Source: Octopus vulgaris (taxonomy: Eukaryota). From it: a DNA stretch of 64,000 nucleotides. How positions within the stretch are numbered: position 1 is the stretch's first letter; every line of letters starts with the position of its first letter. Location of the stretch: contig OX597822.1 of the NCBI GenBank assembly GCA_951406725.2, positions 22,444,001 to 22,508,000 of the forward strand. The letters are read 5' to 3'. This document shows, piece by piece, positions 1-64,000 of the stretch. The position numbers and the translations under genes were made by a program. The notes beneath the pieces are model-generated. The model saw only the letters and a list, made by a program, of their open reading frames with translations, was not told the origin of the DNA and did no database searches.

Positions 1-235
1 AAGAGAGAAGACTGTGCTGGTGTTTTCATGTGATGCATCATATAGAGAATGTGAATTGTATGAAGAAGAGTCAAGCTTTTATAGTGAATGAACTCTGAGG
101 AAGACGGAAACTGAAGAAGAATAGGAACAAAGTAGTGTAAACTGATTCCATGATGTTATATCTCATGAAGGTGGTATGGTTGGCAACAGGCTGCGCTGAA
201 GAAACACTTGACTACCATGCCAAGAATGACAAACA
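1..235 (+). mobile_element. Degenerate 3' fragment of an RTE-clade LINE
   Basis: Translates to ERRLCWCFHVM...KKSQAFIVNEL*GRRKLKKNRNKVV, a decayed form of the RTE C-terminal RRLRWYGHVMR...GRGRPRKTW motif. Apparently the same family as 41860-43080. Confidence 0.55.
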
Positions 236-994
236 AATTATAAAATTTGGTCAAGGATGGAGACATGATATGTTTCTACATCCATGCCTCAGGTGAATTT
301 TGTACCTGCCAAGTTTCTATCTGCTAACCCTATTATCTATTCAAGATTCTCTTATACGGTAGAGAGGTGCAGATAGTACCTTCTGACTTTATACTTACAT
401 CATTATACCTGATAAACATAACAGTATCTGATATGTACCCCTCCAGCCCATAACCTCCCCCCACCCCCCACAACCACTCATTACTGACTTCCATTACACT
501 CTCTTACCACCAACTACTTCTATGCCTATCCATTTCTCTCTCCCCAGAGAGCTTCCTTTAGTGTTTCCCTTCCATGTTCTTCTGCGATTACTTCCCCTCT
601 ATCTCATTACAGCCTGCCATAACTATCTCATCAAATTCTCTCACCTATTTCACATTGCCCAAACAACACTGTGAGTCTTTTGTCTTGTAAGGTACAATTT
701 ATCACTAGTGTTGGTGCTTTTATAAAATGTACCCAATACACTTGGTAACGCAATTGAGAAAATCCGGTAGTTTTGTTGAGGATATGATATCCTCTCTATT
801 GTTGCTGCCATAACAAAAATGCTTCCAGCATACACTGCACAGTTGATGTTAGGAAAAACATGATCAATTTGTATCGTATTTCCATACCAACATGGCCATT
901 TTTTATGCAAACTTTGATATATTTAATGCCCAGTCATTCTCAGCTGCTTGTTTGTATTCTGCCACTAACGCTGGTTAATATTATATACCTAAAG

Positions 995-1202
995 AAGATG
1001 GCAAGCTGGCAGAATCATTGGCATGCTGGGTAAAATGCTTAGCAGTATTTCATTTGACTTTAGGTTCTGTGTTCAAATTTTGCCAAGGTTGACTTTGTCT
1101 TTCATCTGATAAAGTGAGTATCAGTTGAACTCTAGAGTTGATGTAATCAACTTACCCCTCACCTGAAATTGCTGGCTTTGTGTAAAAATTTGGAACCAAT
1201 AT
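995..1202 (+). mobile_element. Old tRNA-derived SINE, family B head with alternative tail (B')
   Basis: ggcaagctggcagaatcatt...gttcaaatt...gactttgtctttcatc...aaattgctggctttgtg. Matches copies at 6090-6275 (-), 19740-19930, 37224-37435 and 55360-55556 (-). Confidence 0.75.
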
Positions 1203-2138
1203 TATATATCTAATTGTGTTTCCTTCATTTCTCTTTACATCTCACTACTACAGAGGTTCACATTTTACTTCAGGCTTTGCACAGCCTGTCTTTCACAAAA
1301 CAAGGCTTCTAGAACTGGGTTTATATGCTTCATACACCCATTAACATTTACATTTGCAAAATATATAGATTCCAGACAAAATTTTGCTTCACACACACAC
1401 ATGTTTGTATTGTTCATTTATATCATATGTGGATTATCTAATGTAGCTCTATAATTATTTGATAATGTCTATCAGCAACTGGAATTGTTGATTTCTTACA
1501 TAGGCGAAAAGATGGAATTTTGGGACAGTGATTGCCAAGCAAGATGAGTACACAGAGTCAGGCTGAGATACCCTTTTAGTCCTGTCTCATCAAGGACATC
1601 ATGATATCTATAGTGCCACTACTATACTAGAATGTACCCAGTATTCTTTAACATCCTGACATAGAAACAAAGCCAAAATAGAATGTGTGAGCACCAGCCT
1701 ACACATGCCATTGCTTCCAGTAAAACTGACTTAGAAATAAACAACTCATTCAACTCATGCTAGCATAGAAAGCAGACATAAAAGATGATGGTAATATAAA
1801 TCAGAAAACATATACTTTTAGTTTAAAGGAAAATGTGTTCCAGTATAGAACTTTACATCCATAGACTTCAAGTGCCGGTTTTGCAAAAATTCAAAAGCTT
1901 GATTGGATAAAACTCTTTGCCAAAAGCAAAGTAGATGAACAGATAAAGCTCCAACTTAACTCTGTGTAAGCTTATGTTCTATGGTTTGCATTGTTTTTGT
2001 GTAATCAGGCACACTCTTAACTTTACTTGCTTAAGGATTCATTTTTATTTAAATGTCTTAAGGATTCATTTTTATTTAAATGTCAAAAATAGTCTTGCAT
2101 GCTGTTTTTGTATTTATATTCTTTTTCATTTTCTTCAG

Positions 2139-2306
2139 CATAAATCCAGAAATCTTCTCCATCGTCTTGAGAAGCGCCATTAAAACAGGGTCATCAGAAA
2201 TATGGAAATATCTTTGGGATGTTTATTCAGAATCAACTAATCCACTTTTAAAGACAAAAATTTTATCGGCACTTGGTCACACACCAAATAGTGAAGATTT
2301 AAGCAG
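2139..2306 (+). CDS. M1 aminopeptidase (aminopeptidase N/ERAP1-C-like) internal coding exon, 168 bp
   Basis: Polypyrimidine tract ending ttcttcag, donor AG|gtgagt, phase 2-2. Encodes INPEIFSIVLRSAIKTGSSEIWKYLWDVYSESTNPLLKTKILSALGHTPNSEDLS(R), matching the ERAP1-C pattern I.P.LR..VYC.AI..G....W...W..Y......E...L..AL. Confidence 0.92.
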
Positions 2307-4477
2307 GTGAGTATCATCTTTAGAAAATCCACAATTGCATTTTGTGGCTTAAAAGAATAATTCTAAAAATATTAGAACAGTCATTAACTCTGAACAAAAA
2401 TCAATAAAGACATGAATCTAATCTTGTTCTTTGTAGGTGCTTCTTCAAGTAAGATAACCAGAAACTCTTTACATTCTAATGAGAGTGTGAAACTGGAAAT
2501 TATCATTAAATGAAAATACAAATATAAAAAAAAAATTAACCAAAAGAAACCTTAATTTCATTTTTTTTTTCTTTTTTGTTTCCTATTTTCTACTCAAGAA
2601 GAGTATATATACATATTATTAATTTTACTTCTAATTATAAATCAATTAAAAATCATACTAAAATGTAGTTCAGCATCTAGTTTGTTGGACTGCTTTAATT
2701 TTCTTATATAGGCCATTATAAGCTTTAGATTTGTTAAAGATGAATAATGTGATATTACAGCAAGCTGCCTTTTTCAAAGGTAGTTAGAAGATGAGCAAAC
2801 AATACTGCTGAAACAAAATTTACAAATTCAGCTAGCTAACAATTTACCTTTTCTTTATAATACTTAGTGCTCAGACAGGTGAATAGGCACCTATGTAGGT
2901 ATGTGCATCTATGAAGGCAACATTACATATGCACACATACACATGTGTGAGTGAGTGTGTGTGTGTGTGGATGTGTGAGTAAGTGAGTGCACTCATACAA
3001 ATTCAGGGAAGTGTATGTAAAAAATGCCAAGTATACATTTCTATTGACAAATTACTCTGTATTATAATTTGCTGTAATTTATCTATTAATGTGCTAAATC
3101 TTGTAATTTAGTGGAAAGCCATTTTTTCAATAGAACAGACCAAATTCTTTAGCTCTGTTCATGTTTTCAAGCACAATGAGTAGCCATTCCAAAATATATC
3201 TAACAATGAGTGTTAAACCACCTGAATGTTGTGTTCAATTTAGCTTATGTATATGAAAACTTACAATACTAGTTAACCTCTCTAACCAGGGCATTGAAGT
3301 GAATTAATCACACAGAATCATTAAATCGATGGCTGGCCCCTCTTTCTTTATAGAAACATATTCAGCCTCTTCATACACACATCAGACATTAACAATAAAA
3401 ACTCAAATACCCAGCAGAAATTTAATCAGAGGAATGGAGAATCCCCTAGAAGGTTAGGAACAGGCTAAAGATTACAAGTTTCCTACAGTTCTATGTAGAA
3501 CTACCTCATAACTTCAATGAAAAAAAAACAGGAATATTTACTAAAAACTTAAAGTAAAAAGAATAAGACATCATGTGGGTCAAGATGTTTTTTCATACAT
3601 ATAATATCACTATGAAATAGTTTTTCTTACTGACCTGGGCTTAGACAGTAACATCAGCTCTTACTGTTTATATTTCCATTGTATTTCATGTCAGTGTAGA
3701 CTACCTCTAGCTTACTTCTGGAGACTGTCTTTACACTAGCAATAACTAGATTTACCAATACAATAACTGATTGCTACGTATAAAATACCTACAAAGGTAA
3801 GAAGCAAGTATTGAACTAATTCTATAATTGGGTATTGAATGGCATTCTAAAAAGGGAAAAATAATAATTTGAAGTAGTATACAAAAACAATAATACTTTG
3901 ATACACAATATTCTTAGTTGTTTTTATAAGAGACAGAATTAATTTCAAAATGCTACTGGAAAGTTAATGCTATTTAAAAAATTTTCAATGTTTAATTTTC
4001 TTTCTATTAAACAACTGTGAAACCCCTAATCCTTTCTGTCTCAAATATTACAAATCAAACAGACTCACTCCGTGGAAACTATGAAATCATGTTTAACTAT
4101 TGACAATTTAGTCTGGAGCCTGTAAGTCTGAAACTGCAACTCTGTGTGTGGTGTGTATGTATATATACACATTTGATATACACATGCAAGCTACTATAAG
4201 TTTCATGCCTCAGAAAATACAATAATTGGACGAGCTTGTGGAGTGTGCTGTGTACTCTTGGGAGCAAATGATTGCCTGATAGCACACGGCATGCTATACA
4301 AGCTTGGCCAACTATTGTATATTCAGAGTCATGGAACTTAAAATAGATTGCATTTAAGTCCTGTGTATATTAAATGATATTTATCTCATTCTGGATGAAG
4401 TACTTTTTTGCTAACCCCATCAATAACTGTATAGTATACCATATTATATATACATTTATATGTGTGCAAGTGGATAG

Positions 4478-4805
4478 GCACAGTATGGCCAACTGGTTAA
4501 GAAGTTTGATTTACACTCATGAGGTCTCAGTTTCAATACCCCTGTGCACTACCTCACACAAATATCGTTTTTGACAACCATAAGTCGAGTCCCAGAATGT
4601 GTAGATGAAATTAAATAAATCAATCCTGTGTAGAAGCCCATTGGATGGTCTGCACCTGTAATTCTAAAGTCTGGTTTTGTCACACAATGTACTACTGAGT
4701 CTACCAGAGAATTACATTGAGAGTACATGCATTTGTGGAATACTTAACCACTTATGTGCTTATTCAATGAACCATGTAGTTCAATTGAGCAAACAGCTGA
4801 AATTC
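4478..4805 (+). mobile_element. Old SINE: A-like tRNA head plus the tail used by family C
   Basis: Box A/B-like tggccaactggttaa...cagtttcaatacc. The 3' part (gtcacac...gagaattacattgagagtacatgcatttgtggaatacttaaccactt) aligns to the tail of the 26555-26939 copy. Confidence 0.5.
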
Positions 4806-5633
4806 TGACCAAATTCCTTTATGTGTGAGAGTGGTTTTACATAAACATATATTTATCAGTTGACACATACAAAGAGAATGTAAGAGATTGGTAACATTTT
4901 AGGTGAAATGACAGCATAGGGAGTGAATTGACAGAGTTGTTACAACATTGGACAAAATGCCATATGTTGTATGTTTTGGTTCCTTGCATTCTAGTTTCAA
5001 ACCCCACCAAGATCAACTTTGCTTTTCATCCTTCCTGGTATGGTAACTGTAGCATCAATGGAAGTTGTGAAAGCCATTTTTCAATAGACCCCTGTAGCTG
5101 TGAGGTTACAAAGTTTACTTCTCAACTACATGTTTTAGGGTTCAGTCCTATTGAATGTCACTTTAAGCAAGTGTTTTCTACTAAACATTTAGGCTAACCT
5201 GGATGGGGAACAGATGAAAAAATTATAATGTTGGACAGTGTCCTTTGCAGTATTTGTTCTAAATCTTTGCACTTTTGAGTTCAAACTCTCCAGGTCTCTG
5301 AGTGCTTTAACAAAGTCTACTCTATTGCAAGTGGTTGTGTTAAGTCTCTGGTTTGAGATTGACTTTCTCCTTCTCTACCACCAGTCTCATAAACCTTATG
5401 AAGGATCATGGGTACAGAACTTTTTTTCTTGTAGAACAGATGTGTAAACAAAATGTAAAACAAAGTTGTTGTTTTTTGTTAATTAATATTTAATTATGCA
5501 CTTACTCCAAAATTACCACTGCACTTATCTCCTTTTATACTAAACATTTTGAAACCCACTTAGTATTTAGACAAACACCCTCAGCAAAATCAATAATTTT
5601 GTATTTTTAATTTGTGTGTATTTTCTTTTTCAG

Positions 5634-5774
5634 ATTACTAGTTTATGCGATGGACAAAGACAAAATCCGAACTCAGGATCTTTTTATAGTTTTCGCATCA
5701 GTGTCAGATTCTGTGGCAGGAAGATTACTTGCATGGCGGTTTATAGAACTGCACTGGGATGAACTTACTGAAAG
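5634..5774 (+). CDS. M1 aminopeptidase internal coding exon, 141 bp
   Basis: Acceptor ttttctttttcag, donor AG|gtcagt, phase 2-2. Encodes LLVYAMDKDKIRTQDLFIVFASVSDSVAGRLLAWRFIELHWDELTE(R), containing the IRxQD...G..LAW.F....W..L signature. Confidence 0.95.
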
Positions 5775-6089
5775 GTCAGTTGCATTTTATTGTTTGGCAT
5801 TTACATGATAGAAAGGAATTTACAAAGGAAACAAATTTGGTAATATCTTGGCAATCCCAGGAGACATGAACATTGGTAGAAGAGAATGTCACTTTTTGAT
5901 ATCTTTGCATACTCCTTTTACATCAGGTTATCCATCAGTGTAATTGTTGAGATGTTTGTTTTATTTCTGTGAAATTTTAAATAATTAGAAGTGGTTTTAA
6001 AAGTGTTTTTCACGCAGACAGATATCAATATTTTCTAACACTGTTCAGTGAAAGTGAAAGGTTATTACCATTTTCACTTAAGCAAAAGC

Positions 6090-6275
6090 TGATATTTCAA
6101 ATTTTAGCACAAGGCCAGCAATTTCTCAACTGGTATCAATTTCTCAACTTGTATCAATCCCAAAAGGATGAAAAGCAAAGTGGACCTTGACAGAATTTGA
6201 ATTCAGAATGTGAAAATGGGCAAAATGGTGCTACACATTTTGCCTGGCATGCTAACAATACTGCCAGCTCACTGA
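6090..6275 (-). mobile_element. Old SINE B' copy
   Basis: Reverse complement of the 995-1202 type (tttcaaattttagcacaaggccagcaatt...gaatttgaattcagaa...ctgccagctcac). Confidence 0.7.
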
Positions 6276-6299
6276 TGATCTTACAAACATTAGATAGGA

Positions 6300-6460
6300 A
6301 TAGGAGTGACTGTGTGGTAAGTAGCTTGCTTACCAACCACATGGTTCCGGGTTCAATCCCACTGCGTGGCACCTTGGGCAAGTATCTTCTACTATAGCCT
6401 TGGGCTAACCAAAGCCTTGTGAGTTAATTTGGTAGACGGAAACTGAAAGAAGCCTGTCAG

Positions 6461-6498
<38 letters not shown>

Positions 6499-6715
6499 AT
6501 ATGTTTGTGTGTCTGTGTTTGTCCCCCTAACATCGCTTGACGACTGATGCTGGTGTGTTTACGTCCCCGTAACTTAGCAGTTCAGCAAAAGAGACCAATA
6601 GATTAAGTACTAGGCTCACAAAGAATAAGTCCTGGGGTCGATTTGCTCGACTAAAGGCGGTGCTCCAGCGTGGCCACAGTCAAATGACTGAAACAAGTAA
6701 AGGAGTAAATGAGAG
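6300..6715 (+). mobile_element. tRNA-derived SINE family A, full length, with internal (TA)n/(GT)n
   Basis: Head ggagtgactgtgtggtaag...ggttcaatccc, CORE-like accttgggcaagt...ggaaactgaaagaagcc, tail ggcggtgctccagc...gactgaaacaagtaaa. More than 10 homologous copies in the window. Confidence 0.92.
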
Positions 6716-7371
6716 AGTAAAGTACTCTAAACTCAAAACTGGGGTTTCTCAGCAGTCTAAATTCTCTTCACTCCCCATAATTGATCTCTATCTAACATAG
6801 CTGGCTAGTTCTTGACCTCCTACACCACACCCTCTTCTGACTTCCTCTTGAAAGAGGCTCACATTGGTCTCTCTACCTGGGATTGCATTGTATGTGAATC
6901 CTGGCTCTCTTCTGTTTGCCAATGGTATCTTATTATCAGCCATAGAATAGCAAAGGTTTTCAAATCATAAAATAACTCACTATTACACATTAATTATTTA
7001 GAAACAAGTTGAAGATGCCTGATATTGAACAATGCTATGAGTATAATCTGTGTAAAATAAACAAAATATGAAGATAAATGTAAAAATTTATCAAACATAA
7101 TAAATGTTACATTTAAATGACAGTGCTCTCTCTGCATAAACAGTGCAATAACTGTTCAAAATGTACAAGGTGGCTCAAACATTATGTGACCATTTAATAT
7201 ATATATGTATACTAGCAGTATTGCCTGGCTCATGCGTTCTATGCACGCGCGAATTAAGCTAAACTTGGATGAAGTTCAATCAAAATTCAATTATAATGGA
7301 TTTTTGGAGAATTACAGTATTTTATTCCTAGTTAATCTTATGTAACTCTTTCATAAATTTAGAAACTATAG

Positions 7372-7405
<34 letters not shown>

Positions 7406-7409
7406 CTGT

Positions 7410-7648
7410 GGAGGCGCAATGGCCGAGTGGTTAGGGCAGCGGACTTGCGGTCGGAGGATCGCGGTTTCGATTCCCAGACCGGGCGTTGTGTGTGTTTATT
7501 GAGCGAAAACACCTAAAAGCTCCACAAGGCTCCGGCAGGGGATGGTGGTGATCCCTGCTGTACTCTTTCACCACTCTAAAGGCGGTGCTCCAGCATGGCC
7601 GCAGTCAAATGACTGAAACAAGTACAAAAAAAAAAAAAAAAAAAAAAA
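7410..7648 (+). mobile_element. Chimeric SINE: family C head fused to family A 3' end plus A-run
   Basis: 7410-7575 has box A tggccgagtgg and a B-box-like ggtttcgattcc, and is homologous to the 26555-26939 head. 7576-7625 is the family A tail ctaaaggcggtgctccagcatggccgcagtcaaatgactgaaacaagta. A-run at 7626-7648. Confidence 0.85.
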
Positions 7649-7836
7649 TATATTACATACATGCATGCATGCATGTATATATGTATGTTATCATTACTTT
7701 TGCTTCTGCTCTTCTCTACCAGCATGGGTCATTTTAAGTCTGTACTATATAGCTGGAAGCCTTTTCTGATAACACTTTGAGTCACCTCTTCTTATATAGG
7801 AATGCAGTATACCTATTCTAAAAACTAGACTAGAAC

Positions 7837-8305
7837 CAGGGCCATCGCTAAGCCCCTGCAACCCCTGCGGTCACAGGAGACCTCCGCGGTTGAAGGGCCT
7901 CATGTTAAGATCATAGTACATAGATGAGCCATTTATTTACTTTGGTTAAGATGTTAACTGAAAATTTCAAGCTAGAGGAGGAAAAAAATACGAAGGTGTA
8001 TTGTAAATAAATTTAAGAGAAACAAAAAAAGTAAATAAAAATGCATGTCAATGAATTCCCTAGGGAGATAAAAGAAAAACAAAAGAAATCCAAAACAATG
8101 AAAATAAGAACAACTTCAACTGAAAAGACAAGAAAAAGAAGCATTGGTGATGAAAGCAGGGGATGCATACTTATGCATACATACAAACATTCATACATAC
8201 ATACATATAAATACACACACACACACACACAAACACGTATACAACTGGCTTTTTTTCTGTTTCCATCTACCAAATCCATTCACAAGGCTTTGGCTAGCTT
8301 GGGTT

Positions 8306-8351
<46 letters not shown>

Positions 8352-9104
8352 CGTGTACCAAACACACATCTCTTAGACTCTCTGTCTCTCCCTCTTTCTT
8401 TCTTTCACTCTCTCTCTCTCTCAGTATGTATATATATATATATATATATATATGGCATTGTTATTGTTGAAAAACTGGTTACTTTGTACCCAGAACAGTG
8501 GCTTTTGACCTCAAAGGCAATAAAAACTGGGGGATAAAATTCTTTCTGTACCAAAAATAAGGTGTATGCACGCACACACACACAAACTTCTGTGTGTGTG
8601 TGTGTGTGTGTGTGTGTCTACCTTCGTACAGATATTGTTTTCTCACTATCACTCAGCATCTCAATTCTTCAGTGGTAACTAGATTGTGATCAACGTATTT
8701 TATTTTGCAAAGTACTATTTTTCCCTTGAATTTGTGATTTCAGAGGAAGGTAAGAAATTCTTCGTATTTTGCAACTTTTGTATATTGACTTTACAGTTTG
8801 AATTGTAGAATTGTCTATCCAGTCAAAATAGTGCAACAGCTAACAGTGAAATATAAAATTAAAAAAGGTTTTTCGACTGTTATCAAGTCTTTGAAAACAT
8901 TCACATCTATTTTTCGAAAATATATAATTTGAAATAGTTTGCTTTTGTTTTGGACTGCACATACAAAAGCTGAGACAACTATACTTCATAGTTGTTACTT
9001 TGAAATGCTTGTCTTCTGATATTTCTGAGTTCATCGAATAAGTTTTCAACCCTATTAAATGTTGGCCCTCCTAAACATGAAATAATACGATAGTTCCAGC
9101 CCTA
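7837..9104. mobile_element. Possible decayed hAT-type element
   Basis: Starts cagggccatcgcta and ends tagttccagcccta (imperfect hAT-like TIRs). The minus strand near 8830-8880 reads FLILYFTVSCC, like the hAT dimerisation motif FLTLPVTVASC. No 8-bp TSD is recognisable. Confidence 0.3.
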
Positions 9105-9223
9105 AATAAATTTAACTTGTACTTTTAACCCTTTACTGAAATAAGTAAAAGAGTAAAGAGTAAACAGAGAGTAACTCATAGCTTCAAGATTTTGATGATG
9201 CGATTGTTTATTTTTAGAATGAC

Positions 9224-9533
9224 TTTGAAAATAGAAATAATAGATTTCTAAATCTCTCAGTGAGATTTATGCAGTGGCTGCACGATAAAGTGATAGTATG
9301 TTGTCAACTTAATGTGCGAGTCCCATGAAAGGGAAGAATACTACTGTTATTTAGCCCAAGGAAATACAATTTCCTGTTGGACTTGACACATTACCTGTGT
9401 CCTTATGATTTCAAAGTGTAGACAAGCACCTCCACCCAGCAAAGCCTGCAACCAGAGACTAGTTTCAGAGTCATTGCTCATCATCAGTCTGGAGTAGCAT
9501 GGCTGTCACATTAGGTTGACAACATACTATCAC
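9224..9533 (-). mobile_element. Short Penelope-like/retrozyme-type insertion carrying a hammerhead
   Basis: Flanked by the direct repeat tttagaatgac (9213-9223, 9534-9544). Carries a 31-bp inverted repeat (9286-9316/9507-9537, 1 mismatch) and a hammerhead at 9452-9492. Confidence 0.7.
9452..9492 (-). ncRNA. Minimal type I hammerhead ribozyme, intact core
   Basis: Minus strand reads CCAGA CUGAUGA U GAG caauga CUC U GAAAC UA GUC UCUGG: stem I CCAGA/UCUGG, conserved CUGAUGA and GAAA, palindromic stem III ACUAGU, GUC cleavage triplet. Confidence 0.85.
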
Positions 9534-10012
9534 TTTAGAATGACATTGTAGTGTAGGTGTGAGAGGTCAGATCTGGCCAGTTTGAACATAAAACAGATAA
9601 AATGTGGCTGGTATAAATGCTAAATGGTTAAAACAGGAAATCATGTGTCTAGCCAGGATTTGAAATCATTCCTCTTCTACTGAAAACTTACAATTGTTTT
9701 GTACATTCACTATAGAGATGCATAAAAGCAGTGATTAAGAAGTTTGTTTCTCAGCCATGTAATTTCAGATTCTTTTGTGCAGAACTTTAGGCAAGTCAAT
9801 GCCTTTTCAGTGGACTTGGTAGATGTAAACTGAAAGAAACCAGTCATATGGTGTGTGTGTGTGTGTCGGTCTGGTTGGTTGTCTGCCTGCCTGTCCATCT
9901 ATCTTTCCTTCCCTATCTTGATATCATGTATTAATTGTAAATGAGTGTTACTGTTATACAAGCAGAATCATCCATTTCTGGCGCTCTATTGTTTACAATG
10001 ATGAGGGTTTCT

Positions 10013-10243
10013 TATTTCTTTATTGCTCACAAGGGGCTAAACATAGAGGAGACAAACAAGGACAGACAAAGGGATTAAGTTGATTAGATCGACCCCAGTG
10101 CATAACTGGTACTTAATTTATCAACCCCAAAAGGTTGAAAGGCAAAGTCGGCCTCGGCGGAATTTGAACTCAGAATGTAGCAGCAGACGAAATACCACTA
10201 AGCATTTCGCTCGGCATGCTAACGTTTCAACCAGTTCGCCGCC
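10013..10243 (-). mobile_element. SINE family B nested in the tail of another SINE
   Basis: Homologous to 19973-20202 and 45419-45651. TSD ttacaa(t/c)gatgagggtttct at 9993-10012 and 10244-10263. Confidence 0.9.
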
Positions 10244-10555
10244 TTACAACGATGAGGGTTTCTGATTGATCCAATCAATGGAACAGCCAGCTCGTGAAAT
10301 TAACTTGCAAGTGGTTGAGTGCTCCACAGACACATGTACCCTTAACATAGTTCTTGAGGAGATTTAGCGTAACACAAAATGAGATAAAGCTGGCTCTTTG
10401 AATTGCAGGTACAACTCATTTCTGCCAGCTGAATGGACTGGAGCAATGTGAAATAAAGTGTCTTGCTCAAGGACACAACACACAGATGGGAATTGAACTC
10501 ACAACTTTATGATCATGAGCCAAACATCCTAACCATTAAGCCATGTGCCCTCACT
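10244..10555 (-). mobile_element. SINE with family D head and family C tail; its last bases lie at about 9975-10012
   Basis: Sense head gagggcacatggcttaatggttag...gagttcaattccc...tgtgtccttgagcaagacactttatttcac as in 47856-48190. Tail gaactatgttaagggtacatgtgtctgtggag...ttaatttcacgagc as in 26555-26939. Confidence 0.8.
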
Positions 10556-10791
10556 GTCATTCATTTCCAATATTCTATGAAAACATGATTAGTCATAGGG
10601 AAAGATTGCCTTGCTTAGGAACATGATGGTTGGTGTCAGGAAATGTACCTAGTCATAAAAGATCTGTCTCAGCTTTGTCCAGCTCATGCAAACATAATGA
10701 AAGTGGACATTAAAATGATGATAATGATGATGATGATAATTAAATAATATATTATTTCATTATTAAGCAAGTGATTTACGTACTATTACAG

Positions 10792-10873
10792 GTATAAAAC
10801 TTCAGAGGTTGAGCTGCACACATTACTCAGTATTGTTATCAGCGAAATTATTACACAAGAAGAATATGACCAG
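10792..10873 (+). CDS. M1 aminopeptidase internal coding exon, 82 bp
   Basis: Acceptor tactattacag, donor CAG|gtaaga, phase 2-0. Encodes YKTSEVELHTLLSIVISEIITQEEYDQ and joins the neighbouring exons in frame. Confidence 0.88.
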
Positions 10874-10917
10874 GTAAGATGTTACATAGCATTTTTATTT
10901 TATTTTTTTTTTCTCTT

Positions 10918-11570
10918 TAACCCTGAATCGTCATCTCGGGAAACCATTCATATGCACATTCTTGTAAGACTGGGCAAGATATTTTTGAGAAAGGCTGGCA
11001 GTTGCCCATGCTTGCAAGACTTCCCTCTCCACATTATCAATGTTTATTCAAAAGAAAGGCCTCTGACTTGGATCAATATGGTTTAGTGTATGATCCTGCA
11101 TATAAGGATCAAGCTGTAGTGATGGCTTGTGTTGGTTGACCACATGCCACATGGTCACAGAGGATGAGGAAGTATGTCATGGAGATGGGGAGTGACTGGG
11201 ACACTGCTCAGATGGTTGCTTGGGATGACCCAAGTGAATACTGACAAATGGTGGATGCAGTAATGTATTGCAATCATGCACGCCTCCGTACCTGACCTGG
11301 ATATATAAAAGTAGAATGGTTCCAGGCATTTCTGTCAGAATGCAAAGTGGGTAGCTTGACCAACATCTTAGCAGTTCCACTAATTATCCACCCTGGATTG
11401 GCCCTTGAATTGACCGTTTTTTTTTTGTTTTGTTTTTTTTTTGGTCCTGAAAGGACAAAAAGGCAAAACCTGATCCTGGTGGGTTTTTGAATTTGGAGTA
11501 CCAAGTGTCAGAACAAATACTGCCAGGTATTCTTTTCAACACTACCAACTCCACCAATTTGCTGCCTTTC
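10918..11570 (-). mobile_element. Old composite repeat: B-like head (11440-11570) with downstream sequence related to the family D tail
   Basis: The reverse complement of 10918-11061 (gcctttc...ggagagggaag...catgggcaactgcc...cttgcccag) resembles about 48035-48125. 11440-11570 resembles the SINE B head. Confidence 0.4.
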
Positions 11571-11930
11571 TCTAACCCTCTCTCTCTCTCACACATACAC
11601 ACATATATGAACTCACATATTCATACATGTATGTGTGCACACATACACATCTTCTGTAAATAAAGAAGTGAAGTAACTGAATGGATAAGGTACTGATCAG
11701 TTCTTTATCCCCTTTGACGTCAACCCAACCATAACCACTCTTAATTCTAAGATACAAACTTTCTGCTTTAAAATGATCTTAATTAAAACTTCCTTTCAAA
11801 ATTTCAAGTCAGTTCATGTCTAAGACATCAGATTAATATGACAAAGATATTTTACTAAATTTCCACAATTCCCAGTCATTCTCTTACATATGTATCATTA
11901 TATAAACTGCTCCTTTCATCTTTTTTGTAG

Positions 11931-12071
11931 GTAACGGATTTCCTTGTAAAGAAACATGTCCCTATAAATGGACAGACTATCAGCAATGTACTGGAGTTCA
12001 TTCGTCTTCATATATTCTGGATGAAAACACATTTTGAACCTGTATCAGAATGGTTCCAGAAACACAAATAG
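11931..12071 (+). CDS. M1 aminopeptidase terminal coding exon
   Basis: Acceptor catcttttttgtag, phase 0. Encodes VTDFLVKKHVPINGQTISNVLEFIRLHIFWMKTHFEPVSEWFQKHK*, a typical M1 C-terminus (LE.I..NI.W...N...V..WF). TAG at 12069-12071. Confidence 0.93.
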   Translation, partial: VTDFLVKKHVPINGQTISNVLEFIRLHIFWMKTHFEPVSEWFQKHK

Positions 12072-12189
12072 AGGGATTTGGGCAGAAAAGAACAGCATTT
12101 CATAGACCAGTTTTTTTTTTCCTATTTTTTTTTTCTTTATAATTGGTGTGCCTCTCTTCTTACTGCCAATGGAATTATGGGGAAATTTT

Positions 12190-12195
12190 AATAAA
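12190..12195 (+). terminator. Candidate proximal polyadenylation signal (another AATAAA at 13451-13456)
   Basis: AATAAA about 120 nt after the stop codon. Which signal is used cannot be told from sequence. Confidence 0.35.
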
Positions 12196-12776
12196 TATTT
12201 CTTATGAATATAAAAGTCTAATATATCTAGGCCTCTGCTGATCTCTTTCTATGATACATGTATGAGTATATCTCTTCACATGACAATATATCTAAAATGA
12301 GGATTTGTATACAATTAACAACTTTTGTGTTGCTGTTATCTACATTTCAATCTTCCTAAGTGACCATAAGTTTACATTAGGATAATGAAGGCTTTAATTT
12401 CAATCATAGCCAAACAGATATTGTATATGTGTATTTGTGTGTGTGTGACTGTGTGTGTGTCTGAGTGTATGTACGTCTGTGTGTATGTGTGTATGTGTGG
12501 TTCCTCAAAAGTATTATAGAATAGACTGATCAAAACAATGCAGATAGAAGGATGAGTAGAGTGAGGTGTCGTTCTCTCTAATTACCGATGTATTTGTTTA
12601 TCATATTGTTCTAAGTACCTACCACTACTCATAGTAATATTAATCCATGCATTTTTATTAGTTATTTAGTTGCTTTTTGTGGCTCCAAATTTTTTTTATT
12701 TGTTTCGCTTTACATAAAACAAGGAAGTTGGCAGCAAGATTGAAGAGAAGCGTATGTTTCTAAAAGAATGACAAAG

Positions 12777-12809
<33 letters not shown>

Positions 12810-14402
12810 CATAAATGTTGAATGATGAAATGAGTGCTCAACACTGCATTGGTGGATATATAATTTATGAGAAATCCCACGAACAAAGCAAAATTGTTTC
12901 CCAGAAGGGAGACAAACACCTTTCTCCGTGTGATCGGCTTGATAAATTGTTAAGACACTAGGATATTCTCCTACTTAACATGAAACCAATGGTAGCCTTA
13001 ATTCACAAATAAAGAAATTATATATATATATATATATAGTCACCTCTGATGAGGGTAAACGAAATACTTAACAATAAATGGTACACAAACGGTTTGTCGT
13101 TGAGCATATTGAAAAGATGGCTTGGAGTGTTTAGAATTTGTTTTTGTTTATTCTGTTGTAGAACTTTTGTTGGTTTAAGCATTCTTTTTCAATATTTTAC
13201 CTGTTCATTTGGATATGGTAGTAATTTAATGCATCTCTGCAATTATTATAATATTAAATGTACACTAGGATTACTGACCATGCATGTGCATGTATATTTT
13301 TGCATCATACATGTTTAGGTTACTGTTCCAATCTTGATTTATTTATACTTTTGTTTTTACGTTAATAGTATTGCTTTTTTTTTTTGCCTGTTTGTTTTTT
13401 TAGTTTAAATTTTTTTTTATTATTATTTGTTTTTCTGAAACTGCCTCTTTAATAAACTGATAAACTTAACTGGAAAAATTATCCCTCTTAACATATATAT
13501 ATATATATATATACATATATGTATATATGTATGCGTGTGTGTGTGAAATTATTGTTATTTCTTATACTATTACTTACATCAACAAACTCAGAGAAACAAA
13601 GAAAGGACCTCATATCATATCATAACTTTTTATAAAGACATTTTTCTTCTCTATTTTGCAGAGATTATCATATACAGATATATTTTTTACTTTCTCTGCT
13701 AAAGTTTGAACCAAAATAAAAAAGACAAATTTATATAAACGCACTCAATTGTATATAATATATATACACACATATATCCCTGAAAAAACACTCATGTTTA
13801 TGTGTAAGTATATATATATATATATATATATACATACATATGTATATATATCCCTAAAAAACACATGTGTTGTCTACATAGTGTCTCACAGATAACTGTA
13901 GCACTTAAAACACCAGAAGACATACACACAAAATGTAAGAAAATGTTGCATTAAGACATTGCAAGGGAATGTGGTAAAGCAAGGCAATGTTAAAATGACT
14001 ATTTTACAATATTTTGGAAATTAACTAATTTGTAGTAGTTTCTTTGTTTTGAAAATACACAATCATGGCACAATCTTCTACATTTCATGTAGTTAGTCTG
14101 GTTAGGGCATTGTTATTTGACTAAAAGGAACCTCAATAAAAGCAAAATGACTGAGTGGAGAAAATATTGAGTTTCCCATTCAAATCTTATCTTCAGTGTG
14201 TTAATTGCTGCCTCTGGACTGAACACTATAATTCTAGGATATTGTTCATTTTAATTTTTTTTTTTATAGCTTTGTTAGTGGAGAAAGGGCAATTTGCATT
14301 ACTCTTTGAATGAGCTACAAGACTAGTAATAGGAAGGGAAAACGTTGTTTGTAACAGGAAAGATTCTGCAAAGTCATCCAAGAGGCCATGTGGTGGTGTT
14401 AA

Positions 14403-14623
14403 CCCTTTCGTTACTGTATTTATTTTGTGATGCCCTGTGTTTCTTTCAATTAATTTTAAATAAAACAAAAAATTTAGTAAAATAGCTTAGTTATCATTAA
14501 GTTAATGCTAGGAACATAAATTGTGACTAAGGTTTGGTGGAAGATTTTAATTCAAAACTTATGAAAACAAGACACTTGTACTCAAAGCCAGAGCCAGTTT
14601 CAGCCGAGTTGGTAATGAAAGGG
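14403..14623. mobile_element. piggyBac-type MITE
   Basis: TTAA at 14399-14402 and 14624-14627, TIRs ccctttcgttac/gtaatgaaaggg. Second copy at 56052-56271 and a diverged reverse fragment at about 11706-11870. Confidence 0.85.
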
Positions 14624-15678
14624 TTAAACTGGGAAATAGATTGAGTGTATAACCCACCCACTATAGATAATAAAACAAAAACAGACTCCTGTGCCAATTC
14701 TCCAAAAGACTCCCACACAACTTCTTTCAACCGATTTTACTCACTAGGCTACTTGGGCAAGTAAAGAATACTTGCCCAAGGTGTTATGCCGACTAATTGA
14801 ACCTGAACCCACATAGTGGTGAAGAGAACTTTTAATCTCACAGATAACAGATTCAGAAGATTCATATTAACTGCTTAATGCCAAAAAAAGAGCACTTAGC
14901 TGATTGATGTTCAGTTACTAACGGAAAAAATTCAGTCTCTGGCCCACAGGCTTGCTGTACCCCCACCTCTCTCTCCTCTCTTTCCTGTTACTATTATAAT
15001 GGCCTCTGTTCTTCAGAGCCAGCTGGTGTCATATTGTCACCCTTCAGGCACTCCTAGCCTACTAGTCTCTCCACCTCTCAGCAGCCTCAATGCATCCAAC
15101 CTTCCTTTCTCGGCACTAACCACTGTTCCCAATCTTTCTTCCCCAGAACATCAATCCTCTGAAATCTTCTCCCTGCTTATATCTTTCTTGTTGGTGTTGA
15201 CCTGTCACAGTTTAAATGGAACATTAATGGCATAAATCTCACCCATTTCAGAGGGCCTTAATTGTCTTGGGCCCTGCTTCTTTCTTCAGACTCAGCAACT
15301 AAACTAATAGATTCAGAGTTAAACATTGGTCTAATGTGATGTGCATATAAGATATATTTTTGTTGGCTTCTAGTTGAGACTTAGCACCATGCCTATATCA
15401 TAGAGAATGCAGTCAGGTTTGAGAATGGTGTTTGAATGTAGAAACGCTTGCCCTATCTAAAATATCTTAAAATTTGTGTTTAAAAACTGAAAATAATAGA
15501 TTATGGAAAAATGAATAAATACTTTTGTTCTTATCTATGGGAAGATGAACAGTGATCATCAACTCATTGCAATTTTACAAAATCATGTAAATACACTCCA
15601 GAAATTTTGGAGATTTTTTTTTCATGCCAACATTATTTTCACATGCATGTTTATATGTGTGTATGATTGGTTGTGTTA

Positions 15679-15730
<52 letters not shown>

Positions 15731-17484
15731 ATGTATTTATATATAGTACACGAAATGGCTGGATTTATATATGTATATATAGATTGATAGATAGTTGCAC
15801 AGATATTGTTTCTCAAAATATTCATGTTAAGTTTCTGTGTAAAAAGTGTAATGTTTGTTAAGTTCCAATATTCCATAAAGTAATGCATAAAAACCTAAAT
15901 GTTTTCTTTCATTTAGCATGCACTTACCCTATCATATATAATTGCTCTCTCTCTCTCTCTCTCTCTCTTTCCATCTAGCTATATCTCTCTCACTCTCTAT
16001 TTGACAACTATTTTACACCATAAAACACTGGCCATATGTAATTATAGGCTCAATCAGAAACACTACTGCCAATATTACCATTTTTTTTTTTGAGGTTTTC
16101 TTCAAGATTTCAGCTTTAAAATTCTCACCTAATTGATTATAATATTTTTAAAGAAGCCTGTACATTTATTTGCTGACAATTTCAAAACCATAAGCAAAAC
16201 TCTAAATCTGAACTGAAAGAATTAATAAAAGAAAAAAAACCTTTTTGGAATTAAATTCAAGTAAACTTGTTTGTTTAGTTTGACACAACATTTGACCTCC
16301 TCTCAGCCAACAAGCTCCAGAACATACCTTCCTAAAACGGCTGAGAACCTTTATAAACCTGACTAAATCAATTTAAATCTATTTCTTCTAAATTTTTTTA
16401 TCAAGGAAAAAGCAGAAAATAATCTTGGAGGAGAGAAAAAATGAGAAAAGTTTTAAATATTGACAATTCTCTTTGTAGAGAGATGCAAACATGTTTTTTA
16501 GACTCTTTTTTCAAACCACACCCCTCAAACTGCTCAATATACACCTATTTCCCATTGGGTCAGACTAATTTATCCCATCTGGTTACTACTCATTAAACCT
16601 TTGTTACTCTAATTTCCCATTGCCCTCTATTACTGCAGTTGACTTTGTGATTCACCAAACATACACACATGTCTGCACACACACTATCTGTTGGAATGGA
16701 AAACAGAGTCACCTCATAATGAAACACAGCACATAAATATACATAGTTTACACACACAAGATATTATTTGCCATATTAACCACCAGCAACTAGTGTATGG
16801 GTAGGATGGCAAAGGCAACAGAAGAAATGCATTTAAGCTTTGACAATGATGATAGCAGCAATGATAATGAGATAAATTTGACATTACCAAATTTCCATAG
16901 GTGAATCGTCCCTTTGTGGTTAATAAGTCTTTAAGCTGCAAGTTGAATGTAGTACATGAACAATTGGAATATCCTGTTACGAAGGATGACACAATTTGAA
17001 AAAACAAAAATTAAATAACTGTAAATCTACCAGACATGACTGTCAGACAAGGAGAAATATTTCACTTATCTTTACAGACAATAATAAATATGTACACATC
17101 CTTAAAGGGAAACAGTAGCCTTGATTGCTAGGGAGGAGCATGTGGCAAACATTGTGGGGTTAAAATACTGGGAAAGTGGTTAATTGAAGAAGATAAATGT
17201 TTGTGGTGATAGTCTTAGCATGTAAAGTAATGCTAACATTGGGAAGTGTTGCTAACTCATTGTTCAGGGTTGTTACTAACAGTCTACAAGAAATGGTTTA
17301 AAGAAAGAAGACTAATGAAATGACAACACAAATAAAATTTAAATGAAGCAAATATTTGTGTAAAAATCAAAGAAATCAATGTTTTTTGGTAGTGATTATT
17401 TGGTTCAAGAATTTATATATATTTCTTGAAGTGTGTAGGCATATCTGTGTATATTTGTTTATAAGTGTGAGTGTCTTTACACGC

Positions 17485-17525
17485 GTATGTATGTACATAT
17501 ATATATATATATATATACATGTGTA

Positions 17526-17583
<58 letters not shown>

Positions 17584-17620
17584 TATACAAGAATATATGT
17601 ATGCGTGTGTATGCATATAA
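17485..17620. repeat. (TA)n/(TG)n compound microsatellite
   Basis: Direct inspection. Explains the overlapping YIYI ORFs. Confidence 0.95.
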
Positions 17621-18232
17621 TTGTCATTACATGTATGTATTATTTATGATATACAAATATTATGTGTTCATGTATGTGCCATGCAGACAATGTGGAGTCA
17701 TAGTAATGTGTTGTCGCCAACAAGGCAATTTAACGAAATAAATTTGAAAAATCAATGTAAACAAAAGTTTAATTGAAGAGAGAGTTAATGGTGTGATGGA
17801 TGGGTCAGCCCAATCAGAAAACAACAGTAAATATTAACTGTTTTGAAATCTATTTAATAGAATCATCAAGTGTATTGAACCTTGCAGATGTTTTAGTTGC
17901 TATTGTCAGTTTCAGGGAAATGAAGAAGAACAACATTGCAGATTTGTGGTAAGTGCCACAGGAAAAGTTCATAGGAGCCATAAATATAACCAAATAATGG
18001 TTGAATTGTCTCAAGATATTTTTGAAACTTATATTTTAAACATGTTGCTCAGTTAATAATCTATAAGAGAAAAATGTTATTGTTGATAAGAGAGGTTAAA
18101 ACAAAATGGTGTACAATCTGAAGACTTACAACTCATTAACTTAAAGTTATAGAATTTTGTGCTTGGCTAAAGTTTTATAAGCACCAAAAGGAAAATATTT
18201 CATAGTAAATGTCACAAATTATATAAGACTTA

Positions 18233-19491
18233 TTAGGTCATCAAGTACGAAATTTGTATAAAAGAAAAAAAAGTTTGCTAATGTTTTATAAATACAAGGA
18301 ATTCATCAAAGTATGCACTCATATTGTCAATACACTTTTGCCATTTCAGCGGTAGCTTGTCCAGACCAGAACTGTAAAAGCCTGGCAATCTAGAGTCAAT
18401 AAAATCTTGGAAAGCCTGTTTTACAGCATCATCAGAATTAAATTTTTTTCCTATTAAAAGATTATCCAAATTCTGAAAGAAGTGGTTGTCATTGGGGGCA
18501 AGATCAGGTGAGTATGGCGGATGATGGAGAACTTCCAACTACTGTAGTTTCACCGATGTCATTTTTGCGATGTGTGATCTGGCGTTGTCTTGTAATAAAA
18601 TAGGAATGGATCTGCTGACCTACCTAGGCGGGTTTTTTTATGTAAGTTTCTGCGTCATTTGGTTCATTTGGCATCAGTATACCTCAGTCTTGATTGATGA
18701 GCCAGGTTTAATGAAATAATAGTGGGTCACACCTGTGCTAGACCACCACACACCATTAGTTTCTTTTGATGAATTTTGCTTTTTGGACTGTGTTTTGGTG
18801 GCTCGTCTTTGTGCAACTATTGTACTGAATGTTTACAGATGTTACATTGGATCACTTTCTCATCACGTTAAAATTCAATTCAAAAACGACTCATTTTTGT
18901 GACGAGAAAGTAGCATAATGCAGGCTTCCAAATGTTGCTGTTTCTGATTTTCATTGAACCCACTTATCCAACTTTTTCACTTTACCGATTTGAACTAGGT
19001 GAGTCAATATTGATTATTTGCTAACACCAAACAACAACGATAATTCAAGGGCACTTTGAGATGGATCTGACTTGAGAGTAGCTTTCAGTTCATCATTATC
19101 AACCTTTGTTTCTGGTCAACCACGTTGCTCATTTGTGAGGTCAAAGTTACCAGAACGAAATTTTGCAAACCAATTTGATACTGTCTGCTGTATTATAACA
19201 TTACAATGAAAAGCTCCGTTAATATTCCGAGCTGTCTGTGATGCTCTATTTCCAAGAAAGAACTCATATTTCAAACCTGTACGAATTTCCAACTTGTCTA
19301 TCTCTAAACAAAAATAGCAAAAGATGATTTATAAACTCTTTATAAAGTGCAAAATGAGTTAGAATAAAGAAATAGATGTGTCAGCTTTCTAACAAGAAAT
19401 AAAGATTGTCAAAATATAATAATGGCACAAAATGAGCAGCTGTCAACGTTTACAATATACCTTACTACAAATTTCATACTTGACGACCTAA
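18233..19491 (-). mobile_element. Full-length decayed mariner (DD34D, Hsmar1/cecropia-like), 1259 bp
   Basis: 26-bp TIRs ttaggtcatcaagtacgaaatttgta / tacaaatttcatacttgacgacctaa. TA TSD at 18231-18232 and 19492-19493. Confidence 0.95.
18300..19301 (-). pseudogene. mariner transposase pseudogene
   Basis: (I)DKLEIRTGLKYEFFLGNRASQTARNIN...WFAKFRSGNFDLTNEQRG*PETKVDNDEL, then ILLQDNARSH and HPPYSPDLAPNDNHFF. Start codon lost, with stops and frameshifts. Confidence 0.93.
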
Positions 19492-19972
19492 TATATGTAA
19501 AAGTATATACTGGTTATGCATGAAAAGTCCTCTACATAATCCTACAAAAGGCATCTAACAAATTTAGCTTCCTTCTTTCATTCTATTCTTAAAATACTAA
19601 TCTCCAAAATTCTGTCGGCAAAAGTAGAATATTGATCATGCCTTATAAATTATATAGGCTCTTAGGGTACCACTGAACCATTTGTCTTCATGTATGGTAT
19701 CACAAAACAGCCTGACATAGTCCATTCATCTCCTGAGACTCTTGTCATTAACACACTGTGCAAAATGCTTGGCATCATTTCTTCCAGTTTTATGTCCCAT
19801 GAAGGCCAACCTTACCTTTCAGCCTTTCTGCATCGATAAAATATGAAAAATACGAGCAGTGGGATCAATGTTATTAGCTAGCCTCCTCCCTCAAAATTTA
19901 GGCCTTGCGCCTATAGTGGAAAAGATTATTATAATTGAAGGTAGGTAGCAGATTTTGTCCACCAGACCATTT

Positions 19973-20202
19973 ATTTCTTTACTGCCCACAAGGGGCCACA
20001 CACAGGGGGGACAAACAAGAACAGACAAACGGATTAAGTTGATTATATTGACCTCAGTGTGTAACTGGTACTTATTTAATCGACCCTGAAAGGATGAAAG
20101 GCAAAGTCGACCTCGACGGAATTTGAACTCAGAATGTAGCGGCTGATGAAATACCGCTAAGCATTTCGCCTGGTGTGCTAACGTTTCTGCCAGCTTGTCA
20201 TT
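19973..20202 (-). mobile_element. SINE family B
   Basis: Same sequence as 10013-10243. Probable TSD cagaccattt at 19963-19972 and 20208-20217. Confidence 0.9.
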
Positions 20203-21270
20203 AGCAGCAGACCATTTCTACCAACCTCCAACACTCATCCTGTTGACATGATAAATCCTGGCGAAACATTGAAGGGAATTTAGATCTGGAATAAAAACGA
20301 AAACTAAAGAGACTCAGAAATCTATCTCACTAAACTATACTAGTATTGCACCGTCTTCACTGACAGATTATAAAAGATGAACAACACCAAGACCAGAGAA
20401 AACAGTTTTGTAGTTATGCTAAAACTGAGTTATTTCATTCTATGAGCAAACACTTCATTTCACCTTGCTCTGTGGCCACTTTGACTTTTGACACTCAGCT
20501 CACTGCGCACCTGTACAGGCAATGTCGATTTGATAGAGAGTCTAAGCTCATGTACAATACAAACATTTGATCGTTATATGCAAATATCTGTGCAGGTTGT
20601 TCAATAAAAAATTGCACAATCGTTTTAGTCAGACTTGAAAGACTGTTAGCAATTGTTCCTAAGTATTGTAGTAAGAATATTTGACAAAGAAAACATTGTT
20701 GAAGGTAGAGATGAGACAAAATCAACAACATTATCACCAACATTTGAAATAAATCGTTTTTTGTAAAAATGCATAGTAGAGATATATAAGAAGACTGTTT
20801 GTGGACAAAAGTATTGGTAAGTACATTGGTGAGTTGTGGGATAAGAATAATTCAAATTATAATGAAGCACGTAGGTAAGTTGTAGGATGATACCAGTTAA
20901 GACAAAGTACGTTGGGGTACACCAGAAAGTTGTGAGATGAAAGGAGTTTAGACAAGATATACTAGAGTAAATTGGTGAGTGGTGGGATGAGAGAAAATAC
21001 GGTAGAATACATTGAGGTTCTGAGCAATAAGAGTAGTTTAGACAAGGTAGGTGGAGTAGATTGAGGAGTTTTGACTTAATTGGGAGAAAATATTTGAAAC
21101 TTGATTCTTCAGCATGAATAGAAAAGACGTTTGATACGTTGAACAATTCATAAATATTCCATCTAAGGAAATAAAGCTATCATATGATTTGTAGGAGTAA
21201 GGGTTTCCTACAAGCAAAGGTAAACATTAAAAAGAACCAAAGTAACCATGGTAACATATTTATTTAATGC

Positions 21271-23240
21271 AGTAGTGTTTTGCATATGTCATACAGTAAG
21301 TCGGAAAATTTCATTTAACTGAAATTATTCTTGCTATCTGTTGATGGAATTCGATCTATGGGTACTTAAAATCTAAAAACGTCAAGAGTATCAGTGAACC
21401 CAGAGTTTTGGAAGAGAAAAATAATGCAGTTAGGAATGGATATTGGTTTTTAAAGTCAACTGGTGAAAGGGATAGACAGGTTCCAGTCTTGTTGAATCTC
21501 TACAGCAAAGCATATTCACCTCAGCTGGCATGATTTAGAATATATGGCTGTGCGGTTAAGAAGTTTACTTCCCAATCACAAAGCTTTGGGTTCAGTCTCA
21601 TTGTATGGTATCTTATGCAGATGTTTTCCACATTGTGGGTGGATTTGGTCGATGGAAACTGAAACAAGTCCATCGTGTGTGTGTGTGTCCTGGTCTTGAC
21701 ATCACATTGTAGTTATAAATGAATGTCACAGACATAAAAGCTGTTTTTCTCAGTTCCAGTCTTTCAGGAAAACATGTCTGGCCAGGGAGAACTATTACTT
21801 TTCAGAGCCAGGATTAACAATGTGAAGGCAAACTGCCATAGAAAAACTGTTTCAACGAATTCCATCTAACCTGTGCAAGCATGAAACAAGGAATGTTACC
21901 TCATCTCTCAGACACAACTGCTACCTTTACCCACCTCTTTTTCTCCTGTACCTACTCACTTTTACTGACCTTGTATTTTGAGGGTCCACTCTGATAGACC
22001 ATCACTACTATTTTGTCCCTCTCCAGCTCGACACCATTTACTCCCACCCATTTTTCTACAATGTGAGTAAATATGTAGCTTCTCTACAGCAAAAAACCTG
22101 TTCACTTCTGTTCTCTCACACTATAAACCTCTCATCTCCAAGCATAAATCAGCCTCCCTCTCTCTGTATTATAGCTCCTCTCATTTGAAGTGGGTCTTAG
22201 CCTTGCAAGCTAATATGGTGACCTCACTAATGCTGGCGTCATAAAAAGACCCCCAACACACTCTAAAGTGGTTGGTGTTAGGAAAGGCATGCTGTCACAG
22301 AAACCATGATGAAATGGACATAGGAGCATAATGCAGTTTTCAGACCATCGAATCCATACCAACATAGAACGTGAACATTAAAGGATGATGATTGTGTGTG
22401 TGTGTGTGTGTGTATACATATATGAGAGAGTTGGTGATTGTAGTGTTGATGATTATAAATATAAACAATAAAGCTATGTAAAAAATACCCCAAGGGTGTG
22501 TTCTGTATGCTAAGCACCCAATCAATGTTGAATATCATGTATTTAATATAGGGAATTAAAAGTTTCTGATACACAAAGATTATCCTTCTAATTTGAAAAC
22601 AGACATTAGAGTTATCTTACTTTGTTGTTTTAAGATTTTGAACTCTAAAATGAGTTTTTAACTTTTAACTGAAGGCATAATCTCAGTTAATGGAAGATTT
22701 TCAAATCATTATATTCCATATGTGATCCCCCCCCCCCATTAAGCTAGCAAATTTAGACAAGAGTACCTTCTGGATACATGGTATCTTCAGCAGGGGTATT
22801 AAAAAAACAAACAAAAAATCGAGTAGGGGAATCCTAGTACATGTGCTACTTTATATAGGGTGGTAGTGGTGATGGAGGAAGTCTTGGAGAAGTGAGTGGT
22901 AATTGAAAGAGAGAGAGTAGTGTTTTGCAATGTAATACAGTAAGAAGGAAATTTTCATTTAACTGAAATTATTCTTGCTATCTGTTGATGGAATTCAATC
23001 TATGGGTACTTAAAATCTAAAAACGTCAAGAGTATCAGTGAACCCAGGGTTTTGGAAGAGAAAAATAATGCAGTTAGGAATGGATATTGGTTTTAAAGTC
23101 AACTGGTGAAAGGGATAGACAGGTTCCAGTCTTGTTGAATCTCTACAGCAAAGCATATTCACCTCAGCTGGCAAGATTTAGAATATATGGCTGAGTGGTA
23201 AAGAAGTTTACTTCCCAATCACAAAGCTTTGGGTTCAGTC
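21271..23240 (+). repeat. About 325-bp dispersed direct duplication (21271-21598 and 22916-23240)
   Basis: Near-identical unique sequence from agtagtgttttgca to caaagctttgggttcagtc in both places. Confidence 0.95.
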
Positions 23241-23519
23241 CCACTGCATGGCAGCTTGGGCAAAGATATATATTTATATGTTTGTGCTTGGTATTTATCA
23301 TCCAACTACTTGACAACAGGTGTTGGTAGTCAGGAAAAAAGAAAGACTTAAGATGATGTAAAAGATGATGATTGATAATGACTGACTTTATCTCTGTTGA
23401 GCTGTTAGAAGAGAGAGTGGTAAGTTTGGCAGTTAGCACAGACTGCCTGTGGTAGGCATAGGTACCAGTGGTGGGAGAAATATTGTAAGGTTTTTAAAGT
23501 TAATTTTACTACATATTTA

Positions 23520-23900
23520 AAGGGGAAAACACGCATTACCTTACTGGGTTGAAGTTTTCATATTCTGATACTTTATAACTGTGTATATAGGACTGAAAAG
23601 GATTCAGAGGGTAGTTTTCTTGGCAATATTCAAAGTCAATTTAGAAGTTAAAGTGGTTAACAAATTTAATGAGTTTATTTGCAGGGATGTTACTTACAGA
23701 GACATTTCAGTGGAAAAATTATGAATAGGAGGATTGTGTAAATCAGAGAACTAAGCTACAGTTTGGGAGGTGAGAGAACTTGCTGACTGGACATTGAACA
23801 AGAAAATGTTGTTCTTTACCCATCACTGAAATATTTTGATGGATGCCAAGAAAATAAAGTTTTCTCAATTGGTAAAGATGAGTAACTTCTTCAAGAACTA
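23520..23900 (-). mobile_element. Highly decayed CR1/L2/Jockey-like RT fragment
   Basis: Minus strand IKIFQ*WVKNNIFLFNVQ and LNIAKKTTL*ILFS resemble the L..I..W...N.L.FN..K and IAKKA...L.IL motifs. Confidence 0.3.
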
Positions 23901-25818
23901 CTTTAGACAGTATCATAGCTATTTTCAAGTACAACTAAATAATATTAGTAATAATTTGTAGGAGCGGTAATAGTAGCAACAGTAGTAATTCTATGATCAG
24001 CCTGGTGGCATTCATAATGTTAGTGGTTGATTCTGACATGATGGTATTGGAAGTGAGAATTAGAGAATTAGATTTTTCAAAATACTAAAATACCAATTAC
24101 GCAGACCGAGAAATATGAAAGTTTGTTTGATATTACAAAGTGGATATTTAACCAGTAGCTGTCACAATACTTTATCACATTACATAGATAATAGACCATA
24201 TCACAAGAAGCAAAAGTAAAATGTCATCTAATTCTCTCATCTTGAAAGATTTTCTTTAAAATTTAAAGTCATGTGTTTGCAAGATGTTTTGATGTGAAAT
24301 AGAGTTAAAACAGATTTTGTTATTTCTTGAGAGAGTCATTGTACCCAATAATAAACACACACTCATTACCACCCTGTCTCTCTTTCTCACACACATTCTC
24401 ACTCACATCCCCGGTTAATGGTAAAAGAAAGAGTATGAGGAATGCTGAAAAACTCCTGGCTTTGGGCAAAAGAAAATACAAGAAGATCAGTTAATTATGA
24501 TTTTATTCAATATATTTCTCTCTCAGAGTCACACACTTATTGCAGCTGTCCTTCAGTTTTTCTAAGCCCTGTAAAAGGACTGGGAAGGTTGGGTCTCCAA
24601 CTAAGCATTTCCCAATACCCTTAAAGCCAGGAACTTTTCAATACCCACTCATATATACTGGGACTATATAGTTTACATGGCTTGGTATTCCATAAACACC
24701 AAGCACTATTAACTCTTTTGTTATCGTAATTCTGTTGAAATATGCCACCTTTCTTTTAATTAAATTTGAAAATAATGAATTTAGTATCATAGAACCAGGA
24801 ACAAGTTCAGCTAACAGAATTGCACATAGTTTCCAACCACTCAGTTTCCCTAACAAAACATGGGTTCACTCATTACTCTGGTGAAAGGCACTTGCCAAAG
24901 ATACTACACAGTGATATTGAACCCTAACACACTCAATTACAAAATAAAATTCCTACCCAGGACAGCAAGTGTCTCTCTCTCGCTCTCTCTCAGTTACAAA
25001 TCATATTTATACATGTGTGTGTTTGTCAGTTTCTGTCTACACATATAGAGACAAACAAATAGCTAGATAGATAAGCTAGAGATAAATAGACTGACACACA
25101 CACATATATACAATTTCTTTCTTTGAAGGAATTAAAAACAAAAATCTAACAAAAAAAACAATAAAAACAAAAAAAAGAAAAATTCATTAGCTTCTTAAAG
25201 AAAATAATAAAACCCCCCAAAATCCTAACAGAATCAAAAGCCAACAATAAAAGATTTGTTTAAAGAATTCACCAGTTAGAAATAAAGCTTCCTTACTTTT
25301 CTGTTTCAGTTCCACAGTTTTGTATTGTCTCCCCACCTCCATCTCTTTTTTTTTTAAATTTTTTATTTTTCATTTTGTCTCTTCTAAGAAAAGTATCTTT
25401 TCTGAAATCAAGACTCATACAAAAAGAAAAAAAAAAGAAAAAAGAAAAGAAAATGAAAAATAAAACAAGCAAGCACACAAGAAGCTGTTTATTGTCTAAC
25501 ATTTAATTAGATTCTTCTTTTCAGATTACTTTCTGACGGAAAACAAAAAGGTGCTACAGATAAAAAGTCTAAAGTATTTAACCATCATTTCTCAAGGATT
25601 AGGTCTGATTTCTACCAAATTCTTGATGTAGATTTGTAATATAGGTACAAGGCTACACATTTTGGAAGATTGAACAGACCTCATTTGATATGGCCTGGTC
25701 ACAAGAGTGTACATTGCATTGAGCAATAAAAACAAAAATGACTAGAATCTTTGGTCTGAGTATTCGCACCAAGCAATCTGTTTAAAAGCCTTTCTTAGTT
25801 TTGGTTCCTGTCCCCATA

Positions 25819-25981
25819 TAGGCACAGGAGTGGCTGTGTGGTAAGTAGCTTGCTTATGAACCACATGGTTCCGGGATCAGTCCCACTGCTTGGCACCTTG
25901 GGCAAGTGTCTTCAACTATAGCTTTGGGCTCACCAAAGCCTTGTGAGTGGATTTGGTAGACGGAAACTGAAAGAAGCCTGT

Positions 25982-26015
<34 letters not shown>

Positions 26016-26237
26016 TGTGAGTGTATATGTTGTGCATCTGTGTTTGTCCCCCCCAACATCGCTTGACAACCGATGCTGGTGTGTTTAGGTCTCCATAACT
26101 TAGTGAGTCGGCAAAAGAGACTGATAGAATAAGTACTAGGCTTACAAAGAATAAGTCCTGGGGTCGATTTGATTCGACTAAAAGGCGGTGCTCCAGCATG
26201 GCTGCAGTCAAATGACAAACAAGTAAAAGAGAGAGTA
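25819..26237 (+). mobile_element. SINE family A, full length
   Basis: taggcacaggagtggctgtgtggtaagtagc...aaacaagtaaaagagag, homologous to 6300-6715. Confidence 0.92.
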
Positions 26238-26554
26238 TAGGGAAGAATGCTCTCTACACATGCCTTGAAAAATGCCAGCCTTGCTGATTTTAAAATATTT
26301 GATTTCCATATCGCAATTTGGAGACTTCTACAGCCTAATTAAAATACAAAGATCACCCAACTGTATATTATTATGGGCAGAGATACACAACATGAAATTA
26401 AAAATTCAGTGAAACTTATGAAGTACAAAGATTCCTGGTATGCTGTGATGAAATGCATTTTTTGTTGTGACAGCTTGAAAAAGAAAGAAGAAGAAATTGC
26501 CTCAGTAAATAAATGATTTGTTATTAAAGTGCAGCTAATTTGATTTCAGTGGGA

Positions 26555-26939
26555 TTGTGTTGTCGTGGCACTCTATCAGTTATGACGACAAGGGTTCCAG
26601 TTGATAAAATCAATGGAAAAGCCTGCTCATGAAATTAACGTGTAAGAAGCTGAGCACTCCACAGACACATCTAACTTAATGTAGTTCTCGGGGAGATTTA
26701 GTGTGACACAACGTGTGACAAGGCTGGCCCTTTGAAATACAGGTACAACAGAAGCAGGAAGAAAGAGAGAAAGTTGTGGTGAAAGAGTACAGCAGGGTTT
26801 TTCACCACCCCCTGCCAGATCCTCTTCGAGCCTTAGGTGTTTTCGCTCAATAAACACTGACAACACCCGGTCTGGAGATTGAAACTGCAATCCCAAGACC
26901 GCGAGTCTGCTGCCCTAACCACTGAACCATTGCACCTCC
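26555..26939 (-). mobile_element. SINE family C, full length
   Basis: Sense ggaggtgcaatggttcagtggttagggcagcagactcgcggtc...gtttcaatctcc tRNA-like head. Tail ends gagtgccacgacaac. Possible degenerate TSD ggatt(g/a)tgt. Confidence 0.85.
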
Positions 26940-27785
26940 TGGATTATGTAGCGAACTTTTTATATAATGGTGTCAATAGCAGACTGTTAATGCAAGGGAG
27001 ATAACCATTTCTTCATAATATTTGATGGGAGAAGAAGCTTGAATTTGAAATTAAGGAATAAGGAAAAAGATTCTTAGAATATATGCGTTTATTTATTATC
27101 ATGTCTACTTATTACAAAGTTCTTAAAATTTCTAGCCAAGGGTAATCTTGCATAAAACAGTTTCATTCATCAGAATGGCATAAACTGAGGTTTGGAAAAT
27201 AATGACAGTATGGGAGAAATTCAGGAAATTTATGTCTTTATGATTTTCTCTTTAGACAGATCGACTATTAATAGTTTTTACATATATCTGGCTAAATACT
27301 GATGAAAAAAACAATAGAGAAGAAATTTATGTACATTTTTGTCTAATATAGGTAAAAATAAATGAGCTAATAGAACCTCTTTACAGTAAGAGATAGCAGC
27401 AACTCTGCCTTAGTCATACTTTACAATCTTAAAATGAAAAGCCATTGAATAAGGTAGGCACTGATATACATATCAAAAAATTGGTTGGTCATGTATGGAA
27501 TGGCATTGAGCATAGATCTTCTTGAACAAGCTTGACAATGGACATAAAGAACACCACCATAGAGGGGTATAATTCAAATAAAGTCTTCATTTACTGAACA
27601 CAAAAAGGTAAGATTAATCGCCATTCTGTTTTTGCAAACCTCCCAAAGTTTGATACAAGAAACTCTTGTACTGTACGTATTTCTACAAGCTGTTAGCTTA
27701 ATTTTGAAACATAAGATATCTTCATAAATCTTTGATCAATGTTTGCATTCTGTTTAAAAATAATACACACACACACTCTCAAATA

Positions 27786-29950
27786 TACATATACATACAT
27801 ACATGATGGCCATCCACTCGTGACCAAGGAAGACCATTGCTGACCTTCAGGAACATTGTGCGCTCTAGGACTAACTTATATTTTGTATTTGCAGCTCTGT
27901 TGGTGGCTAATGATCCCTGCTCTTGACAAGCATACACAACTGCAAACATTGCAAACCAAGCTTTCACCATTCTCTACACCAGTGTACTTTTGAGCAGCAT
28001 GCTTAAGTTCTTCATGCAGAATACGTGCTCTCTCAAAGGTGTTGACCCCCTCCTTAACCTGCTTCCTCCATCTGTGATGATGACAGGCATTGTTCTCCCA
28101 GTCAGTCTCCTGCATATCACAGGCCTTTAAAGAGGACTTGACACAATCCTTAAATCACAGCCTTTGTTTCTGCCAGGGTCTCTTTCCACTAAAATGTTCC
28201 CCATATAGGATCTGTTTAGGGATCCTGCTATCCTTCATACTAATAAGGTGTCCATAACTGGTGCCTGTGCACTATCACCTCAATACCCAAGATATCAGCT
28301 TTTCTCAGGACCTGTGCATCTGGAGTTTTTAAAGTCCAGCCAACATTAAGAATTTGTCTCAAACATCTCTGATGAAGGCGTTCAAGGACCCTTAAATGAT
28401 GTTTGTAAAGGGTTCATGTTTCACATGAATAAAGGAGTGATGCCAGTACACATGCACAGTACACAGCAACTTTTGCTTGCCTTGTGATGCCATGCTGGGA
28501 CTAGACACGAGACTCAAGAGACTGGAAGGAATCAGTTGCTTTCTGCAGCCTGAAAGAAATTTCATCATCCAGGGAGCAAGAATGGCTGAGTGTGCTGCCC
28601 AGAATTGTTCCTTCAACCAAGATAGCTGATCCCACATATGGATTTCCTGGTGCAGGCTGAAATATTACAACAGTCTTGTCCAGGTTGATGCTGAGTGTTG
28701 ATGCCTTGCAAGAAGCAGAAATACGATTCTTAAATATTTGCATGTCATCCACTGTATTAGTGACTAAGTCACAGTCATCTGCATAAATGAGATCATGAAT
28801 AAAAGACTGGACAACTTTTGAATTGGCAGCAAATCAGCAGAGGTTAAAGGGGTGGCCAGAAGATCAATACTTGACATATATTCCCAGAGAGCTAACCTTA
28901 GCAAAAACATGAGTAAAAGCAGCAGCAAAGTACAAAGAAAAGAGAGTTGGGGCAAGGATGTAACCCTGCTTGACACCAGTCTTTACAGGAATGGATCCCT
29001 CCATATCACCACCAACATTGACCCAAGCCTCCATCCTATCATGAAATGATTTAATTATAGATACAGAGTGATCTGGACATCCAAGTTTGCAAAGTATTTT
29101 CCATAGCAAGGCTGTATTCACAGCATCAAAGGCCTACATTAGATCAATGAATACCTGAACAAGATCCATATTCTGCTCATAGCACTTCTGCATCTGTCTT
29201 ACTCTGAAAATCATATCCATTGTCCCTCTACCACATTGGTAGCCACATTGAGATTCAGATAGGACATCATTTTGAGACACCCATTCAGGTGGGTAAGAAG
29301 AATATTTGCCAGTGCCTTGCCAGCAGGTGATAGACGAGCAATATCTCTGTAGTTAGCACACATTGTTCTGGCTCCTTTTCCTTTATAGAGAGGAAGAATA
29401 ATTGCATCCTTCCAGTCTTTAGGCATTGCACCATCCCTCCAGACTACTTTTATAGTTAATGAAGGGACTGTATGATGTCATCACCACCAAATTGCAAGAC
29501 CTCAACACAAATTCCGTCCCTTCCAGGTGCCCTACCAAGATTCAGTTTACTCATTGCTCTCATTACCTCATCTATTGAGTGCATGGAATTTAAGGAGCCA
29601 ATGATAGGTCTTTGTTGCATAGTATCAATCACTGTTTCCTCCACAACTGACTCATGGTTTAGGAGTTCAGAGAAGTGTTTGATCCAGTAACCTGTGATTT
29701 CTGTTGATTTAGTAAATAGAGTAGAAAGATTCCTTGGAAAGCAAAGGAAATGATGTGGAGCTCTTCGGCCCATAAACTTGCTTCATAAGATGGTAAAGCT
29801 TCTTGCTGTCATTTGATCCTCCTACCAAGTGTTCTGCATCTTCCTGAGAGATCGCTGCTATAGGGATTTTGCACTGCTATAGTGGGCAAGTGCTAGATTT
29901 CACTGCACAGCTGAAAGTTTTCTGTGCAGCAATACATTGTGGGCATGACT
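27786..29950 (-). mobile_element. 5'-truncated RTE-clade (BovB-like) LINE, pseudogenised RT
   Basis: RAPGRDGI, PKDWKDAIILPLYKGKG...NYRDI, GVKQGYILAPTLF, YADD (28774-28785), C-terminal CxxC-x12-H finger (CNVCSCVCLSRAGIISH) and an (ATGT)n tail. Confidence 0.93.
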
Positions 29951-29983
29951 CATTTAACATCCATTGTCCATCCTGGCATGGGT

Positions 29984-30205
29984 ATTGTTGCTAAGTAGGA
30001 CTAAGGATACCAAAGTGCCTACATTGCTAGAAATAAGAGTTAAAATGCTCTTAATGGTGTAGTATAAGCACAAAATGTATATACACATGATGACAGGGGA
30101 GGCAACTGCCCCATGACCATGCCTCCCATCAGCATTAAGAGTGTTTTAACTCTTATTTCTGGCAATGTAGATGCTTCAGCATCCTTAGTCACACTTAGTG
30201 ATGAT
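29984..30205. repeat. Fold-back/MITE-like element with about 72-bp inverted arms
   Basis: 29984-30056 pairs with 30134-30205. Many mismatches are reciprocal CpG decay (attgttgctaag / cttagtgatgat). Confidence 0.8.
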
Positions 30206-30239
30206 TAAATTTTTTCTTTATGGTATCACATTGCAATGG

Positions 30240-30637
30240 CTCTTTTACTCTTTTACTCTTTTATTTGTTTCAGTCATTTGACTACAGCCATGCTGGAGCA
30301 CCACCTTTAGTCGGCAAATCGACCCAAGGACTTATTCTTTGTAAGCCTAGTTTACCATCTTATCGGTCTCTTTTGCCAAACCGCTAAGTGACGGGGACAT
30401 AAACACACCAGCATCGGTTGTCAGGTGATGTTGGGGGACACACAGACACAAATATATATACACATATACATATATACGACGGGCTTCTTTCAGTTTCCGT
30501 CTACCAAATCCACTCACAAGGCTTTGGTCGGCCTGAAGCTATAGTAGAAGACACTTGCCCAAGGTGCCACGCAGTGGGACTTGAACCCGGAACCATGTGG
30601 TTGGTAAGCAAGCTACTTACCACACAGCCACTCCGGC
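30240..30637 (-). mobile_element. SINE family A, full length
   Basis: Reverse complement of the 6300-6715 consensus. Confidence 0.92.
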
Positions 30638-30754
30638 TGTTTATATTTATAAAATACATCAAGTTCAGGACATCACCAACGAGTGAAAATTATGTAGACA
30701 CATGAGCAATAAGTACAGGACAAATTACCGTAATTTGGTAATTTACAGAGATTT

Positions 30755-31845
30755 TGTGCTCTGTAATGAAGATAAACTTACAATATATAAGCAAAAAACG
30801 CATATACATACTGATAAATTTTGCGTACAGATACCAATACATACATGCACTTCCTGCATATATATTACATCTAATTACCCATGTAACGTGTTCCCGGGAA
30901 ATGCATGTATATATTGGTATCTGTATGCAAAAATTTATCAGTATGTATATGTATTTTTTGCTTATATATTGTTGGTTTAGCACTACAGAGGAATACAAAG
31001 AAATCTTCATTACAGAGCGCTAAAAATTTAAAGATACAGGATTATCCAAAATTTGTAAATCTTCTTGCTCATTTCATAGCATTTGGCCTTGGGTTATAAA
31101 CAGAGAACAAATTTAGAGTGGATTGTAGGTATTTGACATTTACTTCTAGCATATAGTAGCTGACATTCTAGTGCCACTAATTATAATTATATTTTTATAA
31201 TTATATACTTAAAAATTAATTTTACTGATATGGTCAATTTTTTATACGCTAGCCACTGATGTAATCCTGTTAATGATTATATCCTCAATTTATAAGTATA
31301 AATAATTTTGAGTTTTCTAATCATTATACCATGCTGCTAAATGATTTCTGACATTAACAGCATGGCCAAGATGGGTGATTAGATGTAATGTATACGCGGA
31401 AAATGCATGTATATAGGCGCAGGAGTGGCTGTGTGGCAAGTGTCTTCTACTATGGCCTCGAGCCGACCAAAGCCTTGTGAGTGGATTTGGTAGACGGAAA
31501 CTGAAAGAAGCTCGTCGTATATATGTATATATATGTATATATGTGTGTGTGTGAGTTTGTATATCTGTGTTTGTCCCTCCAACATCGCATGACAACCGAT
31601 GCTGGTGTGTTTATGTCCCCGTCACTTAGCAGTTCGGCAAAGAGACCGATAGAATAAGTACTGAACTTACAAAGAATAAGTCCCAGGGCCGAGTTGCTCG
31701 ATTAAAGGCTGTGCTCCAGCATGGCCGCCGTCAAATGACTAAAACAAGTAGAAGAGTAAGAGTAAAAGAGTATGTATTGGTACCTGTATGCAAAAATTTA
31801 TTGGTATGTATATGTATTTTTTGCTTATATATAATTTGTTTATCT
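30755..31845. mobile_element. Complex inverted-repeat element (three copies of one arm), interrupted by SINE A
   Basis: 30780-30855 inverts to 30897-30972 and again to 31373-31412 plus 31771-31845. ctctgtaatgaagat (30759-30773) inverts to 31003-31017. Confidence 0.7.
31413..31771 (+). mobile_element. SINE family A with a deletion in the tRNA head
   Basis: ggcgcaggagtggctgtgtgg joins directly to caagtgtcttc, so box B is lost. The remainder is canonical. Confidence 0.9.
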
Positions 31846-34039
31846 CTAACATTAAGAAGCATTAAAGAACATTAAGAAGCATTAAAGAGATGAAGATGAA
31901 ATTGTGTTTGTCAATGACCAATCATATTTTCATTAACTGGCAAAGCAAGAGAGTGAAAGCTGTTTTCACTTTATTCTGACCTCTTCAACAAAATATTGCC
32001 TTCACTATACTGTACAGCTATATAATAATGAAAGATTTGTTAAGTGAATATCTATTTATTCTGCATGAAAACACAATAGTCAAGTTACTGATCACATCTA
32101 AAATGCATTTCCCCATACAGTAATCTCTGTTTCCCATTAGCTTTGATGATGTTCATTCTCACATTGTGTTTCTGCCAATAGTATCAATAGAATTGGAAGG
32201 TGTTTGTCATTTATAAAGAAGTAGAAATCTTCAAAGTATAACTAGGAAAACAAAATAAACTGGGCATCCCTTGGCAGAAACAATGCCGTTAACCAGTGCT
32301 AGAGGGAACAATGCATTCAGAAAGCACTGAAACTATTGTGATCTCCAAATGGTGAATGGAACATCCTGCAGTGTCTATTGAGAGCTGTACGTTTCTATAT
32401 TAGTCGCAGACAAAAATAAGTACATGACAGATGATGTATGAATTTGTGAAAATTTAAATTTCAGTGATAATGTTAGCAACAATCACGTCGACTATGCCTT
32501 CTGTAGAAAGGCAGCACCACACACAACCATCCTTTCATCCCTGAACATGACTATGAAGATCTAGATGGATAAAGGAACTTCAATTTTTTTACACAAAAGC
32601 TAGAAATTTCATATTGAATAAAAATCACAACAGTAACAATAAAACTAGAATACAGTTATGTTTTTGATAAGAAAGAAAATTACAAGGTTGGAAGGACAGA
32701 CAGATTGATGAATGGGTAGATTGACAGACAGATGAGTAAGTTAATTGGCATATAAATAACTAGAGAGATAATCGACAAATATCTGGAGTGAGAGAGACAG
32801 ATAGCCGGATGGAGAGATGGAGAGATTGATAGGACAGACAGAGAGATAGACAGGCAGGTAGGTAGACAGATGGACAGACAGATGGACGGATGGATGGACA
32901 AATGGACAGACAGATGGATGGATGTATAGATAGATGGATGTATAGATAGATGGGTAGATATACTAAAACAAATCACATGTACACTCTTCATTCATCACAA
33001 ATGGTAACTTTTACACAAATGTGAATACTCATAAATTTATTCACACATTGCTAAGTAATGTAAAAGTATGAGGAAGTGGGAACATATTGAGAATGAAACA
33101 ATTCCCAGCTCCTACTAAACAGCACTTCTGACCAGTTTCCAAAACACGAACCAAACTATGGAGCCGCAAAACTGATATAAGTGATAACACCATCCCCAAA
33201 CAGAATTGCACCATAAATACAAATCGTCTATAATTTATAAAATGGCATGGCAGTAATGAAGGCAGCTGTGATGGTGGTGCTGGAGATTTTGGTAATAGTG
33301 TAGGTGGTACTGAATATAATAGAAACAGTTGTGGTAACACAATAGCATTTATTCCACACTCTAATACTCCAGTAAAAACTCTCCCGACTCATCCTACCAA
33401 ACCTAATTTTTTTTAAAACTTTTTTTTTTTAGTAGTAGTGTTGTTGTAGCTTTTTGACATGAAATTGCCATGAAATATTTATTTATTCTGAGGATGATAG
33501 CTGAAAAATCTATACCACACCAATACCATTACCAAAGCCAAAACAACAAAAAAAAACTTACAAAACTAAAACCATCATCACTATTATCATTATTAAGATC
33601 ATTATTATTGATCACATTATTGGCAGTGGTGGTGGTGGTGGTGGCGGTAGTGGTATTAATATAATAATTTGTGTTTGGTAGTGGGGAGAAAAATAATTTT
33701 GATTACCAAATTATTCTATAATGTTTATGAATATCATGCCATTTTTTATTTCAATTTCATGTATATATTAATATATACACACACATAAACACTCACAAAT
33801 CACCATTTTACGCACTGAAGATAATGGGATATATATGGGGGGGGGGACGCACATACATACATACATACATACACACACACGCACAATTTTTTTTCATGCA
33901 ATTAAGTAGAAAGACAGATAGATTGGTAAGACAAACAAGAGAAAACAGAACTTGACAGACTCAAGAGCTAATCTCACCCTTCAAATCACATTCTGGAAAT
34001 TTTCTGCTGATGGAAAAGTAAAAATAAAAATCATGTGCG

Positions 34040-34074
34040 TGTATATGTATGTGTATATATATATATATATATAT

Positions 34075-34151
<77 letters not shown>

Positions 34152-34265
34152 CAGACAGATGGAAAGATAGACAGATAGATAGAAGATAGATAGATAAATA
34201 CACAATACATACATACATATATACATACATATGTACATACATACATACATAAATAAACACATACA
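34040..34265. repeat. (TA)n-(GATA)n-(CATA)n compound microsatellite
   Basis: Direct inspection. Confidence 0.95.
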
Positions 34266-34729
34266 TATTATATACTGTGAATCAGAATAGAATCAACATC
34301 TACTTTTCCACACTTACATGAGTCTGATAAGACATTGTTAAGTTAGAATTTCTATGAATTTCTACTATTCCTGGCACCAACACTCACCAGTTTTCAAGGG
34401 GACATGCTTTTGCAAAATATCGTAACATGCACACACACATTGTATCATCATTATATTCGCTGTTTAGTGTCCATGGTTGTGCGAGTCAAATGGAATTTGT
34501 CAAAGGGTTTTTAAAGCTGGATACCTTTTCTGCTGTGAACCCGTTTTGCAAGTTACATATCTCTCTTTGGCCAAAGATATTCTCATTAGATAAGTGGAAA
34601 TGAACAACATTGCTCTATGCTGATGACTGACATGCTCATTTACAGTCATGTTGAAACAAAGGGAGAGTGTATATATATGTGTGTGTGTGTATATATATTT
34701 AGATAGATAGATAATAGACAGACATACTA

Positions 34730-34745
34730 AAAGAAACCCATTATA

Positions 34746-34781
<36 letters not shown>

Positions 34782-35045
34782 TGTGTGTATGTATGTGTGT
34801 ATGTATGTATGTGTGTTTGTATGTGTGTATGTGTTTGTGTGTCTGTGTTTGTCACCCCAACATCGCTCTTGACAACCAATGCTAGTGTGTTTACATCCCC
34901 GTAATTTAGCAGTTCGGCAAAAGAGACTGATAGAATAAGTACTAGGCATAGAAAGAATGAGTCCTGGGGTCAATTTGTTTGACTAAAGGTGGTGTCACAG
35001 GCCACAGTCAAATGACTGAAACAAGTAAAAAAGTAAAAGAACAAA
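34730..35045 (+). mobile_element. 3' half of SINE family A
   Basis: aaagaaaccc, microsatellite, tgtttgtcacccc...gactgaaacaagtaaaa. Confidence 0.85.
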
Positions 35046-35046
35046 A

Positions 35047-35095
<49 letters not shown>

Positions 35096-35096
<1 letters not shown>

Positions 35097-35290
35097 GCCA
35101 TGATAGATCATTAGCCACCACACACATTTTTTTCTTTCCTTGTTTCTTTCAGTGTTCCTTTCTGTCGAAGAGCGTAGGCTCGAAATGTAAAAGACTTTTT
35201 CTATTTCTATTCCTGAGCGCTAAACTAATACATTTGTTTGTTTGTACTCCACCTGCCTTCGTTTTTTGTTTATTTTCATAAACTTTCCCG

Positions 35291-35292
<2 letters not shown>
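35096..35292 (+). mobile_element. Short Penelope-like terminal-repeat fragment within (TA)n, with a hammerhead-like motif
   Basis: Flanked on both sides by (TA)n. Motif at 35158-35193. Confidence 0.55.
35158..35193 (+). ncRNA. Variant/degenerate minimal hammerhead
   Basis: CUUU CUGUCGA A GAGC guag GCUC GAAA U GUA AAAG: stem I CUUU/AAAG and a perfect stem II. Core A6 is U, and GAAAC has become GAAAU (CpG decay). Confidence 0.55.
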
Positions 35293-35323
<31 letters not shown>

Positions 35324-35769
35324 TATGACAGTATAATTAGAGTATAATTATAATTAGAGTTCAAATACAAATGCGACTAAGTGTTAACATGTTTAATACA
35401 GAGAACATTAAGAAGCATTAAAGAGATGAAGATGAAATTGTGTATAAGTAGGAAAAATTGAACTCAAAACATGAATATATTTTTTATTTAGCAGAAGTAA
35501 CAGAGTGACTCAGGGTGAAAGCGTTTGGTGTCCATCAGGGGGCACCACCTCGAAAAATTTTTAATCAAATGTATTGACCCCAGTGAATATTTTTTTAAAG
35601 CCAAGTATTTATTCTATCAGCCTCTTTTGCAGAACTACTAAGTTACAGGAAAGTAAACACACCTATACCAGATGTCAAGAAGTGGTGGGAGGCACAAATA
35701 CAGACACACACACACTTACACATGCACGCACACACACATATATAATAATATAAATAACATAAATATATG

Positions 35770-36695
35770 CATATATACATACATATATGTACATACCTAC
35801 ATATATATGTATATATTATATACATACATGGGTACAGGACATAAAAAAAAACGTAGGCAAAATGAGAAACAAGAACATAAAAAATAAAAACATAGAAGAT
35901 GAACATTTTTCAAACAATGAAAAATAAACAGAGAAACGAGACATGCAACATAAAGAACATTCCCTTCATGAGTTGTCCCCTATTTTATCTACTCTGTGTT
36001 TCAAAGGTAAGGACAAGACGCAACATCATTAAAACAGTCCTTCCTGCAAAGCAAATTAAATAAAATTCGGGATTTTTTGTGGAGGGTGAAAGTGGTAACA
36101 AAAATACAACATTGAGAACAAAACAGTAAAAACAAACGGTGAAGGCTGTTAAGCCAAGACGATGTGAAGTGGTGAACACTGGAAAAATGAGCCTTGAGAA
36201 GAGACAGATAAAAGCACATCTTGTTTTAAGGAAGGAAGTGGAAGAAAGAAAGATTCATGGTTGTTGGTCACGTGTGATCAACGAGAGAGTCAAGAGGGAA
36301 GACAGAGAGAGAGGAAACGGTGAAGGGGAGAGGAGAAGAATAGGGAAAGGGTGGGGGAGAAAAACAGAAAGGAAGAAGAACAAGAGAGGGAGATAGATAG
36401 AAAAGAGATAGAATAAGAGTACGCATAGTAATTATTAAGATAAAACTTACTTGGAAAAAGGATGCATGGCACTCGATCCTAAAATAATATAAATAATATA
36501 TAAATATATGCATATATACGTTTTTATATGTACATACCTACATATATATGTATGTATACATGTATATATTGTTACAGGACATGAAAAAAAAACGTATGCA
36601 AAATGAGAAACGAGAACATAAAATACATAGAAAACGAACTTTTTACAAACAAAGGAAAAACGGAGAAACAAGATGTGTAACATAAAGAACATTCA
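35770..36695 (-). mobile_element. Decayed Penelope-like element with about 180-bp direct terminal repeats
   Basis: 35787-35962 is repeated at 36528-36694. Between them the minus strand reads HFTSSWLNSLH, reminiscent of the P.GLN motif that ends PLE GIY-YIG ORFs. Confidence 0.5.
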
Positions 36696-37223
36696 TATAC
36701 AGATATTTTGCCCGATGTGCTAACGTTTCTGCCAGCTTGCCACCTTCAAATTACTAATACCTTTAAAAGCACCCCAGACTGGAACCTAGTGCAACTCTCA
36801 TACTTGCCAGCTCTGGTTAAACCATTCAGCCCATGCCAGCATGCAAGAGGGATGTGAAAGGATGATGATGAAAATTTCTAATTTTTTGCTGTCTTTTTTA
36901 GTATAAAACATTTCTTTTAATTTTTCTATGTCAAGAATTCATTTTGTCGTTGTTGCAGAGTTCATCAGTTTCTTCAAAGTTTCCTAGTGCAGTGCCACAT
37001 GTAAAGTTAGATATTATGCTACAAAATTTATAACATGTTTAAAACTGTAGAAGGCAATGATCCAATATTCCTAAAAGTGAGACACTTTACTGTCCTGTTA
37101 TCTTGTTTGTTTGCATTAGGTGTAACTGAGTAGTTGTCCACACCATGTCATATTAACAGTTATTTTGCTCCTTTGATGATAAATAATGAGTTATTCTGAT
37201 CTGTTTTTAATATTCCACCTGCT

Positions 37224-37435
37224 GAAGGCAGTGAGCTGGCAGAATCATTAGCCAAGCAAATTTCTTAGAGGCACTCCATCTGTCTTTACTTTCTTAGTTC
37301 AAATTCTGCCAAAGCTGACCTTGCTTCTCATCCTGTCAGGGTCAATAAAATAAGCACCAATTGAGCACTGGGATTGATGTAATCGACTCACTACCTAACC
37401 TAAAATTGCTGGCCTTGTGCCAAAATTTGAGAGCA
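37224..37435 (+). mobile_element. Old SINE B' copy
   Basis: gaaggcagtgagctggcagaatc...gttcaaattctgcc...aaattgctggccttgtgccaaaatttga. Confidence 0.8.
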
Positions 37436-37796
37436 ATTCCAAAAATTCAGTGTTTTCAAATTGAGTGCCATATTCACTATAAACAAAGCCTGGGACACTG
37501 ATGAGGGGAATAATGAGGATAAACATCAAATGAAAGCTTAAAAAGTTGCTAGAGTTATGGCAATTATGAAAGGGTAATTTGGGTGCTGTTAACGCATTAC
37601 CTATTTTAGTAATTATTTTTCATGCTACAATATCAAGTGACAGCCACTGTTGATAGAATAATTTGGTCAGTTATAAATATGAGGTTTTTATATACATCAC
37701 ACTGTCCAGTTTTCTCTGTGTTGTGTTTTCTTAATGTTGTTGATATTCAAAATTTTTCACTCCAAACCAAAGTTCCATATCTTTGAGAAGTCTTGT

Positions 37797-37835
<39 letters not shown>

Positions 37836-38644
37836 ATGTGAGTGCTCATTATTTGATATCATTTGATTATCTCCAGCAACTTCAGAAATTTTGCTTAAAG
37901 CAGCTGTAGTCAAATTCTTTATTTCCTGTGAGTATTGTATTTCATACATGGGTTTAAGATGTAGTTTCTAACAACACAGTTTAGCACTTTTAATGGTCAA
38001 AAGTAACAAAAAGTAGGTAAGGTTGTCATTCCAGTAAGTGATGGCTATTCTTATGTATCAGTAAAAAGTTAGAATTTTTGCAGTAACAGGTAATGTCACT
38101 TTTTAATTGATTTGTCTCGGACATCTGACTGAACAGCCAGACATTTCTTTCCAATATCATTCAATTGATGTGAATAGAAGCAAATTGGTTACCTATTTTG
38201 CATTATAACAAAACCTATTGATGTTGTTACAGATGCAACCATTTCAACAGGTGGTATGGACCAGGTGTTGACACTGATAATGAAGCCATTACAACACTCC
38301 TTTCAATTTCTTAATTGCATAAAGACATTTGGTCAATAATGAAAGGCATTGATATCTTTTAGCTGCAAATTTCAGTAAAACTTGTCATCCATTTTGAATA
38401 CTATACAATTAACCAAACAAAACATTCAAATTCTTTGGAGACTCCAAGCGGCAGAAGATGAAATAGTGACCACAGTCTGTTGAAATCTGACAGTAACTGG
38501 ATTTCTAAAAAAAATGAAGGTACAGTGTAACTGATTCATTGTTCCTTGTTGACATTTTTAGAGAACTGTAAGAGTTCTTACTACTTTGGCACTTTTGAGA
38601 AAAACTTGCAAATTTTCATAATGGATCCTATTATTTTTTCCACA

Positions 38645-39112
38645 TAGGCACAGGTATGGTCGTATTGTAAGAAATTTGCTTCCCAACCACATGGTTCAGG
38701 GTTCAGTCCCACTGTGTAGCACCTTGGGCAAAAATTTAGATTCAGATGAATATGGTACTTAAGTTAAAGGCACCAGAATTTGGTATGGCATTATCCATAT
38801 AAATAAAATGGGGTGATTATAATCAAAATAAGCAACAAGGATATCCAAAGGTAGTGTAGTACAATAGTTTCATGCTACTTCATTTAATTAAACAATGTAA
38901 GTATTACGTCAGTTTTAAAATGTAGAGCAATCTTCAGCCACATGTGGAATTTTTTAATTAAATTGACAATGTTCATTTTTATACTTATTCCATTTGCCAA
39001 CATTGCAAAGGGGGTAGGTGTATAGACAGAGAGGTGAATTTTATCAGTAAAAACATGGTAGTAGATCTTTACTCATGGGCAGATTTTTTATCACTAATAA
39101 AAAATCTGCCCA

Positions 39113-39173
<61 letters not shown>

Positions 39174-39179
39174 ATGTAT

Positions 39180-39239
<60 letters not shown>

Positions 39240-39306
39240 ATATATATATATGTATATATATATATGTATATATATATGTATATATATATGTATGTATGTA
39301 TGTATG

Positions 39307-39339
<33 letters not shown>

Positions 39340-39530
39340 ATATATACGTATGTGTGAATGTATGTATGTATGTATGTATGTATCTATGTGTGTGTGCATG
39401 TGTACTAAGCTTAAAAAAAGATAAGTCCTTGGGTTGATTTGTTGATTTGTTTGACTAAGAAAACCCTTCAAGGTGGTGCTCCAACATGGCCACAGTCAAA
39501 TTACTGGTGCAAGTAAAAGAATAAAAGCAA
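38645..39530 (+). mobile_element. SINE family A interrupted by a hammerhead-bearing insert (about 38731-39113) and an expanded (TA)n tract
   Basis: Head 38645-38730 ends at accttgggca. The tail resumes at about 39400 (gtactaagctt...ggtggtgctccaacatggccacagtc). Confidence 0.75.
38855..38942 (-). ncRNA. Type I hammerhead ribozyme with extended stem II, intact core
   Basis: Minus strand reads UGUGG CUGAAGA U UGCU...AGCA U GAAAC uauu GUA CUACA: stem I UGUGG/CUACA (one G-U), long imperfect stem II, stem III AC/GU, GUA cleavage triplet. Confidence 0.75.
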
Positions 39531-39816
39531 AGAATATCACTGCATCAAAGTAATTTCTCTCATTACATTGCTAAAATAAAGTACTCCATTTTCTCACTCC
39601 AAAAGAGTTAATGACATCAACATTTTAACATTCATCTTTCCTTGCTTGAATAGACCAGATTGGATTCACAGATGTAGATTTACTATAGCCAAATGCCTTT
39701 CCTGCTCCCAGTCCTCACTTGTTTTTTTAGCAAGATAATATTTCCTTATGGCCAGATGTTTACATGGAAGATTGGAATCCAATGATGCCACTTGTATAAC
39801 ATGACTCTCATTTACA

Positions 39817-40453
39817 TTATTTACACTATTTACATTTGGTGGCTATTTGTCGTCATCTTGATTGTTGTTAACACAACGTTTTGGCTGATATACCCTCCAA
39901 CCTTTATGAGATGTCTTGGGGAAATTTTGAACCTGGGTTCTCATTCCTAAGGTGTTTTTCGATATTATTATTATTATTATTATTGTTATTATTATTCAGG
40001 TCACTGTTTGGAATCAAACTCGGAATCTTGGGGTTAGTCACATACACTCTTAACCACTATGCCATATGCCCATGGGCATATAGCGTTGTGGTTAAGTGCA
40101 TGGGCTACTAACCCTAAGATTCCGAGTTCGATTCCAAGCAGTGACCTGAATAATAATAATAACAATAATAATAATAAACAACCCTAATAATAATAAACAA
40201 CAATAATAATAATAAACAACCCAAGGGTTTGGACCGTTTGAGCGGTCCAAATAATAATAATAATAATAACATCGAAAAATACCTTAGGAATGAGAACCCA
40301 GGTTCGAAAATTCTGCAAGACACCTGATGAAGGCTGGAGGGTATATCAGCCAAAACGTTGTGTTAACAACAAACAAGATGAGGTCAAATATCCATCAAAT
40401 ATAAATAATGTAAATAATGTACATAATTCCTCATCGCTTAAATATAGAACTGT
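39817..40453. mobile_element. Head-to-head palindromic retroelement; each arm is a tRNA-like head, (AAT)n and a hammerhead motif
   Basis: 16-bp TSD atgactctcatttaca at 39801-39816 and 40454-40469. Symmetry axis at 40072/40073. Box A at 40081-40091, box B gagttcgattcc at 40124-40135. Hammerheads at 40319-40364 (+) and 39870-39915 (-). Confidence 0.88.
40319..40364 (+). ncRNA. Minimal type I hammerhead, one core substitution
   Basis: GACAC CUGAUGA A GGCUG gaggguauau CAGCC AAAAC GUU GUGUU. GAAAC has become AAAAC at a CpG. Palindromic stem III ACGU. Confidence 0.7.
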
Positions 40454-41589
40454 ATGACTCTCATTTACAGCTATTACATGTGTCAAGAGTAGACACGCCC
40501 ATGCACTAACACACACAATGGACTCCTTTTAGTGTCCATCTACAAAATCCTCTCACAAGACTTTAGTTAAGCAAGGATTATAGTAGAATACACTTGCACA
40601 AGCTGCCACTGTGAAGTTGAACCCCAGACCACATGGTTAGAAAATAAACATTTTACACACACAATCATGCCTTTACCTTTATATGTATAACTACTTATTT
40701 GCTTCATAGACTGTAAAATGTTGCTCCTGGATAGGTATAGTCATTTGATAACATACTGAACAATTGTCCTACGGTATTGAAATAATGATATCCATGAACT
40801 GGCTTAAAACATAATGTCACTAATGAGTGGAATGAGAAATGCATTTAGCACTTTTTTATCCACTAATAGTAAATGCATAATCACTAGATGCCTTTTGCCA
40901 CCTCATTTGATGACTACAACTTGAGAAAACGTTGATGATTTTGAAAATATAATTTCTTTCTCAGTCAAAAGTTTATTATTTAGCTCTAGCAAATTTGCTG
41001 CCTTCAATACAGTGATTTTAAGTGGGGCAGAGTATGGCCATTGTTTCTGTAGAAATTGATTAGCTTGAATCAGTAAATATTTGAAATTTTGAAGGTTTAT
41101 CAGTTACGCTATTAAATTTCTGATCAAGAAAAATAGCAGACACAGTTAAGGGTGATAGTTTAGCTTCAAATTCAGTCTCAAGCGACTAATATCATGACAA
41201 TGCAGAGATAAGCAGAATCAGAAATTCCAGACAGCAAGATCTTCAACTACTAAGCAGTAAGTGTTTATTTCAATGTTTAGAATCCAATTATATTAAACTC
41301 GTTTCCATCAACAGGTTGCATGTTAAGAGGATTTACAGTAAATTTCATATCAAGCTTTTTTCACAATGTCTTTGTGAACCAAAGACAATTCTCCATGAAC
41401 AAGTTGTGTGCATTTATTGTGCCAGAAAGAACTTTTTGTTTTGGCTTTTGGTGCATTGATATGGTTAATACTATTGGTTCTCAGCAAATCTTTGCAGAGT
41501 ATCCTATCATTTCATAATTAAGACATTGTCAATAGTGGGACATATTATTTATGTCAATATAAAGGTTTTACTAGCTTACTCATCCTTTT

Positions 41590-43080
41590 CATTACTTAGT
41601 AACTGTTACCCATGCTAGCATGGGTTAGATGGTTTGGAGCTCATAAACCAGAGAGCTACACCAGGCTCCAGTCTGTTTTGGTTTGGTTTATATGGCCAGA
41701 TGCCCCTCCTAATACCAACCACTTTATAGAGTGCACTGAGTGTCTTTTACAAGGCACAGGTGCCTTTTACATGTCACTGACACAGGTGCTTATCACATGA
41801 CACTGGCATGGGCACCTCTCATGTGTCATCAGCACTGTCCACAACTACAACTTCACTTAGCTTGATGTATCTTATTGAGCACAGCAAATTGCGAGAAGTC
41901 TCAGGCGCTTGTAATTGCTTCCATGAGGAAATAGCAAGTGATTGAAGATCTTATTTCACCACCTCACCCATGCCTTCCTGGGTTTACCTCTTCCATAAGT
42001 TCCCTTCAGTTAGAGATCAGCTCTTCTTTTTACAGTTATCCTCATCCATATGCATCACATGACCATACCAAGCACTGCCTTCTCTCATGCATGCTACATC
42101 TGATTCCTCTTATACCCAATTTTTGTCTTAAGACACTTACACTCTGTTGCATGTACACACTAACATTACACAGCTAGCAGAGCATACTAGCTTAATTTCT
42201 TTCAAACTTTTGCATGTCCTCTGCAGTCACAGCCTATGTTTCACTGGCATGTAACATGGCAGTTTGCACAAAGGCATCATACAATCTGCCTTCCACTCTG
42301 AGGGAAAGGCCCTTTGTTACCACAAATGTAATAGCTCTCTGAATTTTTCCCACCCCATTTTTATTCTAGCAGCTATGCTCTCAGAGCATCTTCCTCCATT
42401 GCTAACTTGGTCACCTAAGTAATAGGAGATATCTGCTACTTCAAAGTATCCCCTAGGGCATTTGACAAAGTTTATTTTCTGTACATTCTTTGTGTTTATT
42501 GTATCTACACTTTTGCTATACACAAAGACTACTTTCTCTGTTAACCTTTTTCTGATACTGCTTCACCTTTTATGTGTCTGTAGCTTGCACCTAACTGAAT
42601 TTCTGCTGACACCTTTTCTACATTTCGAGTAGAGCCATCTCTCTGAAGAGATTTGTGATTTATCGGTTTTCCTACTTACTAAAGACCTTGGCCTTTGCTG
42701 AATTAACTCTAAGGCCTTTTGATTCCAAACCTTGCTTCCACACTTGAAATTTCTTCTTTAGATTCAGTGATAAGATCAAGGTCATCAGTATAGAGAAGCT
42801 CCTAGTAGCAGCTCATCTTAGATTCCTCTGTTATTGTTTGGAGAACTATAATGAACAAGAGGGAGCTGAGAACCAATCTTTAGTGAACTCCTACCTGTAC
42901 ATCTGAATTCATTGCTCTACTTGTTGCCAATTTTCATCTTACATACAGCACCCCTGTACATGGCTTATACAGCTTTCACTAATCACTCATCTATCCCTAG
43001 CTTCAGCATTGACCACCAAATAAGGGAGCAGGGGATCCTGTCAAAAGCTTTCTCTATGTCAACAAAAGCCAAGTATAGAG
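41590..43080 (-). mobile_element. 5'-truncated decayed RTE-clade LINE with 3' UTR
   Basis: Minus strand LYLAFVDIEKAFDRIP, LLFIIVLQTITEE, ELLYTDDL, YLGDQVSNGGRCSESIAARIKMGWEKFRELL. The 3' UTR matches the tail repeats at 54790-55120 and 60334-60580. Confidence 0.88.
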
Positions 43081-43104
43081 GGGACAGGGTCCACTATCCC
43101 TTAT

Positions 43105-43245
43105 TTGGTATAGCAATGAATTCAGTGTACAAGTAGGAATTCACCAAGGATTGGTTCTCAGCTCCATCTTGTTCATCATAGTTCTCCAGGCCATAACAGA
43201 GGAATTTAAGATGGGCTGCCCTTGGGAGCTCCTCTTTGCTGATGG
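43105..43245 (+). mobile_element. Oppositely oriented RT fragment of the same RTE family
   Basis: SNEFSVQVGIHQGLVLSSILFIIVLQAITEEFKMGCPWELLFAD, an inverted homologue of about 42780-42915. Confidence 0.85.
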
Positions 43246-44719
43246 TTCTCATTAATTAATTGACCAAGCAGTTGTTTCAACAAACATAGCCTTATTCATT
43301 CACTGAGTATGTCCCCTACTAGTAATTTTGAAACATCGAAATTTGTTCCACTTGTACAGTAAACGTTGCCATCTTCTGCCTCCTCTTTTGTAATTTCAGG
43401 CCACTCTGTTTCATCATAGTAACTAGTTGCTGAATCTCCAAAACTTAATATATATAAGTCCAATTTATTGCTCCCATTTGGTTCAAAGTTTAAGATATCT
43501 TTCAACCCAGATAATGAATTTATCAAAGACCTGAGCAGATTTATCCTTTAACTTAGGTGGACTGATTCTTATTAATGACATGGTTGATTAAAGTAATTTC
43601 TGAAGTGTGAAAATTCTTGTAATCCATAATTTTAACTAGTCAATATCTAACCAGAGATTTATTTCACACTTCAAAAGTTGTCAACTAATGAAGTAGTATT
43701 ATTCAACTTATATAATAAACAGCAAGCTGCTATTCTACTACAGACTACTACATAAGAGCATGGAGCCTTAATGATCTCATATCATTTCTACTGTTGGTAA
43801 TTAACAGAATAAAATAAGACAATTATAGAATATCCAACACTACACGTTCTTTGAACTGGTTGCATGATATGTAATGAACTTTCCTTATTCTGATAACAAC
43901 TCTTATTTACCATTTGAGAGGGTCAGTATAATTAAGAGAAACTTGGTTGGAGAATTAGCAAATGTAATTAACAAGAATGCACAACAATGAAATCAAAAGA
44001 CACAGGTTCCAGTGCTTTGGTACCGACAATAAAAACAATCTCCTTTGAACAGTCCAATTCCACAGAAACTTAATAGCCATAAACATCAGTTTCCCTCAAT
44101 TTCGTTATTGTTTGTTTTTGTTTTGTTTATTTGTAATGGCTTAGTGAGAGATATAAGAGTAATACGCTCTATGACTCATACCAAGGTTTCCATGATGGGT
44201 GAGAGGAAGACTGAGGAAGTTATCTACAGATATAATAATGGTTAAAATACTTCCAACAGAGTCAACTCTACCAAGGCATCCAAAGGAGCCAGATGACTGT
44301 TAAATCAGGCAATGGGTTAAGTCTACTATCAAGTTGCAATAATAATCCCTCCCTCCCTACAATAAACCCCCACAGTTTCCATAAAACTCACAAGGTTTTG
44401 ACCAACCCAAGGATATGCTAGAAAGCAATTCATTAATGTGTTACTCAGCAGGTTTGAACCTGAAACCAATGAGATTCTTAGTCACACAGTCATGTTTCAT
44501 TGATGAAACTGGAAATTGGGTTCCCCCAACCATAAAGCCAATTTATTCTTTTGTTTATTTACTTAAATAATTTGAGTTGAAGAAGTAGCCTCTGCACAGA
44601 ACTTGACCTACTACAAACAAAAGTCAAATCTCATAAGTCTGTTTGATATAACTTAGTTAATATTACACTTTGTCGTGGAGTTGGAAGAGGGTGTTAGTGG
44701 CACATAGTCCATGAAGCAT

Positions 44720-45030
44720 ACAAAGCATGAGGATGGTTTCATCTTCATTTTAAGGACGTCTGCAAGGGAGACGGTCTGTACATTCTGAGATGGGAAGAGG
44801 TCGCAAATGATTACCTATGTTGGAAACAAATACTACACAAGGAGATGGAGTGAGGGAAAGAGAAACTGGAACTTGTCACGCAAGAAAAGTGTGCTCAAAG
44901 AAAAGGAAAGTGAGTAGCACCAGTGGAGAGCTTCTTCAAATGCAGTCACTGCATGCAAGACTGCCATTCCTGTGTGGGCCTGTAGAACCACAGCAGATCT
45001 ACAGGCAGTCTGACACAAAATTTTCCAGGC
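44720..45030 (+). mobile_element. 3' fragment of a BovB-like RTE LINE
   Basis: LHFKDVCKGD...WEEVANDYLCWKQILHKE...FKCSHCMQDCHSCVGL*NH, the C-terminal zinc finger. Confidence 0.75.
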
Positions 45031-45237
45031 ACAGATCGAGACCAACAAATGTCTATATCTATCTATATCATGGAGTTGGATAGATGTGACATAGTGAGTG
45101 AGGAGGGGATAGGAGTTCTATTATGTGGGGATTAGTAGGTGTACCAATATGTGTGATGGAGGTTGGATAGGTGTGTCATGCATGGGGAGATTGGATAAGT
45201 GTTCCATTAGGTGAAGAGGGAAATTGGAGAGATGTAC

Positions 45238-45651
45238 CTATTTCTTTACTACCCACAAGGGGCTAAACACAGAGAGGACAAACAAGGACAAACGGATTAA
45301 GTCGATTATATAGACCCCAGTGCATAACTGGTACTTATTTAATCAACCCCGAAAGGATAAAAGGCAAAGTCGACCTCAGGGGAATTTGAACTCAGAACAT
45401 AACCGCAGACAAAATACCTATTTCTTTACTACCCACAAGGGGCTAAACACAGAGAGGACAAACAAGGACAGACAAACGGATTAAGTCGATGATATCGACC
45501 CCAGTACGTAACTGGTACTTATTTAATCGACCCCAAAAGGATGAAAGGCAAAGTCGACCTCGGCGGAATTTGAACTCAGAATGTAACCGCAGACAAAATA
45601 CAGTTAAGCATTTCGCCCGGCGTGCTAACGTTTCTGCTAGCTCGTCGCCTT
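45238..45651 (-). mobile_element. Tandem SINE B dimer (full unit plus 5'-truncated unit) inside one TSD
   Basis: Perfect 15-bp TSD attggagagatgtac at 45223-45237 and 45652-45666. Unit junction at about 45417. Confidence 0.93.
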
Positions 45652-46089
45652 ATTGGAGAGATGTACTATTGAATGGGGATTGGGGTGAGTGTGCCTTTGT
45701 GTGGGTGTTTGGTTAGACAAGTCACTGAATTCCTTTCTGCTATCTTGTCCTTCTGCAAAAATATTTCTTCACCCTCCACTCTGTAAAATAACACTGAAAC
45801 TCTTTAATCAAGACTCAGTTCTCACCTTTTACTATTCCCCATAATTAACTCTAATCAAAAGTGTATGCCTCCTTTATCTATATCGTCTCTGCTTCTTCAA
45901 TATTGTGTTGTTGTCTGACCTTCTCATTACATAGTGTGTCAATCAGTTTTAGTCATTAGTCACTTTTGGAAAGTGACTGTTGCTATAGCTCAGCCACATC
46001 CTCACCAAACAAAAGAAAACGATTGACAGCAGGGAATATGAAGTTAAACATCACAGCTCTTCAATGGGAATGAATTGATTCTTCCTACA

Positions 46090-46197
46090 CGCATACACAT
46101 ATGTATGCACACACACACAGATATATGTACATTCATACACACAGATACATATACATGCATGAGGTTGACATACACATACATACATATATATATGTAC

Positions 46198-46246
<49 letters not shown>

Positions 46247-46265
46247 TAGACATGCATATATATAC

Positions 46266-46305
<40 letters not shown>

Positions 46306-46357
46306 ATACATATATATACATACACGTGTGCAGGCAAACAAAGACAAAGACACATAG

Positions 46358-46392
<35 letters not shown>

Positions 46393-46471
46393 ATATATAT
46401 ACAGATGCAGACATACACACATATATATATGTATACACACACATGCACATATACATACAGACAGACATATG

Positions 46472-46512
<41 letters not shown>

Positions 46513-46660
46513 GGATACACACACAGATGTGTGCGCGTGCACACACACACACCTACAGTTACATGCATACTGGCAAGCATACATATATATATATGCATAC
46601 ATTTGTACACACATACACATATGCAAACAGAAACAGGCATATGCATATATAAACACAGAA
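46090..46660. repeat. Long compound (TA)n/(CA)n microsatellite
   Basis: Direct inspection. Explains seven spurious ORFs. Confidence 0.95.
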
Positions 46661-47539
46661 ACACCTACCCCAACCCTACAAACACTTTCTCAATTCATTT
46701 GCACTTAGTGACTTTTAATAATGAAAAAGACAGTTATAATACTGACACTCATTAACCACGATGACAACACCGATAATAGTATTGATGGTGATGGTGATGA
46801 TGATGATGTTACTAGCAAAGAGATCAGAATGTTCTTGTTGTTAGTGGTGGTGGTGGTGGTGGTGATGCAGGAGGAAAATATTGCTTCTCCTTTGAATTAA
46901 AATTTCTTTGAGAAAGCCAAAATAATTATCCAACCACATCTGAGACTACCATAAATATTATTGCTATTAATTAGCTAAATTTGTTAAATCAAAAACAATG
47001 CCATCTTTTAATACTGTCTCAGGTTGTCACTGTTCTAAAATTTCAAATGGTAAAATAATGTCTTTGAAATATAGTGCTTTGCAACACACACACACTAAGT
47101 CATTACTTTAATTTATTGTTGAATGAGAAAATTATAAGTTAACGAAGTCTGTCACATGGCAAGACTCCATTTGTCTTGAATCTGTGTTATTTAGTCTATG
47201 AGCATGTTTGTTTTTCTCTCAGTATTTTGACAGTCAGTTTAAATTAGTTTGTGTCCTCTTTAGGGTTTCAGCAAAATGTGATTGATAGTTGATTTTGTCT
47301 ATGAGTATTCACTTAACTTTTCTATTCTGACCTCACCACGTCTTCCAAATTATCCACACTATTTTCCATCCATCCATCCATCTTCTCTACCAACTATTCT
47401 GGGGAGTGTTATTGGGTTATAGCCCTCAGGTACCTCCTCCACAGGGTACTGTCAGAAGCAACTGTCATAGCACTTTCTGACCAAATTCCCAAGCATGACT
47501 GACTGAGACAATGGATATTATACAACCATTTTATAGTTG

Positions 47540-48400
47540 GTAATATTTATCTCTGCTCAACTGTGGATGTTTTATTAGAACAACTATACGGTGGGAGATA
47601 CCATGAGTGAAACTTTCATATCGACTTTTGGTGCAACATGAACACTTGTTTATATTACTAGAAGGGAGATAACTACCCACCAACTCCAGTGTTGAAACCA
47701 CTAGATCACGTGGTTTCGACTGTCCTTGGCCTCATTAGAGATGGATGCTTCACAGAAGGATGTACTAGCGACTCATCTCCCTGCTAGTGATATATAATGG
47801 CTGAACATGCACTGGTGAGCTTCTTAAAAATATATATATTAGTAACATAGGCTGTGAAGGCGCATGGCTCAATGGTTAGAGTGTCGAGCTTATGATCGTG
47901 AGGTTGTGAGTTCGAATCCCAGACTTGGCTGCGTGTTGTGTTCTTGAGCAAGACACTTTATTTCACGTTGCTCCAGTTCACTCAGCTGTAGAAATGAGTT
48001 GCGACGTCACAGGTGCCAAGCTGTATCTGCTGTTGCCTTTCCCTTGGATAAAACTGGTGGTGTGCAGAAGTGAGGCCGATATGCTTGGGCGACTGCTGGT
48101 CTTTCATAAACAACCTTGCCCGGACTTAAGCCTGGGTGGGTAACATTCTAGGTGCAATCCCACAGTCAGTCCTGACTGAAGGGGGTCTCAAGTAACATAG
48201 GCTGTATAAATACTGAGAGGTAATATTTATTTCCACTTAAATGTGAGTGTTCTGTTAGAACAAACTATACTGCAGTAGATACCATGAGAGAAGCTCTCAT
48301 ATTGGGAGCATAGTTTTTTCTCTCATGGTAACTACCACAGTACTTTCTCATTTTCTCCCACTGTATAGTTTGTTCTAACAGAGCATTCACATTTAACTGC
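47540..48400. mobile_element. Decayed Penelope-like repeat complex (direct and inverted copies, hammerhead remnant), interrupted by SINE D
   Basis: 47542-47620 repeats directly at 48221-48303 and is inverted at about 48320-48400. IR at 47651-47672/47775-47796. Hammerhead-like remnant at 47698-47744 (-). Confidence 0.55.
47856..48190 (+). mobile_element. tRNA-derived SINE family D, full length
   Basis: Box A tggctcaatgg, box B gagttcgaatccc, CORE-like gtgttcttgagcaagacacttt. Perfect 15-bp TSD agtaacataggctgt at 47841-47855 and 48191-48205. Confidence 0.93.
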
Positions 48401-48527
48401 CTCTGTCACTAATATATATTTTATTCCTGGTTTATCAGTAAGGTCTCCTGCTAGTTGGCTTGGCTTAAAGAATCCATCTTGTGAGTCTTTCCTGTGACAT
48501 TCTAATCACATGTCCAAAGTACTAGAG

Positions 48528-48925
48528 CTCTTTTACTCTTTTACTTGTTTTAGTCATTTGACTGTGGCCATGCCTTTAGTCGAGCAAATCAACCCCAGGA
48601 CTTATTCTTTGTAAGCCTAGTACTTATTCTATCAGTCTCTTTTGCCGAACCGCTAAGTTGTGGGGACCTAAACACACCAGCATCAGTTGTCAAGCAATGT
48701 TGGAGGGACAAACACAGACACAGAAACATGCACACACATACATATATTATACATATATACGACGGGCTTCTTTCAGTTTCCGTCTACCAAATCCACTCAC
48801 AAGGCTTTGGTTGGTCCAAGGCTATAGTAGAAGACACTTGCCTAAGGTGCCCTGCAGTGGGACTGAATCCGGAACCATGTGGTTGGTAAGCAAGCTACTT
48901 ACCACACAACCACTCCTACACCTGT
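48528..48925 (-). mobile_element. SINE family A, near full length
   Basis: Reverse complement of the consensus with a small tail deletion. Confidence 0.9.
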
Positions 48926-49149
48926 GAACTCTCAATGTACAGAAGTAGTGGCTTGACTTGGAGAGACTTCTTGATTTCTGAGTTACACACTCCATGGAGT
49001 AATGTGAACACTGATGACCCTTTACAGGAACACCATTTTGGTTACTTGCATTCATAATAATATTCTTTCGGTCATTATCTAATCTACATACCAAAAGGAA
49101 AAGTACACATTGATTTTGTTTCCACTATTTTGCTTTTTTACTATATGAT

Positions 49150-49490
49150 TATGGGTTCAGTTCCACAGCATGGTACCTTTGGCAAGTGACTACTATTATA
49201 TAACCTCAGGCTGACCAAAGCCTTGCAAGTGGATTTGGTAGAAGGAAACTGAAAGAAGCCCAGTGTGTGTCTTTGTGTCTGTGTTTGTTGCCCACCACTG
49301 CTTGACAACGAGTGTTGTTTTGTTTACATCTCTGTAACCTAGTGGTTCAGCAAAACAGACCAATAGAATAAGTACCATGCTTAAAACAAAGCACTGAGGT
49401 TGATTTATTTGACTAAAAAAATTCTTCAAGGCAGTGTCCTAGCATGACCACAGTCCAAAGACTGAATCAAGTATAAAAGATAAAAGATAA
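49150..49490 (+). mobile_element. Older SINE family A copy
   Basis: gggttcagttccac...ggcaagtg...gaaactgaaagaagcc...aaagataaaagata. Confidence 0.85.
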
Positions 49491-49926
49491 ATGGTACAGG
49501 TCAAATTTGATCCCTTAGGCCCATAATCAAAGGTATTCCAGCTATGACCATTCCATCAAATTTTCAGACATGTATCTAGAACTACATCATTTAATGTGTT
49601 CTTTCTCAGTGACTCAGGCTCTCCTCACTGAATGGGTCGGTAATATGACTTGTCATCATTTTTTCTTCTCTATTAAACATGGAGGTTTTCAAATCTGTCC
49701 CCTCAATATGATCCCTGGATAGGTCAGCATCCATAGTTTTATATATAATATTTCTAGTTTTTTACTTATTTCAGTCATTGCACTGTAGTCATGCTGGAGG
49801 GCTGCTTAAGGGGTTTTAGTTGATCAGTACTCATAGTCCATATTTCTATCAATCACATTTTTCTGAACACCCTAGGGGACACAAACTCTGGGCGTCAAGC
49901 TGTGAGAGAAAAACAAACGCGCACAG

Positions 49927-49961
<35 letters not shown>

Positions 49962-50329
49962 CCCACCTACAAAATCCACTCATAAAGCTTTGGTCAGATG
50001 AAGGCTATAGTAGAAGACACTTGCCCAAGGTGCCATGCAGTGGGACTGAATCTAGAACCATACTTTATTTTAATAAATTTGCCATGTAGGCATAATACAG
50101 AGGGGACAAACATAGACAGACAAACATAGAATGATGAAGTAGCTTAAAACGTTGTTATGAATCGATTAAAAATATGTGAAGGGTGAATAATTAAGGATAA
50201 AATAGAATAAAATACATTGTGTTATGCAATGTGACACCGAAGGAAAGGCATCCGACATCAGGGTAGGGCCTTTGCTTTTCTTCCAGGGCTCCACTTACTT
50301 GGTGCCAATCACTCCCAGCTTTCTTACCA

Positions 50330-52530
50330 CAGGCTTCCATCTCTTCTCGAATTTCTCATGTGACAATTACTGTTTCTTGAGCCTGATCTTGCTGCTGAGG
50401 TGGTAGCTAAAAAAGTTAACCAACCCCTTGCCAGATAACAAAGGTACCCGTCACAATCCCTTTCACATGTGTCTTCCATACCGTTTCTTTTAAAATGGCT
50501 ACCACGCAGTAAAAACAGGCCTTCCTTTCCCCGCTAAGGAAAGAAGGACTCAGCTGATAGCTGTACTCTTCCCATTGATGACAACAGTTGTTCCGTGAAA
50601 GCTATCAATCCCGATAATTCCGGACATCCCACAAATGCGTGCAAGATGGTTTCCCTGTCCTGCCCACACCTCGGACATGACGACGAGACGGCACTTCTGT
50701 GCCTTGACAGCTTATCATGAACCGGTAATGCCACACGGAAGCACTGCCAAGCCAGGGATTTCTGGCAATTATCCAGATACCTCGGCCCGAATGTACTCCT
50801 GAACAGGCTGCTCAACTGATTTTCATTGTAGCCCAGGGTCTCCCCCAAGGCGTCTTCAGACATGAATCCCACTAACCCGCTATAAAAATCCATGGCGGAA
50901 CTTCTGCTGCCAGCATTGCCCGCCCGAGAGAGTAGCTGAAGTGCCTGATGGCACTCCAAATGACATTTTCCCAGTTTAGGTCTCTGCTTGATCCATGTAC
51001 CAATGTCCATTAAGGATGTTAACCTCGGAAGGTAGGACCGGACGTGCGGCGACCACACCTGTTCTCCATCCAGGTAAAGCCAGAGGTGTCTCAATCTTAA
51101 CACGAATTTTCGCATCCTCAGCCAAGGCATCCCTAGCCCACCCATTAGTGGTTTCTGGCAGCAGACAGAGCGCTTCACAAGAGGCTTTCCTCCTTTCCAT
51201 AGAAAGCGGAAAAGGATTCTCTCCAACTTGTTCAGCCACAAATCCGGGCAAGGCACCACGGTCAGATGGTAGGTGATAACAGATGCTATAAACATCTGCA
51301 CCACCTCCGCCTTTTCTAGCAAGGATAATGTCCGCCCAGACCAGGTCTGGGCTAGAGCAGTCACCTTACTGGCTACATCACTCCAAATTTTCTCTCTCTG
51401 GAGGTCTGATCTAAACCAAACACCAAGCAGTTTAACAGGACCTTTTGCCCTACGATGTTATTGGACGTCATTGGCTTGCCTCTCCAGGTGCCAAGTTGCA
51501 AACTGACTGACTTGTCCTTGTTAACCTTTGCTCCTGCCACCCCCTCGTAACTTTTGATGGCCTCTTCCACCACTGGAAGCTAGCTCTCATCCGCCACGAT
51601 GATGGAAATGTCATCTGCATACGCTGTAGCTCCATCTCTGCACCACAGATCATTTGGTGCGCCTCCTAGTGCTTCCAACTTCCGCAGCAGTAGCTCAAGA
51701 GTCAGTACATACAAAAGCGGAGACAGGGTCACCCCTGACGCACTGAGCGTTCGATCCTGAATGGTTTTGAGAAAAATCCATTTATTTTGACTGTAGACTC
51801 GATGTCGCTGTACAAAGCAGCAATCCAACCGCTGAAAGTCGGGACTAGGCCAGCCTTTCCGAGGACTGCTGCCAAGTACCGGTGGTCGACCCTATCAAAC
51901 ACTTTAGACTGGTCTAAATGTACCAGTGCCCCTCCTGTACCAGTAAGATTCCCTACCCTCTCTAAGATGTAGCGTAGAAGATGGAGATTGTCTTGGATCG
52001 ACCTGCCTGGGATGGCACAAGTTTGCGCCTTCCCTACAAGTCTGTCTACGACTCGCGCCAACCTTTTTGCAAACACCTTGGCCAAAATCTTTAACTCTGT
52101 GTTTAGCAGAGTTATGGGCCGAAAGTTACTAATCTCGTCCCTCTTGCTCGGGTCCTTTCTTATTAGCGTCACCACCCCTTGGCTTGCAGACTTCGGAATT
52201 CTCCCATTCTGCTGCCAATTGGTGTAAACACTGGCCAGCAGGTGCCCGAACAAGTCTGGCATATTCTTATAAAATCCATAGGGTAGACCATCGAGACCCA
52301 GCGACTTCTCCCCGGGGCATTCGTCCAGCACCTCGATCACTTCCTCTGCTGTGATTGGCCCTTCACAGCAGAGACATGGGCCGCCAGACAGGAAGTCCCT
52401 AAGGGCCTCACCATGATCTAGCCTCCCAAACAACTCGGCGAAATGTTTGTAAAGCGCCTCACACATCTCGTCCCGTCCTTCGACCGAACTCCCACTATTG
52501 TCAGTCAGAGACCTAATTGTGGCATCATTA
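50330..52530 (-). pseudogene. Tx1 ORF2 (RT plus C-terminal zinc finger), frameshifted, endonuclease missing
   Basis: KSLGLDGLPYGFY, NFRPITLLNTELKILAK, LDQSKVFDRVDH, SVRQG, LSPLLY, AYADD, GGLGMP and CPRCGQDRETILHAFVGC, split across ORFs 51729-52613, 51580-51828, 51373-51573 and 50534-51364. Confidence 0.93.
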
Positions 52531-52569
52531 CCAAGCTGGGTTTGTGTATGCTGGGGTTGGGTCTTTTCA

Positions 52570-53137
52570 TTACTTTGTTTGGGGGTGGAACCACAACAGG
52601 GGAATGGGAGCATTTGATTTTGTGGGGGTCAGTGTATGTGTAGGGTTTGGGATATTTTGAATAGTTGTGAGGACTGGTGTCTGTAACAGTTTTTTCTTGT
52701 TTTCCTCTTCTTTCTTTTTTGTTTCACAATCGCTTCGAATGTGGCCTTTTTTCCCACATTCGAAGCAAGTAACCTTTTTACCCTCCGCTTGAACTCTGAG
52801 GGTAACTTTCTCACCCACGTGTACCCGGTCCGGAAGGTTTTCAATGTCTTCCGGTTTCCCTTGGATGATGGCTGAAATGCTCTGTCTTGTCCAGTATTGG
52901 GAGGCAGAGCATGAGACCTGGAGAAATTGTATTTTGTCTGTCTTGTTATACAACAGGGCAGCCATCACCTCCCGAGGTTCTATTTCCGGCGGCACATCCG
53001 TCACCCTCACACGAGAAGTACGTCTTCCCCTGTAAGAGGGTAGAAGCGCCACCCCCTTTGTCTTCAAGGGGCTAACCGAGTACTCCTGTGCTAACTTCTC
53101 CGTCTTGAAACGGACTTCAATGGTTGCAAAAACTTCG
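52570..53137 (-). pseudogene. Tx1 ORF1 (gag-like) fragment
   Basis: RVRVTDVPPEI...VTCFECGKKGHIRSDC (CX2CX4HX4C). The reading frame is cut off at about 53137. Confidence 0.88.
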
Positions 53138-53383
53138 GGTAAAATTACAGATTAACACCCGCACGATTTTCACTAAGAAAAAAAAAACTCGGATTTTTTG
53201 CGTGGAATCAAGTACCTGACCTCCTAATATGCTGGAAATCCCATATTTTGGTTCGGAATTGGTCCGGAGGGGGATGGGATTTCCAGCATATTAGTAGGTC
53301 AGGGTACTTGATTGCACGCAAAAAATCCGAGTTTTTTTTTTTTCTTAGTGAAAATCGTGCGGGTGTTAATCTGTAATTTTACC
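53138..53383. repeat. About 108-bp near-perfect inverted duplication with a 29-bp spacer
   Basis: 53138-53244 is the reverse complement of 53274-53383. Confidence 0.95.
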
Positions 53384-53506
53384 GTTGCTTTTACTCCATG
53401 CTTTAGTATATTTAACCGTCGAACTCTAATGTTTTGAATTTGTTTACGTGACGGTTCAGTTATTAAACACGCCGTAAGAATATCTTCAGTGTACTTTGTT
53501 AATATA

Positions 53507-54523
53507 ATGCCACTTACTCCGTTACTAATTCGTCAGCAGATTATTAAGCTTCGAAAGAAGGATAATTTAAGTATTGGGTCTATTGCAAAGATTATTAACA
53601 AGTCAAAAAGTTTTGTTCACGGTATTCTTAAGGTCTACGATGATTGTGGTCCGTGTGAAGTAAAAAAGTCTACAGGTAGGCCAAGAAAAACGACCAAGAG
53701 AGAAGATCGTGCTATAGTAAAGTTGGTTAAAAAGGATAGATTTAAAACTGTTGCTGCTGTTTCTCGGGAAATGAGCATTGTATTGAAGAAAACTTTATCT
53801 CGAAAAACTGTGTCTCGTCGTTTAGTTGAACATGACCTACAAGCAAGAGCACCTGCAGTGAAGCCACTGATCAGCTTCAAGAATAAAAAGTGTTGTCTTA
53901 CCTTTGCAACCAAACATGTGTTGTGGTCTCAAGAAAAATGGCAAACGGTGCATTTCAGTAATGAATCTAAGTTTATCTTATTTGGCTCAGATGGGAAAAG
54001 GTACGTTCGTCGAAAAGCAGGTGAAAAATTGTCACCTAAATGCCTTAAGACTAGTGTTAAATTCGGTGGAGGAAGTATTATGGTTTGAGGGATGATATCT
54101 GGAGATGGTGTGGGCCCTTTGGTGCGATTACATGGAAAGGTAAATGCAGGAGTTTATAAACAACTTGTAAAAGATCATGTCTTGTATGTGCTGAGAAATT
54201 CAACTAAGCGACCACCCATATTCATGCAGAACAATGCCCCATGTCACAAGGCTAAGGTGGTCATGAACTTCCTCAAGGCTGAAAAGGTTATTGTTATGGA
54301 TTGGCCTGCTCAAAGCCCAGATCTCAATCCTATGGAAAATGTGAGGAATATTCTAGGAGAACGTTTGAAAGCCAGAAATCCTAAAACAACCGAGCAATTA
54401 TGGAATGCACTTCAGGAAGAATGGAATAAGATCACCCAGCAAGAAATTGAAAATTTAATTTCCACATGCAGTCGAAGATGTCAAAGTCTGATTGAAGCTA
54501 AAGGGTTTTGCACTAAATATGAA
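53507..54523 (+). pseudogene. Tc1-family (DD34E) transposase pseudogene, no TIRs recognisable
   Basis: GRPRKTT..EDR, FSNESKF, VKFGGGSIMV*G (TGG to TGA at 54086-54088, same frame continues), FMQNNAPCH, WPAQSPDLNPMEN, GFCTKY. Confidence 0.95.
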
Positions 54524-54787
54524 ATAATTCCAGCATTCTCTGTCATTTTTTATTATTATGTCATTTGGGCTTTTAGTCCACCTCATCCAACTCGCAAAAC
54601 TTTGGTTAGCCAGAAGCTATAGATTAAGATATTTGCCCAAGATGCCGCACAGAGGCCACTGAGACAGTTCCAACCAATTTTGATTGAATTGTTTCAGTGA
54701 CCAGCTGAAAGTTGTATGTCAAAAGTTTTGACACCTCATTAAGTAAATTTAAATTTAAAGTGAATTTAACAGATTCAACATCAATAT

Positions 54788-55122
54788 CATCATCATCATC
54801 ATTTTTATTATCATCGTTTAACATCTGTTTTCCATGCTGGCATGGGTTGGACGGTTTGACTGAGGTCTGGAGAGTCAGCAGCTGCACCAGGCTCCAATCT
54901 GATCTGGCAGTGTTTCTACAGCTGGATGCTCTTCCTAACGCCAATCACTCTGAGAGTGTAATGGGTGCTTTTTACATGCCACCAGCACAGGAGCCAGTCA
55001 GGTGTGCCTGGCATTGATCACGTTTGGATAGTGCTTTTTACATGCCACTGGCACAAGAGCCAGTCAGGAGGTACTGGCATCAGCCACGTTCAGTTGGTGC
55101 TTTTCATGTGTTACCGGCACAT
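54788..55122 (-). mobile_element. RTE 3'-UTR-derived short repeat with (GAT)n tail
   Basis: catcgtttaacatctgttttccatgc...ctacagctggatgctcttcctaacgcca. Homologues at 60334-60580 (-), 55565-55843 (+), 22190-22392 (+) and 36760-36870 (+). Confidence 0.8.
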
Positions 55123-55140
55123 ATGTTATTAAATAGCTCT

Positions 55141-55306
55141 CCTTAATATAGACATTTCAATTTGAACACAGTTTCAAGTTACTAGACAAATAACACTTGA
55201 AAGGTCTTAAGTTTTTGTAATAAAACAGAGAACTAAGAAAACTTATAAGTTTTATTTGTCTAGTAACTTGAAATGGTGTGTTCAGACTGAAGTGTCTATA
55301 TTAAGG
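55141..55306. repeat. Fold-back/MITE-like element with about 58-bp inverted arms
   Basis: ccttaatatagaca...caagttactagacaaataa pairs with ttatttgtctagtaacttg...tgtctatattaagg. Confidence 0.85.
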
Positions 55307-56051
55307 TAACAAAAGAATGGGTAACAAAAGTAGCACATATAATAATATGGACAGTTATATTGGGTTCAAAATTTTTGGGTGGGAATAAGCTGATTACAAT
55401 GACCTCAGTTGTCAACTGGGACTTATTTTATCAACCACAAAAGGATGGAAGGCAAAGTTGACCTCAGCAGAATTTGAACACAGAACATAAAGACGAATGA
55501 AATGCTGCTAAGCGTTTTGTCGGGCATGCTAACAATTCTGCCAGCTCTCTGCCTTTTAATGTAGGCTACCAGTGCAACATAAAAAGCACCCATGCCAGTG
55601 CTGCATAAAAGCACTCGGTACATTCTGTAAAGTGGTTGGTATTAGAAAGGGCATCCAACCACAGAAACCATACTAAAACAGACATGGAGCCTGGACAGCT
55701 CTCTGGCTGACCAGCTCCTGCCAAACCATCCAACCAATGCTGACATGGAAAACAGATGTTGAATGATGATGAGGATGATGGTGGTGGTGGTGGTGGTGGT
55801 GGTGGTGGTGGTGGTGGTGGTGGTGATGATGATGATGATGATGAGCTATATTATCACAGTTATTTACTCAAGGTAACAATCTTACAGAACCCTATGCACA
55901 ATTCAGATGCTGGAGTTGGAAAGACAACATCCAGGTCTCCTGGATGTTAAGATATAGAAGTTCATGTCCTTCTCTGCTGGTTTTCATGACCAGCTGTCTG
56001 TACATAATCAGAGACCCTTTTTCCATAAATTTTAATTCTATCTTTACTTAA

Positions 56052-56271
56052 CCCGTTTGTTACAATATTTCTGTTGAGATGCTCTGTTTCTTTCAATTAA
56101 ATTTAAATATAACAAAGAATTTAGTAAAATAACTTAGTTACCATTAAGCTAGTGTTAGGAACATAAATTGTGACTAAGGTTTGGTGGAAGATTTTAATTC
56201 AGAACTTTGGAAAACAAGACATTTGTATTACAGACGCAGAGATGGTTTCAGCCAGGTTGGTATCAAAAGGA
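56052..56271. mobile_element. piggyBac-type MITE, second copy
   Basis: TTAA at 56048-56051 and 56272-56275, colinear with 14403-14623. Confidence 0.85.
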
Positions 56272-57325
56272 TTAAATCATACAGTTTGTTATAAATCATC
56301 TCTCTATTGATCATTTGTTTTTGGAAACACTGTAAATTTCATAACTTCCTATGATTGGAGGACAGTGGCCCCTCTTTGCGCATTCTATTCACTTTATTTT
56401 ATTTCTTCTCATTTTCTTTCCTCATCATTCTCAGCAATTTGCCATCATTGTTAATTCTCTACATCCTGACTATTTACACACGGTCCATATTTATTCAAAG
56501 ATTCCTTTACTTTTAGTATCTCTTTGATACACATACGTATATGTAAGTGTATGTGTGTGAGTAGGTTTATTGCAAGGAAATGAAGCTGGGTATTGAGCTG
56601 AGATTTAATTTTGCATTAGCTGCCACACACACACACATACACATACACACACTGGAGCAACATTATATATATATAAATAATATGCAGGGTAATCAGAAAT
56701 ATTAGAAATTTCCATTACCAGTGTGCATTAACTCCTGGAGTTAGATCAGCTCATTCAATTTGTCCAGAAAATTGAAGCAAATAGCAGGGAATTCTCTTCC
56801 TTTGTTCCCCATCTCTCAGTCAGTCTCTCTCTCTCTCTCTCTCTTTCTCTCTCCCTTTCTCTCTGTGTTTCTAGCATGACTGGTAATGTGGAGGTGATAT
56901 TAATATTATGATCGTAGAGATGGCATTGATGTGATGGTGGAAATAGTTTTGTTGCTATTGTTGGTGGAGATTTTGGTGGTGGTAAGGATTTTGGTGGTGA
57001 CAGCAATTGCAATAGTGATATTATATATGTGTGTGTGTGTATATGATGGGCTTCTTTTAGTTTTCCATCTGCCAAATCCATTCACAAGGCTTTGGTCAGT
57101 CCAGAGCTATAGTAGAAATATATATATATAAATAATATCAGGGTAATCAGAAATATTAGAAATTTCCATTACCAGTGGCTTAACTCCTGGAGTTAGATGG
57201 CAAATGTTTTTATTTTTCATTCCCTTCAATATTTTATCTCCAATAGTGGTTTGGAATGTAACTGTCCTCTCTAGCATGCAGGTAATCCTATGATGGCTAC
57301 CTCTTATGCATTTAAATGTACACTG

Positions 57326-57370
<45 letters not shown>

Positions 57371-57375
<5 letters not shown>

Positions 57376-57538
57376 CGCAGGAGTGGCTGTGTGGTAAGTA
57401 GCTTGTTTACCAACCACAAGGTTCCGGGTTCAGTCCCAATGCGTGGCACCTTGGGCAAGTGTCTTCTACTATAGTCTCGGGCCGACCAAAGCCTTGTGAG
57501 TGGATTTGGTGGATGGAAACTGAAAGAAGCCCGTCATA

Positions 57539-57569
<31 letters not shown>

Positions 57570-57768
57570 GCATGTGTGTGTGTGTGTCTGTGTTTGTCCC
57601 CCTAGCGTTGCTTGACAACCGATGCTGGTGTGTTTATGTCCCCGTTACTTAGCGGTTCGGCAAAAGGGACCGATAGAATAAGTACTGGGCTTACAAAAGA
57701 ATAAGTCCTGGGGTCAATTTATTTGGCTAAAGACGGTGCTCTGTCACACAGTCACAATGACTGAAACA

Positions 57769-57799
<31 letters not shown>

Positions 57800-58284
57800 G
57801 CGCACACACACTTGCACACACACACACATATATATAGATATAGGTGCAGGAGTAGTTGTGTGATAAGTAGCCAACCACATGGTTCCAGGTTCAGTCCCAC
57901 TGCATGGTACCTTGAGCAAGTGTCTTCTTCTATAGCCTCAGGCTGACCAAAGCCTTGTGAGTGGATTTGGTAGATGGAAACTGAAAGAAGCCCATCATTT
58001 TATATATATATATATGTGTATGTGTGTGTTTTATATATATATATATGTGTGTGAGTGTGTATATATGTTTGTGTGTATACATGTTTGTGTATCTGTGTTT
58101 GTCCCCCTACCATTGCCTGACAACCGATGCTGGTGTGTTTATGTCACTGTAACTTAGTGGTTCGGCAAAAGAGACTGATAAAATATTTACTAGGCTTACA
58201 AAGAATAAGTCCTGGCGTCAATTTATTTGGCTAAAGACGGTGCTCTGTCATAGTGGCAGTCAAATGACTGAAACAAATAAAAGA

Positions 58285-58286
<2 letters not shown>
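57371..58286 (+). mobile_element. Two tandem SINE family A copies (57371-57767, 57840-58286)
   Basis: Both have head, CORE-like part and tail. Both share the unusual tail variant tcaatttatttggctaaagacggtgctctgtca. Confidence 0.9.
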
Positions 58287-58321
<35 letters not shown>

Positions 58322-60333
58322 TGGTCACACATATACACATATGCTCACACAGAGAAACAGGCACACACACAATAAATATTGATTGATATACTTGAAAGAC
58401 TGGACATTAAATGAGAAGAAATATATTTCCAAGCAGAAAAGGGTATTACTGTTGCCTCTCCCTCTCTCTGATGCCTATTCTTCTCTCTATCTTTTTATAT
58501 AACTTAGATACCTACCTGTCTATCTACCTACCTATGTATCTACCAATATACCCTACCCACCCTTTTATCTACCCATACACCTGCCTACCTATCTTCAGTA
58601 ACTCCATCCTGATCTACCTACCCTCCCATCTATATACCAATCTGCATAGTTCTGTTATCTACCTGTCAGCCCTTGCTTCTTCCTTCCATCCTTACCTTCC
58701 TACCTACCAATCTACCCTACCAACCTATTTATCTACCCACCACCTTACCACATATCCATCTAAGAAAGAATTTATTTCAGTCTAACTTAATAAAATAAAC
58801 TAAAAATATTTTTGCAAACATATTAAGTATTCTCCTTCAAATAAATTACTTTTGGGTAAATGTCGGTTCGTATGTTTTTAAATAACTGTACATATTTCTA
58901 TGTTTATATAACTGAGCATGTGTATATGTAATTGTGTATGTGTTACCATGTATTGCTGCTTGTGTGCATACATTTGAGCTTGTGTGTATGTTTGTATAAC
59001 TGTACACATGTGCATATGCATGTAATAGCACACCTGTGAGTAGGTATGTATTTGAACTAGTGTATATATTTGTGTGCGTATTCAATAATGTAGGAATACT
59101 ATGAAGTACTTATGCATGTGTGTGGGTGTGTGTGTGTGTGTGTGTGCATATTTGGCTATTTATTCTATGAGACTTTCCTCTTTATGTTCCAAATGCTGAT
59201 ATAATCACTTACTCTGTGGTACACATAGTCAGTCAACTATTTAGAAATCACAAATAAAACATATATATATATATATAAAACTATATAACTATACATTGTG
59301 AGCTGGAGCAATCTGCTGTTATCTCTAGTGAATGAGTATCCACTACTGAGGATGAACACAAATAGCTCGACACTGTACGGACTGGTAGTCCTGTCGCTGG
59401 AAGATGGTAGAGGTTCACTCCCTTGCTTGCAATATATATTGGGTGCAGATTGCATCAGATAACCAGCTGAAAAAGGTTCCTCCTGGGGTTAAAATGGTCG
59501 TAAAATCGATACCTATGGAATATCCATGTCAAAGTAGTGATAAGCACTACTTCTTTGTATAGTTATTACTCTCATCTTTTATAGAGATTTTCTAACTAAC
59601 AAATAAGACAGCTTACAAGGACCTATACAATCACACATTTACACTGTATACACCTCTCTCATGCAATATCTTCTATAAGTGCAGACATGGTTGTAGGATT
59701 AACAAGTTTGCTTTGCAACTACATGGTTTTGAGTTCAGTCCCACTGCATAGCACCCGGAGCAAGTGTCTTCTACTTTAACCCCAGACCAATCAAACTTTA
59801 TGAGTGGATTCAGTAGATGGAAACAGGAAGAGAACCCCACCTGCATGTGTGTGTATGTGTGTGTGTGTCTTAAGCAGGATCTTGTTTTTAGGAATTCCCA
59901 ATAAGTTATGAAGACCCAAATTGTGAAGTCAGTTATGTAATAACATGAAATCAGTTACCTGATAGTAAGAATTCAAATAAAGTAGCCCAGAAAAGGGCTT
60001 TAATGTGTTCCCAGAGTATATAGTACATAGGAGGAAATACTAATAAGGTATGTATACTAAAATCATGAAGCATGTTACGTAATAACAGGCTAATCAGAAA
60101 TGAGATAATAACAATTCTAAGTAAATAACTGTGAAGAAGCTTTTGTGCATTCTCAGAGAATATTATCCTCTGCAGCGCTAGTGTTGGTATATTTGTGAAT
60201 AAGTCACTAACCGAAAGAAGTGGATCTATTGTTTAGGAAAATACTATTTACTTGTTTAAGTGTTGTACTAGATAAATGGCGAAAATAACTCAAATAGTTC
60301 AAATATTAAGAAATATGCATACTGAAATTGATT

Positions 60334-60580
60334 TCATCATCATCATCATCATCGTTTAACGTCCGTTTTCCGCGCTAGCACGGGTTGGACGGTTTCGACC
60401 TGGGTCTGGGGAGCTCAGGACTGCCCCAGGCTCCAGTCTAGTCTGGCAGTGTTTCTACAGCTGGATGCCCTTCCTAACGCCAACCACTCCACGAGTGTAG
60501 TGGGTGTTTTTTACGTGCCACCTGCACAGGTGCCAGAGGGGTCTGGCATCGGCCACGTTCGGATGGTGCTTTTTATGTGG
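60334..60580 (-). mobile_element. RTE 3'-UTR-derived short repeat, young (CpGs retained)
   Basis: (CAT)n cgtttaacgtccgttttcc...ggatgcccttcctaacgccaaccactcc. Confidence 0.85.
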
Positions 60581-60827
60581 GGGGGTGCAGAAATATAGGG
60601 GAGCACCAGTGGGGAGGGGTGGTTCAGAGAAATGATGACAGGTTCTAGGCAAGTAGAACGTAGGATATCGAGAGAGGGGTAATGCATGGTGAAATAGCGT
60701 ATTGAAGAGGGGGGTTCGAAGAGTAGACACCTATAATGGTGGTGGGAGAAGCGACATCCGGTATAGATGGAGCAAAATATAGAGATATCCGGTATTGATG
60801 GTGGGGGTGGGCAGGGCGGGTGCACCG

Positions 60828-60853
60828 CGAAGATACGAAGTTTGATTTTAGAC

Positions 60854-60887
<34 letters not shown>

Positions 60888-61278
60888 GAATTAGATAGAT
60901 AGAGAAATTTGATAAATAGTTAGACAGATAGAGAAACATAAATAAATGTTAGCCGAAGTGAAAATTAAGCATTCAACTTATCTGTGCTCAGGACTACAGC
61001 TTGTAGATGAATGAGAGAGTGAGAGTGAGAGAGAGAGAGAGAGAGAGAGAACATATGTGTATTAGAGGGGGCATACTTCAAGATGGCGCGAAGATACGAA
61101 GATACAAAGTTTGATTTTAGACGAAAGATAGATAGATAGATAGATAGAGAAATTAGATAGATAGAGAAATTTGATAAATAGTTAGACAGATAGAGAAACA
61201 TAAATAAATGTTAGCCGAAGTGAAAATTAAGCATTCAACTTATCTGCGCTCAGGACTACAGCTTGTAGATGAATGAGA

Positions 61279-61310
<32 letters not shown>

Positions 61311-61322
61311 ACATATGTATAT
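60828..61322 (+). repeat. About 235-260-bp tandem duplication containing (GATA)n and (GA)n
   Basis: gcgaagatacgaag...gaacatatgt at 60828-61058 and 61088-61319. Confidence 0.9.
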
Positions 61323-61851
61323 ATATATCCCCCCCCCTTTTTGTACACACACGCACACACATCCACATTTGCATATATATATACCTTACACTTACACGCA
61401 CTTCAAATTTACTTGCCATACATACAACTACGCACACTGGACACACACACACTACCACTCAACACACACACTGGCACGTTACATACGCCCCCACCCTTTC
61501 CCTCCTTCCTCCTTTTTTTACCACTGACCACTCACTTGAGACTTGCTATGTCAACTACTGTTCGCCCTACTACACACACTTACATACAGATGCACGCACT
61601 AACATATACATATATTTTTTGTTTTTTTATCTCGCCTCACACACACATACACACACGCACACGCACACACTCACACATACATACACATCATTTTTTGTTA
61701 CCAACCTTCCTGTCTCCACTCTTTTGGCTTTAAAAACCTACTTTGCCCTTGTTATCCAAAACTTCCGGTCTTTCAGCATGTGTACTTCGTAAACACCAGT
61801 TGCATAATTTACAAACATGAATGGGTTATTTCTCTTGGATGTTTAAAAATA

Positions 61852-62372
61852 CCATAAATCCTTGAGTATAATCCGCATTTTTTTCCCAAAATTTAAAGGT
61901 CAAAATCTCTAGTGCGTACTATATATGAGGTTAAAAATGAAAAGTATTTTCTAAGCAACGTCCGAGTCTCTATTTGCTGTCCGGCAATGTTTATTCAGAC
62001 GCATTTTGTGATGTTGGGTGTGAAAATACCTTAAGAAAGCCTGAAAACAAGGAAGTCATAAAAGAATCATCCATAACTTGCAGTAAGCAACATTTATTAA
62101 AATGAAAGTATTCAGAACATAGAATAACATGTAACAAAAATAATTTGCAAACATATTTACATTCCCATATAACAGTTAAGAACATCACCATTATTGTATT
62201 AAGCATGCATGGAAGTGTTTGTTCGACTAGGTGCTGCTGGTTTAATTACTCATGGCTCAAGTTAGAGAAGTGGTGTATATTATACATAAGGTTTAGGTTG
62301 TTCAGAGGTACGGCCCCCTAAAAATCCCCTGCATATTATACTTAAGGGCCGACTATACTCAAAGATTTACAG
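61852..62372. mobile_element. Non-autonomous pogo/Tigger-type (Tc1/mariner superfamily) element, 521 bp
   Basis: TA at 61850-61851 and 62373-62374, TIRs ccataaatccttgagtata / tatactcaaagatttacag. Confidence 0.8.
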
Positions 62373-62768
62373 TAATATATTACTTATATGTAGTAGATAC
62401 AAGAATCCCTTCCAGAGGCCCTATTATCGATTTTTTCAACAATCTATGTCACTAGTTTTCCAGACATGAGTTCTACTCATGAGTCAATTTTCATCAAAAT
62501 CGATAAAACGATGTAGGAGGAGTTAGATAACAATGCCACAAACAAACACACCCACATATTTAGTAAATGTTATAATTAACGTTTAGATTTAAATTTAAAA
62601 TTTGAAAAATTTGAACTGCATTTTGGGTATGTCCCAAGTACTATGCCAGCAAAGTACATTCACTGTTTATGGCTACCTGGTATCATCCACAGAAATTGCA
62701 CGATTGTCGCTGGATCTACGTTAGGAATTTCACAGTGCATGTTGAGTATAGTAGAAACAATTGATACA

Positions 62769-63211
62769 GAAGATAGAATATATTGGAAACTTTATTTATC
62801 ACATCGATCATTTTGACACATCCTGCACTGCTTCCTCATGGGGAACTATACAATGAATTCCAGTGCTTCCAGCAATACTAAAGCATCACTTCAGGTGATA
62901 TAACTTGATTTCTCATTACATAATTAACGTTTTGCTCTTAACCTTAACTAGAGCATGTTGGTAATAATCATATCTAAAATACATATCTAAAGTGTATTTT
63001 AGATACAACTACTACCAACATGCTCTAGTTAAGCTTAAGAGTAAAACGCCAATTATGTAATGAGAAACCAAATTATGTCATCTGAAGTGATGCTTCTGCA
63101 CTGCAGGAAACAATGAAATTCATTGTATAATTTCACACAAATGAGGGAACAGTGCAGAATGCATTAAAATAATTGTTGTGATAAATAAAGATTCCAGTAT
63201 ATTCTATCTTC
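62769..63211. repeat. 443-bp fold-back palindrome with about 215-bp arms
   Basis: From gaagatagaatatattggaa to ttccagtatattctatcttc, axis about 62987, loop about 7 nt. Confidence 0.92.
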
Positions 63212-63229
63212 CATACCAATTGTTTCTAC

Positions 63230-63232
63230 TGT

Positions 63233-63280
<48 letters not shown>

Positions 63281-63495
63281 TTATGTGTGCATGTCTTTGT
63301 GTCTGTGTTTGTAGCCCACCTCCGCTTCACAACCAGCATTGGTGTGTTTACATTCCATTAATTTAGCAGTTTGACGAAAGTACCAGGCTTAAAAAATAAG
63401 TCCTGGGGTTAATTTGTTTGACTAAGACCCTTCAGGGCAGTGCCCCAGTATGGCCACAGTCTAATGACTGAAATAGGTAAAAGATAAAAGATAAA
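63230..63495 (+). mobile_element. 3' half of an older SINE family A; another degenerate copy follows to about 63835
   Basis: (GT)n...tgtctgtgtttg...taagtcctggggtt...gactgaaataggtaaaagataaaagata. Confidence 0.8.
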
Positions 63496-63629
63496 AAAGC
63501 CTGACCATACAACGGGTGATGTAAAATACCTGAGGCATGTGTCCTTTAATACAGCCTTTAGTTGATCAATGTCTTGTGAATGAATTTGGTTGACAGAAAC
63601 TGTGTGGAAGCCTGTTGTGTGTGCATATA

Positions 63630-63660
<31 letters not shown>

Positions 63661-64000
63661 CTACTACTTGACACGCATTGGCTTGTTTACATTCCAGAAA
63701 CTTGGCAGTTCAGCATGAGAACTGATTGAATAAGTACCAGAATTGAGAAAATAAAATACTAGAGGACAATTTGTTTGATTAAATCCTTCTAGGAAATGCC
63801 CCAGAATGATCACAGTTCAGTCACTGAAACAAATAAAACCTCTTAGGAATTCTAAACTTGGGTACAATAATCATCTAAAATGGTTTCCAGTGTTCCTTTC
63901 ATGTTGCTCAATATGTGGAAGTATGGCTTCTACAAAAAGGAACATACTGATGTAGCCGAACCCTAGTATGGTATTAAGTGAACACTTGAGAATTGTCGTA

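What the first reader, a model, noticed from the sequence alone, without database searches (positions are those of the whole stretch)
39817..40453. Palindromic, TSD-flanked element coupling a tRNA-like Pol III promoter to a hammerhead ribozyme: candidate Penelope-mobilised SINE/retrozyme
Seen in sequence: a 16-bp TSD (atgactctcatttaca) brackets two head-to-head arms mirrored at 40072/40073. Each arm reads outward as box A (TAGCGTTGTGG on the right, TGGCATAGTGG on the left), box B (GAGTTCGATTCC / GAGTTTGATTCC), an (AAT)n tract, and a minimal type I hammerhead. The right arm has an anticodon-like GGG-CUACUAA-CCC, which is decayed on the left. The right-arm hammerhead is ACAC CUGAUGA A GGCUG..CAGCC [G>A]AAAC GUU GUGU; the left one is more decayed. 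Established: minimal hammerheads with a palindromic stem III, and inverted terminal copies, are hallmarks of Penelope-like elements, and the schistosome Sm-alpha repeat combines a tRNA-related Pol III promoter with a hammerhead. Inference: this is a non-coding, Pol III-driven, self-cleaving retroelement that borrows PLE machinery rather than a LINE tail. I do not know of a description in cephalopods. This copy is probably inactive.
Basis: partly seen in the sequence, partly recalled or inferred. Interest (0 to 1): 0.85.

Follow-up and report, generated by a model that had tools for sequence, protein, structure and literature searches.

The report
Penelope retrotransposon carrying a tRNA-type promoter
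This palindrome is two head-to-head copies of the end-repeat of an abundant protein-coding Penelope-like retrotransposon, and that repeat carries tRNA-type promoter boxes, so the transposon is likely started by RNA polymerase III and may even be read by it from end to end, which would be unusual for a protein-coding element.

Summary
Each arm is the terminal repeat (pLTR) of an autonomous Penelope/Poseidon-type element (RT + GIY-YIG). In 28 of 30 endonuclease-selected copies the ORF runs into the tRNA-like head, followed in most by (AAT)n and the hammerhead. The hammerhead tail encodes the ORF's N-terminus. Inverted arms, a tail on one side only (41 of 46 pairs) and a TSD are known PLE signatures. 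Solo and ORF-linked repeats share subfamily alleles, so no separate SINE lineage is seen.

Unusual: the pLTR carries A and B boxes, kept in an older sister family and seen in an unrelated intact PLE (L399). Of 72 position-ordered heads, 64 start no more than 14 nt upstream of box A. No TTTT Pol III terminator is conserved in the 2.6-kb sense strand; ORF fragments hold 0 against 3.4 expected (P about 0.01), and none of 37 related ORFs is depleted. Pol III use is inferred; RNA-seq was uninformative. This copy's hammerheads are broken. The scan had not reported this before.

The parts
39801..39816 (+). Left copy of the target-site duplication (its last 7 nt also match the left arm's 3' end)
39810..40072 (-). 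Left arm: inverted pLTR with the short 3' end (no tail extension)
39871..39914 (-). Left hammerhead, decayed in both core halves (CTCATAA; G12>A)
39963..39996 (-). Left (AAT)n tract
40010..40021 (-). Left box B (CpG-decayed)
40054..40064 (-). Left box A
40067..40078 (.). Junction palindrome TGCCCA|TGGGCA: the pLTR's own 5' inverted repeat (TGCCC-AC-GGGCA in the family; TGCCT-AC-AGGCA in the sister family) and the inferred RNA 5' end
40073..40453 (+). Right arm: pLTR with the long 3' end
40081..40091 (+). Right box A
40102..40114 (+). Anticodon-arm-like segment of the tRNA-like head
40124..40135 (+). Right box B, 43 nt after the start of box A
40149..40268 (+). Right (AAT)n tract, interrupted by an unidentified insertion at about 40178-40249
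40290..40453 (+). 5' end of the PLE ORF (ATG, then MRTQVR...TPDEGWRVYQPKRCVNN), overlapping the hammerhead
40320..40363 (+). Minimal type I hammerhead: stem I ACAC/GTGT, core CTGATGA, bulged A, stem II, G12>A at 40352, palindromic ACGT, predicted cut after 40359
40425..40453 (+). PLE 'tail' extension, on this arm only; inferred to lie between two RT start sites
   Evidence: PMC11167929
40454..40469 (+). Right copy of the target-site duplication

Best explanation
The element is an insertion of two head-to-head pLTRs of a Penelope/Poseidon-type retrotransposon whose pLTR carries tRNA-type A and B boxes that likely start its RNA by Pol III about 13 nt upstream of box A. Shown: pLTR = palindrome + tRNA-like head + (AAT)n + hammerhead-overlapping ORF start; two 3' ends about 34 nt apart; TSD. 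Inferred, using the Anolis PAc biochemistry: the RT-EN protein nicks both strands of an AT-rich site and primes one cDNA at each nick, one from each internal start site. Both cDNAs run off the RNA 5' end, and their palindromic 3' ends pair (or one folds back), giving the mirror junction. Solo pLTRs are thus likely run-off copies of the masters' 5' pLTR and mostly dead on arrival. The hammerhead would cut only as a dimer or with protein help, and it is broken in both arms here.
For: The ORF is followed directly by the head in 28 of 30 EN-selected loci (first seen in L009). The RT matches PF00078. The RT fragment is 35% identical over 97% of its length to an Anolis protein, P0014, and the RT tree places it among Penelope/Poseidon-type proteins, far from Neptune-type ones (quick tree). 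The window arm translates to a match with the N-terminus of homologue P0001. The ATG stays in frame in 41 of 49 family arms and 8 of 10 sister arms. One long plus one short end occurs in 41 of 46 inverted pairs, and a TSD score >=9 in 25 of 46 against 0.3% of mismatched flanks. Loose read ends fall at two sites 34 nt apart. Of 72 heads, 64 start at -14 or later and none between -15 and -26, while ORF copies run a median of about 450 nt upstream. Four non-CpG alleles have equal frequency in solo and ORF-linked copies. Boxes are kept in the sister family with a changed spacer and a compensatory change in the palindrome. Boxes score above all 60 shuffles in both arms, L140, sister L355 and L399. 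At a subfamily marker the two arms differ in 4 of 35 pairs against a background of <=1.6% per site, which fits two templates for some pairs.
Against: There is no direct evidence of Pol III transcription. Three RNA-seq runs from a related organism show both strands about equally and no pile-up of starts or ends at the head or at the ribozyme cut. Palindromes at pLTR 5' ends and at inverted junctions occur in rotifer PLEs whose pLTRs have TATA/Inr-like motifs (PMC3846280), so the 5' wall does not need a Pol III start. No held full-length copy was seen to begin at -13; the partial tandem L290 carries ORF end upstream of its head. One sister copy (L369) did not score for boxes. Rfam does not call the head a tRNA. 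No within-family stem covariation was seen.
Confidence: 0.62

Rival explanations
1. Ordinary PLE pLTR pair: the tRNA-like segment is a captured relic or a TFIIIC site, the element is transcribed by Pol II or read-through, and the 5' wall is set by RT fold-back at the palindrome.
For: 5' palindromes and head-to-head junctions are known in PLEs (PMC3846280 passages). The Drosophila Penelope promoter resembles TATA-less LINE promoters (PMC2377424 abstract). The partial tandem L290 points to a read-through template. RNA-seq shows no discrete start.
Against: Boxes are kept across two families about 40% apart in EN protein, with the spacer changed. The wall sits at the distance from box A expected for a Pol III start (own knowledge). 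TTTT depletion is specific to this family. A similar arrangement exists in L399.
Confidence: 0.22
2. One reading: solo pLTRs are transcribed by Pol III and retrotransposed in trans as a SINE-like lineage.
For: Solo heads outnumber ORF-linked heads 66 to 6 in the ordered sample. The unit has boxes and no TTTT. pLTRs can mobilise other sequence in trans (PMC3846280). Sm-alpha is a tRNA-related SINE-like element with a hammerhead (PMC2770079, PMC8490949 passages).
Against: No solo-specific allele among 133 solo and 68 ORF-linked tails, or 103 and 72 heads. In PAc the template must reach nt 172 of the ORF, beyond the mapped RT start region (PMC11167929), so solo copies may lack the binding site (inference).
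Confidence: 0.13
3. Retrozyme: a self-cleaving circular RNA replicating through head-to-tail repeats.
For: A minimal type I hammerhead is present. Animal retrozymes are argued to derive from PLE pLTRs (bioRxiv 10.64898/2026.07.22.740005, abstract and introduction).
Against: Copies are mostly inverted pairs or single units, not head-to-tail arrays. No circular junction appeared among the joints shown (109 joints were not shown).
Confidence: 0.03

Closest known systems
Penelope/Poseidon-clade PLEs, e.g. PAc of Anolis carolinensis (PMC11167929) and Adineta vaga Pen2 (PMC3846280)
   Same: Single RT + C-terminal GIY-YIG ORF; ORF start inside the pLTR, overlapping a hammerhead; inverted pLTRs; a tail of about 30 nt on one side; TSD of about 8-14 nt; palindrome at the pLTR 5' end.
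   Different: This pLTR holds tRNA-type A/B boxes and an (AAT)n tract. The described pLTR promoters are TATA/Inr-like or LINE-like. Solo pLTR pairs dominate the family.
TRIMp3 elements Helenus, Ajax and Cassandra (PMC10886601)
   Same: A small-RNA-gene-derived Pol III promoter sits inside the terminal repeat.
   Different: Those are non-autonomous LTR elements. Here the repeat is a pLTR of an autonomous, protein-coding PLE.
Schistosoma Sm-alpha / Sj-alpha (PMC2770079, PMC8490949 passages; original papers not seen)
   Same: tRNA-related sequence plus a type I hammerhead in a short repeat.
   Different: Described as SINE-like, with no PLE ORF named in the passages seen. Here the unit is the end of a coding PLE and encodes its N-terminus.
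Animal non-LTR retrozymes (PMC7229834; bioRxiv 10.64898/2026.07.22.740005)
   Same: A short type I hammerhead unit related to PLE pLTRs.
   Different: Those are head-to-tail tandems giving circular RNA. This is inverted, TSD-flanked and carries A/B boxes.
Octopus tRNA SINEs OR1, OR2 and OK (Ohshima and Okada 1994; seen only as citations)
   Same: tRNA-derived heads; an Arg origin for OR1/OR2 is recalled, and this head is nearest to host tRNA-Arg among 6 isotypes sampled.
   Different: OR1 and OR2 are listed as CORE-SINEs (PMC4824008, PMC4758252). The body here is PLE ORF start. Sequence identity with OK/OR1/OR2 could not be tested.

Membership tests
EN+ PLE, Penelope/Poseidon type | RT followed by a C-terminal GIY-YIG-type endonuclease in one ORF | tested here: met
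   PF00078 hit; the EN region aligns to Anolis P0014 at E 7e-18; all nearest homologues share one domain set. Pfam GIY-YIG itself did not hit. No intact full ORF was found; it was read from broken natural copies.
EN+ PLE, Penelope/Poseidon type | pLTR from partial tandems, containing the ORF start | tested here: met
   (L181, L188, L219, L290, L387)
EN+ PLE, Penelope/Poseidon type | Inverted 5'-truncated copy and a 30-40 nt tail at one end | tested here: met
   41 of 46 pairs; two ends 34 nt apart
EN+ PLE, Penelope/Poseidon type | Minimal hammerhead in the pLTR | tested here: met
   Family majority has the full core, bulged A and palindromic stem III; features as in PMC4209133. Cleavage was not tested.
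EN+ PLE, Penelope/Poseidon type | RT phylogeny apart from Neptune type | tested here: met
   Quick tree only. Clade labels come from motifs and the Anolis name, not from reference Repbase sequences.
tRNA-derived SINE | tRNA-related head with A and B boxes | tested here: met
   z about 7.5 to host tRNA-Arg; box scores above shuffles; not an Rfam tRNA
tRNA-derived SINE | Head absent from the partner autonomous element (only the 3' part shared) | tested here: not met
   The head is in the autonomous element in 28 of 30 loci
tRNA-derived SINE | Independent propagation (own subfamilies) | tested here: not met
   No solo-specific alleles in the sample; a genome-wide tree was not run
tRNA-derived SINE | Transcription by Pol III | not testable with these tools
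   Standard RNA-seq was uninformative
Non-LTR retrozyme | Head-to-tail tandem of hammerhead units | tested here: not met
Non-LTR retrozyme | Circular RNA monomers | tested here: inconclusive
   No such joint among those shown; the library type is unsuited
TRIMp3 | True LTRs with PBS and PPT, 4-5 nt TSD | tested here: not met
   The repeats are pLTRs of an RT-EN ORF and the TSDs are longer

The most novel reading that the evidence does not exclude
A group of autonomous Penelope-like retrotransposons is transcribed entirely by RNA polymerase III from a tRNA-derived promoter in the pLTR. The 2.5-kb ORF has been purged of TTTT terminators and is translated from an uncapped Pol III RNA. This occurs in at least two families in this genome, and tRNA-type boxes also sit in the pLTR of an unrelated intact element (L399). 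Run-off cDNAs from the promoter-bearing pLTR make the SINE-like palindromes.
Probability: 0.3. Interest if true: 0.88.

Novelty: new variant of a known kind. Interest (0 to 1): 0.62.

Why it matters
How PLEs are transcribed and why they insert as inverted pairs is still open. This family marks a sharp, countable pLTR 5' boundary next to a self-complementary motif with a compensatory change, giving a testable route to head-to-head junctions. If Pol III drives the element, it is a PLE counterpart of the TRIMp3 elements but autonomous, and possibly a natural protein-coding Pol III transcript. It also warns that thousands of apparent tRNA SINE copies in this genome are PLE ends, and suggests checking whether Sm-alpha-like repeats arose the same way.

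Tried and rejected
Rfam (window at gathering threshold; 16 loci and two short stretches by E-value) and ARAGORN at default found no tRNA or hammerhead.

The Pfam GIY-YIG search of G000 returned mostly Neptune-type PLEs; none of the 30 loci or 12 extended stretches had its ORF joined to this tail, so they were rejected as the partner.

The look-up of sequencing runs: no RNA holder listed. RNA-seq laid on L140 gave both strands and no start or end pile-ups; this fits read-through of embedded copies and decides nothing on Pol III.

Within-locus arm divergence (0.084) equals between-locus divergence (0.088), so it cannot separate fold-back from two-cDNA joining. The lower divergence of solo tails was not used, because the solo sample was picked by exact motifs. 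A strict junction regex found only 3 cases and was set aside. The small DNA alignment had a misplaced row and was not used.

Sister-family ORF copies were too short for a TTTT test. A Markov-shuffle test of TTTT weakens with order (P 0.01, 0.08, 0.18), so the codon-shuffle test and outside controls carry that claim. Earlier scan notes were irrelevant or absent.

Full report
1. Observation. The 16-nt direct repeat (39801-39816, 40454-40469), the mirror at 40072/40073, the A and B boxes, the (AAT)n tracts and the hammerhead-like motif are all present as described. The right arm has a roughly 29-nt 3' extension that the left lacks, and a roughly 70-nt insertion in its (AAT)n tract. Part of the TSD overlaps element sequence at both ends. 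The unit is a large family in G000: exact 18-mers occur 6,097 times (head), 10,084 times (tail) and 952 times (ORF end), with 0 for the reversed controls.

2. Ribozyme. Among 83 of 84 aligned arms, the majority reads ACAC CTGATGA A, stem II, GAAAC GTT GTGT. GAAA is intact in 63, and both core halves plus stem III are exact in 17; losses are mostly at CpG sites. This fits the minimal PLE hammerheads of PMC4209133 (parts 1-2 of 4 read). Both window arms carry G12>A and the left has further core changes, so this copy should not cleave (established core requirements). Rfam does not detect the motif. Cleavage was not tested.

3. What it is. Locus L009 showed an RT plus endonuclease ORF running straight into the same head. 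In 28 of the 30 best endonuclease-region loci (of at least 2,632 candidates) the ORF is followed at once by the head, then in most by (AAT)n and the tail; three of these loci are near-duplicates. A natural 375-aa fragment hits RVT_1. It is 55% identical to P0001 and 35% to an Anolis protein, P0014, which I take to be a PAc-type ORF. A quick tree places it among such proteins and far from the genome's Neptune-type PLEs (clade names are from motifs and recall). The window arm itself translates to TPDEGWRVYQPKRCVNN, matching the N-terminus of P0001. An ATG upstream of the hammerhead is in frame in 41 of 49 arms, and in L181, L188, L219, L290 and L387 the tail continues into the ORF. So the arm is the pLTR, and the ORF starts inside it across the ribozyme, as in PAc (PMC11167929, parts 1-2 of 4 read).

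4. Insertion anatomy. Among 100 position-ordered loci, 92 had a tail and 46 inverted pairs were found. Of these, 41 have one long and one short 3' end, and 25 have a TSD score of at least 9, against 0.3% of mismatched flanks (at least one pair is a duplicated locus). Reads show loose ends at two sites 34 nt apart. Inverted pLTRs, a one-sided tail, TSDs and 5' palindromes are described PLE features (PMC8557442 and PMC3846280, passages). PAc cuts and extends both strands and starts RT at two sites that bound the tail (PMC11167929). I infer one cDNA per nick. At a true subfamily marker (hammerhead position 7, 18% against a background of at most 1.6%) the two arms differ in 4 of 35 pairs and share the minor allele in 3, so some pairs probably come from two templates; fold-back of one cDNA is not excluded for others.

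5. Not a separate SINE. If solo units amplified on their own they should carry their own alleles. Four non-CpG variants have matching frequencies in ORF-linked and solo copies: 10/60 vs 21/117, 12/63 vs 18/117, 8/62 vs 20/121 and 18/60 vs 36/100. This is a sample, not a genome-wide tree.

6. What is unusual. (a) The head is tRNA-like: z about 7.5 against host tRNA-Arg, the best of 6 isotypes sampled, with box A and box B starts 43 nt apart. (b) An older sister family has the same order of ORF, spacer, palindrome, box A, box B and hammerhead, with a longer middle, a C-G to T-A change in the palindrome stem, and its ATG in frame in 8 of 10 arms. (c) Of 72 of the first 73 listed head matches, 6 are ORF-linked, 2 reach the spacer, and 64 start at -14 or later relative to box A, 24 of them at -10 to -14. 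ORF copies extend a median of about 450 nt upstream, so about 6% truncation would be expected over that 38-nt stretch, not 89%. (d) No TTTT run is conserved along the 2.6-kb sense strand (coverage is only 1-9 copies over the first 600 nt). Natural ORF fragments totalling 744 codons hold 0 runs against 3.4 expected from synonymous shuffles (P 0.012), while four ORFs from three Neptune-type families are not depleted. None of the 37 long ORFs among 79 related metagenome loci reaches P 0.02, and 0 of the 30 with at least 2.5 expected have none. (e) One of 15 outside hammerhead-upstream regions, in the intact tandem PLE L399, has high-scoring A and B boxes followed by an AAT tract; it has two TTTT runs shortly after the hammerhead and none in the remaining 2.4 kb.

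7. Against. Pol III use is inferred only. Three RNA-seq runs of a related organism (about 6% of each read) show both strands about equally and no pile-up of starts or ends. A palindrome alone could set the 5' wall. No held full-length copy was seen to start at -13. The TTTT result is one family at P about 0.01. No intact ORF was found among the copies inspected (longest 375 aa), and copies are 4-5% diverged at non-CpG sites, so the family may be extinct.

8. Mechanism. Shown: anatomy, linkage to the ORF, two 3' ends, TSD, 5' wall, shared alleles. Inferred: Pol III starts the master RNA at about -13; the protein nicks both strands, primes at two internal sites, and the run-off cDNAs join through the palindrome; longer cDNAs from a downstream junction give ORF-bearing copies. 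Speculative: the whole mRNA is a Pol III product.

9. Literature. Nine full-text searches listed no paper describing a PLE with a tRNA-type pLTR promoter or this family. The library lacks most subscription papers, and Repbase and Dfam could not be searched. PMC13282606 (part 1 of 3, passages, and a term search of one supplement) does not mention hammerheads; its repeat library was not seen and may contain the family. Seen as passages only: PMC10886601, PMC7229834, PMC4758252, PMC4824008, PMC8490949, PMC2770079, PMC8967140. PMC2377424: abstract only. bioRxiv 10.64898/2026.07.22.740005: part 1 of 5, supplements closed. Ohshima and Okada 1994 and Ferbeyre 1998 were not seen.

10. Verdict. The structure in the window is a standard PLE product and the SINE/retrozyme label is not supported, but the tRNA-type promoter inside an autonomous PLE's pLTR appears undescribed in what I could search. 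New variant of a known kind; interest 0.62.

Noticed in passing
L399:180-2970: Intact head-to-tail tandem PLE from an unrelated metagenome contig (2,791-nt unit, repeats 100% identical) with A/B boxes, an AAT tract and a hammerhead overlapping the ORF start (MPDDGGW) in its pLTR; a possible independent case and a natural test substrate.
   Followed up: partly
L325-L375: Older sister PLE family with a tRNA-like head, a compensatory change in the 5' palindrome, a longer in-frame N-terminus and a GUA cleavage triplet.
   Followed up: partly
L121-L125: Young Neptune-type PLE family with an intact 781-codon frame in many copies, a second upstream frame of 300-480 codons, (TA)n flanks and a TTGATAA...GAAA hammerhead variant.
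   Followed up: no
window 40178-40249: Insertion in the right (AAT)n tract with a small hairpin (TGGACCG...CGGTCCA); no match in other held loci. The (AAT)n tract also holds other insertions in L010, L014, L018, L025 and L045.
   Followed up: partly
hammerhead stem III of the family (e.g. L140, L271): An in-frame 3-nt deletion removes the GTT triplet in 15-19% of both ORF-linked and solo copies; either a ribozyme-dead variant that still transposed or a recurrent slip.
   Followed up: partly
L140:1340-2230: RNA runs show more A>G and T>C sites (22-29 and 30-45) than the contig run (9 and 14); this could be A-to-I editing of inverted pairs, but the runs come from different organisms.
   Followed up: no
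L201, L261: Two insertions in opposite orientation share the same target sequence inside another repeat.
   Followed up: no
window 45235-45650: A different tRNA-type SINE on the minus strand with a 184-nt internal tandem duplication.
   Followed up: no
window 50534-53151 (-) and 53438-54622 (+): A broken LINE-like element (RT and zinc-knuckle frames) and a Tc1/mariner-like transposase split by one stop; names are from recalled motifs.
   Followed up: no
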